Below, piece after piece: positions 1 through 64,000 of a stretch of DNA of 64,000 bases. Below the pieces are notes generated by a model. It made no database searches and was not told the origin of the DNA. It saw nothing but the letters and a program-made list of their open reading frames with translations. Location of the stretch: NCBI GenBank assembly GCA_030390025.1, contig CM059432.1, positions 127,720,001-127,784,000 on the forward strand. Reading direction: 5' to 3'. Both the position numbers and the translations under genes were made by a program. The stretch's first letter is position 1; every line of letters starts with the position of its first letter. The stretch is from Squalus acanthias (lineage: Eukaryota).

Positions 1-294
1 TGCTATATATGTTATAAATATGTCCTTTCTGACTTAATGGAATTCAACGCCATCTTGTTGACATGGAGTCTGCAACTTCCAACAGCACAGGTTCAGTCAT
101 GGTCTTAAATCCTTTGCTTGATACTTACGAGCTTGTGATTGCATTATAGATTAGATGTCACCAAGAAATGTATGAATTATTGAGTTCCTTGTGTTTGTCC
201 TAGTGTAATGAGTTCTTGTGAAATGTGCACTGAAATAGTATCCTTTAGATGGTGTTAATTATATTTTTACTCATAATTCTCAAACATAGAAATT

Positions 295-351
295 AGGGAT
301 GGGCAATACATGCTGGCCTTACCAGCGATGCCCACATCCCAGGAATGAATT
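295..351 (+). mobile_element. 3' tail fragment of a CR1-type LINE
   Basis: TAGGGATGGGCAATACATGCTGGCCTTACCAGCGATGCCCACATCCCAGGAATGAAT closely matches the 3' end of the LINE at ~38745-38800. Confidence 0.6.
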
Positions 352-719
352 TTAAGCCAGGTTTTCCTGATGTGCTTTTGCTAAGGAGAAAGATTCAGAT
401 TCTGAGAAAGAAAAATTAAGTAGAAAGGTGGATTTAATTTTAGAAAAACACATCGAAAATTAAAATTAGCAATTGTACCAGGAACAGTTTTTGGAGTTTT
501 CCCAAAGTGATTGAAGAATTAGTCTCCAACAGTGAGTTAATGAGAGGCAAACTGTAATCCAGAGTCATGACCAGAGTGAGCTGGGACGCATGGCTGAGAA
601 AGATCACTCAGGTAAGGTTGAGCCAGGACAGTCAAGAAATAAGGATGAGGATCTTGAAAATGAGGATAAGGATCATGAAGATATGCTAAGGGAGAGAGAA
701 TCATTGGAATGTGATAAGG

Positions 720-1010
720 AGATGGGAAAGTGGGTCTCTGTGAAGCCACCGAGTTCTGGATTAACAGGTTTATGAAGGATGGAGGCGATCAGGCCAATAT
801 GGAGAACATGCCAGAAATCCACTCTTCAGATGACAAAGGCATGGATTAGGATCTCAGCATCAGAGATGGAGAAGTCCAAGTGGGAAGTGTTCTGGAAGTG
901 GGAAAATGCAGTCTTGGTGACTGGCCAGCTGTGGGGAAAGATGGTAATTTCAAGGTCAAGCAGAATATATCAGGTCAACACACCAGTTGACTGAATGAGT
1001 GAGCAGCTGG
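720..1010 (-). mobile_element. Highly degraded L2 LINE fragment
   Basis: Diverged similarity to the L2 copy at 29450-29700 (e.g. ACAAAGGCATGGAT..GG.T.TCAGCA, GCAGTCTTGGT). Confidence 0.45.
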
Positions 1011-3967
1011 GAAGGTTGACTGAGCTGGAAGCTACAGCAAATCTGTGCTGGTGGGGCACAGAAAAGGATGATTTAGTTAATCATTAGCTGAAGCAATGTT
1101 ACAGCTTTGTCAAAAAAGAAATCAATGGACTAACATTTAGTGTTACCTGGTACCTGAAACTCAAACTCTTGAAAACCTGTATGTATAGAATGTTCCAGAA
1201 TTACAAGAACTTCAGTTTGCAAGAGGGTGAGCTGGGGGGAGGGAGGGAGAGGGAAATAGGAAGAATGAGATTTGGTGATCATTCTAGGAACTGAGACTAA
1301 GTGGGAGAAAGAGGCTTGATGATAGTTCCAGGAGCTAAGCCAAGGTGAAACGGTCATAAGCATTCAACATGACAGCCCCAATCAATAGGCTTTTTTAAAA
1401 AAGAAAAGTTTTGAAAACAATTACCAGTTTTCAAAAACTAAACTGAAGATAGGCATTTTACAATTCCTTCTGGAATTCTCTCAGGACAAATCCATGTCAG
1501 CTTGATCAGCGCAGATTGGGGACAGTGAAAATAAATCCAAGTTTCTAATAAGAGGACTTGACAAGGAACTATATTTGCATTTTAAACCAACTTTTCAACT
1601 TTCAAAATGATAGTTGACAATGGAAAAATGAATGGATTTCAGAGACAGTATTTTTGAAAGCCATTTCAACGATAATTTTTTGGGATCTTAGTACAGTAGT
1701 GTTACCAAAAGCAATTAAGTGTTAAAAGGACAGTCTTATGCACCTCTGCACTGACAGGTCCATTTACTCATCACTTCCAAGAACATGGAGCTCCACTTTC
1801 AGAGAATTGTTTGTATACAGTAGATTCCCAAGGATTGTACAAATATGGATCAGGTGAAATATATAAGCTACTAGTCACTAGATACTGCAGTGAACACTCT
1901 TAAAATAAAGTTATACTTTATATGCAGACTATTACAGTTTCAGTTTTTAAGAACCTTTTTCTCTTTCAACAGCAGTTTCTATACACAGACCATGCCATCT
2001 ATGATCAAAAACTATCTATCTTCTGCCCTTGCAGAGACATATAACATAGGGCCTAATAATTACCCCAGTGGCAGTAATCTGCTTAACCAATTCAATAGAG
2101 TTGTGCTATACTACAAAATTCTCTTCAAAGTGGTTGATATTACTACTACACAGACAATGGGCCAGAATTTGCAGTGGGTATGACGGCATACTCAGAGTAT
2201 GCTGTCATACCGCCTTTGAAATGGACAGCAAGTTCAGGATTTCCGCATGCGCTAAATCTCGAACTTGTGATGTCAAGTTCCGACTTGACAGATAATCCGC
2301 ACCGACATTGAAATCCTAATTGCTGGCGCAAAGTTGGGCTAATTGCCCACCAACTGCCCAGCAATTACGCCTGAAAATTTTACGGCTGGTGCAAACAGGC
2401 ACAGGGCCTGTTTCCACAGCGCAAGGGGTATAAAAAATCTTCATCTGCTGCTTTATTACTGTATTGGACGCTTTTTTTTCCAATTATATGACATCCAGGA
2501 ATGTTGTAGAACTTGAGTGTTTCATTTGGAACGGCACCTGGATAAGATGTGGAATAGCACAAATTAACAGGCACACACACAGAATCAAGGATTCAACTAC
2601 ACATTAATAATTAAAGCTGCACTTCATAGTTTGATAAACAAATGGTGATCTTATCCTAGTATCACTCTCGCACCATCAATTCATCAGACAAGAGGCAAAA
2701 TGCACTTCGGACGAAGGCTTAAAAATCGGAATATCCTTGTTTTAATTGAAAGTAAAATCGGAGCTATGTGTATCTGAAGTTTATTGCAACATTTATTCTC
2801 CAAATATAAATGCTTCAAAGATCAATTCTCAGTGAGAGACCTTCTGCTTCCTGATTGGAGCATCGGCCCACGTGATCCCAGGTACGCTTCCGCGCACGCT
2901 GCGCCCCTGCAATCCGTGGCCCATTACGCTGCCCTCGAGTACGCAGCGTCAAACAGCAAGTTCGCAAAGGAGGGTTTGCATTCTGTTTGGATGCCGTCGG
3001 CGTACTCCGTAGGTAGGCCACCGACCGCAAAATCCAGGCCTATAGGTTTATAGACTAAGTCCCCAAAATTACAACCCTACCTTAATCCGGTTTCAAATTT
3101 CCTGCTTTTAACCCTTCAGGTATCAAAACGATACTTCTGTTAACTCTTTGACGTGGAGGTTTCCTGACGAAACACTTCATACTGCATTCACTTAATATAA
3201 AAAGGATGTCACAAATACAATGCGAATTGTTCAGGAAGGTACGAACAACGAGCAGATCTGCAAATCCTCAATGTGAAACAAACGAGTGATTTTCAAATTT
3301 AAAAAATGTATTGCCATTTAAATAAAGGCAATTTCTTCTGATTAACAATCTGTATGAAAAGAGCAATTTAAGCTGAATGAAGCCCAGGGATGAGGAAAAA
3401 AAGAACTAACTAGTGTTCTTGACAGCTTTCAGGTTGGAAGCGCGTGATCTTTGCTTGCTGCATTCACAAGAATGCACCTTGTGGAGTTAACCTTTGTTCA
3501 GAGACAGTATCTTGGTATTAGACTTTGAAAGATTCATACAGCCCATTTTCTTCTGGGAGGCAAGAGGGCTGAAAGGACAAACATTTTTTGAAGTAATGGT
3601 AAAGGATTTAATGAAACCTCAGCTTAGGTCAATGATCCAGAACAATGTTCTCTTGGTGAAGGGCTACAAGTCAGTAATGTGCCCTCTGCTCTCACAGCAG
3701 TATTACCAGTGATGTCGGCATTCGAAATGGGCTACACCACAAACACAATGTATTAAATACTGTCTCGAGAGAGAGTATATGAAGTTGATCAGAGAGTCAA
3801 TTCAAAAAAACATTTTGCCCTTTACCTGTATAATTAAAACTAGTAAAAGTAGGAAAGGAAAGCAGCAACATTGGCATTACACTTCTAAATTTTCAATACC
3901 CAAAAGAAAAATGCTAATGCAAAATCTGATGGGTACATTCATTATGCTGAACATAAAATACATTATA

Positions 3968-4437
3968 CTACTTCTTCTTCGGCAGTCCCTCGGAACTGAG
4001 GATGACTTGCTTCCACATTAAAAATGAGTTCTCAGGTGACTGACGAGACCAATGTGGGACAGACAGTGATTGAAGGGGCGGGTGGGGTGCTTGGGTTGAC
4101 GTGTGCTCCTTGCGTTTGGCTTCTGCTCGCTCCCAGCGAAGAGACTCGAGGTGTTCGGCGCTTTCCCGGATGCTTCTCCTCCACTTTGTGCGGTCTTGGG
4201 CCAGGGATTCCCAGGTGTCAGTGAGGATGTTGCACTTTTTACAAGGAGGCTTTGAGGCCATCCTTGAATCGTTTCCTCTGCCCACCTGGGGCTCTCTTGC
4301 TGTGTCGGAGCTCCGAGTAGAGCGCTTGTTTTGGGAGTCTCGTATCGGGCATGCAGATGATGTGACCCATCCATCGGAGCTGATCGAGCATGGTCAAAGC
4401 TTCGATGCTGGGGATGTTGGCCTGAGCGAGAACACTG
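3968..4437 (-). mobile_element. 5'-truncated RTE-clade LINE (BovB/Expander-like), ORF C-terminus and 3' tail
   Basis: Minus-strand peptides ...RLPKQALYSEL...GGQRKRFKD and TWESLAQDRTKWRRSI; (GAA)n tail; 8-bp TSD ACATTATA at 3960-3967 and 4438-4445. Confidence 0.85.
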
Positions 4438-4499
4438 ACATTATATCAGCTTGGTTCGCCATCAGTTCTAACTCAGAAGGAGAGAGTCCCAAAAGGACA

Positions 4500-4725
4500 T
4501 CAGCACAGAATCTGGACAGACACTCCAATTCAGCACTGAGGGAGTGCTGCATTGCCCGCGATGCCAACTTTGAACAGCAGTACCAGCTACCTGTTCAGGC
4601 AGATAGAACACTGCTGCTGCAATTGGCTGCCGTGTTTGTCTACTGAACTCACTACACTTCAAAACTAATTCATTGTGTGAAGCACTTTGAGAGGTTGCGA
4701 AAATGTGTTAAAGTGCTGTATAGTT
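4500..4725 (+). mobile_element. Degraded, internally deleted Deu-domain SINE
   Basis: GACACTCCA.T.CAGCACTGAGGGAGTGCTGCA and CAATTGGCTGCCGTGTTT...CTACACTTCAAAA match the copies at 14380 and 18796. Confidence 0.65.
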
Positions 4726-6769
4726 AGACTCTGTTCCATAAATAATAACCTAATATTATACTTAATTTGTAAAAAAGGAGAATATGTGACTCTTTTTAGT
4801 CACCAGCAACCAGAAAGAGAGATCTTGGCACAGCTAGATTTAGTAACGATTCTCTCTTCATTAAGCAGACATTTAATACCTTAAAGTGAGATTGCAAGTT
4901 GTGTAAGCAAGAGTGGAGCTCCACTGCATTCACTTTCCAGTTAAGAAAACCATTTAGAAAAATGCTGATGGTGTGTGAGCACACACCGATACAAATGAAC
5001 ATGCTGCAGGATAAAGTTTAGAGCCAGGGGCTGGAACAATAGTGCACATGTAGCAAAATCTACATCATTGTGCTGAATACCTTCAGAAGGTTCCTTTGCC
5101 AATTTTCTCTCCTCCTGACAGCAATGATTCATGCTGGGATACAGTTCCACACAAACACCAGTGTCTCACTTGCCTCTGCAAAGTGGTCATTCGTCATCTA
5201 TGAGCTCATGTAGTAAGTGTTGGCAGACTATTCATCACCATGGTGACCACAGCTGTACTCGAGGCTGTCCTCAAATAGCCACACACCCACACTTTGCAGC
5301 AAGGGTCAATGAATGGCTAGCAATCAGGAGGAGAAACCCTGGGTGACCTTTTATTCTCTACCCCAAGGCCAACTACCACTGCCGCCATAACCAAGGTCAG
5401 CTAACTAAGCCCAGACCAGCATAGTATGGGTTAGCGGTCACTGCTTTTATAAACTTGCCCGCAACGGAAGCTGCTCAAAAACATTCAACTGGAAACAAAG
5501 ATACCAATAAAACACCTCCTCCTGGTAACATACTGAGCAATGCAGTAGATCTGAGAAAACATTGAACTTGCATATTCTAAATGAAAGTTTACATTTAGAG
5601 CTTCTGTAGTCAAATTATTAGCATAACTCAGAATGGTTTTGATCTAATCACCGGATTCAACAAGGAAATTGTCAAGAATGAAATGCTTTTAACTTCACCA
5701 TAACCAATGTATTTTTTGCTACGATCAGAATGACTGAAGGATGACGAAAAGATTTGGGAAAACAGTTTGTTTTAAAAACCCAGTATTTTAAAAGTAAGTG
5801 GTCACACAGGTTTTTTTGAAGTTATTTTATTAAATCAGGCAAGACAGCCCAATGATGTGCCGAAGAGTAGAATGTTGATTATTTTTCTAATATTTACACA
5901 AAGACAAGGGGTACTGATTGAACTGAGTGAGTCTGATCGTAACTATTGCTCGGTGTTATTTTGCTGTGAAAGAAAGCAGCCGAATGGTTCTTATTTGGTC
6001 TAACTTACCAGGTGTTTTCTTGGTCCATCTTCAAAAAGACTGAAGAAGCACACTTGCAAAGGAAATGAGTATAGTTACACCCTTGAGCTACACTGTCGTA
6101 ATTAGATATTGGGCAGCTCAGGCACACTTCTAAACCCAAGATGCTCAGAGCACTTACTGACTGTACTCAAGAGAATATCTAAGTCAAGACCCCGAATTTC
6201 TAACACTGACTGTGAAAGTCAACTCTTTACATTTAAGGCAACAATGAAGAAAGTCAGCACTTCGAGAAAAAATGGATCACTATCCTCTGGACAGTACTAA
6301 AGACAAACTCCATTGACGTCCAGTCAGCATTCCTCTGAAAGATCAAATTCAAATATTATTACAGTAGAACAGTAATAACTTTCACAATGAGCAAGGACTT
6401 GAAAGAGAGTTAGCAATGAACGATGGTCTGAATCAGCTGGAGTGAAAAACAAAATGTTTGCACTGAACAAGAGTCGGGGGGGGGGGGGGGGGAAGAGGAG
6501 GAGGAGGAGAAGAGGACAATAATTAGAGATTTCTAATGAAATGAAAATGAAGTTAGGAATCTTTCCAAATCAGTGCATATAGCCAATGCAGAATGCTTCT
6601 TGACACGCGTTTACAAACAAGAAACCACAAAGAAAGGTGATACTCTTCTATTATTTAGTAGTGACTGAGATGGTGGAAAATTGAGAGCTGGGAAGCACTT
6701 GAGTAACAATGGCCATAAGATCATTAAATTTGATCTAGTGACAAAACAGGAGCAAGAGATAAAATAATC

Positions 6770-7215
6770 ATTCACATTGCAACAGTTTCTTAATGGAAAG
6801 ACATGCTTGCGAAGTTTATAGAAATTTTTTGATGACGCAACAGAATTGAAGGTTATATATTTTTGAATTCAGAAGGCATTTACAGCTTATGAAAGCTCTA
6901 ATGAGAAGGTAGTAAATTGGTTCTACGGTTAGCCACTTAGCAATGGTAATATTAATGATAGTTGTAATTGGATAGTAATGAGTAACAAAGTCCTCCAGGG
7001 ATAAACCCTCTGAATTGCAGAGTTTCCAACATTTATTACCGTAATTTAACAGAAGTAGATGGATTTAAATATGCAGTTAATACCAGGTTGTGTGAAAATA
7101 CAAGACGTTCAGAAAAATTCAGTAATGGATGGTTCCTGGTGTGCTGATAATCATTGCTAAAATTTCCCCAACTCGCAATCGTTGAGGGCTGGAAAAAACG
7201 TCCTTGCAGCTGAGC
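6770..7215 (+). mobile_element. Very degraded CR1 LINE RT fragment
   Basis: Residual CR1 RT motifs (GGAAAGACATGCTT, GAAATTTTTTGATGA, CAGAAGGCATTT) similar to the 24590-24710 copy. Confidence 0.4.
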
Positions 7216-7859
7216 GGCTCCCCGCAGAGAATGGAAACCTGCAGGAAGTCTCCATACAAAGAAGAAAGAATGCTCAGAATCCACAACTCCCACCGGGTAC
7301 ATTTAGCTTCTTTCTGTCTGCCCTCCACTCCCATCCCTCACGAGACTTGTTTTACATTTCACAATTGTTCTGATGCCCTGATGTGAGTGACAACTTGGAC
7401 AAATGGTGAAAAGATTTCGGAGACAACTTACAGGGTACAGAAAATCAAATCTTGAAAAGCTACCATCTGTTATTAGTGCAGCCCTAGGGCTTTGTGGTCT
7501 TTTTTCTCCAGATTAAGTCAGGCAAAAAACATTTTTTTTTTAAAATCAGAATGTGATTGGTTACTGAGTTGCCCATTTCTAACCCTAATTTTTTTTGTTA
7601 CTTCAAACATTTCTAAACACATCTCTTTGTTTACACGGTTTCCTGAAATGTGTGCATCTCAAGCAGTGAGGTGACCAAATATTCTGTTTTTCAGCTCAGT
7701 TATTTCTCCAGCTCCCTCCTTTTAAGTTCAGTTGCAACGTCCTCATTAAGTACTTTGGTACCAACACAATTTGGGGGGAGAAAAATGATATCACTGGCAA
7801 ATATGCCTTAATGTTGTGCCAATATGCTGCTTGTGTAACACCCTTAATTGTATAATTTG

Positions 7860-8760
7860 AATTTATATAATGCCTTTAACAGAAATAGGTCCCAAAGTCT
7901 TTCACAAATAGAGATAGATAAAGAAAACAGACTCTTTACCCATGGAGGGAGATTTGGCACGGTGACCAAAAGCTTGGTTGAAAAGGTAGGTTTTGAGAAG
8001 GTTATTAAAAAGGTGGGATAGAAGTGAAGATGCAGAGGGTTTTAGAGTGGGAGTCGCAGAGAGTGGGACTGAGGCGGCTGAAGGGTATGCCAACCAAAAT
8101 CAGAGAACCAGAGGGGCACAGGAGGGGATTAAAAAGCTGGAGGAGCTTCCAGAGATTGAGTCAGGCAAGGCGATAGTGGGATACGAAGTCGAAGATTTAA
8201 AATACATCAATCAGCGACAAGGATCTAGAGTCGGTCAGAGCAATGGGCAAGTGGAACTTCGTGCAATACAGGATACTGGCAGCTGCGTTTCGGATACGTT
8301 CGAGTCAATGGAGAGTGGAGGATAAGAGGAGGGCTTTGGAGTAATCAAATCTACAGGTAACAAAATCAAGGATTTCAGCAGCAGATACAACGAGCAGGGG
8401 CGGAAGTTGAAACACAGTCTAGTGGTGGATTGAATGTGAGGTTTGAAGCTCAGCTCTGGGTGCAACAGGATGCCAATATTTTGCAGTCTAGTTCAGCTCG
8501 AATGAGTGGCCGGGGAGTGGGATGGAGACAAGGGAGTTGGGTTGGAGTCAGAAATTACGTCTTCAGTCTTCCTGTTGTTCATTTGGAGGTAGTTGTTGGT
8601 CCTACAAGACATTGATGTTCAACAGGCAGCACATAGGCGGCTATAGGGTTGAGAGATGTGAAGCTGGGTATAGTCAGCATACACGTGGGAGCTGATTCCA
8701 TGCCTGCCAGTGAAGGGGCAGGAACAGAAGCCACTGCTGGAGATATGCTGGCTGTATTGG
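7860..8760 (-). mobile_element. Degraded L2 LINE 3' portion
   Basis: Minus-strand peptides HVYADYTQL, ELSFKPHI and LLKTYLFNQAFGH; L2-type tail ATTTATATAATGCCTTTAAC. Confidence 0.75.
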
Positions 8761-9964
8761 ATACATAGGAGTGGAATCATTCCAATTACTTCTACCATCA
8801 GACCCATCACCATCAGTGTCTAGTGTTATACAGCTCAAAATGTTCTTCCAGGCACAAATCAAATTTGTAAAGACAAAATATATAATTGTACAGCTGGTGT
8901 CATTCACAGTTCAAGTGCGCTAGAGTATTTCAAAGTCAAAAGGAGCAAATTCTAGCTCTGAACAAAAATTTCACACGCTTCTTACAGTTCACTAAAATCC
9001 CAGTCACAGCATAAAGCCTTGTCCCAATAAGTCCTTCAGAGGATCCCACTGCACCTTTCAATATGGTGCAATTCTCACTCACTTCAGCTTTAGTTTCATA
9101 TGCTTACATCTCATTCTTCAGTCTCGTATGATTCATCAGTCTCTCCTTTTCCTCTCTTCCATCTTCACCCCCACAGTTGCTAAATTCCTATGTAGTAAGG
9201 TCAGTGCAAAGTGCATGCATGTACTTGCTTCTTGAAATGCTCGATAACGGTCACAATTAGTTAAAGGGAAATAATTTGACACTTTTATTAGAAAGACCGA
9301 AGGCGAACTTTTGCAGCGGCATTCAGCTGTGTCAGGACAGACAGATAAGTATTTCATTCTCTAGCAGAAGCTCAATGTTAATATGCCTTTTCTTTAAATT
9401 TTAATGCCTCATTCACCTTAAGTATTTTTTGAAGGATTGTTTGTATTTTAAGTGGCGTAGGGAATACAATCTTCATCCCAACTTCCCCACCACTATTAAA
9501 CTGACAAATTTAATACAACTATTTAATCTGTCCCTTTATCAAGTACTGCCTGGGAAACGGAGTCAGATTGTAGGTGAGTAGGAACATAATCGCCATTATA
9601 TCTTTACCTTGCCCACATTTAGAGTGTTGAAGTAGAAGCTCAATGCATTTTTTTTAGGTTAAAGATTATGTTTTCACGATTTTCGTTCAAGAGATCATAC
9701 TAGGTTTTATCCATAATGCCAAACTAAAGCATGCAGCCCCCTCAATATTTAAAATGTTGGACTGGGAAATGGTTTTTCTAACAGCCAAGGATCTGAAGAC
9801 ACTCAGCTTGATTCAATTGGTACCAAAATAGCATGTTGGCACATGTTAAACTTAAATGAGAAGTCGCACAACACCAGGTTATAGTCCAACAGTTTTATTT
9901 AAAATTATGAGCTTTCGGAGCTCCGCTCCTTCTTCAGGTAAAGGTACAGTGAGGGAATCTATCT

Positions 9965-10504
9965 CTTGCTAAGGCCATCCCCACGCCTCCACTACTCGCC
10001 TTCAAGCAGCCGCCTAACCTCAAAAGTACCATCGTTCGCAGCAAATTACCCAGCTGTCAGGAGAACAACGACCACGACACCACACAACCCTGCCACGGCA
10101 ACCTCTGCAAGACATGCCAGATCATCAACACAGATACCATCATCACACGTGAGGACACTACCCACCAGGTACATGGTACATACTCATGTGACTCGGCCAA
10201 TGTTGTCTACCTCATACGTTGCAGGAAAGAATGCACTGCGGCATGGTACATCGGCGAGACCATGCAGACACTGAGACAACGTATGAACGGACACCGCGCA
10301 ACAATCGCCAGGCAGGATTGTTACCTCCCAGTCGGGGAACACTTCAGCAGTCAAGGACATTCAGCCTCGGATCTGCGGGTTAGCGTTCTCCAAGGCGGCC
10401 TTCGAGACACACGACAACGCAAAATCATCGAGCAGAAACTGATAGCCAAGTTCCGCACCCATGAGGACGGCCTCAATAGGGATCTCGGGTTCATGTCACG
10501 CTAG
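9965..10504 (+). pseudogene. PLE ORF C-terminus: Cys-rich linker plus GIY-YIG endonuclease (open frame, 5'-truncated)
   Basis: Frame reads LAFKQPPNLKSTIVRSKL...CHGNLCKTC...CDSANVVYLIRC...WYIGETMQTLRQRMNGH...GLN with no internal stop. Confidence 0.9.
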
Positions 10505-10755
10505 AGAACGTGACTCGACATCGTTGTCTGTCTTTCCAGTCTTTAAAAAAAATACACCAAAAAAAGGAAAAAAAAAGTTAAAAGCTTAACTGCAGATGGC
10601 AGCATTTGACACGTTGGACCCCGTGACCCACCTCATTGTCTTAGCTGTACTCTGATGTGTCTTTGATGTAATGCCTCCCTAACAGAATGTATCTCTGCAG
10701 ACAAATTGTTCTCTGTGTATATATACCTGAGTAATAGATTCCCTCACTGTACCTC

Positions 10756-10790
10756 TACCTGACGAAGGAGCGGAGCTCCGAAAGCTCGTA
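10756..10790 (+). ncRNA. Minimal type I hammerhead ribozyme motif in the PLE pLTR
   Basis: TAC-CTGACGA-A-GGAGC(GGA)GCTCC-GAAA-GCT-C-GTA: conserved core, 5-bp stem II, palindromic AGCT helix III, TAC/GTA stem I. Confidence 0.75.
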
Positions 10791-11951
10791 ATTTTAAATA
10801 AAACTGTTGGACTATAACCTGGTGTTGTGCGACTTCTCATTTTTGTCCACCCCAGTCCAACACCGGCATCTCCGCATCATGTTAAACTTAAGAATTGGAA
10901 CATTGAGCTGGCTAAATAAAAGTCAACTGGTATGGTACCCTGTGCACAGAGTGTAGTTACCCCTCTTCCCAACCCCACCCCCAAAACCCAAACATACTTT
11001 ACACTACAGTTATCATATATACTTGCAGATAAAGTAACATGTTTAATGACACCATTTAATTGTGCATCGGGCTGGAACCCAAATCAACACTGACCGTTTC
11101 ACAAAGAATTCCTACTCATCCATCTTCAGAGACAAATCGATTTTTCTTGTTTTTAAAATAAAAAGAGCAGCCTTCAATGGCAGAAGCACCCTTACCTTCA
11201 AACCAGAGATTCAAATTTCCCTCATGCTCAGTGGAGTTACCATCGTCTCCCCCTCCCCACCCTCCAACATGGAAGATTTGACGTAGTCTGCTGCAGACTG
11301 GCACTGTGGAGATTGGAGCAGGGAAGGACATACTGAGCTGGCTGGCTCTTTTAGGGTGTGGGGTTGGGAGGGCAGGTGTGGGGTTGGGAGGGCAGGGGCA
11401 GAGGGGGGGGGGGTGGGGGGGAGGGAGAAGGAAGAGGAGGAGCGGGAAGATGGCAGGCTGTGGAAAATTATATTTGCACACAAAGTAATCTCCTAAAATG
11501 CCTGTACTCCTCCCATACAGTTATGCTTGCTTCAAAACAAAAAGGAAACAGGAGGAAGATACTGCTGCTGCGACTGGGAATCATTGCAGTTGCAGGTTGA
11601 CCATTCTACATGCAATGCTGTTTTGAAACAGAGCCCAGCCTCTCAACTATGTCTCAACTTGCAGGCTGGGTCTAAATTGTTATATTACAAACAACTTCAT
11701 TTATGCTTACTGAAAGCTCACATTAGTAAAATTACATAATTTTATCCCATCTCAAATTATCTGTACCAGTTAATGGTGCATTGCATATATACCATTACTC
11801 GGCAGTTTCACAAAGGGCTTCAACACCTTCAACAGACCCCAGCACTACAGAAAGAGTCTTGAAATAAAAAACACTTAGTGGGCAAACAAACGACCTCGGA
11901 GTAATTGATGTCATTGTCTATGAATAAGAGAGAAGTACTCCATTTACTGGA

Positions 11952-12167
11952 CAAAAATGAGAAGTCGCACAATACCAGGTTATAGTCCAACAGTTTTATT
12001 TAAAATTACGAGCTTTCGGAGCTGCTGCCCCTTCGTCAGGTACCTGACTAAGGGGCAGCAGCTCCGAAAGCTCGTAATTTTAAATAAAACTGTTGGACTA
12101 TAACCTGGTGTTGTGCGACTTCTCATTTTTGTCCACCCCAGTCCAACACCGGCATCTCCGCATCATG
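11952..12167 (+). mobile_element. Non-coding palindromic PLE pLTR insertion with two head-to-head hammerhead motifs
   Basis: 188-bp palindrome 11948-12135 centred on GGT|ACC (2 mismatches) plus a 32-nt tail. 13-bp TSD TCCATTTACTGGA at 11939-11951 and 12168-12180. Confidence 0.92.
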
Positions 12168-12450
12168 TCCATTTACTGGAGCAGAGAAGGTTAAAAAAGA
12201 TCTTATAAAGGTGTTATAAAAATAAAAGGGTTTAAAAGGATCATTGGTGAAAGATTATTTCTACTGGCTGAACAAATAGGCATAAATTTAGGATTGGTAC
12301 TGGAGACATAAAGGGGAAGGTCGGATGATATTTTTGCAAGGCTATGGGGAATGAGCAGTGGCGTGGGACTAACTGGATAGCTCTTTCAAAGAGTTGGCAC
12401 AGGCGCAATGGGCCAAATGGCCTCATTCTGTGCTGTAGGATTCTATGTGA
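12168..12450 (+). mobile_element. CR1 LINE 3' end fragment (the palindromic PLE sits at its left edge)
   Basis: TGGAGCAGAGAAGGTTAA... and tail TGGGCCAAATGGCCTCATTCTGTGCTGTA...TTCTATG. Confidence 0.75.
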
Positions 12451-14382
12451 CAAGATTTAACTGTTGTACACTTGTTTAAATGCATTTTTCTGCTCAATTA
12501 TTGTACTGAGAACTTGATTTTTGATTTGCTGTATTTCAAAAAAAGTCAAAAGATTTCTAAGTATTTCTAAGGGAAGCACTGCAAATCAGAAATGCATTAA
12601 ACAGAACAGATGAGTCGTCTAAAGTGGCCCAAATGGTGTGAATCCCAAAAGTAAATCTACTCTATCAAAATTTCAAAAGTGAGCCACCGTATAACAGCCA
12701 CCAACCTTTAATTGTGCTTTATGATTCATTCTTCCCTCCTTTAAAACGATGCACAGTAGCTTGCTGCAATTACCAATAGCATGACAACTAATGGAACATC
12801 TGCACTATTAGAACTGTCATAATTGTTGGCATCCAAGATAACAGAAACAGGGGAAATAAGCTAGCTCTGGTCAGTAAGTGGTAAAATTATTTTTAAAAAA
12901 AGAGATGTCACAATAAAAGCCCATAAATAGCATGGCATTTGTGATGCAGACACTGCGGCAATTTAATTGCATCGAAGGGACAAAGTGCACTCCAAGAATA
13001 ATGGATCCTTATAAACTACCATGTTCTCTTCCTTCATGCTAAAAATTGACTTCTCTAATTTTTATTCCCCACCAAGTATGAATGGCAAGTGGCAGATTAT
13101 CAAAAAGTCAAAAGTTTGTGCTTTCATCTCGCAATTATAAGTGTGAGGCTAAGCCTCTGTAGAATTGGTACCTCAAAAGACTTCTGTTTGAACTTCCACC
13201 AGTGGGCTATTTTAGATCATTTCTTATTGATGCAATGGATTTGGGAAGTTATAACACTTCTCTGAACTTGACGCACTTGGTTGAAAATAAATGATACACT
13301 TCGAGGCACAAAAAATGGCATTTCACATTGTGCAAAATTAAGACAGCACTAGCCAATTAAAGCCAGAATTGCTGCAATCTGAGGCCAGTGAATATTGTAC
13401 AGCAGGCAGCAAATCAAAAAAAATATGCAAATTAAATTTCTGAACAGCTGTTCCCACACGTCAGCTGGCATCCCTGTAAAGCACAACTTGATATCAAAGC
13501 AACTGAAAAGCCATAATTGCACAAACACCGTCAGCAAATAAATGTTAAAAACTGAACGTTAGGACCACAAGTTAGCCAGTAATAGCATGCCAAAGCACAA
13601 CAGAAATCTGCCAATTGTTGGGATTTGGAACAGGTGCACTGACACACAACAAAGCAACCTGTATCACCTGCGGCAGCCTGTTCTCTCCACTTCCTGCTTA
13701 TGGGAATCTGGGCTCTGGGGTAGCGGTGTCCAGGGGTTGCTATAAATTCAAATACAAGTACCACATTTATTAACTTTTTTTGAACAAGTACAATAAATGC
13801 ATTTTTCACATGTTAAAAAAGTAACTCGCTACAGCACCCATTCTCCACCCCATCCAGTGATATGAACCGTAATGTTGATAGGACACAGTTTCCTCTGAAG
13901 AAAAGCACAGCATTGTTACCCAATACCTCTCACTACAGTGTTGTTTTCTCCTGGCTGGCGAATACAGCCCTGAGCGATTACTAGAAACAATAGGTTTTCT
14001 TCACAATAAGTTAATTCTATTGTTCCACTGGCATGGTTTATAATTCCTCTACCCAGTGATAGGTTAAGGGCTTCAAGTGATTTATTAATGGTTAACTGAT
14101 ACTGGAGAACAGGAGCTTTGTGTAATTGTTTTTTTTTAATTCATTGGGTTCAAATTATGCATACGAGAGTAAATTATACCTCCACATCATCCAGTTTAAT
14201 TTACACTTTTTTTTGTGCAAAATTCTGCCTGGTCAGGTAATTTTACAAGTGGATGATGCCAGTTCAATAGGCAGAAGTAAATTAAAGTAGATGCTGCTAT
14301 AATCCATCAATAATTTATGCCGAGTAATCTATTCAAACTGTGGGCACAATAGGATTGGTTGCTTCTTCGCATTAACTTTAAT

Positions 14383-14815
14383 GCTCGCCTCCGAGTCAGA
14401 AGGTTGTAGGTTCAAGTCCCACTCCAGAGACTACAGCACAAAGCTGGGCTGACACTCCAGTGCAGTGCTGAGAGAGTGCTGCACTGTCGGAGGTGCCGTC
14501 TTTCGGTTGAGACGTTAAACCGAATACCCGTCTGCTCTCTCAAGTGGACGTAAAAGATCCCATGGCACTATTTCGAAGAAGAGCAGGGGAGTTATCCCCA
14601 GTGTCCTGGCCAATATTTATCCCTCAACCAACACAACAAAAAGAGATTATCTGGTCATCATCACATTGCTGTTTGTGGGACCTTGCTGTGCGCAAATTGG
14701 CTGCTGCGTTTCCCACATTACAACAGTGACTCCACTTCAAAAGTACTTTGTTGGCTATAAAGCACTTTGAGACGTCCGGTGGTCATGAAAGGCGCTATAG
14801 AAATGCAAGTCTTTC
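14383..14815 (+). mobile_element. Deu-domain tRNA-derived SINE (SacSINE1-like), slightly 5'-truncated
   Basis: B-box GGTTCAAGTCCC; Deu core GGTGCCGTCTTTCGG.TGAGACGTTAAACCGA...; tail CGCTATAGAAATGCAAGTCTTTC. Confidence 0.88.
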
Positions 14816-15337
14816 TTTTTTAATGCTTCCATTTAAAATCAGAATACAAGGATATACTTCACAACCAGAAGACAAAACAAGCTATTGCTACTCACATGTG
14901 CAACAGGGAGATGAAAGAGTGCGCTTATGGTGAAAATAGGTCTTGAAATAATAATTTGCTTAGAATCAAGCACTATGATTTTCACCAAGACAGTGTGAAA
15001 TAAAAAAATACACAATACAATATGGGAGAGAGTGGGTCACATAATAGAGATCACCAATGCAGAGATGTCATTGTGCTGATAAATGCTGGTAAAAGAATTA
15101 AAGGCATGGGGAGCTAAATCTGCCATGCATCGTTTTTGTTGAGATGCTGTTTTTGCATTGCAAACATTAAAAACGCGTCATCAATAGCTTGCACTGACAT
15201 AGCGCCTTTAACATAGTAAAACGTCACAAGGCGCTTCACAGGAACATTATCAGTCAAAATTTGATACCGAGCCACATAAGGAGGTGCAATGAAAATCAAG
15301 GTGCAAATGTTGGTCAAATGCTTTTTAATAAAGACAT

Positions 15338-15416
15338 GGGAGGTGAATTTCCTCCAGGCTTCGCACTCTCCACTGCCAAAATTGCACCAGCAAAGCCCCG
15401 TGGAAATTCACCTCCC
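15338..15416. mobile_element. 79-bp hairpin MITE-like element
   Basis: Perfect 15-bp terminal inverted repeat GGGAGGTGAATTTCC...GGAAATTCACCTCCC with further internal pairing; no clear TSD. Confidence 0.6.
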
Positions 15417-15764
15417 TTAACCACAATGAATATTTCCAACCTTTAACCTTCAGAAACTGCCGAGAGAAGGGAAATTCCTGGAATTGCCACCAATAGTTAC
15501 TTCACAACATCAACTTGCATTCATCTGATATTTGATAGTTGCAACCATTCCAAGTTACTCCAGAGAGCATAGCTGTGCATATTTATTATTGGTACCAATG
15601 AAATAGCTCAAAACTGTAGGAGGACTGGGACAAAACACAACAGTCAGAAAATGTAATTAAAAAAATCAGTCCCTTCAGACCTTATATTAATTAAAAACAT
15701 ATTCATTGGATGATATCTTCAAGGAACAAAAAGGGGAGTCATCATCACTCCAGTGCAGAAGAAA

Positions 15765-16130
15765 GACTTTCATTTATACAACGCTTGAAATGTTTCACAC
15801 ATGAATTACTTTGAAGGGTAGGGACTGTTACATGGCCAAACTTGGCAGCAGTTATGTGCACAACTTCCCATAAGCAATGAATGAAATACCAATAAATCTG
15901 TTTTTTTGGTGGTACTGATCGAGGCAGGAAAGTTAGCCAGCGCACCGAGAACGCTCCCTGTCTTTCTCCGAATAGTGTTAAGGCAGCTTTAATGGCCACC
16001 TGGACCACTGATGTATGTGAAGGACAGCAACTCGGGCAATACAGCACTCCTCTCAGTACGACACGGAAGTGTCACATTGAGATTATAAACACAAACCATC
16101 AACATTCAGACCCTGCCGCAAGAATGCTAG
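15765..16130 (-). mobile_element. Degraded Deu-domain SINE
   Basis: Reverse-complement matches to the SINE tail and core (CTTTTCATTTATACAACGC, CAGCACTCCTCTCAGTAC). Confidence 0.55.
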
Positions 16131-16870
16131 CAACCAAGGAAAGCTGGCAAGTGACGAATGTATGAAACGGTCACACAGAGCAAATCTGGATCTGGCAGCT
16201 GCTTGGTGCTTCCAGCAGGTTTTCCCACTGCATATTGCACATGGAGCAATCTAGGAGCAGCGTCTGGTCAATGAAGCTGCTTCCTCGGTCACCAACTTCA
16301 GAATAAAACCCACAACAATTGCGTTAGTAACTTACTGGCATAGGTTTCACTTGTAATTTTGGTAATGAATTCACGCACCTGCAATGCATGGAGTCAAAAC
16401 ATGAAAAACTACAAAAAAAGTAACAAATTGTGAAGGGGAACCTGTTCTGTCAAATTACTGTACAACAACAACTTATATTTATATAGTGCCTTTAATCTAG
16501 TAAAAGGTCCCATACACTTCACAGGAGCATTTGGCTTACTGGCCACCAAATGTTTCAAGCCTAGCTGGGAACCGATAATATATTAAAATTATTAGGATTT
16601 GTAATTGAAGCAATGAAGGTTTTGAAGCAAAATCCTAGTGTAAAGTGAAGCCTGCACCATATGGTGTGCCTGAATAGCCTACTGCAGATTATTTCATGGT
16701 GTGGGGTACAGGAGTAGTTGGGGTATGACTTAATGGCCTGATCCTCTCCTAATCAGCAGTCCAAAATACCTGAATTTGATGGAAAACTACACCGTAAATT
16801 TGTAAACTTACTTTATCTCCTAAATTTTTAAAAATACTCTCAACATAATTTGTGCGCTTTTGAACTAGGT

Positions 16871-17700
16871 CATAAGAACATAAGAAATAGGAGCAGAAAT
16901 AGGCTGATCTTTGACCTCAACTCCACTTTCCCACCCAATCCCCATATCCCCGGATTCCAAAAATCTATCAATCTCAGCCTTTAATATACTCAACGACTCA
17001 GCATCCACGGCCCTCTGGGGTAGAGAATTCCAAAGATTCACAACCCTCAGTGAAGAAATTTCTCATCTCCGTTCCAAATGGCAGAATCTTATCCTGAGAC
17101 CATACCTCCTAGTTCTAGACTCACCAGCCAGGGGAAACAGCCTCTCAGCATCTACCCCTTCAATCCCCCTCAGAATCTTGTGTTTCAATGAGATCACCTC
17201 TCATTCTTCTAAACTGCAGAAAGAATAGGCCCATTCTACTCAATCTCTCCGCATAGGACAACCCTCTCATCCCAGGAATCAATCTAGTGAACTTTCGTTG
17301 CACCGCCTCTAAGGCAAGTATATCCTTCCTTAGGTAAGGAGACAAAAACTGTGCACAGTACTCCAGGTGTGAACTCATTAAAACCCTATATAATTGCAGC
17401 AAGACTTCCTTACTCTTGTACTCCAACCCCCTTGCAATAAAGGCCAACATGCCATTTGCCTTCCTAGTTGCTTGCTGTACCTGCATGCTAACTTTCTGTG
17501 TTTCGTGTACAAGGACACCCAAATCCCTCTGAACACCACCATTTAACAGTTTCTCACCATTTAAAAATATTCTGTTTTTCTATTCCTCCTACCAAAGTGA
17601 ATAATCTCACATTTCCCCACATTATACTCCATCTACCACCTTCTTGCCCATTCAATTAACCGGTCTATATCCATTTGCAGGGTTCTCTGTGTCCTCACTT
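16871..17700 (-). mobile_element. CR1 LINE 3' portion
   Basis: ORF 17160-17522 contains KANGMLAFIARGLEYKSKEVLLQLY...LEYC...RRMRGDLIE; CATAAGAACATAAGAA tail. Confidence 0.9.
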
Positions 17701-17999
17701 GTCAGCTTGCATGTTGCCTTGGAATTAGGTAAAACGACAGATACAGTACTAATGTTATTGCACTGTCTTGTACAACTGCCAAAGAACGCAAACTAATGTT
17801 ACATGCCTGGACTCTGGACCAAAGGCTCATTACATTCATGTTAAGTGGACCTCCTCTTATGGAGGGTATGTCCTGGTACACGACAAGCACCTCTAGATAA
17901 CTCAAATGGACACATTTAGCTTATATCACACACAATTACATCACCTTCAATGACATTTTACACATTCAATGATAATGCCCTAGTTAAGCAGACAGCTTA

Positions 18000-18370
18000 G
18001 TGGGGCTAGAAAGTAAGGAAGTGTTTAAAATTATGAAAAGCTGGGACAGAAAATGAGTGTTTCCAGCAGTTTAGGGGGTCTAGAACAATGGGCCATAGAT
18101 ACAAGATTAACTGTAAGAGATTTAGAACAGAGCTTCTTTACACAGAGCTTTATAAGGCTGTGAAATTCACTTCCAGGATTAGTGGTTGAGGCAAAAACTA
18201 TGTCAACATTCAAGATTAGACTGAAGAGCTGGATGAAGGAAAAGAGGATAACGGGATATGGAAGCAGGGTGGGTAAATGTGATTAGGGCTATTTGATGGC
18301 AAGAAAGGTAAACACCGACACGAACTGGTTGGGACAAAGTGGTCTATTTCAGTGTTGTAACTGCTATGTA
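18000..18370 (+). mobile_element. CR1 LINE 3' end fragment
   Basis: TCTAGAACAATGGGCCATAGATACAAG...TTCTTTACACAGAG...GTGGTTGAGGCA, typical CR1 ORF2 end and 3'UTR. Confidence 0.65.
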
Positions 18371-18795
18371 CAAGACACTTGTAAGCAATCTGTTTGCCAA
18401 AATTACATCTATGTAACATGATCTATTTTCACAGCATAACAATCCAACAGAGCCAAGTCAAGCTGAAATACTATACCAGAAACGAGTGTGATAGTCTCAA
18501 ACCTTGACATCAGAACACGTGAATTTTTTTTTTTTACTGCTTTACAAGATACTGCACTATTTCAGTTCAATATCTGTGATTATGCTCGTAGCTTTATCAC
18601 AAAGCTAGTTCATTTTGCCTCAGTCAATGTCAAAAGTGCTAGAAGATAAAAGCAGCTATTTCAAATTGCACTGAAAGATGCAACAGAAATTTCAAGCTAC
18701 AATTAAGCAGGTGTAAACAGGTGGGATTCAAGCTATAAAGAGACCAGCAGCAGTCTCTCCCAGACTTGTCTTCCTCTTTCTCCGCCTTCCTAAAA

Positions 18796-19262
18796 GTGTC
18801 AGCTGTGGCTCAGTTGGTAGCACCCTCGCCTCTGAATCAGAAGGTTGTGGGTTCAAGTCCTACTCCAGGGATCTGAGCACATAAAGCTAGGCTGGCACTC
18901 CAGTGCAGTGCTGAGGGAGTGCTGCACTGTCGGAGGTGCCGTTTTTCAGATGAGACGTTAAACCGAGGCCCCGTCTGCTCTCTCAGGTAGACGTAAAAAA
19001 AATCCCATGACACTATTATGAAGAGGAGCAGGGGAGTTATTCCCGGTGTCCTGGCCAATATTTATCCCTCAACCAACATCACAAAAATAGATTATCTGGT
19101 TATCACATTGCTGTTTGTGGGAGCTTGCTGTGTGCAAATTGGCCGCCACATTTCCCACATTACAACAGTGACTACACTTCAAAAAAGTACTTAATTAGCT
19201 GTAAAGCGCTTTGAGACGTCCGGTGATCGTGAAAGCCGCTATATAAAAGCAAGTCTTTCTTT
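18796..19262 (+). mobile_element. Full-length Deu-domain tRNA-derived SINE (SacSINE1-like)
   Basis: A-box TGGCTCAGTTGG, B-box GGTTCAAGTCC, Deu core, (CTTT)n tail; near-perfect TSD CTCCGCCTTCCTA (18780-18792) / CTCTGCCTTCCTA (19263-19275). Confidence 0.92.
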
Positions 19263-20744
19263 CTCTGCCTTCCTAGGCGACTCCCTCCTATGAATAAATC
19301 CAATTACATTTTATTCAAGACTCTCACAGACATATGCACAGAGTTTTGGTTAAGTGCATCGCTTCTATAAAAAAAAGGGTTTTAATTGGCTTCTGTCTCA
19401 TCGGTGAAAAGACGACACTGAATCACGTTTAAAATTATTCTTTATTGCCAAAAGAGTGTTTTTTTTTTACTAAATTGCTAACTAGAAAACCACTCACAGA
19501 TTCTTGAACTTTCTCATTCTTCAGTGATATGCCAGAGAATCCCAGTACTCAAGTCTTCATTTATAATGAATAAACAGATAGCCATGAGCAGAAATGCAGT
19601 AAAGAGAGTTGGGCTGAAGCCTCAGGACAAGGTTCGTTACTTGCAAATGTATAGTTGTGGATGGCGGGCGGGCGGGGGGGGGGGGGGGGGGGGGGGGGAG
19701 GGAGAGAAAGAGGGTGGAAGCGAGTTAAAAAAAAAGCATTCTGTGCTCATCATAGTAAGGCGAGGGATGGCAGACCTGTGAGTGGAACTGTTGCCCCCAT
19801 TTTGGACACTTACTGCCAGCATTGAACTCAGGTCAGGTACAGCATGGCCCAAGACACGGAGCAAGGTCTCCTCGTTCTGAGGGGAAAGATTGCCGAAGGC
19901 AGCATGGCATCTTAAGCTTTTTCAAAAACAAATGATAAATTGTATGCATTTTGGAATGTAAAGCTGGCGCTTTTGCATTTTGCTCAAAGTAAAAATAAGA
20001 CCCAGATATATATATATATATTTTTAAGGTTTTTGCAGTTTTAAACACAAAATATACGACTATTAAACTTCACGAACAGCAACAGCACTGCCACTTTAAT
20101 TACACGGTAGATTTTCAAGTTACAAATGGCCACTTTAAATGCTGATTCTCTGGTCGAAGGACAATTTCTCGCCACTACATTTGCCACCAGTTATGATTTG
20201 GACACATCCACAGCTCCACGTTGCCTCCCTCAGCTCTGACCTTGCAACCACTCTCGTTGGTATCCCGAGACCTGCTGGCTTGTCTGTCGGATGTACATTG
20301 CAGTTCTGCCTGAAAATCTTACGGCTTTCTGACTTATCTCTTCTGTTTGAGGCTGATACAAAGTAACTTGACAGAGAAAACTGCAAAGCTTCGAAATGAC
20401 ACTCTCTTAAGACAGATACAAGTGACAGCAATGCTTGAGAGCGTGATTTTATTCTACTTTCTTTTAAGAATCTGATCAATAGTTATTACGCAAGGTAACT
20501 GGCCAATAGCTTGCAACCTAGGCTGGTTTTGAGGCGGTCAGAGTTCACAAGTGATTAAGAGGCACAAGGTTCAAAAACACCAGCTTGATTCTCCAGAAAT
20601 TAATACGGCTTTAGTTTGAGACAAAGCAAATAACACTAAGTTAAATAGTGGTCATGATGCGGAGATGCCGGTGTTGGACTGGGGTGGACAAAAATGAGAA
20701 GTCGCACAACACCAGGTTATAGTCCAACAGTTTTATTTAAAATT

Positions 20745-20778
20745 ACGAGCTTTCGGAGCTGCTGCCCCTTCGTCAGGT
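20745..20778 (-). ncRNA. Minimal hammerhead motif (left arm of the palindrome)
   Basis: Reverse complement reads AC-CTGACGA-A-GGGGC(AGCA)GCTCC-GAAA-GCT-C-GT. Confidence 0.7.
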
Positions 20779-20790
20779 CAAGGTACCTTG

Positions 20791-20824
20791 ACCTGACGAA
20801 GGGGCAGCAGCTCCGAAAGCTCGT
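20791..20824 (+). ncRNA. Minimal hammerhead motif (right arm of the palindrome)
   Basis: AC-CTGACGA-A-GGGGC(AGCA)GCTCC-GAAA-GCT-C-GT. Confidence 0.7.
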
Positions 20825-21859
20825 AATTTTAAATAAAACTGTTGGACTATAACCTGGTGTTGTGCGACTTCTCATTTAAGTTAAATAGGACAGTTCAGAC
20901 GAGCTTGCATTTCCTGCTGCAGGAATGGATACAAGTATATCTCCATTAAACCCCACGGCTCATCGGTGTTAATTGTGATTACCAAAGAAAACACACAAAT
21001 GCACAAGGGAACAAACTAGGCCACAAACTCGTGCATTCCTGTTGCCTACCCCAGGCTACATCACCTGACTAAAGATTCAATTCAACAACTAAAGCCGCCT
21101 ATAAAACCCCAAAGTTAGCCTCATACGAGCTTGCTGCAATTGTGCTTGCTCAGAGCCTCTCTTAAAATTACCTGATTTTCAGGCGCAGCAGGAAAGAAGT
21201 CATTTTTCTGGTGTTTTATTGCAATTTTGAGGGTTTTTTTTAAAAAAAATCCATCCTCACTGAGACCTGCAGTGTATTTTCTGTTTCGTTTAATGCATTT
21301 TTATGGCAGAGGTCACGTTAAAAATTGAAAAGTTTTCCCGATTGTAAGTTCTTAAACACGTGTGCCTTATGTGCATGACTAATGGTTGAATAAGTGGAAA
21401 GTTAAATTTTCATATTTGGAAAAAATATATGATGCGAGTTGGGTGCTTTCCTTAGGCCCCGATTGTTTATGTCCATTTATGTTCGGGTGTATTCCAATAA
21501 GATTTGCAGGAAATTTGAGCGCAACTTGACATCGGCAGAATGGGGGCATTTCCAGGTCCAACCTCCGGGTTGCGCCCTCGGAGGAAATTCCAGAGCCTCT
21601 ATTGGTTCCAGACAAGCAGCAGCCCATTGGCACGGCCTGGCTGGAGTTCCAAGACTCCTGCCCGGGTGAATGCTCCTCATGTGTGCTTACATAGAGCTCC
21701 TATCACAGCTGTTAACATTTACATTTAGACAGCATGGGCACAGCACTTGAAGTGTCTCAACAATGCTCAGCGTCAGCGAGTAGAGCAAATCAGGTCATTA
21801 AAAAGGTCAATATTGAACCAAAGGGGAGGTAATCCTGCCACTTTATAAATTATTGGTGT

Positions 21860-22310
21860 GACCGCACTTAAGAGTATTGTGTACATTTCTAGTCGCCACA
21901 GTACAAAAAGGATGCTGCCGCTATTGAAAGGAAACAGAAGATAGCAGTGAGGATGCTTGAGGGGATGGAGGGGTTGCATTATGAGGAGTGATTATGTAAA
22001 TTGAGCATGTTCTCACTGGAAAAAGAGAAGGTTGAGAGGCGATAGGATTGCTGTTTTTAGGATTCTAAAAGAGACTAGATAATGCAGACCACGACAAGCT
22101 GTTTCACCTTGTCTGCAGCAGTAGAACCAGAGGACATGGTCTGTGCTTGAAGTGGAGTAAAAAGTCATATTGACTGGCAGGAACAGTATTTCAGTGTGCG
22201 AGTGGTCAATCTATGGAATGGACTCCCTATGGAGATGGTGGATTCATTCAAATACAAATTAGATAGATTTATTTTAGAAAATAACATGTTGCGACACAGT
22301 ATACAAGCCA
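21860..22310 (+). mobile_element. CR1 LINE 3' fragment
   Basis: GAGTATTGTGTACATTTCTAGTCGCCACA, TTCTCACTGGAAAAAGAGAAGGTTGAGAGGCGAT, GTAGAACCAGAGGACAT. Confidence 0.75.
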
Positions 22311-22616
22311 TTTGGGACATGACGTGGTAAGTGCAACATGCTTGGGAAGAAAAAGATGACTTTGGACCTATGGTTCCCAAAGCTCTCCACCACTGGGGTT
22401 TTCCCTAGGGTCATGTCTGGGTCTGTTGTAGACTAAATGACACAGATTGATTGCTATGATCAACTCCATTATCATTGTACCGTGCAACTACCAGAATGGT
22501 AGAAGGCAATCAGGATGGCCCTTGGTCTTTCTTTTGTCTAGCAATTCCTATGTTTACATTGACTGCGGGCAGGTTTAAAATTTGTCCAAGGAACCCCCAT
22601 ACGCACGATACACTTG

Positions 22617-22779
22617 TACAAAGGCCAAATACTGTGGATGCTGGAAATCGGAAACAAAAACAAAAAATGCTGGAAACACTCAGCAGGTCAGGCAGCATCC
22701 GGCCTGAAACCTTAACTGTTTCTCTCTCCACAGAGGCTGCCTGACCTGCTGTGTATTTCCAGCATTTTCTGTTTTTATT
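22617..22779. mobile_element. Inverted-repeat PLE pLTR remnant (same family as 36614-37207)
   Basis: AAAATGCTGGAAACACTCAGCAGGTCAGGCAGC / GCTGCCTGACCTGCTG.GT.TTTCCAGCATTTT inverted arms; 14-bp TSD GCACGATACACTTG at 22603-22616 and 22780-22793. Confidence 0.8.
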
Positions 22780-23769
22780 GCACGATACACTTGGTTTGAT
22801 ACCCAACTAGAGGGTTATACCAGACTTGCATTTTCCAGCGAGTCTCTTACCACTTCTCCCTGCAGTCAGGTCAGCCCTTTCTCCAGATTTACATTACAAT
22901 TTGAGCACTGCTTGACAGTGGTGTTAATGCTGAATCAATAAAGCCACAGATGCTGAAATGGTTTTCTTGTAACACAATTTACAACAAATGCTTCCTCACA
23001 GATATGCATTTACCCATCCTCAGCGTAGGATATACTTGACAAACAAACTATGTAAACCACTAATTATCAAAACAAGCCATTTCTGTTCCAATTTAATTGT
23101 CTCTATTATCCGATGTTATCTCTTGAACCTTAAATATTGTGATCACGCAGATCGAGTGTTCAAGATTAACATTTTACAAGAATTCAGCATTTTTGCACAG
23201 CAGCAAGACCTGAAATAAACTAGTTAAGAAAAAAAATGCTCCGTTTATTGTAACTGTGTACCATCTAGTGTATAAATCACAGCTTGCTACATTATATGCA
23301 AATCATACCTTTAATGCTTGGCCTTGTGTGCTCTCAATATTACAATGTGACTACTGGCAATCAGTGAATTTGCAGTTATTGGCAGCTGAACACGTGGGTT
23401 CAAAAATTTACTGCCAAGCAATTTCAAAAGGCAATTGGACATGTACTTGAAGAGGACTAATTTGCAGGGCTATGGGGAAAAAGCTGGGGTGTGGGACTAA
23501 ATTGGACAGCTCTTTCAAAAGAGACGGACACAAAGGGCTGAATCGCCTCCTTCTGATTCAGAGTGTCCCCAAGGCCTAAAGAAAATCAATCTCTCACCAG
23601 GAACAAGGCAGGTAAAATATTTATCCAAGAGGCAAATCTGGCCAACTAATGCAGAATTGCGTAGTGTTTATCCATAGGATAAATATGATACCAAATGGTT
23701 ACTATGGGTAGGAACAGAAACGTTATAGATATAAACATTATATGGAACCAAAGACTGACAGGAAAAACT

Positions 23770-25842
23770 GTAACGGAACAATGGGTGATCTTTAAGGAGG
23801 AGATGTTCCAAGTACAGGCTAGGTAAATTCCAGCAAGGAATGGGTAAGGGAACCAAAGCAAGGGCTCCTTGGGTGACGAGGGAGATAGAGAAGATGATGA
23901 AACAAAAAAAAAAAAGAGGGTGTATGATGCATGTCAGGTGAATTCTTCAAGGGAGAACCAGACCTAATACAATAAGTTGAGCGGGGATGTGAAGATGAAA
24001 ATAAGATTGGCAAAGAGAGAATATGAGAGTAGAATGGCGGTTAACATGAAAGGGAACCCAAAAATCTTCTACCGGCATGTAAACAGTAAGTGGGTAGTAA
24101 GAGGCGGGGTGGGGCCTATGAGAGACAAAGAAGGTGATATATGCTTAGAGGCGCAGCGCAAAGCTAGAATACTCAATGAGTACTTTGTATCAGTGTTTAC
24201 TAAGGAGGTGGATGCTGACAAAATATTGGTAGAAGCAATGGAAGGGGTGAAAATTGATAGACAGGATGTACTAGAAAGGCTGGGTATGCTTAAAGTGGAC
24301 AAGTCGCCTGGTCCAGATGGCTTGCATCCCAGGTTGCTAAGGGAATTGGGGAGGAGATAGCGGAAGGGCTTGCCATAATTTTCCAATCTTCCCTAAAGGC
24401 GGGAAAGGTGCCTGAGGATTGGAACGTGGCAAATGTGACACCATTGTTCAAGAAAGGGTGCACGGGCAATCCTAGTAACCACAGGCCGGTCAGTTTAAAA
24501 CGGTGGTGGGTAAAGTTTTAGAAATAATCAAGGAAAAAATTAATGGGCATTTGGAGAGGTTTAAGTTAATTAAGGAGAGCCAACACGGGTTTGTAAAAGG
24601 AAGATCATGTTTGACTAATCCAATTGAATTTTTTGATGAAGTAACAGAGAGGATTGATGAAGGGAATGCAATGGATGTTGTCTACATGGATTTTCAGAAG
24701 GTGTTTGAACCACATAGAAGGCTGGTTAACAAAATTGAGGCTCATGAATAGGTGGGTCAGTGGCAGCTTGGATAAGGAATTGGCTTAAGGACAGAAAACA
24801 GCCAGTGGTAAATGGCTGTTTTTCACACTGGAGGATGGTAGACAGTGGTGTTATCCAAGGGTCAGTGCTGGGGCCACTGCTTTTTTTGATATATTGACCT
24901 GGATATTGGAATACAGAGTAGAATTTCTAAATTTGCCAATGACACCAAACTTGGGGGTGTGGCAAACAGTGATGATGATATCAATCGACTGCAACAGGAC
25001 ATAGAAAGGCTAGCAGAACGGGCAGACAAGTGGCTGATGGAATTTAATACAGAGAAGTGTGAGGTGATGCATTTTGGCAGAAGGAACAGGGAGAGGCAAT
25101 ATACACTGAATGGCACAGTTTTAAAGAGTGTGCAGGGACAGAGGGACCTGGGAGTTAATATGCATAGGTCCCTGAAGGTGGCAGGACATATTGAGAGAGT
25201 GGTTAGCAAAGCATATGGGATCTTGGGCTTCATAAATAGAGGTATTGAGTACAAAAGTAGAGAAGTTATGCTGAACCTTTACAAAGCGCTGGTCAGGCCA
25301 CAACTGGAGTATTGCGTCCAGTTCTGGTCACCACACTTTAGGAAGGATGTGAAGGCCCTGGAGAGGGTACGGAGGAGCTTTACCAGAATGGTTCTGGGGA
25401 TGGGGGATCTTAGCTACAAGGACAGGTTGGAGAAGCTGGATTTGTTTTCATTAGAGCAAAGGCGGTTGAGGGGTGATTTGATAGAGGTGTACAAGATAAT
25501 GACGGGTTTGAATAGGCTAGATGGGGAAAGGCTGTTCCCAGTAGTTGATGGCACAAGGACGAGGGAACACAGATTTATGGTTTTGGGCAAGAGATACAGG
25601 GGCGGATGTGAGAAAAAACTTTACACAGCGAGTGATGACGACCTGGAATTCGCTGCCAACGGAAGTGGTGGAAGCAGAGACTCAATATTTTCAAGGGGCG
25701 ACTGGATAGGCACCTGAGGGAAATAAACTTGCAGGGCTACGGGGATAGAGCGGGGGAATGGGACTGACTGGATTGCTCTACAGAGAGCTGGCACAGACTC
25801 AATGGGCTGAATGGCCTCCTTCTGTGTCGTTATGACTATGAC
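23770..25842 (+). mobile_element. CR1 LINE, 5'-truncated, frameshifted ORF2 reverse transcriptase and 3'UTR
   Basis: ORFs contain KSPGPDGLHPRLL, QHGFVKGRSCLTN..EFF, VYMDFQK, FNTEKCEVMHFG and LEYCVQFWSP; CR1 tail TGGGCTGAATGGCCTCCTTCTGTG. Confidence 0.95.
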
Positions 25843-26514
25843 CTTGGAGCCAACAACGGATTAGTAAATAGCTATAAAACTGAGACAAATTTGTGAATTA
25901 AGGGGATGTGGCACATGTTGATGTGGTGTCATAGCAACACAATGTCTTAAGAATATTTTTGTGGTTGCTGCAGCTTGTGGAACTGTGCCAATCACAGAAG
26001 GAGGTGAGATTTTAAACAGCGAGCACATTTAGTTAGACCTGTGCATGGAGAACACCCAATCTATGAATATATCTTGAGTTCTATACCACAGCCTACACTG
26101 TTCAGCCCACGGGTAGACTAAAATGTATTTAAATAGGTATTCTTCCCTCCAAGGCAATGATTTATTGCGGCAATAGGTTTTAAATGTTTGAACATAATGC
26201 ACATAATGGGCCTTCAAATCCAATTAATGCTGAAATATTTATGTCTTATTTTACTGTTGGGAAAATTTGAATTAGAAACTACTCCAGAGTTTAAGTGTGA
26301 ACAGCCTTTCCCCCCAAATAGACACTTTAATCACTTTGTGCAATTGCTATTCCCAGTTCAATAAATTAGAGTTGTATGTGCATCACACCAACTCTTGTAT
26401 TGATCCATTACTGAACATATGTTCCTGTGTATCTGTGGCACCCTGTTCTATTCCTATCCATCCCAAAATAGCCAACGGCAATACAATGGCTTCTCCTTAC
26501 ACTCACCTCCACAG

Positions 26515-28230
26515 TACCCCAAGGTTCTATCCTTGACCCCCTCCTATTCCTCAGCTACATGTTGCCACCTGGCAACATTATCTGTAGACGTGGGGTCAGC
26601 TTTCACATGAATGCCAACAAAACTCTCTCTCCATCACCACTAACTCTACCGCTACCACTGTGCCATCTGATCACTTGTCCAATGCAAGTCATGGATGCGT
26701 CATAACTTTCTCCAAGCAAGGCCAAAGCTAAAGCCACTTTTTCATTTTCTGCCAAACACTCTGTACCCTCGCCTCCAAATCCAAGGTTGAAACAAAGTGC
26801 ACAAGTTTGGTCCTGTTTGACTTTGAGCTGAGTTTCAAAGCCTATATTCTAACCATCACCAAGACCACTGACTAGTATCTCCACAACACTGCCCACTCCG
26901 CCTTTACTTCACCCACACCACTGCTGGAATCCTTATCCATACTTGCACTAGCTCCAGCCTCCACCTCTCCAATGCTATCCTTGCTCCCAATCTCCACCCT
27001 ACGTAAACTGTCATTTGTACAAAACTGCATTGCTGCATCCTGTCCCACACCAAGTCATAGAAACATAGAAGATAGGAGCGGGAGTAGGCCATTCGGCCCC
27101 TCTAGCCTGCCCCGCCATTCAATGCGATCATGGCTGATCATCCAAATTCAGTACCCTGTCCCTGCTTTCTCCCCACATCCCCCGATCCCCCCAGCCTCAA
27201 GAAACACATCCAACTCCTTCCCGAACACATTTAATGAATTGGCCTCAACCGCCTTCTGTGGTCGAGAATCCACAGGTTCACCACTCTCTGGGTGAAGAAA
27301 TTCCTCCCCATCTCAGTCCCAAATGGCTTACCCCTTATCCTTAGACTGTGATCCCTGGTTCTGGACGCCCTGACCATCGGGAACATCCTTCCTGCATCTA
27401 GTCTGTCCAGTCCTTTCAGAATTTTATAAGTTTCAATGAGATCCCCTCTCATTCTTCTAAACTCCAGCGAGTATAAGCCCAATCGACCCAATCACTCCTC
27501 ATACGTCATTCCTGCCATCCCAGGTATCAGCCTGGTGAATCTTCGCTGAACTCCTTCCATGGCAAGAACATCCTTCCTCAGATAAGGCGACCAAAACTGC
27601 ACACAGAACTCAAGGAGTGGTCTCACCAAGGCCCTGTACAACTGCAGCAAGACAGCCTTGCTCCTGTACTCAAACCCTCTCGCTACAAAGGCCAACATAC
27701 CATTGGGTGTAATGGAAGCAAATTTGTACCAGAACACGCGCATTAAGCCTTGGAGGGTGTAGTGGTAAATATCTAATGCAATGTAGTGGAGGTAATTGCT
27801 CATTTTTTTTTTTGAGGACTTCACATGAGCAATTTTTCATCTTGGTATTTCATCTTGGTCATCACATCAACCACCAGTGGCTCCTCATTCCAGTGCAGTG
27901 AATTCAAAATCCTTGTCCTCATTTAAAAATCCCTCCAGCCTTGCCCCAGTCACTACTGCAACCTTCAGCCCCATGTTCCAGCCTGCAGCGTCTCCAACAC
28001 AACACTTCACCTCTCTCCCCACCACCCCCCATCACGGTTGGTGCCTTCAGCCACCTTTACATTATTCCTTGGAACTCTCCGCCTTACGACCTCCCTCCCC
28101 ACCTTCAAAAGCCTTCTCACACCTTTGGTGACCACCAGTAACTCCTTTGTTACGCTCTACGCAGTATCAGCTTGTTCTGTGCAGATACTGGAGAGGCTCA
28201 CTACATTAAAATGTGTTTTGCTTGTTGCTG
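26515..28230 (+). mobile_element. Degraded L2 LINE split by a CR1 insertion
   Basis: SILxPLLFLxYMLP-like coding at 26520-26610; L2 3' region resumes at ~27850 (CAGTGGCTCC..., GGTGCCTTCAGCC). Confidence 0.65.
27056..27702 (-). mobile_element. CR1 LINE 3' portion
   Basis: ORFs contain NGMLAFVARGFEYRSK...LEFCVQFWSPYLRKD and LGLYSLEFRRMRGDLIETYKIL; CATAGAAACATAGAA tail. Confidence 0.92.
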
Positions 28231-28540
28231 AAAAATCTCAAGGATATCATTTGCTTGAATTTTACTTCTATTAGTTAAAAACAGCTAATATAAGACAGTT
28301 GAAAGACAAACGATATGAAGACATTGCCTATATGGAGCAATCCATGCATACACACTGTCCCATTGGTCACAGCTTAAATTCTGTCTAAGTAAAATTGTTT
28401 TACTAAACCAGCCTGGCCACCTCCTCAAAGAACTCAATCAACACCTAGCTTTCCAAAAGCCACACTTGATATCTCGAACAACTGGCAAACCCTCCAAGTA
28501 ATCATATCACAACACATTCCTACATTACAACAGTGACTAC

Positions 28541-28694
28541 CAATGTTCACTAATTTTTTTTTCCATACATGGTCCCTTTAACTGGCTGCGCAGCCCATTC
28601 AAATTTTCGCACATGCATGGTTTCTTCCATGCAAATGCCGGTGAGCGGCCTGCGCGGGACCTCCAGACCACTGTGCAGCTTAGCAGGAACGTTG
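28541..28694. mobile_element. 154-bp hAT-like MITE inserted into a Deu-SINE 3' fragment (~28515-28785)
   Basis: 8-bp TSD GTGACTAC at 28533-28540 and 28695-28702; termini CAATGTTC...GAACGTTG. Confidence 0.8.
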
Positions 28695-28947
28695 GTGACT
28701 ACACTTCAAAAGTACTTCATTGGCTGTAAAGCCCTTTGAGCCATCCTGAAGTCACGAAAGGCGCTATATAAATGCACGCCCTTATCACGCACAATACTTT
28801 CTGCTTCCGTCCTACCAAAGTCAAGCTCGCAAGCTTTAATTTCCAATGTTCCATTTCTTCCCTTTCTTAAACAACAAGACCATGAGCTACCCTCCAATCC
28901 ATGGGAACCTCAATGAACCATTGAATACGTGACCCAGTGGCTCATAT

Positions 28948-30062
28948 CACAACAACGTGTATTTATTTAGCGCCTTTAACATAGTAAAACGTCCCAAGGC
29001 GCTTCACAGGAGTATTAGAATACAAAAATTTGACACCAAGCCACTTAAGGAGAAATTAGGGCAGATGACCAAAAACCTTGGTCATCGAGCTAGGTTTTAA
29101 GGAGCATCTTAAAGGAGGAAAGAGAGGTAGAGAGGCGGAGAGGTTTAGGGAGGGAATTCCAGAGCTTGGGGCCGAGGCAACAGAAAGCATGGCCACTGAT
29201 GGTTGAGCGATTATAATCAGGGATGCTCAAGAGGGCAGAATTAGAGGAGCGCAGATATCTCGGGGGTGGGGGGGTTGTGGGGCTGGAGAAGATTACAGAG
29301 ATAGGGAGGGGCGAGGCCATGGAAGGATTTGAAAACAAGGATCAGAATTTTGAAATCGAGGCGTTGCTTAACCGGGATCCAATGGAGATCAGCGAGCACT
29401 GGGGTGATGGGTGAACGGGACTTGGTGCGAGTTAGGACACGGGCAGCCGAGTTTTGAATGACCTCAAGTTTACGTAGGGCAGAACGTGGGAGGCTAACCA
29501 GGAGTGCGTTGGAAGAGTCAAGTTTAGAGGCAACAAAGGCATGGATAAGGGTTTCAGCAGCGGATGAGCTGAGGCAGGAGTGGAGACGGGCGATGTTACG
29601 GAGGTGGAAGTAGGCAGTCTTGGTTATGCCACGGATGTGTGGTCAGAAGCTCATTTCAGGATCAAATATGACACCAAGGTTGCGAACAGTGTGGTTCAGC
29701 TTCAGACAGATGTTAGGGAGAGGGATGGAGTCAGTAGCTAGGGAACTGAGTTTGTGGCAGGGACCAAAAACAATGGCTTCGGTCTTCCCAATGGTAAATT
29801 GAAGAAAATTTCTGCTCATCCAGTACTAGATGTCGGACAAGCAGTCTGACAATTTAGAGACCATGGAGGGGTCGAGAGAAGCGATGGTGAGGTTGTGCTG
29901 GGTGTCGTCAGCGTACATGTGGAAACGGACGCCGTATTTTCGGATGATGTCACCAAAGGGCAGCATGTAGATGAGAAATAGGAGGGAGCCAAGGATAGAT
30001 CCTTGGGGGACACCAGAGGAAACTATGTGGGAGCGGGAAGCCATTGCAGGTGATTCTCTGGC
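28948..30062 (-). mobile_element. L2 LINE 3' portion (RT and tail)
   Basis: SGVPQGSILGSLLFLIYMLP...FHMYADDTQ and GPKLWNSLP...SFK.LLKT; (CAA)n tail. Confidence 0.93.
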
Positions 30063-30313
30063 TACGATCACCTCTCCCATTTCCTTGAACATGCTGGGGT
30101 AAATGGCATTGGGTCCAACAGCACCAGTATTATGCTCAATCTTAGCTAGGTCAAGATGAGCACTGCCTCTTGGGATTTCCTTTATGCATTGGTTATGAAA
30201 CAATCATCCATACATTTACCAACTCTGAACCTAAACCACTTGCATTTTCTCAATTTATAATTGGTTGAAGTCTCCCATTCTAAATAACTTCCTTTTTCTC
30301 ACACCCTTAACAC

Positions 30314-30551
30314 TGTGGCGGATCGCCACCCAAACAGTCATAATCCACTCTTCCGTCCGTGGACAAAATATCGAGCACCTTCCCTTTAAGGCACCTTACC
30401 TTTAAGGCAGGAGTGGGCGGGGCCTCGGTTTTTCCCAGAGAATTCTGGGAGCATTCTGGCAGCCATTTTTGTGGCATGCTGTTGATTAAAAAGTCTCTTG
30501 TTTAACACACATGGATTCAGCCTTAATTCGTGTTTCGCGACAGCCTCAACA
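30314..30551 (+). repeat. 5' LTR
   Basis: TGTGGCG...CTCAACA, direct repeat of 34395-34634; ATTAAA polyadenylation-like signal. Confidence 0.95.
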
Positions 30552-30552
30552 T

Positions 30553-30566
30553 TGGTGACCCCGACG
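30553..30566 (+). other. Primer binding site complementary to tRNA-Trp
   Basis: TGGTGACCCCGACG matches the first 14 nt of the canonical tRNA-Trp PBS (TGGTGACCCCGACGTGAT). Confidence 0.9.
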
Positions 30567-30591
30567 CTCAGAACGTATTCTGAGCACTGCA

Positions 30592-33500
30592 ATGGTGGAC
30601 ACGAACGCAGTTTCCGTGAAACTGCCGGAGTTTTGGGAAAACCAGCCCGAAGCCTGGTTTCTCCAAGCTGAATCGCGCTTCCGGCTGCAACGCATCACCA
30701 CAGATGGGACGAAGTACGACTATCTCGTCACATCACTCGGTAGCGCCACAGTTTCGAAGGTTTGGACAACGCTGCAGAACCCACCAGAGGAAGGCAAGTA
30801 CGCACATCTCAAGACAGCGCTCCTTAAAAAATTTACGGCCTCGGCATATCAGCGAAACTGCCACCTCCTCGACCTTACAGGCCTCGGTGATGCCTCACCG
30901 TCAGACCTCCTCTCCCTCACCAACGAGAGCCCACCCGGATCCCTCTTCCGCACGCTGTTCATCAGCCAGCTCCCTCTCAGCATCCGCCCAGCGATCGTGG
31001 CGTCCGGCCTCACGAACCTGGAAGCCCTGGCCGATGAGGCCGACAAGCTGTTGTCCGCTCACTCCAGCCGGGACGTCACTCCGGACCTGGCAGCCAATGC
31101 CTGGGCGCGCCCCTCACCGGCTAGCACACAGCCACGAGGGCCTGCCACCAGGCCCACGGGGCCTTAACGCCCCACTAACCCGGGCCACTGTTACTACCAC
31201 GCACGGTTCGGCGCCAGGGCACAACGGCGCACACCTCCCTGCTCTTTCAAGTCCGCCCCCGTACCAGCCCCCGCGATGGCCGTGGGCCACGCGGGCTCCC
31301 TGCTGTTCGTCACGGATGACAAAACCGGCCGCCGGTTCCTGTGCGACACTGGGGCTCAGCACAGCATCATCCCGGCCTCCTCCCTCGACATCCAAAAGGG
31401 CGAACGAAGACCGGCGCTGGCTGCTGCTAACGGCTCGGAAATCCGGACGTATGGCACCCGGACAGTCACCCTCGACCTCGCTAGTCACCGCTACCGATGG
31501 GAGTTCATCACTGCCAAGGTGCTCTCCCCCCTCATCGGCGCAGATTTCCTCTGCGCCCACGGCCTACTGGTAGACATCCCTCGTCACCGCCTCGTGGACA
31601 TGAACACCATGTTCCCCATCCTGGGCGCCATGGCCCCCCGTCAACCCACCGACATGGCGTCACAGTGCCACGCCCGGACCACGGATGACTACTCGGCACT
31701 CCTGGCCGAATTCCCGGCCCTTACCAATCCGACCTTCTCCGCGGAAGCCGCCAAACACGGGGTGGAACACTTCATCCCCACCACAGGCCCCCCCAGTGTA
31801 CGCCCACGCCCGCAGGCTGGACCCGGCCAAACTGAAGATCGCGCGGACCGAGTTTGCCACCATGGAACAGCTCGGCATCATCCGCCGCTCCAACAGTCCC
31901 TGGGCCTCCCCACTGCACATCGCCCCCAAACCAGGCGGAGGTGGCGCCCCTGCGGGGATTACCGCCGCCTCAATGACGCCACCACCCCTGATCGGTACCC
32001 CGTGCCGCACATTCAGGACTTCTCGGCTAGACTGGCCGGCCGCTCAGTCTTTTCCAAGGTCGACCTGGCGCGCGGCTACCACCAAGTCCCCGTCCACCCC
32101 GCGGACGTCCCCAAGACGGCCGTAATCACCCCCTTCAGTCTGTTCGAGTTCCTGCGGATGCCCTTCGGCCTCAAAAACACTGCCCAGGCATTCCAACGGC
32201 TCATGGACTCGGTCCTTCGGGACCTGAAGTTCCTGTTCGTCTACCTGGACGACATCCTGGTAGCCAGTTCATCCAAGCAGGCACACCTCGAACACCTTCG
32301 CATCCTGTTCGGGCGCCTCAGCGACCACGGGCTCATCCTCAGCCCAGCCAAATGCCAGTTCGGCCTGGACAAGATCGACTTCCTCGGCCACCACATCACC
32401 CATGCTGGGGCCATTCCCCTGCCCACCAAGGTGCAGGCCGTCCAACAATTTCCCCGCCCCACCACCATCAAAGGCCTCCAGGAGTTCCTCGGGATGGTGA
32501 ATTTCTATAACCGCTTCATCCCCAAAGCGGCGTCCCTCATGAGGCCCCTGTATGAAGCCCTCCGGGGCAGGAGCGGCAAGATGGCGGTCGAATGGACGGC
32601 AGATGCGTCCGCCGCCTTCGACTCCACCAAGACCGCGCTCGCCAACGCCACCCTGCTCACGCACCCACGGCCCAATGCCAGGGTAGCGCTCACCACGGAC
32701 GCCTCCGACCACGCGGTCGGCGCCGTGTATGAGCAGTGGGTCGACGGCGCCTGGCACCCACTTGCCTTCTTCAGCCGCCAACTACGCCCCCCGGAGGTCA
32801 AGTACAGCACCTTCGACCGCGAGCTCCTCGCGCTGTTCCTGGCGGTCCGCCATTTCCGGTTTTTGCTTGAGGGCCACCCCTTCACTGCGTTTGTCGACCA
32901 CAAGCCCGACATTCGCAATGTCAAAGACAACCGACCCCTGGTCCGCCAGGCAGCAGCGCCAGCTCGCGGCAATGTCCGAGTTCACCACGGACATCCAACA
33001 CGTCTCCGGCCAAGACAATGTGGTAGCCGACTGCCTCTCCCACCCCGCCATCCACGCCGCACACCTAGCAGTCGACTACGCTCAACTCGCAGCAGACCAG
33101 ATCACCGACCCTGATCTGCTCTCCGCACCCACCAACCTACCAGGGCTACGCCTGGCCGACCGCAGTCACGGTCAAGTGCGACATATCCCTATATCAACCT
33201 CGGCCCGTCGTCCCAGCGTCCTGGCGCCGCCGGGTATTCGACATTCTCTACAACCTCTCCCACCCCGGCGCCCGCGCATCCATCAAATTGGTAGCCAACC
33301 GCTTTGTCTGGTGTGGCCTTCGCAAGGATGTGCGTACTTGGGCCAACTCCTGCCTAGCCTGCCAACGGGCCAAGGTACAGCAACACACGAAAGCACCCCT
33401 CTAGGAGTTTACCGTCCCCTCGCGGAGATTCGACCACATCCACGTGGACATCGTCGGGCCCCTGCCGCCGTCACAAGGCCACACGCACTTGCTGACCATC

Positions 33501-34374
33501 ATTGACCGCACCACACGTTGGCCTGAGGCAATTCCACTGACCTCTACCACCACCGCCGACATCGCCAGAGCCTTCGTCAGCACCTGGGTCGCACGGTTCG
33601 GCGTCCCCTCCGACATGACGTCGGACAGAGGTCCGCAATTTACCTCTGAACTCTGGACCGCCGTCGCACGCAATCTCGGGGTGACCATTCACCGCACCAC
33701 AGCATACCACCCCCAAGCCAACGGTAAGTGTGAGCGGTTCCACAGATCCTTGAAGGCATCTCTTCGAGCCAGCCTCCAAGACGGCGCCTGGACCGACCGA
33801 CTTCCGTGGGTCCTCCTCGGCCTGCGCACCGCGGTTAAAGAAGACCTCCACGCATCGGCAGCAGAGCTCGTGTACGGTCAGCCGCTGCGCATACCCGGCG
33901 AGTTCCTGCCCACCACCACAACACCCTGGTCAGCCGACCAGCAACGCCACGACTTCGCCTCACCGGCGCTGCAGTTCGCCCCCGGTGCCCATCGCCCGAC
34001 ACGGCGAATCCACCTCACACGTCCCACGAAGCCTGCACCAGGCACCGTTTGTTTTCGTCCGGCACGACACCCACCGTGGACCCCTTCAACCCGCGTATGA
34101 CGGGCCCTACAAGGTGCTACAGGCTGGGGACAAATTTTTCACCCTGCAAGTGGGCGACAGGACCGAAAAAGTGTCGGTTGACCGACTCAAGCCAGCACAC
34201 TCGGAGCCCGGTGAGCAGGTCCCTGTAGCTCGTCCACCTCCACGCGGCCGACCTGCCCTCAAGCCGGTTCACCCGGCTGCTCCATGCCCGGCCGTTCCAC
34301 GTCCACCGGCGTCCTACAAGAGCCGCTCCGGCCGGCCCATCAGACCGCCGCACCGTCTCGTCCACACCTCCTAA
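30592..34374 (+). pseudogene. Disrupted gag-pol polyprotein
   Basis: Gag starts VSVKLPEFW...WF.QAE; CYYH-X9-(C>R)-X3-C box; protease LCDTGA; RT YLDD; RNase H TTDAS; integrase HVDIVGP...TSDRG...ERFH; GPY motif. In-frame TAA at 31165 and several frameshifts (~31795, ~31940, ~32905, ~33170, ~33985). Confidence 0.95.
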
Positions 34375-34394
34375 GCGGATTCTGGGGGGAGCTG

Positions 34395-34634
34395 TGTGGC
34401 GAATCGCCACCTAAACAGGCATAATCCACTCTTCCGTCCGTGGACAAAATATCGAGCACCTTCCCTTTACGGCACCATACCTTTAAGGCAGGAGTGGGCG
34501 GGGCCTCAGGGTTTTTCCCAGAGAATTCTGGGAGCATTCTGGCAGCCATTTTTGTGCCATGCTGTTGATTAAAAAGTCTCTTGTTTAACACACATGGATT
34601 CAGCCTGAATTCGTGTTTCGCGGCAGCCTCAACA
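34395..34634 (+). repeat. 3' LTR, preceded by the polypurine tract GGGGGGAG (34384-34391)
   Basis: Direct repeat of the 5' LTR, followed by TSD ACAC. Confidence 0.95.
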
Positions 34635-34869
34635 ACACTTCATATCCAAAACTGTCCTCTTTGTGTTGACCCGGTGGTCTGTAGCAACCCTTCTTGTTAG
34701 TTTGGATTTATTCATGAGATTTCTAATCAGAGTAGTTCCTTCTGTGGCTTTACCCCTCCCACTGGACCAACTCCATTTACTCCCCAGTTGTTCCTGACAT
34801 GTATGGCTATGCCACCTCCTTTTCTGGCCTTCTGAACATTCTTTCCCCCCCCCCCGAATAATACTTAAT

Positions 34870-35135
34870 TTCATGTCTCTGGGTTTGATATTCCCACCAC
34901 ATCAGTCTCCAGTTCGGTCAGCTTATTTCTAATACTTCTAGTGCTCATGTATAGACAGCTTAATGTAGATTTGTCTACTTTCATGTGTGTCACCTTTTTC
35001 CTCGTCTCCGTACATGCATATCTCTGAAGAGTTATTGTATCCATACCCACCTGTTGACTACCTTCCAACCTCCAATCTATTTCATCGGGGATCGAGTTAT
35101 CTCCTTGCAATCACCATTACCAATCTAGTTTAAAT
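34870..35135 (-). mobile_element. Degraded CR1 fragment around the ORF1/ORF2 junction
   Basis: Minus-strand LSCLYMSTRSIRNKLTELE...DVVGI resembles the N-terminus of the CR1 APE endonuclease (CLYxNARSxxNK). Confidence 0.55.
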
Positions 35136-36613
35136 GATCTTGATCTGCTTCTTGTAATCTTTCTGGTTTTCTTCACAATTGAACCTTATACATAGTGAAA
35201 TACCCAATGTTAATATCTCTACAAACACCCCTATTTAGCCATTTAGGCTTCACTTTACATCGAACACTTGTTTTTCCCTGTGTGATTTGCAAGCTTTCCT
35301 TGTCCTTCGACAGTGGCACCCAAAGCAAAAGCTACTGATTCACATGATATTTTCAACCCTTATGCCACTGATTTACAATACTGCAATACACAATTTATCT
35401 TCTGCTTTAATAAGTTGTCCTAGGATCAATACCACCACTGCGCAGCAGGACCTTTTCTCTGCTCATTTTCCAAGTGGGACTAGAATATCTTCCACATCAC
35501 TGAGCAAGGTTATAAATCACATCCTCATGGGCTAAGGCAGTATTGCTCACTCAACAGAAAATGCTTTGTAGAGCGTCCAGGACAAGTGCAAATAATGGAA
35601 CAAGAAGCTGTAAATATTGGATCTTATGGCTTGGCGTGATATGTACAGAGAAGTTTCAGAGTCTCAAAGCATCTTTTATCATTCTACACAGCTGATAATC
35701 TTACAGGATCTCTGCTATCACCCTTCACACCCCTTTCTTTCTCCACTCTCTCAAAAGTTCCCCATTCTCAACAGACACAAACTAATTAATTGTGGTCCAG
35801 AGAACTGCACTGCCACAAAAGTCCATTCCTAGGTTGCATCCTTCTTACACTTCAGGCTGGAAATGATTCGCCATGAGCTGGAAAACCACCTCCAATGCTC
35901 TGTCCAGCAGATCTCCTGTTCAGATTGATGCTCTCGCAATTTCTGTTAACAACTATTCTACATTAGGTGAGTTTGCTATGTTTGCTATGTCTAAGTCGTA
36001 CGATCTTGTGTTCCTTTCATGTGCCACCCTCAAACTTTCTGTCCTCCAAGGCATTAACAACTTGCTATCGCTATCACTCTCTGGTACTTTGTTAAATGTG
36101 CAAACTTCATCCACCAATATCGGCAGGCTATTCAATTGCAGGAGTCTGTAGATACTGAGGATAGGTTCAGATATGCACTCCCAGTAGAGGTCACTGGGAG
36201 TTTTCAGGAGTGGAAACCCTCAAGGATATCCCCCTCCTTAACCCAGGACACTCCAGCTGCCCGAGCCAAAAACAGAAACACGGACCAGTGATCAAGCATG
36301 GACTGGACTGGACAGCTCAATTACTCCCTAAATAAACTTGCTGAGTTATCATGGAGCTCAAGTAACGTCATTCAGAATATTATTTTAAAAGTCACATCTA
36401 GCATTAACTTCTAACAAATGGCAAATTTGAAAGTAACTTGTAGAACAGAGTTTTTCCCCACATAACGCGATTTCTTTCAATTCAAGCATTAGTCGACCGA
36501 CCAACATTAAATGAAAAAAATGAAGAACTAAACCTGAAGGACTGGGAAATGATTTATACTTCCTTTTACTCACAATGATGGCCTTCTATCCTAAGCATTA
36601 ATATAACTGCAAT

Positions 36614-37207
36614 AACAGAAAATGCTGGAAAAACTCAGCAGGCCAGGCAGCATCCGTGGAGAGAGAAAGAGAGTTAACGTTTCAGGTCGATGACCTTTCG
36701 TCAGAACTGTGAAGAGCCGGAAATCAAATAGATTTAAGGCCAGAGTAAAGCTGGGAAAAGGGGGAGGAGATAAAAGAACAAAGGGGGAGATGAAGAGACA
36801 TTAAGAGATATGCAAGGCTAGAGGTGGTGTTAATGTGACAGATTAAGGCTGAAAGAAGTGTGAAATCCACTGGCAGAATGAAGGACAGCTGCCAGCTTCT
36901 AGGAGGAAAAAAAAGGTGGGGGGGGCAAATAAAAGGGTGGAAAAAATAAAATATAAATGTGATTGGAGCTGAGGTTATGATCTAAAATTGTTGAACTCGA
37001 TATTGAGTCCAGAGGGCTGTAGCGTGCCTAAACGAAAGATGAGGTGCTGTTCCTCGAGCTTACGCTGCGCTTCCGTGGAACAGTGTAATAGGCCGAGGAC
37101 GGTGAGGTCAGAGTGGGAGTGAAGCGGTGAATTAAAGTGACAGGCCACCGGGAGCTCGGGGTCCCCCTTACGGACTGAACGGAGGTGTTCCGCAAAGCGG
37201 TCACCCA
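36614..37207 (-). mobile_element. 5'-truncated Penelope-like element (second family): GIY-YIG C-terminus and pLTR
   Basis: ORF LGDRFAEHLRSV...PVACHFNS...EQHLIFRLGTLQPSGLN; 17-bp TSD ATTAATATAACTGCAAT at 36597-36613 and 37208-37224. Confidence 0.92.
36672..36708 (-). ncRNA. Minimal type I hammerhead motif
   Basis: Reverse complement reads AGTT-CTGACGA-A-AGGTC(ATC)GACCT-GAAA-CGT-T-AACT. Confidence 0.75.
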
Positions 37208-37399
37208 ATTAATATAACTGCAATGGCTTCAATTAATCATAAAATAAATAAATATGCTTATGGGAATAGCCAGGAGTTTGCTTTCTTTAAAAATCGATGA
37301 TCAAACCAAAGCAGATTCTGAAGAAAAACAATTTGTATAAAGCAAGTTTCTCTTTGATCTTCGTCACAGTGAGGGACGTCTCTAGCCAAGCTGCTCCAG

Positions 37400-38805
37400 C
37401 GCAGCTACGCCACTGACATCTACACGACAATGTGGAAAATTGCCCAGGTATGTCCTGTTCACAAAAGGCAGGATAAATCTAACACTGCCAATTACCACAC
37501 TCAGTCTACTCTAAATCATCAGCAAAGTGATGGAAGGTGTCAAGAGTGCTATCAAGCGGCACTTATTCACCAATAACCTACTCAGTTTGGGCTCCACTAG
37601 GACCACTCAACTCCAGACTTCATTACAGTCTTGGTCCAAACATGGATGAAAGAGCTTAAGTCCAGAGATGAGGTGTGAGTGACTGCCGTTGATGTCAAGG
37701 CAGCATTTGACCGAGTGTGGCATCAAAAAGTACTTGTAAAACTGAAGCCAATGGGGAAAGCGTGAAAACTCTCCACTGGCTGGATTCATACCAACACAAA
37801 GGAAGATGGTTATGGTTGTTGCCGTCCAATCATTCTCAGCTCCAGAACATTATTGCAGGAGTTTCTCAGGGCAGCATCCTATGCCCAACTAACTTCAGCT
37901 GCTTCATTAATGGCCTTCCCTGAATCATAAGGTCAAAAGTGGGGATGTTCGCTGATGATTTCAGTGTTCAGATGCATTCGCAATTCCTCAGATAATGAAG
38001 CAGTCCATGCCCACACGCAGTAAGACCTGGACAATATTCAGGCTTGGTCTGATAGTGACAAGTAACATTCACGCCACACAAGTGCCAGGCAATGACACTC
38101 TCCAACAAGAAAAAGCCTAACCGCCTCGCCTTGAGATTCATTGTCATTACCATTGCCGAATCCCCCACCATCAACACCCTGGGTGGTCACCATTGACCAA
38201 AAGCTCAACTGGACGAGCCACATAAATGCCGTGGCTATTTAGCAGGTTAAAGGTTGGGTATTCTACATCGAGTGACTCACCTCCTGACTCCCCAAAGTCT
38301 CTTCACCACCTACAAGCCAGGAGTGTGATGGAATACTCTCCACTTGCTTGGATGGATGCAGCTCCAACAACACTTGAAGCTCAAAACCAACCAGGACAAA
38401 GCAGTCCACCTGGTCAGCAAGTGTCCCCATTCACCAGCTTAAGCATCCACTCCCTCCACCACTGGCGTATCATGGCTGCAGCGTGTACTATCTACAGGAT
38501 GCACGACAACATGTGACCAAGGCTTCTTCGGCATCACCTCCCAAACATGCGCTCTCCACCACCTAGAAGGACAAGGGCAGCAGGTGCATGGGAACACAAT
38601 CACCTCCAAGTTATATACCATCACGACTTGGACATATATTGCCGTTCCTTTGTCGTCACTGGGTCAAAATCCTGGAACTCCCTAGCTAACAGCACTGTGG
38701 GAGTACCTTCACCACATGGACTTCAGCACTTCTCAAGGGAAACTATTGATGGGCAATAAATGCTAGCCTCGCCAGCGACGACCATATCCCAGGAATGAAT
38801 AAAAA
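37400..38805 (+). mobile_element. Degraded CR1-group LINE (RT and 3' tail)
   Basis: WKIAQVCPVHK, ANY, DVK.AFDRVWH, AGVSQGSIL.P..FSCFIN.LP, FADD and RSVMEYSPLAW motifs. Confidence 0.85.
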
Positions 38806-39674
38806 GAAATGCAGTTGCTTGAAAATGAATGCTTTTCAGATACCAGCTTCAGCCATGCCTAGATCAGACATATCATATCCAGAGTGACGTCCTCTCTACT
38901 CTTCCTAACACGATGTCTCAACCCAATCACAGAAGAGCTTCCCATACTGCATCAGTCGGAATGTTTGAGTTTCCTAGACAAGCGGCTTCTCCAAGTGAAA
39001 TTCCTACCGTACTACCAATTCATGAATCACAGGGAATTTTGCACTGTGGACCTGCAAATATGCTGAACTGTTGGTTAAGAGTGCCTTAAACTCATTATAA
39101 TTAAAGCCCTTACAACTTTGATTCTGTTAGTCTAAGCTGGATTTGAAACCCAAAAAAAACCATTTCATGATTTTCTAAGAAAAACTGTAGAACACACAAA
39201 AGAATTGATGCATATAAAAAGAAAACATCTACATTTATACATCTCTCAAATATCTCAGAGTGCTTGATCTACAATGAATTACATGGAAATGTAGTACACA
39301 GGTAGGGCAATTACATGAAAGTCCTTGGTATCTTCCCACAAAGACATTGCGCATTTATTTGTCCATGATCTAGCCTATTAAAATAATTTCTTTCGATCAT
39401 TCCCATACACTGAATTTTTCATTAATTTAAGGATGACTGTTTTACACAAGCTAATTAGCTATTGTTATTTTGCAGAAGACATTTATTTTATGAATTTGGA
39501 ATACCTGATATTTTACCATTGAGAAACAAAGTTCATCAATGCAGTTCTATAAATAAAACAAACTCAGTTACAGTTAGAGAATTGTTCAATAAAACCCGCA
39601 TCAGTAGTTACATGCAAGACACCCTAGTCGCGTATACATATATACGAAGGGTTAGGATTTGATTTATTCTCATG

Positions 39675-41076
39675 TGTTGAGATTAGCTTATTTCTGGTCT
39701 TTCAGATAATCAGGATCGACTGCAAACCAATATGGTGGGAATATTGTGTTTAAACAGAGTTTAAGACGGAATACAACACACTAGTTATATAGCAAAAACA
39801 TACGACCATGACAAGCAGCTGGTACCTGTCCCGATTGGACATACGGCTGGCGTGTGCGAACAGTTCTCCGGCTTACGGCCTTTCTCCCTCTTGTCTAGAA
39901 CCCCCAAGAATGGGTTGAGTCCACTCCCGGAAGCGTATTAGGCCCACTCTTGTATGGCTCTCTTCCACCGTCTCTGCCAAGGGCTTTTCAGGTCTTTCTC
40001 TTTCCCCTTTTTTAGGGGTGGGCCTGATGTAAAATATGGACAGGACCATTTAACCTGTGAAGGCTCTTCCTAAACCAAGGTTCCCAATGACACATCGAGT
40101 TCTTTGTCTCAACTTCGAGATGAAGATCCTCCCTCCAGGAGGGGTCTTCACAATCATTACATATGCTTTATTGTTTATACATTTTGAAGGCCTACCCATT
40201 GGAACTTCTCTTAACTCCCTTGTCCCTATCCTCCCTAGTTTGGAGTCAGACATGCCACTCTTGGCCATCAGATGTTCGTAACTGCTTGTCATCAGTTATT
40301 TATGTTCATACTGTTCATGCAGCTTTAGCTATGTAAAATGAACTATTTCATTATCAGACTATTGTACCATGGAATAAATCATTAAATTCCCAAAGATATC
40401 TTCTATTCTATTCTCATACACTGGTTAACTTACATATTTTAAAGCAGTTTTGTTAAACAGTCAAAATCCTAACTTAACATTATAATATGGTTATTAACAG
40501 TAATGGAAGAAACATAGGCGTTGGCCCTTGGTTGGTCAAATTAAAGATACATAAAACAACCTTCCTAGCACACAAAAAGCAGACAGCTAGCCTGGAAACA
40601 AGGTCATATGTGACCCACAGTGTAAAATGTTATAACATCCACAGGGAACCAAAACATAAGCAAATTCTAAGCATCTATCCAGTTATTCTAACACCAGTCT
40701 GAAGAGACTTTTTGTTTCAAGTTCTGATACAGTCATGTAAACACAATCTTATTCACGTCACAATTTCATTCGCATAACCCCATATATTGTGGATACCCAA
40801 ATTTCTAACAAACTCCCCACCTTGAGAGGGAGAAAACTCTTTCTATTTTGCATACATCGTGCCGGTTCTAAATTGTTAGTTCGACGGTTCAATCGGAGGG
40901 TCAGGCGTTTCAAATAGCAAGACATCATAATAAAGACTATTAAGACCAGATACTGGGCCTGCTGATATCATTCATGCCCAGGGATGCTGACTGGCATTAT
41001 AAGCTACTTCCCACCACTCGTGGTGCCCTAATTTACTTATTGCTTTCTCAACTTGGGCGTTAGTTAGTAGGGAGAC
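39675..41076 (-). mobile_element. Probable LTR retroelement remnant: env-like C-terminus, PPT and ~1.1-kb 3' LTR (39675-40810)
   Basis: Minus strand has AAGGTGGGGAG-TT followed by TGTTAGA...TCTCAACA. Upstream degraded coding reads LGHHEWWEVAYNASQHPW then QYLVLIVFIMMSCYLKR (hydrophobic anchor plus basic residues). Confidence 0.5.
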
Positions 41077-41567
41077 TCAGAAATTAAGATTTCCCTCTTT
41101 CTTACATGTGATTAAGTTTTTTTGCTTTCTTTTTACTTATAAATGGTTTGCACTGTAGCTAGAAATAATGAAATGGTTAAAGTTGTTCATTCCCAGGATG
41201 CTTCAAGGTTTAATATGTATGGGTACAATTTATCTGACTCTGCTGTTTAGCTTCTGCTGAGGTGCAAAATGTGGGTTGCAGGATAGGTGATTTGTGCCTG
41301 TTGACTTCTTTTAGTCACTACATTGTGAAACAAGACAGCCAAGACACTCGAGATAGGAAGTGGGCCAATAGGACAGGATGGTAAACAAGTTGGCATCTGG
41401 TGTTTTGTAGGAACTCTCATTTCTGGGGTCTTATTCACAATGACACTTGTCATGTCATAATGAATCAGCAAGGACAATGTGTGTGACTAGAGACCTATAA
41501 AGATCTTGAGCTTTCCTTAATAATCTTTAGAGAGAGAGTCACAATCGAAAGGATCAATGAAGGTTAT

Positions 41568-41895
41568 GGGGGAAAAATTCAGTTGGTTGCGCCTCCCGTT
41601 AGCACCTTAAGAGGGCGCAAAGCAACTAGCGCCCGGACGCGGCGATGTTTGCGCCGCTCGCGAAATTAACTAGACATTTTGCGGCGGTGCTAAACAATAC
41701 CGCCACGATCTCCTGCGCCGGCAGATCGTGACGTCAGTCGAGTGCGCAACGCCCCGGAGCGGATATTGAGTGGCGCCCCCTGCAACGACAGGTTGAGGGG
41801 AGCATTTTGCAGTCAGGAAGGGACTGGGGGAGCGCTATTTAAAGGCGACTGCTTCCTGCCTTTTTTTGTTGGCGACATTTTTGAACCACGCATTC

Positions 41896-41954
<59 letters not shown>

Positions 41955-42479
41955 AAGAGAGACTGACTGACTGACTTCTGGAAAGATTCAACGCTGTGTG
42001 AAGGAGTTTTGGATACTGAGCAGCACTTTGCAGGTTCATTTTGATTTGCCCTTCCTTGTATCGATTTAGAAGAGACCGTGAGGGCTGCACTCTGAGCTCT
42101 TTCCCTGGGCCTCTCCATTGTTCTTTCCAGCAGATTTGATGTACAGGTCTTTCCAAGCCGAGATTCAAGGCTGCAATGAGCAGGATGTGGATGGAAAGCA
42201 AGATCAACCCTCCCCTTTAAGAACTGGCTGGGGCCATTGTGTCTGTGTTCCATTGCTGACTGACATCACATGAGCTTCGCCAGCGCTCTGAGTTAGCGCC
42301 TCGCTCCTCGGCCTTTGCGCCTTAAGACAGATGTGTAGCGCCTGATTTAGCGCTCCAATCACCTCCAGGGGCGATAAAAGTCAAGTTTGCAGTCAGATGC
42401 GATAATTAGCACCAGGCGCTAAGCTTTGCGCCTGGCCGATAATTGCGCCCCAAACGGGGCGATACTGAATTTTTCCCCC
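41568..42479. mobile_element. Non-autonomous PIF/Harbinger-like DNA transposon
   Basis: Perfect 16-bp TIR GGGGGAAAAATTCAGT / ACTGAATTTTTCCCCC; 3-bp TSD TAT on both sides; GC-rich TAGCGCC subterminal repeats. Confidence 0.85.
41899..41949. repeat. (GA)n microsatellite, ~25 units
   Basis: Directly visible. Confidence 0.95.
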
Positions 42480-43444
42480 TATGTCTCTACCCAGGGAAAA
42501 ATGGGATATTGCATTTATTTCTCTGTAGGTCTACTGCTTAATGATATTCCGTGTGTCTGGACTTGGTTGAACACAATAAAAGGATTATGTTGCAACCATA
42601 TTTGGTTTGTCAGATTCGAATTGTCTTACAATAAGTATCTATGAATTGTAATCCATAATAAATCCTGACAGGAAGACTGCACACTAAATTAATTAGATTT
42701 TATAGAGTTCAATTTGCTTCAAAGAGACTCCATGGAAATCTTAAGATAACTATACGCTAATTAAAATTTACAATTAGAGATGCATGCCAAAGAAAATTCC
42801 AAGAATTTCAGTTTGTTTTAAAAAAGTAACAAGTGCAAGTTACCAGTAGCTGTTCGCAAAATATTGATCGCAGTCCTCTGATACAACAGATCTACAAACA
42901 ACCACTTCAAGTCCTGCATGGAAGCACAGCCCGAAGATTAGAATTAGGCAGCAATTAAACAAGACGACCAAACAACTTCATCAGGCACTCCGCAGTACAC
43001 CACTAGACAAAAGATTAGCTCATGACGAGGACAAAGTAACCTTACCATACAAACATCAATATAAATCAAACCTACACACAACTCAACATTAACACTGGTT
43101 CATTGGAACCCTGAACAACACGTTTGAGAATACGCCAGCCCCAGTGTAAATATGACAGGGTTGACAGACCATTGATTTCATTCAGTATCAATACATACTT
43201 GAGTGTGCTGTTTTTCCCAAATGGACATTTTTTCTACACAACTTTTAGAAACTACCTCCAAACACAAGACAGCACAAAGCACAGCAACTACATTTTTACT
43301 TTATTATGCTAGCAGACAAGTACAGTCAACTTGGCATCTTATAAATCGTAAAAGGAGACTACGTCTAATGCTCGAGTGAAGAAGGGAAATATCCGTCATG
43401 GTTCCTACTCCTGCACCTAAGTTCCCCACCTGCTGAAAGTGTGC

Positions 43445-45160
43445 ATAGGAACAGGAGTAGGCCATTCAATGCCTCAAGCCTGTTCCGCCATTCAATTAGA
43501 TCATGGCTGATCTGTCGCTCAATTCCATCTACCCACCTTGCTTCCGTAACCCTTCATACCCTTGCCTAACAAAAATCCATCAATCTCAGTTTTGAAATTT
43601 TCAATTGACCGAGCCTCAACAGTTTTTTGGGGTGAGAGTTCCAGATTGCCACTACCCTTTGTGTGAAGAGGTGCTTCCTGACATCACCCCTGAACAGCAT
43701 AGCTCCATTTTAAGGTTATGCCCCCTTGTTCTGAACTCCCCCACCAGAGGAAAGTTTCTCTCCATCTACCCTATCAAATCCTTTAATCATCTTAAGTAAC
43801 TCAATTAGATCACCCTTTAATCTTCTGTACTTAAGGGATTCAAGGGAATACAAGCCCAGTCTATGCTGTAGATGGAATTGAGAGACAGATCAGCCATGAT
43901 CTAATTGAATGGCAGAACAGGCTTGAGGCATTGAATGGCCTTCTCCTGTTCCTATGCACACTTTCATAATTTAGCCCTTTTAGCCCCCGTATCATTCTGG
44001 TGAATCTGCACTGCACACCCTCCAAGGCCAATACATCCTTCCTGAGGTGCGTTGCCCAGAACTAAATGCAGTACTCTAAATGGGGTCTAACCAGAGCACA
44101 ACTATAGCATAACTTCTACCCCTTTGTATTCCAGCCCCCTTGATAAAAGCCAACATTCCATTAGCTTTTAAAATTATTTTTTGTACCTGTCCACTAGATT
44201 TTAGTGATTTCTGTATTTGGACCTCTAAATCTCTCTGCTCCTCCACAGTTCCTAGCTTCTCGCCATTTAGAAAATACTCTGATCTATCTTTCTTAGGTCC
44301 AAAGTGGATGACCTCACACTTCCCCACATTTATTCCTCCATCTAAGTCTTTTGTAAATATAGTGAAAAGCTGAGGCCCCAGTACAGATCCCTGGGGGACA
44401 CCATTAGTCACATTGGTATACATACCCATTATCCCTACTCTGTCTCCTACCTCCTAACCAATTCCCTACCCATGTCAATAGGTTGCCTCTAATTTCTCTC
44501 TCCCACCCTTCTTAAATAATGGAGTAGCATTGGCAATTTTCCACTCCAAGGGGATAATCTCTGAATCAAGAGTTTTATAAGATCATGACTAAAGCACCCT
44601 CAATTTCCTCACTTACTTCTTTTAATAACCTGGAGTGGAATCCTTCCTGTCCTGGTGACATGTCTATCTTTAGTCTCATTATTTTCTCCATTACTTTTTT
44701 ATTTTACGTACATTAAACCTACTAAATTCCTCCTCTTGATTTATTTTTACTTTTACTCATATCTCTGGTACTTTATCCTCATTCTCTACTGTGAAGACCG
44801 ATACAAAGTATGTATTAGCAAGTCTGCCATTTTATTATAGTATTCAATTACAGTAACACCTGCATCTGTCTTTAAGGGGCCCACATTACTCTTAGCCACC
44901 CTCTTTCTCTTAATATACTTGCAAAATCCTTTAGTGTTGTCCTTGACATCACTCGCAAGTTTTTTTCCTCATATTCCCTTTTTGCAGCGCTTACTACTTT
45001 TTGTGTTCCTTTGCTGATCTTTATATCTCTCCCAGTCTGTGGAATCTCACTGTTCTTTGCATTCGGCTAAGCCCCTTTTTTTAGCTATATACTATCCCTC
45101 ACTTCTCTTGTTGACCAAGATGGTTTAATTACACAAGTAGAGCTCGTGCCCTTTAGGGGT
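43445..45160 (-). mobile_element. Degraded CR1 LINE with internal deletions and an inverted duplication
   Basis: ORF GVPQGSVLGPQLFTIF...KCEVIHFG...KANGMLAFI; CR1 tail at the left end. Confidence 0.85.
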
Positions 45161-45165
45161 ATGTA

Positions 45166-45910
45166 CAACAACAACTTGTATTTAGATAGCACCATTAACG
45201 TAGTAAAACGTCCCAAGGAATATTAGAAGACAAGACAAAAAAATGACACCGAGCCATATAAGGAGAAATTAGGGCAGATGACCAAAAGCTTGGTCAGAGG
45301 TAGGTTTTAAGGAACGCCTTAAAGGAGGAAAGAGAAGTAGAGAGGCGGAGAGGTTTAGGGAGGGAATTCCAGAGCTTAGGGCCGAGGCAGCTAAAGGCAC
45401 CAATAGTAGAGCGAAGAAAATCAGGGATGCACAAGAAGCCAGAATTGGAGAAGTGCAGAGATCACTGTGGGTTGTAGGGCTGGAGGAGGTTAGAGAGATA
45501 GGGAGGGGCGAGGACATTGAGGGATTTATAAACAAGGCTGAAAATTTTAAAATCGCGGCATTGCCGGATCAGGAGCCAATGTAGGTCAGTGAGCACGGGC
45601 GATGGGTGAACGGGACTTGGTGCGAGTTAGGATATGGCAGTAGAGTTTTGGGTGAGCTTAAGTTTACAGAGGGTGGAAGGTGGGAGGCCGGCCAGGAGTG
45701 CATTGGAATAGTGAAGTCTGGAGCTAACAAAGGCATGGATGAAAGTTTCAGCAACAGACGAGTTGAGGCAGGGGCGCAGACAGGCGATGTTATGGAGGTG
45801 GAAGTAGGCAGTCTTGCTGATGGAGAGGATATGGGGTCGGAAGCTCAGCTCAGGGTCAAATAGGATGCTAAGGTTGCAAACAGTCTGGTTCAGCCTCAGA
45901 CAGTGGCCAA
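45166..45910 (-). mobile_element. L2 LINE 3' portion
   Basis: High similarity to 28948-29710; FDPELSFRPHI...AYFHL.NIA.LRP...IHAFVSSRL.YSNALLAGLP. Confidence 0.92.
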
Positions 45911-46694
45911 AGAGTGTGTTGGATAAAGAGAGGGATAAAATTATCAATATTGCTACTCCTCCTCCTTTTCCAAATTCATAGAGCCATGTGGTGGAACTAC
46001 AGCAAGGAGTTAATACCTCTCCTCCCCACACTCGCTCTTAGGTAAGAAAACTAGTGAGTTTTTTCTCTTCGGCATTTTTCAACAGTCAGACTCCATTTTT
46101 GATTATGCATTACTAGATTTGGAACACTGCACACCCTGGGAATTGCTCTCATGGTAGAACGCAGTATCTCCACATTTCATTTAGTCCTAAAGGTCTCAAT
46201 TTACAGATAAACAGAAGAAATATAATGCTGGAATAGTATTTATACTCGACCGCTACCTATGTTGTACTACTGTAATAGTAAATAAAACTAACACCAGTCA
46301 TGCGATGGAATGGCATAGCTAAAATATTCTATCACCCAAGTGCTCACCACTCTCACCCAAAAGTGGCAGGCAGAACACTGAAAAGATTAATATAGATTAC
46401 AATTATATCGACGGCCAAAGCTGAAATGGTGACTGCGTACAGAAAGTGAGAAGCTAACAGCAGCGAGTGCTGGCAGAGCTGAGAGCAGACAGGAGAATCT
46501 TGTGGTACCAATGGCCAACCTGGTTATGAAAGTTGTCTGGTATAAATTAGAGACAAATATATAATGGTGCACAAGGCAACAATTGAAACTTGAGGTTCCA
46601 GTGACATTAAGCAGCCTAAACTTCTCAGTTTACTCCCCATCTCAGTGCAGATATGCAATGACTTCTCTTCCTACCCTCCGCACTATTATACCTG

Positions 46695-46820
46695 GAATCT
46701 CCCAATGATCTATCCTCGGCCCCCTCCTCTACACATGGTCCCTTGACGATATCATCTGAAGGCATGGGAATCAGGTTTCACATGTCGGCTGACGACACAC
46801 AGTTCTACCTCTCCACCGCC
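46695..46820 (+). mobile_element. Small L2 RT fragment
   Basis: ATCCTCGGCCCCCTCCTCT...TTTCACATGTCGGCTGACGACACACAG (FHMxADDTQ). Confidence 0.6.
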
Positions 46821-49346
46821 TTCAAAACAATTCACACCACAGTCCCAAATCAATTATAAAAGGTCGCTCACACAAATTATTGATGGAACAACTTCAGGTT
46901 CTGGTTTTATTCTATGGCCAAATTTCAGATCTAGATTGGAAACATTCAGACAGGGATACTCATTAACCTTTGACAGAGAGGCATAATCCCATTTACTGAA
47001 GCGCGGCTGATTCGCACCAGGATTTGGTGAAGTGTATTTTTTTGTCCGTAACTGCATGCAAACCCTTTCAAAAATGGGAACATCTTCAATATTTTGCGGT
47101 CTCTTTCAAATGCTGGGTCACGAAGCATTAGCCCAACTGAGTCACAGCTCCTGGCAATTACAAAGCATGCTTTCAGCCAATCGCGCACAGTATCCAATCA
47201 CCTGGAAGAGGCACTGTCGTGTCATTTAAATTGGACACTGGTGCTACAAGCAGCTGGCAGTGCCCGGCCCAAAAACAAGATGAACTTTCAAAAGTTGAAA
47301 CAAACTAGTTGTCAGTTCCACCGCCATTCACAGGCTATCTTGGGATTTCCCTTCATTAAACCCGCAATGGCAGTGAGACCAGTGAGCAGTGTTCCATGCA
47401 TCAGTTTCAGTGCCATGGGGGGCCAGTTTTCCCCCAAATTCAGAGTGACACAATGAAAAAAGGTGACTCCTGCTCTTCCATCGCTGCAAAACATAACCGA
47501 CCGTGAGACAATATCGTCTATAAATTACCGCTGGCGATATTAGAGGACAAATGTGCGCCGGTGCTTTCTGCCGCTGGAGAGCGAGAAACAAAACGCAGTG
47601 AAGGCAAAACTAGCCCAAGATGCGGAACACCGCTGAAAGTTATCTGTTAAAACCATCGGCTGTAGGTTTCATAAGAGGCATTCGCCAGCGCTGGGGTTGC
47701 TGGGAGAGCTCCACCGCCATAGATTCCGCCCTCTACCCAGACAAGAGCCGCCGGTAACTCCTCTGACAATACCATCTACCGCAGGAGAGTTGGTGGCACT
47801 CCTGCCGTGTGAGCAGCCCTGGCTTTAGTATAACATGTCTGCACTCCATCAACTAAATCACGGTGCGGTGACTCAGATCCCATTATTTAGACCTAATTCA
47901 CCAGCTACTTTCTCGTACACATTCATTAACTTTGTATATGTTTCATGTAGCAGTCTCGCCGATTTTAGTTCAGTTTAAGACTGAACATGGGAGAGGCTGC
48001 TGTTAACTCTGGTACATGCGATGTATCTATGGGGTTTAGAAGCGCATTGGACAATGTTGTACTGTTCTCCGTGCCTTGAATTATATTCTTCCAGGTAAAG
48101 ATTACTTACAACTTGATTTTCAAACAGAGAAAAAAAAGGAAGAGTCCATCACGATGGCGAGGATTTTCCTTAGCATGTTTCTCTTTTCAATAGCTCTAAT
48201 AAATATTACCTAGTTCTGTAATCTTAATCAAAAGCAAAAGTAGCTATCTTCTTTATATGTTCAACACCAGCTACCGGTTTAAATACAATCAGGAGGCATC
48301 GATGCGGACACACCGTTAACAATGCACTAAAATGCTAATTATGACAAAGTCTAAACTGGGAAGAAGGAAATAGTCTCCAGAGATGAGGAAGAGGTTAGGA
48401 AGTAAATAGATGGGGAATCCAGCTGGCTACTTCAGTGGGCTTGGAAAGGGCCATTCAATTTCAACACCCCACTGGTGAGCGAGACAAACATGAGCTGTCA
48501 TCCCCAGTCTATAAACAAAGACTATGGTTTCTCGATGAAAAGCCAAAAAGAAAATCCTCGGCTTTTCTAAATCAGTCCGTCTAAATACTAAATGCCAACG
48601 GTAGATACACAAACAAGCTGCATGTGCAATTTCTAACAGTGCTAATAATGGTAAAGTGGTCCTAATATACCCAACTTGTCAATGAATAACCAATAACCCT
48701 TGCAATCACTCATCGCTACTATTTAAAGTCTCTACGGCAAATCGCAATCGCCAACTCTGATCCTATTCCGAGTCATGTTTAACCCTCACTTCAGGAGTAC
48801 AAATATATTTAATTCAAATATGCGCACGGTGAAAGAGATGGAGACACAAACAGTCTAAAGAATAGCTTTTCAAGGACAAAGACACAGATTTAACCTTCAG
48901 CAGCCTGTTCTGATTGCTGGCTGTTTTTAATTCATTTCTTTGTCACAAAGAGCACTCGGAGTACATTCAGTAACTCCTACTCCACCTTCTCTATCGCCGC
49001 CGATACGTCCACTGAGCATCCACTTCCCCCTGTCCGAGTGACAACCAAGTCTCTCCGGGCCGTGTGGCTGGATGTCCACTTACCCCTCTCCAACCGGCGT
49101 GTGTCTACATCTCCGGTGTCGATTGCTCCTTCTTCAGCCTAGCCACGTGTGCGTGCTGCCTTCTCTCTCTCTCTCTCCAACGCGCACTGTCCGGGCACAA
49201 GTTCTCCCTCTCCTGCCGATATACAGCCACTTTTTCCTAATCTGTGTGTCCCTCTCCAGTCTGGGCGTTCAGTAAATCTCCACTTCCAATCCATCCCTCC
49301 GGTATTTCCGCTCAACACTCCCCCACCCCTCCACTTGTTCTCTTAC

Positions 49347-49653
49347 CTTGTGCCACAGCCATGGACTCGAACCTCTGGAGCTCCTGCAGCAGGCTCTTCC
49401 TCTCCTTAGGATGCAGAGTGTAGACGAAGTCCCGGGCTCCCTGCGCCGTCTTCAGTGGCTCCATCGGCTCCTTGGCCGAATGGGTGCCGTACCACTGCCG
49501 ATAAGGAGCCGGCTCGGCGGTGCCCCGGCCGGAGAGGAGCGGAACAGGAGGGAGGAGGAACCTGCCGCTTTCACTTTTACTCCCGGAGCCGAGGCTGGAC
49601 ACCAGAGTGCGGGACGGTGGCAGAACTCTCCTCAGGCAGGGGATCAGCAGCAT
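49347..49653 (-). CDS. TMEM65: TMEM65 coding exon 1 (mitochondrial inner-membrane protein); later exons not found in the window
   Basis: GCC-ATG at 49653. Translation ends ...GTHSAKEPMEPLKTAQGARDFVYTLHPKERKSLLQELQRFESMAVAQ, matching my recollection of human GTHPKKEPMEALNTAQGARDFIYSLHSTERSCLLKELHRFESIAIAQ. Phase-1 donor AAG|GTAAGA at 49346; Arg/Ser/Leu-rich targeting-peptide-like N-terminus. Confidence 0.93.
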
Positions 49654-49832
49654 GGCGAATGCAGAAAGAAAAGAAAGCGATTGCAAAAGGGAAAAAAAAG
49701 CGAAAAGTCTCGACTTTTTGATTATTACCGTTCCCGGGGCGAGCCGGGAAAGGGCAGCGGTCGGAGCTGCTCGCAGTCCCAGTTAAGAGGCAGCTCCGCC
49801 CAAGAGCAGCATCTCCAGCGGCCGCCAGCACC

Positions 49833-49943
49833 GCGTTCAGATTCGAATGTTCGGAGATTCCAAATTCCACCTGGCGTTTGGCTCGAACGTTGGGATATTC
49901 CAAATTCCAACCGGCGTTCGATTCGAACGTTCGCAGATTCCAA
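49833..49943. repeat. ~40-bp minisatellite (2.7 copies) in the TMEM65 5'UTR/promoter
   Basis: Units start at 49833, 49874 and 49914; consensus GCGTTCGATTCGAACGTTCGGAGATTCCAAATTCCAACCG. Confidence 0.85.
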
Positions 49944-50035
49944 GTCAAAAAACACACACGCCCAGAACTCGTAACGGCTGACAGCTGAGAGCGGAGCAAT
50001 GCGTGCGCGCGTGCAATCGCCCCGCCCCTCTCCCG

Positions 50036-50117
50036 AAGCACTATGGGAGCTGTAGTCTCTTCCGCGTCGGCATTCCATTCAGGAGCGGAGGTGGTTGGAC
50101 TACAATTCCCGGCATTC
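50036..50117. promoter_or_regulatory. Two oppositely oriented ZNF143/THAP11 (SBS, ACTACAnnTCCC) motifs
   Basis: Minus strand ACTACAGCTCCCATAGTGCTT at 50036-50056; plus strand ACTACAATTCCCGGCATTC at 50099-50117. Confidence 0.8.
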
Positions 50118-50572
50118 AGGGCGACGCCGCCCATGCGCTGTGTGCGTGTGCAGAGGGAGGGGGAACGAAAGCCCTTTGCGCTGCCTGTCATACGTGGATG
50201 CCGAAGGAGCGACTGCCAGCGCGTTGGTGTGGAAATTATTTGTCAGAGAGCAAGCTGTTCAGATTGAATCGCCGTCATTTACAGGGCGTGTAGTCCAGAT
50301 TGGGATATTAACGCCCTTTCATTCAAGGATTTCCAAACGTCCCACTTCTCTGGCACAGATGCAGGGACACTGGAACGTAGCAGAACATGGTTATTTACAT
50401 AATCTTTTTGTATGAAAAACGCCAAACTCGTGCATTTAACTGCAACGACTTTTTAACTTCTGGTCTTCCCCAGTGAATTTTTTTGTGCACATCGACATCT
50501 GGCACTGCCGAGTTCTGGGAATGGAACACGTCACCTCTGGCACTCTCTTGTCAGGATCAAATATTCAGTAGA

Positions 50573-52195
50573 GATAGAATCATAGAATGGTTACAGCACA
50601 GAAGGAGGCCATTCGGCCCGTCGAGCCTGTGCCGGCTCACTGCAAGAGCACTTCAGCTAGTCCCAGTCCCCTGTCCTCTCCCCACAGCCTTGCAATTTTT
50701 TTCCTTCAGGTACTTATCTAATTCCCTTTTGAAAGCCACAATTGAATCTGCCTCCACCACCCTTTCAGGCAGTGCATTCCTGATCCTAACCACTGGCTGC
50801 GTAAAAAAAATGTTTCCTCATATCGCTTCTGGTTCTTTTGCCAACCACTTTAAATCTGTGTCCTCTGGTTACCGACCATTTTGCCACTGGAAACAGTTTT
50901 TCCTTATTCTATCAAAACCGTTCATGAATTTGAACACCTCTATCAAATCTCCTCTTAACCATCTTTGCTCTAAGGTGAACAACCCCAGCTTCTCCACATA
51001 ACTGAGGTTCCTCATCCCTGGTACCATTCCAGTAAATCTCTTCTGCACTCTCTCTAAGGCCTTGATGTTCTTCCTAAAGTATAGTGCCCAGAATTGAACA
51101 CAATACTCCAGCTGGGGCTTAACCAGTGTTTTATAAAGGTTTATAGCATAACTTCTTGCCTCTTTATGCCTCTATTAATAAAGCCAAGGATCTCATATAT
51201 TTTTTTAACAGCCTTCTCAACTTGTCTGCCACCTTCAAAGATTTGTGTACATACACCCCCAGGTCTCTCTGTTCCTGCAACCCCTTTAAAATTGTAACAT
51301 TTAGTTTATATTGCCTCACCTCATTCTTCCAACCAAAATGAACCACTTCACACTTTTTTGCGTTAAATTTCATCTGCCATGTGTCTGCCCATTTTACCAG
51401 TTTGTCTAAGTCCTCTTGAAGTCTGTTACTATCCTCCTCATTGTTTATACATTTCCGAGTTTTGTGTCATCTGCAAACTTTGAAGTTATGCTCTGTATAC
51501 CCAAATCCAGGTCATTAATATATATATATCAAAAAGAGCAGTGGTCCTAATACCCCTGGGAATAGGATTGTATTTTTCCCTCCAATCTGAAAAATAACTG
51601 TTCACCACTACTCTCTGCTTTCTCTCCCTTAGCCAATTTTGTATCCACACTGCCACTGTCCCTTTAATCCCATGTGCTTCAATTTTGCTAACAAGTCTAT
51701 TATATGGTACTTTGTCAAATGCCTTTTGAAAGTCCTTATACACAACATCAACCACACTACCCTCATCAACCCTCTCCATTACTTCATCAAAGAACTCAAT
51801 CAAGTTCGTCAAATACGATTTGCCTCTAACAAATCCGTGCTGAATTTCATTTATTAGCCCATACTTTTCCAAATGCCAATTAATTTTGACCCAGATTATT
51901 GTCTCTAAAAGTTTCCCCACCACCGACGTTAGGCTGACTGGCCTGTAGTTGCCGGGTTTATCCCACTCCCCTGTTTTGAACAGAGATGTAACATTTGCAA
52001 TTCTCCAGTCTTTTGGCACCACTCCTATATCTAAGGAGGATTGGAAGATTGTGGCCAGACCCTCCACAATTGTAATCCTTACTTCCCTCAGTAACCTAGG
52101 ATGCATCCCATCCGGACCGGGTGACTTTCTACTTTGAGGACTGCCAATCTTTTAAATACCTCGTCTTGATCTATTTTTATCCTATCCAATATCGC
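50573..52195 (-). mobile_element. CR1 LINE, 5'-truncated (RT and 3' tail)
   Basis: ORF 51486-52106 MHPRLLRE...PGNYRPVSLTSVVGK...QHGFV...DFQKAFDKV; ATAGAATCATAGAA tail. Confidence 0.95.
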
Positions 52196-52989
52196 TAATA
52201 AATATTTTCTGCTTTTATTTCAAGCAATCTCAGGTCAGGAATAAGACAGCTTGTTGTGGATCTTTTTGTCTTAGCTTTCACTTTGTACTGTTAGATTTTT
52301 TTTCAACTTCTTACAGCACCCATCACCTTTCTCCCTAAAATTGCCAATTTAGTGCCAAACTGTCAAATTGTTAAGACAATGTGGGCCCAGATCACACCAC
52401 TAGGAGCTGGGTTAAAATTCAATGTCGTTTTATTTATGACCGTTCTAATCAGGAAAGGGAAGGCTTTCAATCCATCTCTTTGAGTTGCACAAAAACCCAA
52501 GTCACAAACTGCTTTTATATTGGTCTACAGGTGTTGCACAGACAGTAGCAACATCAAGATAAACTTACTGATGTCCCAAAATACATTTTTTTTACTGGAT
52601 CTTTCCATCTGCTGCCTGTCTTCCTCGGGTCAGTACGCTGTTCCAGCAGCAGCACATTTTGATATTAGCATCTTGATGCAAGATAATGATACTAACACAC
52701 ATGCATACAGTTATCCTCTGTGCAGCAATGTCATGGCATTGCTACTTCACACACCTGGCAAAATGTCCTGTCTAGTCTGTGCCTGTATGTGATAGCAAGC
52801 CTTACAGTGTAACCAGTTTACAGGAAGACTAGATGTGCCAACTATAATTAAATGCTGCAAAGCAGTGCAATTAGCCGGCTCTATCAACACCTGAGTTGAG
52901 CTATAAAAGCAACTACAAAGGTGAAAGATCAGTATGCTAACACACTGCACCATGCAGTCCTCAACTGCAGCATTGCTACTTTTACATTG

Positions 52990-53730
52990 CCACGGCAACC
53001 TCTGCAAGACATGCCAAATCATGGACACAGATACCATCATTACACGTGAGGACACTACCCACCAGGTACACGGTACATACTCATGTGACTCGGCCAACGT
53101 TGTCTACCTGATACGTTGCAGTAAAGGATGCTCCAGAGCATGGTACATCGGCGAGACCATGCAGACACTGAGACAACGTATGAACGGACACCGCGCAACA
53201 ATCGCCAGGCAGGAGGGTTGCCTCCCAGTCGGGGAACACTTCAGCAGCCAGGGGCATTCAGCCTCGGATCTGCGGGTAAGCGTTCTCCAAGGCGGCCTTC
53301 GAGATACACGACAGCGCAAAATCATAGAGCAGAAACTGATAGCCAAGTTCCGCACTCATGAATATGGCCTCAATCGCGATATCGGGTTCATGTCACGATA
53401 CAGAACGTGACTTGACATCATGGCCGGTCTTCCCAGGTGTTTTTTTTTTGTTTTTTTTTTTTGTTTTTTTTTAAAAACACAAGAACACAAATTGACAGGA
53501 TATGCAGCCAGCAGGTGGTTTGACACGCTGGACCCCCTGGGACACATCTCATTGTCTTGGCTGTGCTCTTTGTTGTAGCGAATAATGTGAATAGATTTTG
53601 TCTGGGTTTAAATTGTGAATTCTGGGAGATTCTCTCATTGCTAACTTACCTGACGAAGGAGCGATAGCTCCGAAAGCTTGTAAAATTAAATAAATCTGTT
53701 GGACTATAACCTGGTGTTGTGCGACTTCTC
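52990..53730 (+). mobile_element. 5'-truncated Neptune-type PLE (same family as 9854-10881)
   Basis: GIY-YIG frame CHGNLCKTC...NVVYLIRC...WYIGET ending at 53410; pLTR; 12-bp TSD ACTTTTACATTG at 52978-52989 and 53731-53742. Confidence 0.93.
53646..53683 (+). ncRNA. Minimal hammerhead motif
   Basis: TTAC-CTGACGA-A-GGAGC(GATA)GCTCC-GAAA-GCT-T-GTAA. Confidence 0.75.
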
Positions 53731-54820
53731 ACTTTTACATTGATTAACACAGTAGCTTTTACAACTGCAGCAGAATGCATGCATGTGGTTCCATTCATAT
53801 ACTATATACCCCTAAAAGGCACATGCTTGATGACCTCTATGTTTTCTATGTGTATGCATGGTATATCTGCTTATGCATATGCACAATAGTTTATGTTGAC
53901 CTTTATTGTCAAGAGATATTACAGCCCCTGGTCTGTCAATAACCCACTCAGTTCTGCTTCCCACTAGATTAGCTGGAGTGGTAGATGATAATGAAAGTGG
54001 GCAGGGATGCACATTTAGTCTGGTCCATAGAGATAATATTTAATGACTGGAGGGTAAACATATCCTACAAACCCATTAGCTCAAACTATCCTGGGTTATC
54101 AGTGACTGCAGTATGCAAGATACTGGAAGCAGTTCCACAACGTTGTGAGGCTGCTGCTCTGAATTCATCCTCATTATGTTGCAAGCATAATTCAGGGCAC
54201 GAATGGCAACATTTAAGTAACACTGCATAGGCAAAAGTTGTAATAGTGACTTTAAAACAATTCCATGTCCACAAAATTCCAAGTCACATTCATGACTTTA
54301 AGTTCCTGCTTGTAACTTCCCAATGTCAAAGGAAGGTCCACACAGGCCAGCAATGATTATTTTTGTAATCCCTACACTGTTGAGTTCTGTTGTGCAAGTG
54401 TGCAATACAATGTTGCCCATTTCCACAAAAAAGATAGGCAAGATCCCAGGGATATTATTGTGCTTCAAAAAAACAATGTGGCTCCAAATTTGAGAGGGAA
54501 ACTGCAAAGGAGGTTGACCAGATGACACCTCAGTGATTCCTCCTTGGTGATTTGAAATGATTCTCTTAGATTCAGGACTCCTTCCTTGGTTTTTTTCCTC
54601 CCACAAAAGCCCAAGTCACAAACTGCTTTTAAATTGGTCTTTAGCCACTGGCTTTCTTGGCATGGGCCAGCTGGTGGCAATATCTAGAAAAACTTGTTGG
54701 GTTTTTTTCAATGGATCAAAAAAAAATATTTTAAATGGGCCTTTAGAATTGCTGCCTGTCTTCCCAGGACCGTTCCAATGCCAGCATCACATTTTAGTAG
54801 TGGTGTCATAATGCAACATC

Positions 54821-55093
54821 CAGGGGTGGCTTTAGCACCTGGAACCCGTGCAATTACATAGGGCCCTGAGCGGATCCCGTGAAAGGACACCTACACAATG
54901 GTAATAGCTGATCCCTGATCATTTTGTCAACTGTTTTTATATTACCTATTGCCAACAAGCCTTTTCATGATCATACGCATGTGGCTTTGACACCAGATTA
55001 AGTCGGTAGTGTTTAGTATCATTGTCTAGTGAAATGTAGAGGCCTCACACCAAACCTTTGCACGGGGCCCGCATAAGACAAACACTGCTCCTG
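54821..55093. mobile_element. hAT-like MITE
   Basis: CAGG...CCTG termini; near-perfect 8-bp TSD GCAACATC / GAAACATC; absent from the paralogous position (~52678-52685). Confidence 0.7.
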
Positions 55094-55929
55094 GAAACAT
55101 CATGACATTAACATGCATGCACGCAGTTATCCTCTGTGTAGCAATGTCATGACATCACTACTTCACGCATGTGCTAAAACGTCATGGCTAGTCCGTGTAT
55201 CTGTGTAATAGCAAGCCTTACAGTGCAGCCAGTTTACAGGAAGACTAGCTGTATTGGGACGTTTTACTATGTTAAAGGTGCTATATAAATGCAAGTTGTT
55301 GTATTATCAATAACTAAATGCTGGCAAGCAGTGCAACTAGCTTGCTCTTTCAAAAACTGTGTTGAGCTATAAAAGCAACTACAAAGGTAAAAGATCAATG
55401 TGCACCATGCTGTCCTCAGCTGCACTATTGTTACTTCTGCATTCACATTGATATCCCTGGGAACCTGCCTATTGTGGGAAATGAGCAAGGCTGTATTGCA
55501 TAGTAACATTCCTCCAGTAAAAAGAGGATGGCTTTGGCTCCCAAGAAACAACTGAAGCTTGAATCTGCTCATTAGATTTGTCAGATTCCAGAGATTCTGA
55601 TTGTTCTGTTCGAGGTATGAATAGAATTAGGCTCCATCTTGACTTGTGTAGAGTGTTTTATTCAATTCACAGACACTAAGAGCATTGATAAGAGTTGGTT
55701 TCTGGCTTATACCTGGCAGAAGCAACAACGCAGTTGCACCAATTTACACACAGCAGGCTCCCACCAACAGAAAATGAGATGAGTGACTAGTTAATCTTCA
55801 GTGGTATCAGTTGAGGGAGGATTATTGGCTGCCTTCTCATGTAACCTAAGGAAAACAACCCTGAATTTCCCTCTCATTTTATTCTGATCTTTGTTGTCAG
55901 TCAGAATCCAAGGTTGCTCCTGAGGTCAC

Positions 55930-56260
55930 TCACCTGACTAATCTTCCTATAATGTATTTGGAGGAGCAGGATTGGGCTGTACCTGTTATCATGCAGGAGT
56001 TGCTTCAGACTATAGGCTCCTTTCAGATGTATAGAGTCGCCAGTTCTGATGGCCTCCTGGCAGAATTCTATAAAAAGTTGGCCCTTGAACTGGCTTATTT
56101 CTTTTTTAAAAATCCCCACATCACTTATTTTCAGGCTCAATTCCTGATACTTTGTGAGATGGAATAATCTTTCTTATCATGAAAAAGTCAAGAATTCCTG
56201 CAAATGCTGCTCCTACAAACTCTTCTAAATTGTGATTCAAGTATAGTTATGATGGAGGTG
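55930..56260 (+). mobile_element. Very degraded L1/Tx1-like ORF2 fragment
   Basis: SDGLLAEFYKK resembles the GPDG(F/L)xxEFYK motif; LLN.DSK-like sequence downstream. Confidence 0.4.
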
Positions 56261-59200
56261 TTTATTTCTCCTAGCCCATAAGTTTTCAAACTGAGGTCCC
56301 TTGGATTCCTACAGTCGAAGAGATCATCAGACTTTTGTCCATTTGCCATTAGATTTAGTCTCATCAAATTTCTTTATGGTTCTGTACTTGTTTGCTTACG
56401 AGCAGATTATTTCTGTTGCCATATAATAATTAAAAATATATTTTCTGTATGAGAACACCGTTTTCCTTTGGGTAGCTGGCATTGTTTTTTGGAAGTTAGG
56501 ACAAGGAGTCCCAGGAATCTGTTGATATTTGCAGGGAGCCTCCCGGAGTAGGTCACTTTTTTCAGGAGGTCCCTGGAAGTGTGTAACTAAGTGCAAGGGT
56601 TTCTTGTGAGTATGTCACTATTTGCAGATTAGTAGATTTGACATATCCTTGCAGTTGATAAATCCTTCCTCAGAACCGTAGGGGTTCTACAATTGATCTT
56701 AGTGCGGGGGGGGGGGAGCATAATTTTAAGTTGAACTATGGCTATAGGATAAGGGACATAGGTATAATCTAGTAAAAGGCAAATTCAGGGCTAGTGTTAG
56801 GTGGGGCAGTGGAGGAAATATGTCAAATAGCAGTCAGGAGCAGTGATGGGGAGACCATATATTTCTATAGAAGAAAATGAGCTGAATGCCTCCCTCACCT
56901 GCACTTAGCTCTGTGATTATCACATGAGCAGTTACATCTGTGACTAAAGCAAAATTTAGTACCATTATAATAGAGGTAGGAGAAGTGGCACTGTCACAAG
57001 AAATGTTGGGGCAAATTAGGCATGTTCATGAGGCTTGGGGCCTCATGTCGGCACCAACGGGCGTGCAGCCTGGCCACTTTGCCAACTTCGCACCTATTTC
57101 AGGTGGAAACTGAAAATCACCAACATAGAATCTTACACCACAGGATGTCATTCAACCCATCGCACCTGTGTCTGCTGTGTGTGTATTTTCATATATTATG
57201 CATTAAAATACCAGAAACATTTTAAATGGCTACTAATATATTTGCCACCATATGCGATCACTCTCCTATAAGTGGCCACATCTCTTTCATTTTACCTATT
57301 ACTCTTGTAAGCAGCCCTTTAAGGGGTCTTACATGCAATTTCCCCCCACAACCGCCCTGGCAAGTCTTAATGTCAGGCCCAATATTGCTTGGGGCTTTCC
57401 TTCATTATGTAAATAAATCTGATCCCATAAAAACACTCAGCACACATAATAGTTGGGTAGGGGCTAATAGCGTTCTGACCAAGTAATGCCCAATTAAAGG
57501 CCAGATTGGAAAACTTACTCCAATATTGCCAGCAACAGTATTATGGGATGGAAACCGGTTATGGCCCATGTTAAGGCGCATAACCAATGGCGCACAGACA
57601 GCACACACTCGAACTAGGAGGTCCGAGGCTCGCTCTAAATTAGACCTTGGGCCTCATTTGAAAATTGAATGCTTGTCGTGCCTCCAGAGGCAGCGCGACC
57701 ATTTCCAAGCGATTAATTTCACCTATCTCGCCAGCAGCAGTCTCACTCAGGACAGTTCCAGGAACGGGTGGGTGGGAGGCAGTGGGAGGGGGGCCGATCG
57801 CAGAATGCCAGCGGCCTTCAGGAGTCCTGCTCCTCCTGGCTCCCATTAAGCTGTAAAAAAAAATATAAAATATTAAATGGAAAAAAAAACCAGATTTGTC
57901 AATAGTATTTGTTTTAAAGCAGTACAAAAATGAAATTGCTCCTGGCAAATGCTGATCGCATTGTGCCACTGAGGGAATAATGCCTGATGGAGTATCAAGG
58001 ATGTACTCATTAGCCTTAAAAAAGATGTAAAAATACCATCCAAATAATTTATTTTTTAATAGTAACCAAGTAACAAATGCATTATGAGCCAAGCATAATG
58101 GGAAAAGTAAGCAATCTGGCAGAGGAACAATCACATGATGCAATTACAATTCCCCTACTAAGCTTTCAACTGAGTTAAACAGAGGTGGAGTGCAAATAAT
58201 CCTGCACAGTCTCCCAGCTTTGTACACTGGCTGCTGCAGCAGATCCTATTATTAGAAAGCAGAATTGTGCACTTACATGTTATACAATCATGTTATGTTG
58301 CCAGCAGGAGCAGACTATACCAGTAAGCTTCAATTTTTTGAAAAGGGAAAGGAAAGACTGGGATGAGTACTTTTCCCCACAAAATACTCTTCTGTTGTTC
58401 TCTTACAATATACGTCCACATTTAAAACAATGATATATCAATACCTTATTTAAAATCGTACGTCTGTGGCACTTCTGTAATGTTTACCTATGGTAAAGTT
58501 TTTAATTGAAGGACTTAGCCTCTTCCAAACCCAAGTTGATAGTTTGTGGTGTCTAATTCCTTCAGAATTTAATTATTGTTGATCATTTTAAAAAATAAAA
58601 AATAAAAATAAAAATTCTTCAATCTAATTGGTTAAGGAGACATTCCCTTGCTTGCCCTGTTCATACAGGTCCCAAATCCCCTGTAGAGGGCGCCATGCTG
58701 TTTTGATGCTCTAATTATGGCAAGTTCCAGTGCAAAAGCCCACAGAAAGACTTTGGGCAAGTGTAAGTGTAATGAACGGTGAGCACCGTTCGTTTGCCGC
58801 TGACAGCAAAATCCAGGCCAGTGTTTCTCAAATAATTTTGAAAAAGAATAAGACACATTTCAAAAGCTATGAGGTAAAAATATTGAGTGTTTTAAAAAGG
58901 AAAAGCTGTGTGTGTCTATGTGTGCATGAGAGAGAGAGAGAAAACTGACTGTCTACTGATTCAACACCTGTTTTAGCTTTTGTTTTGTCTTTCATAAACC
59001 TCAGAGAGTGTATTAAGCTGTGAGAGCGAGGGACTGAGTTGGGGAGTGAGATAGCGTCTTAATATTAATGGTAATCCAATTTTCAAAAAAGAACACAACT
59101 AATTCATTCACCTGTGTTTTATTGACAGAAAATGTCACTGCTAATCATTGCTTATACCTGTGTGTATGTGAGAGAGAGAGAGAGAGAGAGAGCAATACAG

Positions 59201-59290
59201 TGAAAGAGAGAGTGCCTGGTGAGAGAGAAACACTGACAGACTGAGCTAAGAGAGTGAGGAGGGTGAGAGAGATTATGTATAATTAACGTT

Positions 59291-59595
59291 ACATAGAAAC
59301 ATAGAAACATAGAAACTAGGAGCAGGAGTAGGCCATTCGGCCTGTCGAGCCTGCTCCACCATTCAATACGATCATGGCTGATCATCCAAATCCAGTACCC
59401 TGTCCCTGCTTTCTCACACAGAATCCCCATCGAGCCTGCACCGACACATATCCCACCCTATCCCCGTAACCCCACGTATTTAATTCCCCCTAACATATCC
59501 CATCCTATCCCTGTAACCCCACATATTTAATCCCCCCCTAACACTAAGGGTCAATTTATCATAGCCAAATCAACCTAACCCGCACATTTTTGGAC
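59291..59595 (-). mobile_element. CR1 3' tail (59291-59420) joined to a V-SINE (HE1-like) fragment containing a ~47-bp tandem duplication
   Basis: (ACATAGAA)n tail; the reverse complement AGTCCAAAAATGTGCGGGTTAGGTTGATTTGGCTATGATAAATTGACCCTTAGTG resembles the V-domain; ATATCCCA.CCTATCCC.GTAACCCCAC.TATTTAAT.CCCCCTAAC occurs twice. Confidence 0.7.
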
Positions 59596-60559
59596 TACTT
59601 CAAAAAAGTTGCATTTTGAAGCCAACTAATTATCTCACCTGTGTTTTGTCGACAGTTAGAAAAGGTCAGTGTTATCACTTACATCCATGAAACCTCGATT
59701 CTGATTTCCAAAAACTGTGACAGAGAGGGAGACAGAGACAGAGACAGAGAGAATGACAAATAGAGAGAATGACAAATAGAACAACACAAATAGAGAGAAC
59801 GTCACAGAGAGAGAAGGACACAAATAGAGAAAAAGACAGGCAGTTTATTTTCTCATTCTAATTTGATTTCTTTAAAAAAATTAATTGAACTTTGAAAGCA
59901 AACAAGGTTCTTTTAGAAAAACAGATAGGAAGGGAGGGTAGGAATGGACAGAGAGGAAGGAAACTGGTTGAGTGTGAGGGGGCCTCTCGCAATCTGCTCA
60001 TGGGTTTGTGAGTGGGAGTGGGGGGAGTGAATGGAGGTTTAAGGGTGAGGTGAATGACAGTGGAGCAAGAGGGAGAGGAGGATGCAGGTTTTCACTGGGA
60101 AGTTCAGAGAGCAAGAGATTGTGGTAGTGCTGGAAGTGAGGGATGATAGGAAAATGGGTAGGGAACATAATGGGAGTGTAGAAGTGGGAGGAAGCATGAT
60201 GATTGGTGGTGGGGATGGGAAGGAAACCACTTAGGGCCACATTTTCCCACAACAGCCTCTCCAACTGCAGCCTGCAGTCATTGGTGATTCCCTTCCTCGC
60301 CACACCACATCATACCAACCATCACCTCCCACATGAAAGGAAGGAAGAAAAGAACAAGATAGAGTGAAGCACATGACAGAGAGAGAAGCAAAAGGAAAAG
60401 TTAAGGGGAAAGAAGCAAAACGGAATAAAAGAAACAGAAGAGGGGAGGCAGAAAGAGAAACAGTAACATGAAGACAGCAGAGACAAGTTAAGTGATCATA
60501 TTCTCTGACTTACAGTGTGCAATGCCACAAGAGATCAATTAGTATCTTTAAGACATTAA

Positions 60560-61335
60560 GGCCGCAAAATTCGGCTCCTTTGCGCCTGCCGTTAGCGTTT
60601 CCGGGGGGGGCGCTAACGGGGCACAAAGGGCTTATCACCCAGGCGGGGGCTCCCAAGGAATTCGGCAGGGCGCTACTGAGGCGCTAGCCGATAGCACCGT
60701 GCCCCCGCCGGTAGCGCCCCGGGCTGCTGCGCCGCCAGCGATGATGTAATCGGCATGCGCTGTGACCCCTTAGTGTCCCACCGTGACCCCTTAGCGCCCT
60801 GCGGCAGAAATTTGGCTGTGTCCTGCGAGGCTGCCACGGGCGGTGTCAGCGTCAGCCTCGCGGGTCACGAGCTGGACCGACCTCCACTCATAGGGCGCTA
60901 ATTAAAGGGAGGTGTAGCCGTGACCCACGCCGCCATTTTATATTTTTTGGTCAACCTCCAGGTCGGCCCTCGCTGGCGGCCATTGGCGTGGTCTGTGGCC
61001 GCCATCGCACAGCCCAGCACCGCGTCTGGTGGGCTAGTGTGGGCCATCGGAGGCCCTGCAGAACTCGCAGCATCCCTCCCCTTTAACGGAAGGGGAGGGG
61101 CGCTAAAACGCATCAGCATTATGCAGAGCAGCCGCTTAGCGCTCCGGCGCTACCGCGCCTTGTGCCCCCGACACCGCCCCGAGAGGAAGTGGAGCGCCCG
61201 AGATAGCGCACCGTTTCCTCGCCAGGGCGGTAAGCCGAATTTAACGGCTGGGGCGGTACTTCCGTGGCAGGCGCTAAATCTCCGGCGATAATTCGGTTAC
61301 CGCCCCCAAACGGGACATAACCGAATTTCGCCCCC
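60560..61335. mobile_element. Non-autonomous PIF/Harbinger-like DNA transposon
   Basis: Imperfect TIR GGCCGCAAAATTCGG / CCGAATTTCGCCCCC; 3-bp TSD TAA; GC-rich TAGCGCC repeats shared with the 41568 element. Confidence 0.8.
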
Positions 61336-63299
61336 TAAATGTCTTGCACATAGTGCACATTTCTTGAAAGTCATATTTCCTACCTGTCACACTTTCCCCA
61401 TTACACTCTTCTGAGTCACCATGATCAATGCTATGGGAGATATATTTGTACATCTGCATGCACTTCGTGTCTACAAAACCTTACTTCCTTTTGTCAGAAT
61501 TTTTGTTACACCTTTGTATCAACTTTCCCATTATAAATTTCTATGTCCACCTATGTAAACTTGTCACTCTGTAGTTACACCCTCCTACCTAATGGTGTTG
61601 TAGCTCCTTGATTTTGAATTGTCCATAAGCATATATTGCAGAGAAAATCCTATCCTCCAATCAACTCGACTTCTCCACTACCTAAATTGCTGTAATTTTT
61701 CCTTTTTAACAATAAATAACATAAAATAAAAATATATCAACAAGAATGTATCACTTTAAAACAGATATATTGTGTCAACATTTCTTTTGTCTGCATCCAA
61801 TTTTTTCCACCCTCTAACCCCACTTTACATGAAGACTACACTTGACCTTGATTACACATGTGCAATGTCAAGTTGATGCAAAGTCTGGAGTCTAGTGCAT
61901 GTTTGTTACACTCCCGACATCAGACAGCAGACATGACACACTTCAAAATGCCACACTATATATAAATGTTTAGAAAATATTGTTTTCCAGTGTGTTTGTA
62001 ACTTTGTGCTGGCCAGAAATTCATGTCTCAACTTTCCTCCAGAGCTGCTTCAGCGTCATAAGTTACAGGGATCTCAGAGTGGTTCTGTTGACTTTAATTG
62101 CAGCTGGCTTTTTGAAAGCTCATGGAGGCTGATCTGGAGAAGCCTAGGAAGCCTACTATCAAATGAATAGACAAAAGTAGCAGCCGGTAATTTCTTCTGC
62201 CACGGTCAGGTGATCAGGGTTATGGTCTCGTGGCGCCAAAGCCGCAGGAGGAGCCAGCTTTCATTAAAATTAATGAAGTTGATCCGCAACACATGTGGGC
62301 CATCCCTGAACCAACAGCATCAGAGTGACTCAGAAAAGAAGCAAAAATACAAGATGCTGTCACCCACAAGGGTGCAAATACTATATTTTCTAAAAGTAGA
62401 TATGTATTGTTATAGTTGCAGATCTCCCATGGCATTGCTTACACTAAGTCAGTGGGCTGGTACGCTTGGTTCCCGAATGCAAACACGACATGAATTTGTG
62501 CTAGATTTCTCCAAGATTAGCACCAATTAAATGGGATGGTTTGGCTTGCGCATTTAGGCATGTAAAGAAACAGCCAGTTGAGAATGCACTGATTTGTGTT
62601 TCATGTCATGGTTTCTTCAATCAGACCAGTGTGCCTCATCATAATGGAGATAATGATTTCTATAATGTACACTGCCCTACTGCTTGTGTACTATTATTCG
62701 GAAGCAGCTTTCACAAATCAGTCGACAAACTCTGTGTTTTCTTGACAGGCTTCCCAGCACATCATCTATTGCTGTTTTCAAGCCTGGCTGATTGAAAATG
62801 TCCTCTCCTGATGGTCTTCCATCAATTACGTAAGTAAAATGTACATGTCAGTCCCTGAGGTGGTGTTTGTTGTCTTTTTATTACCTTTACCAGATCTGAA
62901 GCATCTATTGATTCGATTGAAACCAGCAGTTATGGACAGAAGATTATTTTATGTCAGATGAAACGCTTAATCATTTTCTCCTTTTCTTTCTGGAATAACA
63001 AGCTCCCGAAAGCTTGTTTCTGAATGTTTGGCTTAAATCCTGCATCCTCCTGCATCCCTTACATTCATGGTTTTCAAAAGAATATTGGAAAGGAAAAAAA
63101 TAAATGATAATGATTTTTGATATACCATTCTTATCTTAATTTGGTAAATGTATTTAACCCATGCCACACAGCAGGCTATTGGGCTAATTCTCAAAGATGA
63201 CCTTTTGGAGGTGAAGGAAGCACTATGGGGGCCAAAAGTCCACACCCATCCTGTCATAACATCAAAAAGGTCATAAATTAGGCCGGGCCCTGCCATTAT

Positions 63300-63722
63300 G
63301 AAGCCCATGGGATAAAAGGGGCAGTAGCAGCATGGATACAAAAATTGGTTAAGGGATAGAAAACAGAGAGTTGTGGTGCATGGCTGTTTCTCGGACTGGA
63401 GTGAGGTATACAGTGGTGTTCCCCAGGGTTCAGTACTAGGACCACTGCTGTTTTTGATATACATTAATGACTTGGACTTGGGGATACAGGGCACAATTTT
63501 GAAATTTGCAGATGACACGAAACTTGAAAGTGTAGTAAACTGTGAGGAAGATAATAATAGATTTCAAGAGGGCTGGTGGAATGGGCAGACACATGGCAGA
63601 TGAAATTCAATGCAGAAAAATGTGAGGTGATACATTTTGGTAGGAAGAATAGGGAGAGACAATACAAGCTAAATGGTACAATTTTAAAGGGGGTGCAAGA
63701 ATAGAGAGACCTGGGGGTGTTA
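63300..63722 (+). mobile_element. CR1 LINE RT fragment
   Basis: SGVPQGSVLGPLLFLIYINDLD...KFADDTKL. Confidence 0.92.
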
Positions 63723-63891
63723 ACAAACTGTGCAGAGCCCAGTGTCACCAGAACAACTACAAATGTCCCTCCAGAAGGAAGGTATCAGTAATAAAAACAG
63801 ACAGCCCATCCAAACTAAAAATGTGTGGTGGTAAGCTTAAGTAACAACTAGCTGGTTTTTAAGCAGTTATATTTGAAACAATTAAACAGTT

Positions 63892-64000
63892 GGGGGTAAA
63901 AATTCACTTGGTTGCGCCTCCCGTTAGCGCCTTAAGAGGGCGCTAATGGGGCGCAAAGCCGCTAACGCCCGGGCGCAGCGATGTTTGCGCCGCTCGAGAA
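63892..64000. mobile_element. Left end of a Harbinger-like element (same family as 41568-42479), cut by the window edge
   Basis: GGGGGTAAAAATTCACTTGGTTGCGCCTCCCGTTAGCGCCTTAAGAGGGCGC is nearly identical to 41568-41618. Confidence 0.85.

Follow-up and report, generated by a model that had tools for sequence, protein, structure and literature searches.

For insertions of EN+ Penelope-like elements (PLEs), a layout has been published in which an inverted arm and a one-sided tail lie within a TSD (PMC8557442, legend of Fig. 2; PMC3846280). In the sections of PMC3846280 cited here, Pen2a_Av and other EN+ PLEs carry an inverted, 5'-truncated, tail-less pseudo-LTR (pLTR) beside a tail-bearing pLTR, with a TSD, a palindromic junction, and TATA and TCACT motifs; rotifer pLTRs are described there as having an Inr-like TCACT word as well as a TATA box. 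For PAc, a Poseidon-type PLE of Anolis, the cited portion of PMC11167929 describes two adjacent internal RT start sites that bound the tail, a protein that cuts and extends both target strands and is predicted to dimerize, and uncleaved RNA as the main template. Metazoan PLEs also encode hammerheads with a conserved core, an extra base after A9, a palindromic word for helix III, and a short covarying helix I, and opposite-strand pairs of minimal hammerheads 100-700 bp apart are known among them (PMC4209133, in the part cited). Non-LTR retrozymes, as outlined in bioRxiv 10.64898/2026.07.22.740005, are short, non-coding, PLE-derived, head-to-tail tandem repeats with a type I hammerhead.

We analysed a stretch of 64,000 nucleotides from the shark Squalus acanthias (GCA_030390025.1, contig CM059432.1, positions 127,720,001 to 127,784,000), hereafter the window, which contains a palindromic insertion with the same parts as Pen2a_Av and the other EN+ PLEs of PMC3846280 (Table 1). 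Unlike the insertions described in those sections, it is without any body, and both of its arms halt at the predicted transcription start. The preliminary description had reported a TSD-flanked, spacerless, perfect 186-bp palindrome, and this is confirmed: two 93-nt arms with 100% complementarity and no spacer meet at 20784/20785 between 12-bp copies of TAAGTTAAATAG, the right one overlapping the arm by one base. The start had been placed at 20653, which is 4 nt too late, because 20649-20652 agree with the tail ends of other copies; the tail is one-sided as described, but at 43 nt it is longer than the 39 nt given for it and slightly above the quoted 30-40 bp range. The hairpin is far more stable than shuffled sequences (z = -27.8, 0/200 shuffles as stable), as expected of any perfect palindrome. 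The insertion is apparently young, and both its class and its layout are known.

Table 1. Positions of the palindrome insertion, its parts, and related insertions within the window
Feature	Position	Strand	Remarks
Left TSD	20637..20648	+	12 bp
PLE tail	20649..20691	-	43 nt, single side; outer end is the putative distal RT start site; tail concept as in the cited parts of PMC8557442 and PMC11167929
Tail-bearing pLTR arm	20692..20784	-	Sense on minus strand; starts 8 nt before the hammerhead core
Tail-less pLTR arm	20785..20877	+	Sense on plus strand; ends at the pLTR/tail border
Self-complementary centre	20782..20787	.	A at 20785 is position TATA+30 in L112, the predicted transcription start
Right TSD	20877..20888	+	12 bp
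Minimal type I hammerhead	20793..20822	+	Core, 5-bp stem II, palindromic AGCU replacing stem III; G at 20790 disrupts stem I; cut predicted after 20822
Mirror minimal hammerhead	20747..20776	-	Predicted cut between 20747 and 20746; equal stem I defect at 20779
Bodied insertion	9842..10891	+	14-bp TSD; inverted tail-less arm 9854-9962, GIY-YIG piece 9965-10510, pLTR and tail to 10881
Lone tail-less arm with GIY-YIG piece	52978..53742	+	99% aa identity to the L071 ORF; 12-bp TSDs
Second two-armed stub	11939..12180	+	13-bp TSD (11939-11951, 12168-12180); core mutated on the plus strand; centre (12041/12042) 2 nt ahead of the core

The preliminary attribution of the arms to a PLE's pLTR bearing a minimal type I hammerhead is supported by their sequence neighbours. 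The same pLTR lies downstream of GIY-YIG coding sequence at 9965-10881 and 52988-53736 in the window, and in a further copy (L071) it follows a 674-aa RT-linker-GIY-YIG frame with an RVT_1 match, a VY...YIG motif, and homologs containing PF01541; the closest proteins to this frame among the search matches are from sharks. The frame also includes a CX4CX2C linker, which agrees with the Neptune-type proteins suggested earlier, although a CX2-5CxxC linker between RT and EN is common to Neptune and Nematis (PMC8557442, in the part cited). This Neptune/Nematis type of protein differs from the Poseidon-type PAc of PMC11167929. A 29-mer spanning the arm-tail border has 25,724 exact copies genome-wide, and, judged by sequence, the arm and tail of the palindrome insertion represent the 3' end, the pLTR, of an abundant PLE encoding RT and GIY-YIG. 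An RT ORF with C-terminal GIY-YIG, an adjacent inverted 5'-truncated copy, a one-sided tail, and a TSD, the defining features of EN+ PLE insertions, are all present.

Three relatives in the window place the palindrome insertion in context. The bodied insertion combines the same parts with a 0.8-kb body, which makes the palindrome insertion the zero-body end of a series; its two arms (9854-9962 and 10734-10842) differ at three sites, N7 of the core included (A vs C). The insertion at 52978-53742 indicates that a tail-less arm is able to insert alone. The third relative, a copy at 11948-12171 centred 8,743 nt from the centre of the palindrome insertion, had been proposed as a second insertion of the same architecture. 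The layout is indeed the same, but the cores are not both intact, the plus-strand core reading CTGACTA. A common GGTACC centre had also been proposed; the two centres are 6 nt apart in pLTR coordinates (2 vs 8 nt before the core), and GGTACC occurs at both by coincidence, owing to a short repeat in the pLTR upstream of the ribozyme. Elsewhere in the window, a 99-nt inverted repeat (43434-43532 and 43868-43966, 97% complementary, 335 nt apart) belongs to a different repeat family, with more copies at 27072 and 59317.

For population comparisons we took the first 100 of the 25,724 junction copies, chosen blind to the 5' side and located in the first 11.9 Mb of one contig. An adjacent inverted arm beginning at the tail border is present in 66/100, and the remaining 34, which are single-armed, long, or rearranged, are excluded from two-arm counts. 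Among the two-armed copies, 57/66 have a TSD of 10-16 bp, mostly 12-14.

We assign a probability of about 0.7 to the following reading: the palindrome insertion is a pLTR insertion of an RT + GIY-YIG PLE, likely made afresh, in which both nicks primed reverse transcription on the RNA leader and the cDNAs likely ran off the capped 5' end and were joined head to head. Both nicked target strands would prime reverse transcription on the leader of a PLE RNA presumably beginning 30 nt below a TATA box, with one primer starting where the tail ends and the other where it begins. Each cDNA would then run off the capped RNA start just upstream of the ribozyme, and the two ends would join head to head through the 2-nt TA overlap of GTAC, while nicks staggered by 12 nt would give rise to the TSD. 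One start per side matches the two RT start sites of the anole PLE in vitro (PMC11167929, in the part cited). The systems differ in that the start sites of PAc do not vary by strand in vitro, according to that part, whereas nearly all shark two-armed insertions have one start of each kind. A broader proposal, to which we give somewhat less than an even chance, is that PLEs integrate through both target strands: a dimeric RT-endonuclease would prime both nicks, one at each of the start sites that bound the tail, and could hold two RNAs, possibly paired via the stem III palindrome. The thousands of palindromes of about 212 nt would then be paired strong-stop copies of the capped leader, mapping the start site and recording RNA pairing in the germline.

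L1 twin priming involves two cDNAs, one primed from each target strand, that copy different parts of a single RNA. The shark insertions resemble that process (named in the cited part of PMC4859970) in that both target strands would prime cDNA and the inversion lies inside the TSD. They differ from it in that the PLE arms copy the same stretch, sometimes from different RNA molecules.

Comparison of the two arms within loci bears on how many templates are involved. Arms of the same locus differ at a mean of 1.7 positions, vs 6.5 for random pairs (46 loci), so the two arms usually have a common source, and a single template generally suffices. Nevertheless, two different common loop II haplotypes are combined in 9/42 classifiable loci (the 46 minus four unclassifiable ones), whose arms belong to different subfamilies; discordance is commoner in short stubs (7/18) than in long ones (2/24, p = 0.025). 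One arm always carries the commonest loop II haplotype in the discordant loci (9/9; L044, L062, L077, L094, L096, L105, L110, L125, L129), as if one highly expressed source gave partner RNAs in trans. The two arms fall in the same length class, short or long, in 62/66 copies (p = 2e-12), and the lengths correlate even among the long copies of L031-L130 (Spearman 0.58, n = 19), suggesting coupled synthesis or a common template end. The possibility that one arm derives from the 5' pLTR and the other from the 3' pLTR of one mRNA was rejected because it predicts short-long pairs, and only 4/66 are mixed.

The main alternative is self-copying by a single cDNA that folds at the self-complementary GTAC, the unit being resolved at the tail border, a scheme close to the self-priming by which PMC3846280, in the section cited, explains junction palindromes. 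We consider it unlikely as the general route, though several features of the palindrome insertion suit it: perfect symmetry, a self-complementary word at the centre, and, in both arms, a rare G at -3 (numbered relative to the core), whose pattern occurs at only 12 sites genome-wide with no matching source among the 20 sites listed, and which folding back explains equally well. Likewise, both of the spacerless symmetric centres found among the 66 copies by the criterion used sit on self-complementary words. A single folded cDNA, however, cannot yield tail-less arms that exceed their partners, yet 29/66 copies have a longer tail-less arm and 11/66 a shorter one; nor can it yield arms of differing haplotype, untemplated, asymmetric junctions, or the lone tail-less insertion at 52988. 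These longer tail-less arms, the 9/42 discordant loci, and the lone tail-less insertion, together with cap-like G starts, which are also possible on the tail-less arm, favour two primings over folding back of one cDNA. Folding back could hold for the perfect minority, the palindrome insertion included. Across the population, the statistics of the junctions speak for double priming on a sense, capped RNA rather than for the self-priming on an antisense template proposed in PMC3846280 (in the section cited).

Double priming on a capped leader is also consistent with where the arms end. Of 70 at-risk sense arms, 26 end within -11 to 0, a rate of 3.1% per nt, vs 0.28% for +12 to +75 and 0.36% for -100 to -36. 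This peak of 5' ends, about tenfold and with its mode at A-7, lies just upstream of the ribozyme and across it from the RT's entry side, in agreement with the earlier view that the centres are not random truncation points. The TATA motif in long copies of the main subfamily begins 30 nt before A-7, which falls within an Inr-like TCACTTC. L112, the long copy nearest to the palindrome insertion upstream of the core, has TATA+30 at A-8, the start of both arms of the insertion, and we infer that transcription starts 30 nt below the TATA box. TATA+30 in other subfamilies points to -11 to -14, yet the ends there are scattered. A 3' splice site was rejected as an explanation of the clustering, since AG is absent from this position in the main subfamily. 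An initial BLAST sample in which most arms started at G-ACC reflected query bias, with 0/30 loci of that kind in a later set.

Additional evidence for copying of the capped start comes from the letter adjoining it in the main subfamily. The letter before A-7 is non-native, other than C, at 5,033 sites genome-wide, and the first 100 listed comprise 53 G, 14 A, and 33 T; the ratio of G to A has p about 3e-10 against a rough null of 5.5:8. Thirty of these sites were examined: 19/19 with G are junctions, while 5/6 with T have native upstream sequence. At seven of the 19 G loci the partner arm cannot supply the G, and a T precedes it in 7/7. For L1 and SVA, untemplated G is accepted as the mark of cap copying (PMC4859970), and +CAA is the main addition by MMLV RT on capped RNA (PMC6885630), both as given in the cited parts, and a G with preceding T fits cap copying followed by addition of A. 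In the subfamily of the palindrome insertion, G is not clearly in excess at A-8 (19 G and 12 A among the first 100 of 302 sites), where C is largely a native variant, and a cap G is absent from the centre of the insertion itself. At -3, G occurs at 633 sites vs A at 365, with the excess absent among junctions to plain flanking DNA. The G at -3 of the palindrome insertion could be a private template change, or else a cap copy at a minor start, A-2, with TTG as a +CAA addition. Cap copying combined with retrovirus-like strand transfer, leaving G at the start inside long arms, was rejected, as the G:A ratios are only 12:8, 4:2, and 2:5 and two of the 12 G sites are the arms of the palindrome insertion.

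These observations make it very unlikely that the population arose by random 5' truncation and inversion, with the cluster caused by microhomology or a structure-induced stop. Arm ends do occur throughout the pLTR and body, and microhomology is used at many junctions; microhomologies of stem I, GAAG, and their complements add to the cluster, and the neighbouring -6 has 2,860 sites. Such a process does not account for a peak of this height beyond the ribozyme from RT entry, for its match to TATA+30, for the preference for G over A, or for the coupling of arm lengths.

The claim that the palindrome encodes a ribozyme on each strand holds for the cores but, by prediction, not for a working fold. 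CTGACGA...GAAA cores lie at 20793-20818 (+) and 20776-20751 (-), and each motif has the CUGANGA/GAAA core, stem II, palindromic 15.2-16.2, and NUH site of minimal type I hammerheads, with C17 on both strands. The usual helix I of 4-5 bp is lacking; its positions are C-G, A-U, a G-A mismatch, and U-A, the mismatch resulting from the rare G at -3. Across the PLE family the affected third pair covaries (C-G in 36 and U-A in 40 of 94 arms), and the family motif, by this comparative sequence evidence, is a conserved minimal hammerhead with C-G or U-A at the third stem I pair and a self-complementary AGCU in place of stem III. It thus resembles the metazoan PLE hammerheads of PMC4209133; unlike the opposite-strand pairs in the cited part of that work, the motifs here abut in perfect symmetry and have a mismatched helix I.

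Read-through transcripts of either strand reach the antisense arm before the ribozyme. Folding predictions give a probability of stem II that rounds to 0 for every transcript prefix on both strands and a full hairpin at -177.6 kcal/mol, and both hammerheads are predicted to be sequestered within that hairpin and unable to fold. Monomer and cofold predictions show no hammerhead fold apart from stem II. Rfam profiles run on the insertion do not match a hammerhead; the mir-1597 profile matches the hairpin only, at 47 bits vs a gathering score of 93. Because the antisense arm comes first in transcripts and stem II is predicted not to form, the ambisense layout is best modelled as a by-product of symmetry, not as design. 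An ambisense viroid-like RNA was rejected on the same predictions, which do not give cotranscriptional folding of both ribozymes. The predicted 91-bp hairpin of the read-through transcript, together with the lack of an upstream TATA box, makes the stub a probable dead end. Arms starting at the cut site hint weakly at cleavage of some templates in vivo, with about 310-450 junctions there (616 x 15-22/30) vs about 150 (258 x 17/30) at a single control with different letters, a ~2-3-fold difference. Another minimal hammerhead-like motif, at 36675-36704 (-), is unrelated in sequence, with CTGACGA, its own stem II, and GAAA followed by a palindromic word, and probably belongs to another PLE family.

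Less probable still than random truncation is the proposal of the preliminary description, a hairpin retroelement that is non-autonomous, propagates itself, and encodes a functional ribozyme on either strand. In line with it, about 21% of sampled copies have two complete cores, with a modal length near 212 nt, and some junction types recur. If the palindrome were copied as a unit, many copies would share one junction with linked derived changes, and this is not what is found. A 22-mer spanning the centre has no second match genome-wide with one mismatch allowed, and in the 21 sampled copies with both arms ending within -12 to +1 of the core, 21/21 junctions are distinct. Recurring junction types have the tail on either arm and differing loop II haplotypes, and nested re-copied units amount to 1/100. 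Together with the predicted sequestration of the ribozymes, the broken stem I, the lack of a tandem array, and the frequency of arms from different subfamilies, this largely refutes the proposal. Retrozyme identity is rejected as well: the palindrome insertion is short, non-coding, and PLE-derived with a type I hammerhead, like the retrozymes of bioRxiv 10.64898/2026.07.22.740005, but those are described as head-to-tail tandem repeats, whereas here a head-to-head pair lies within one TSD and has unique junctions. The preliminary description had suggested tabulating centres to distinguish a clonal family from scattered truncations. Both alternatives miss what the tabulation of 100 copies shows: centres clustered at the likely transcription start, with every junction newly formed.

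Read artefacts can create perfect spacerless palindromes of this form, but an assembly or sequencing artefact (a fold-back read) is hardly credible here, given that the 12-bp TSD is clean, that the tail lies on one side only, and that many copies whose arms are not identical share the layout.

The palindrome insertion is one ordinary stub among an estimated at least 5,000 (21% of 25,724, extrapolated from one contig end); what is of value is not the single object but the evidence that the population gives for double priming and a mapped start site. This stub population bears on the origin of the inverted pLTR and one-sided tail of PLEs, and double priming makes direct predictions that the in vitro PLE system already available can address. 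Intronic hairpins of 90 bp, which number in the thousands, could also supply double-stranded RNA. Among the papers listed in our searches of mainly open-access main texts, we found no shark PLE palindromes, no use of the term 'twin priming' in PLE papers, and no population evidence for double priming with a mapped start site.

Rare variants of the layout also occur: L026 bears a tail on each arm, and L095 has two inverted ends. The flanks of L031-L130 show that many targets fall within other retroelements, and similar A/T-rich words are repeated among several TSDs, a hint of target preference.
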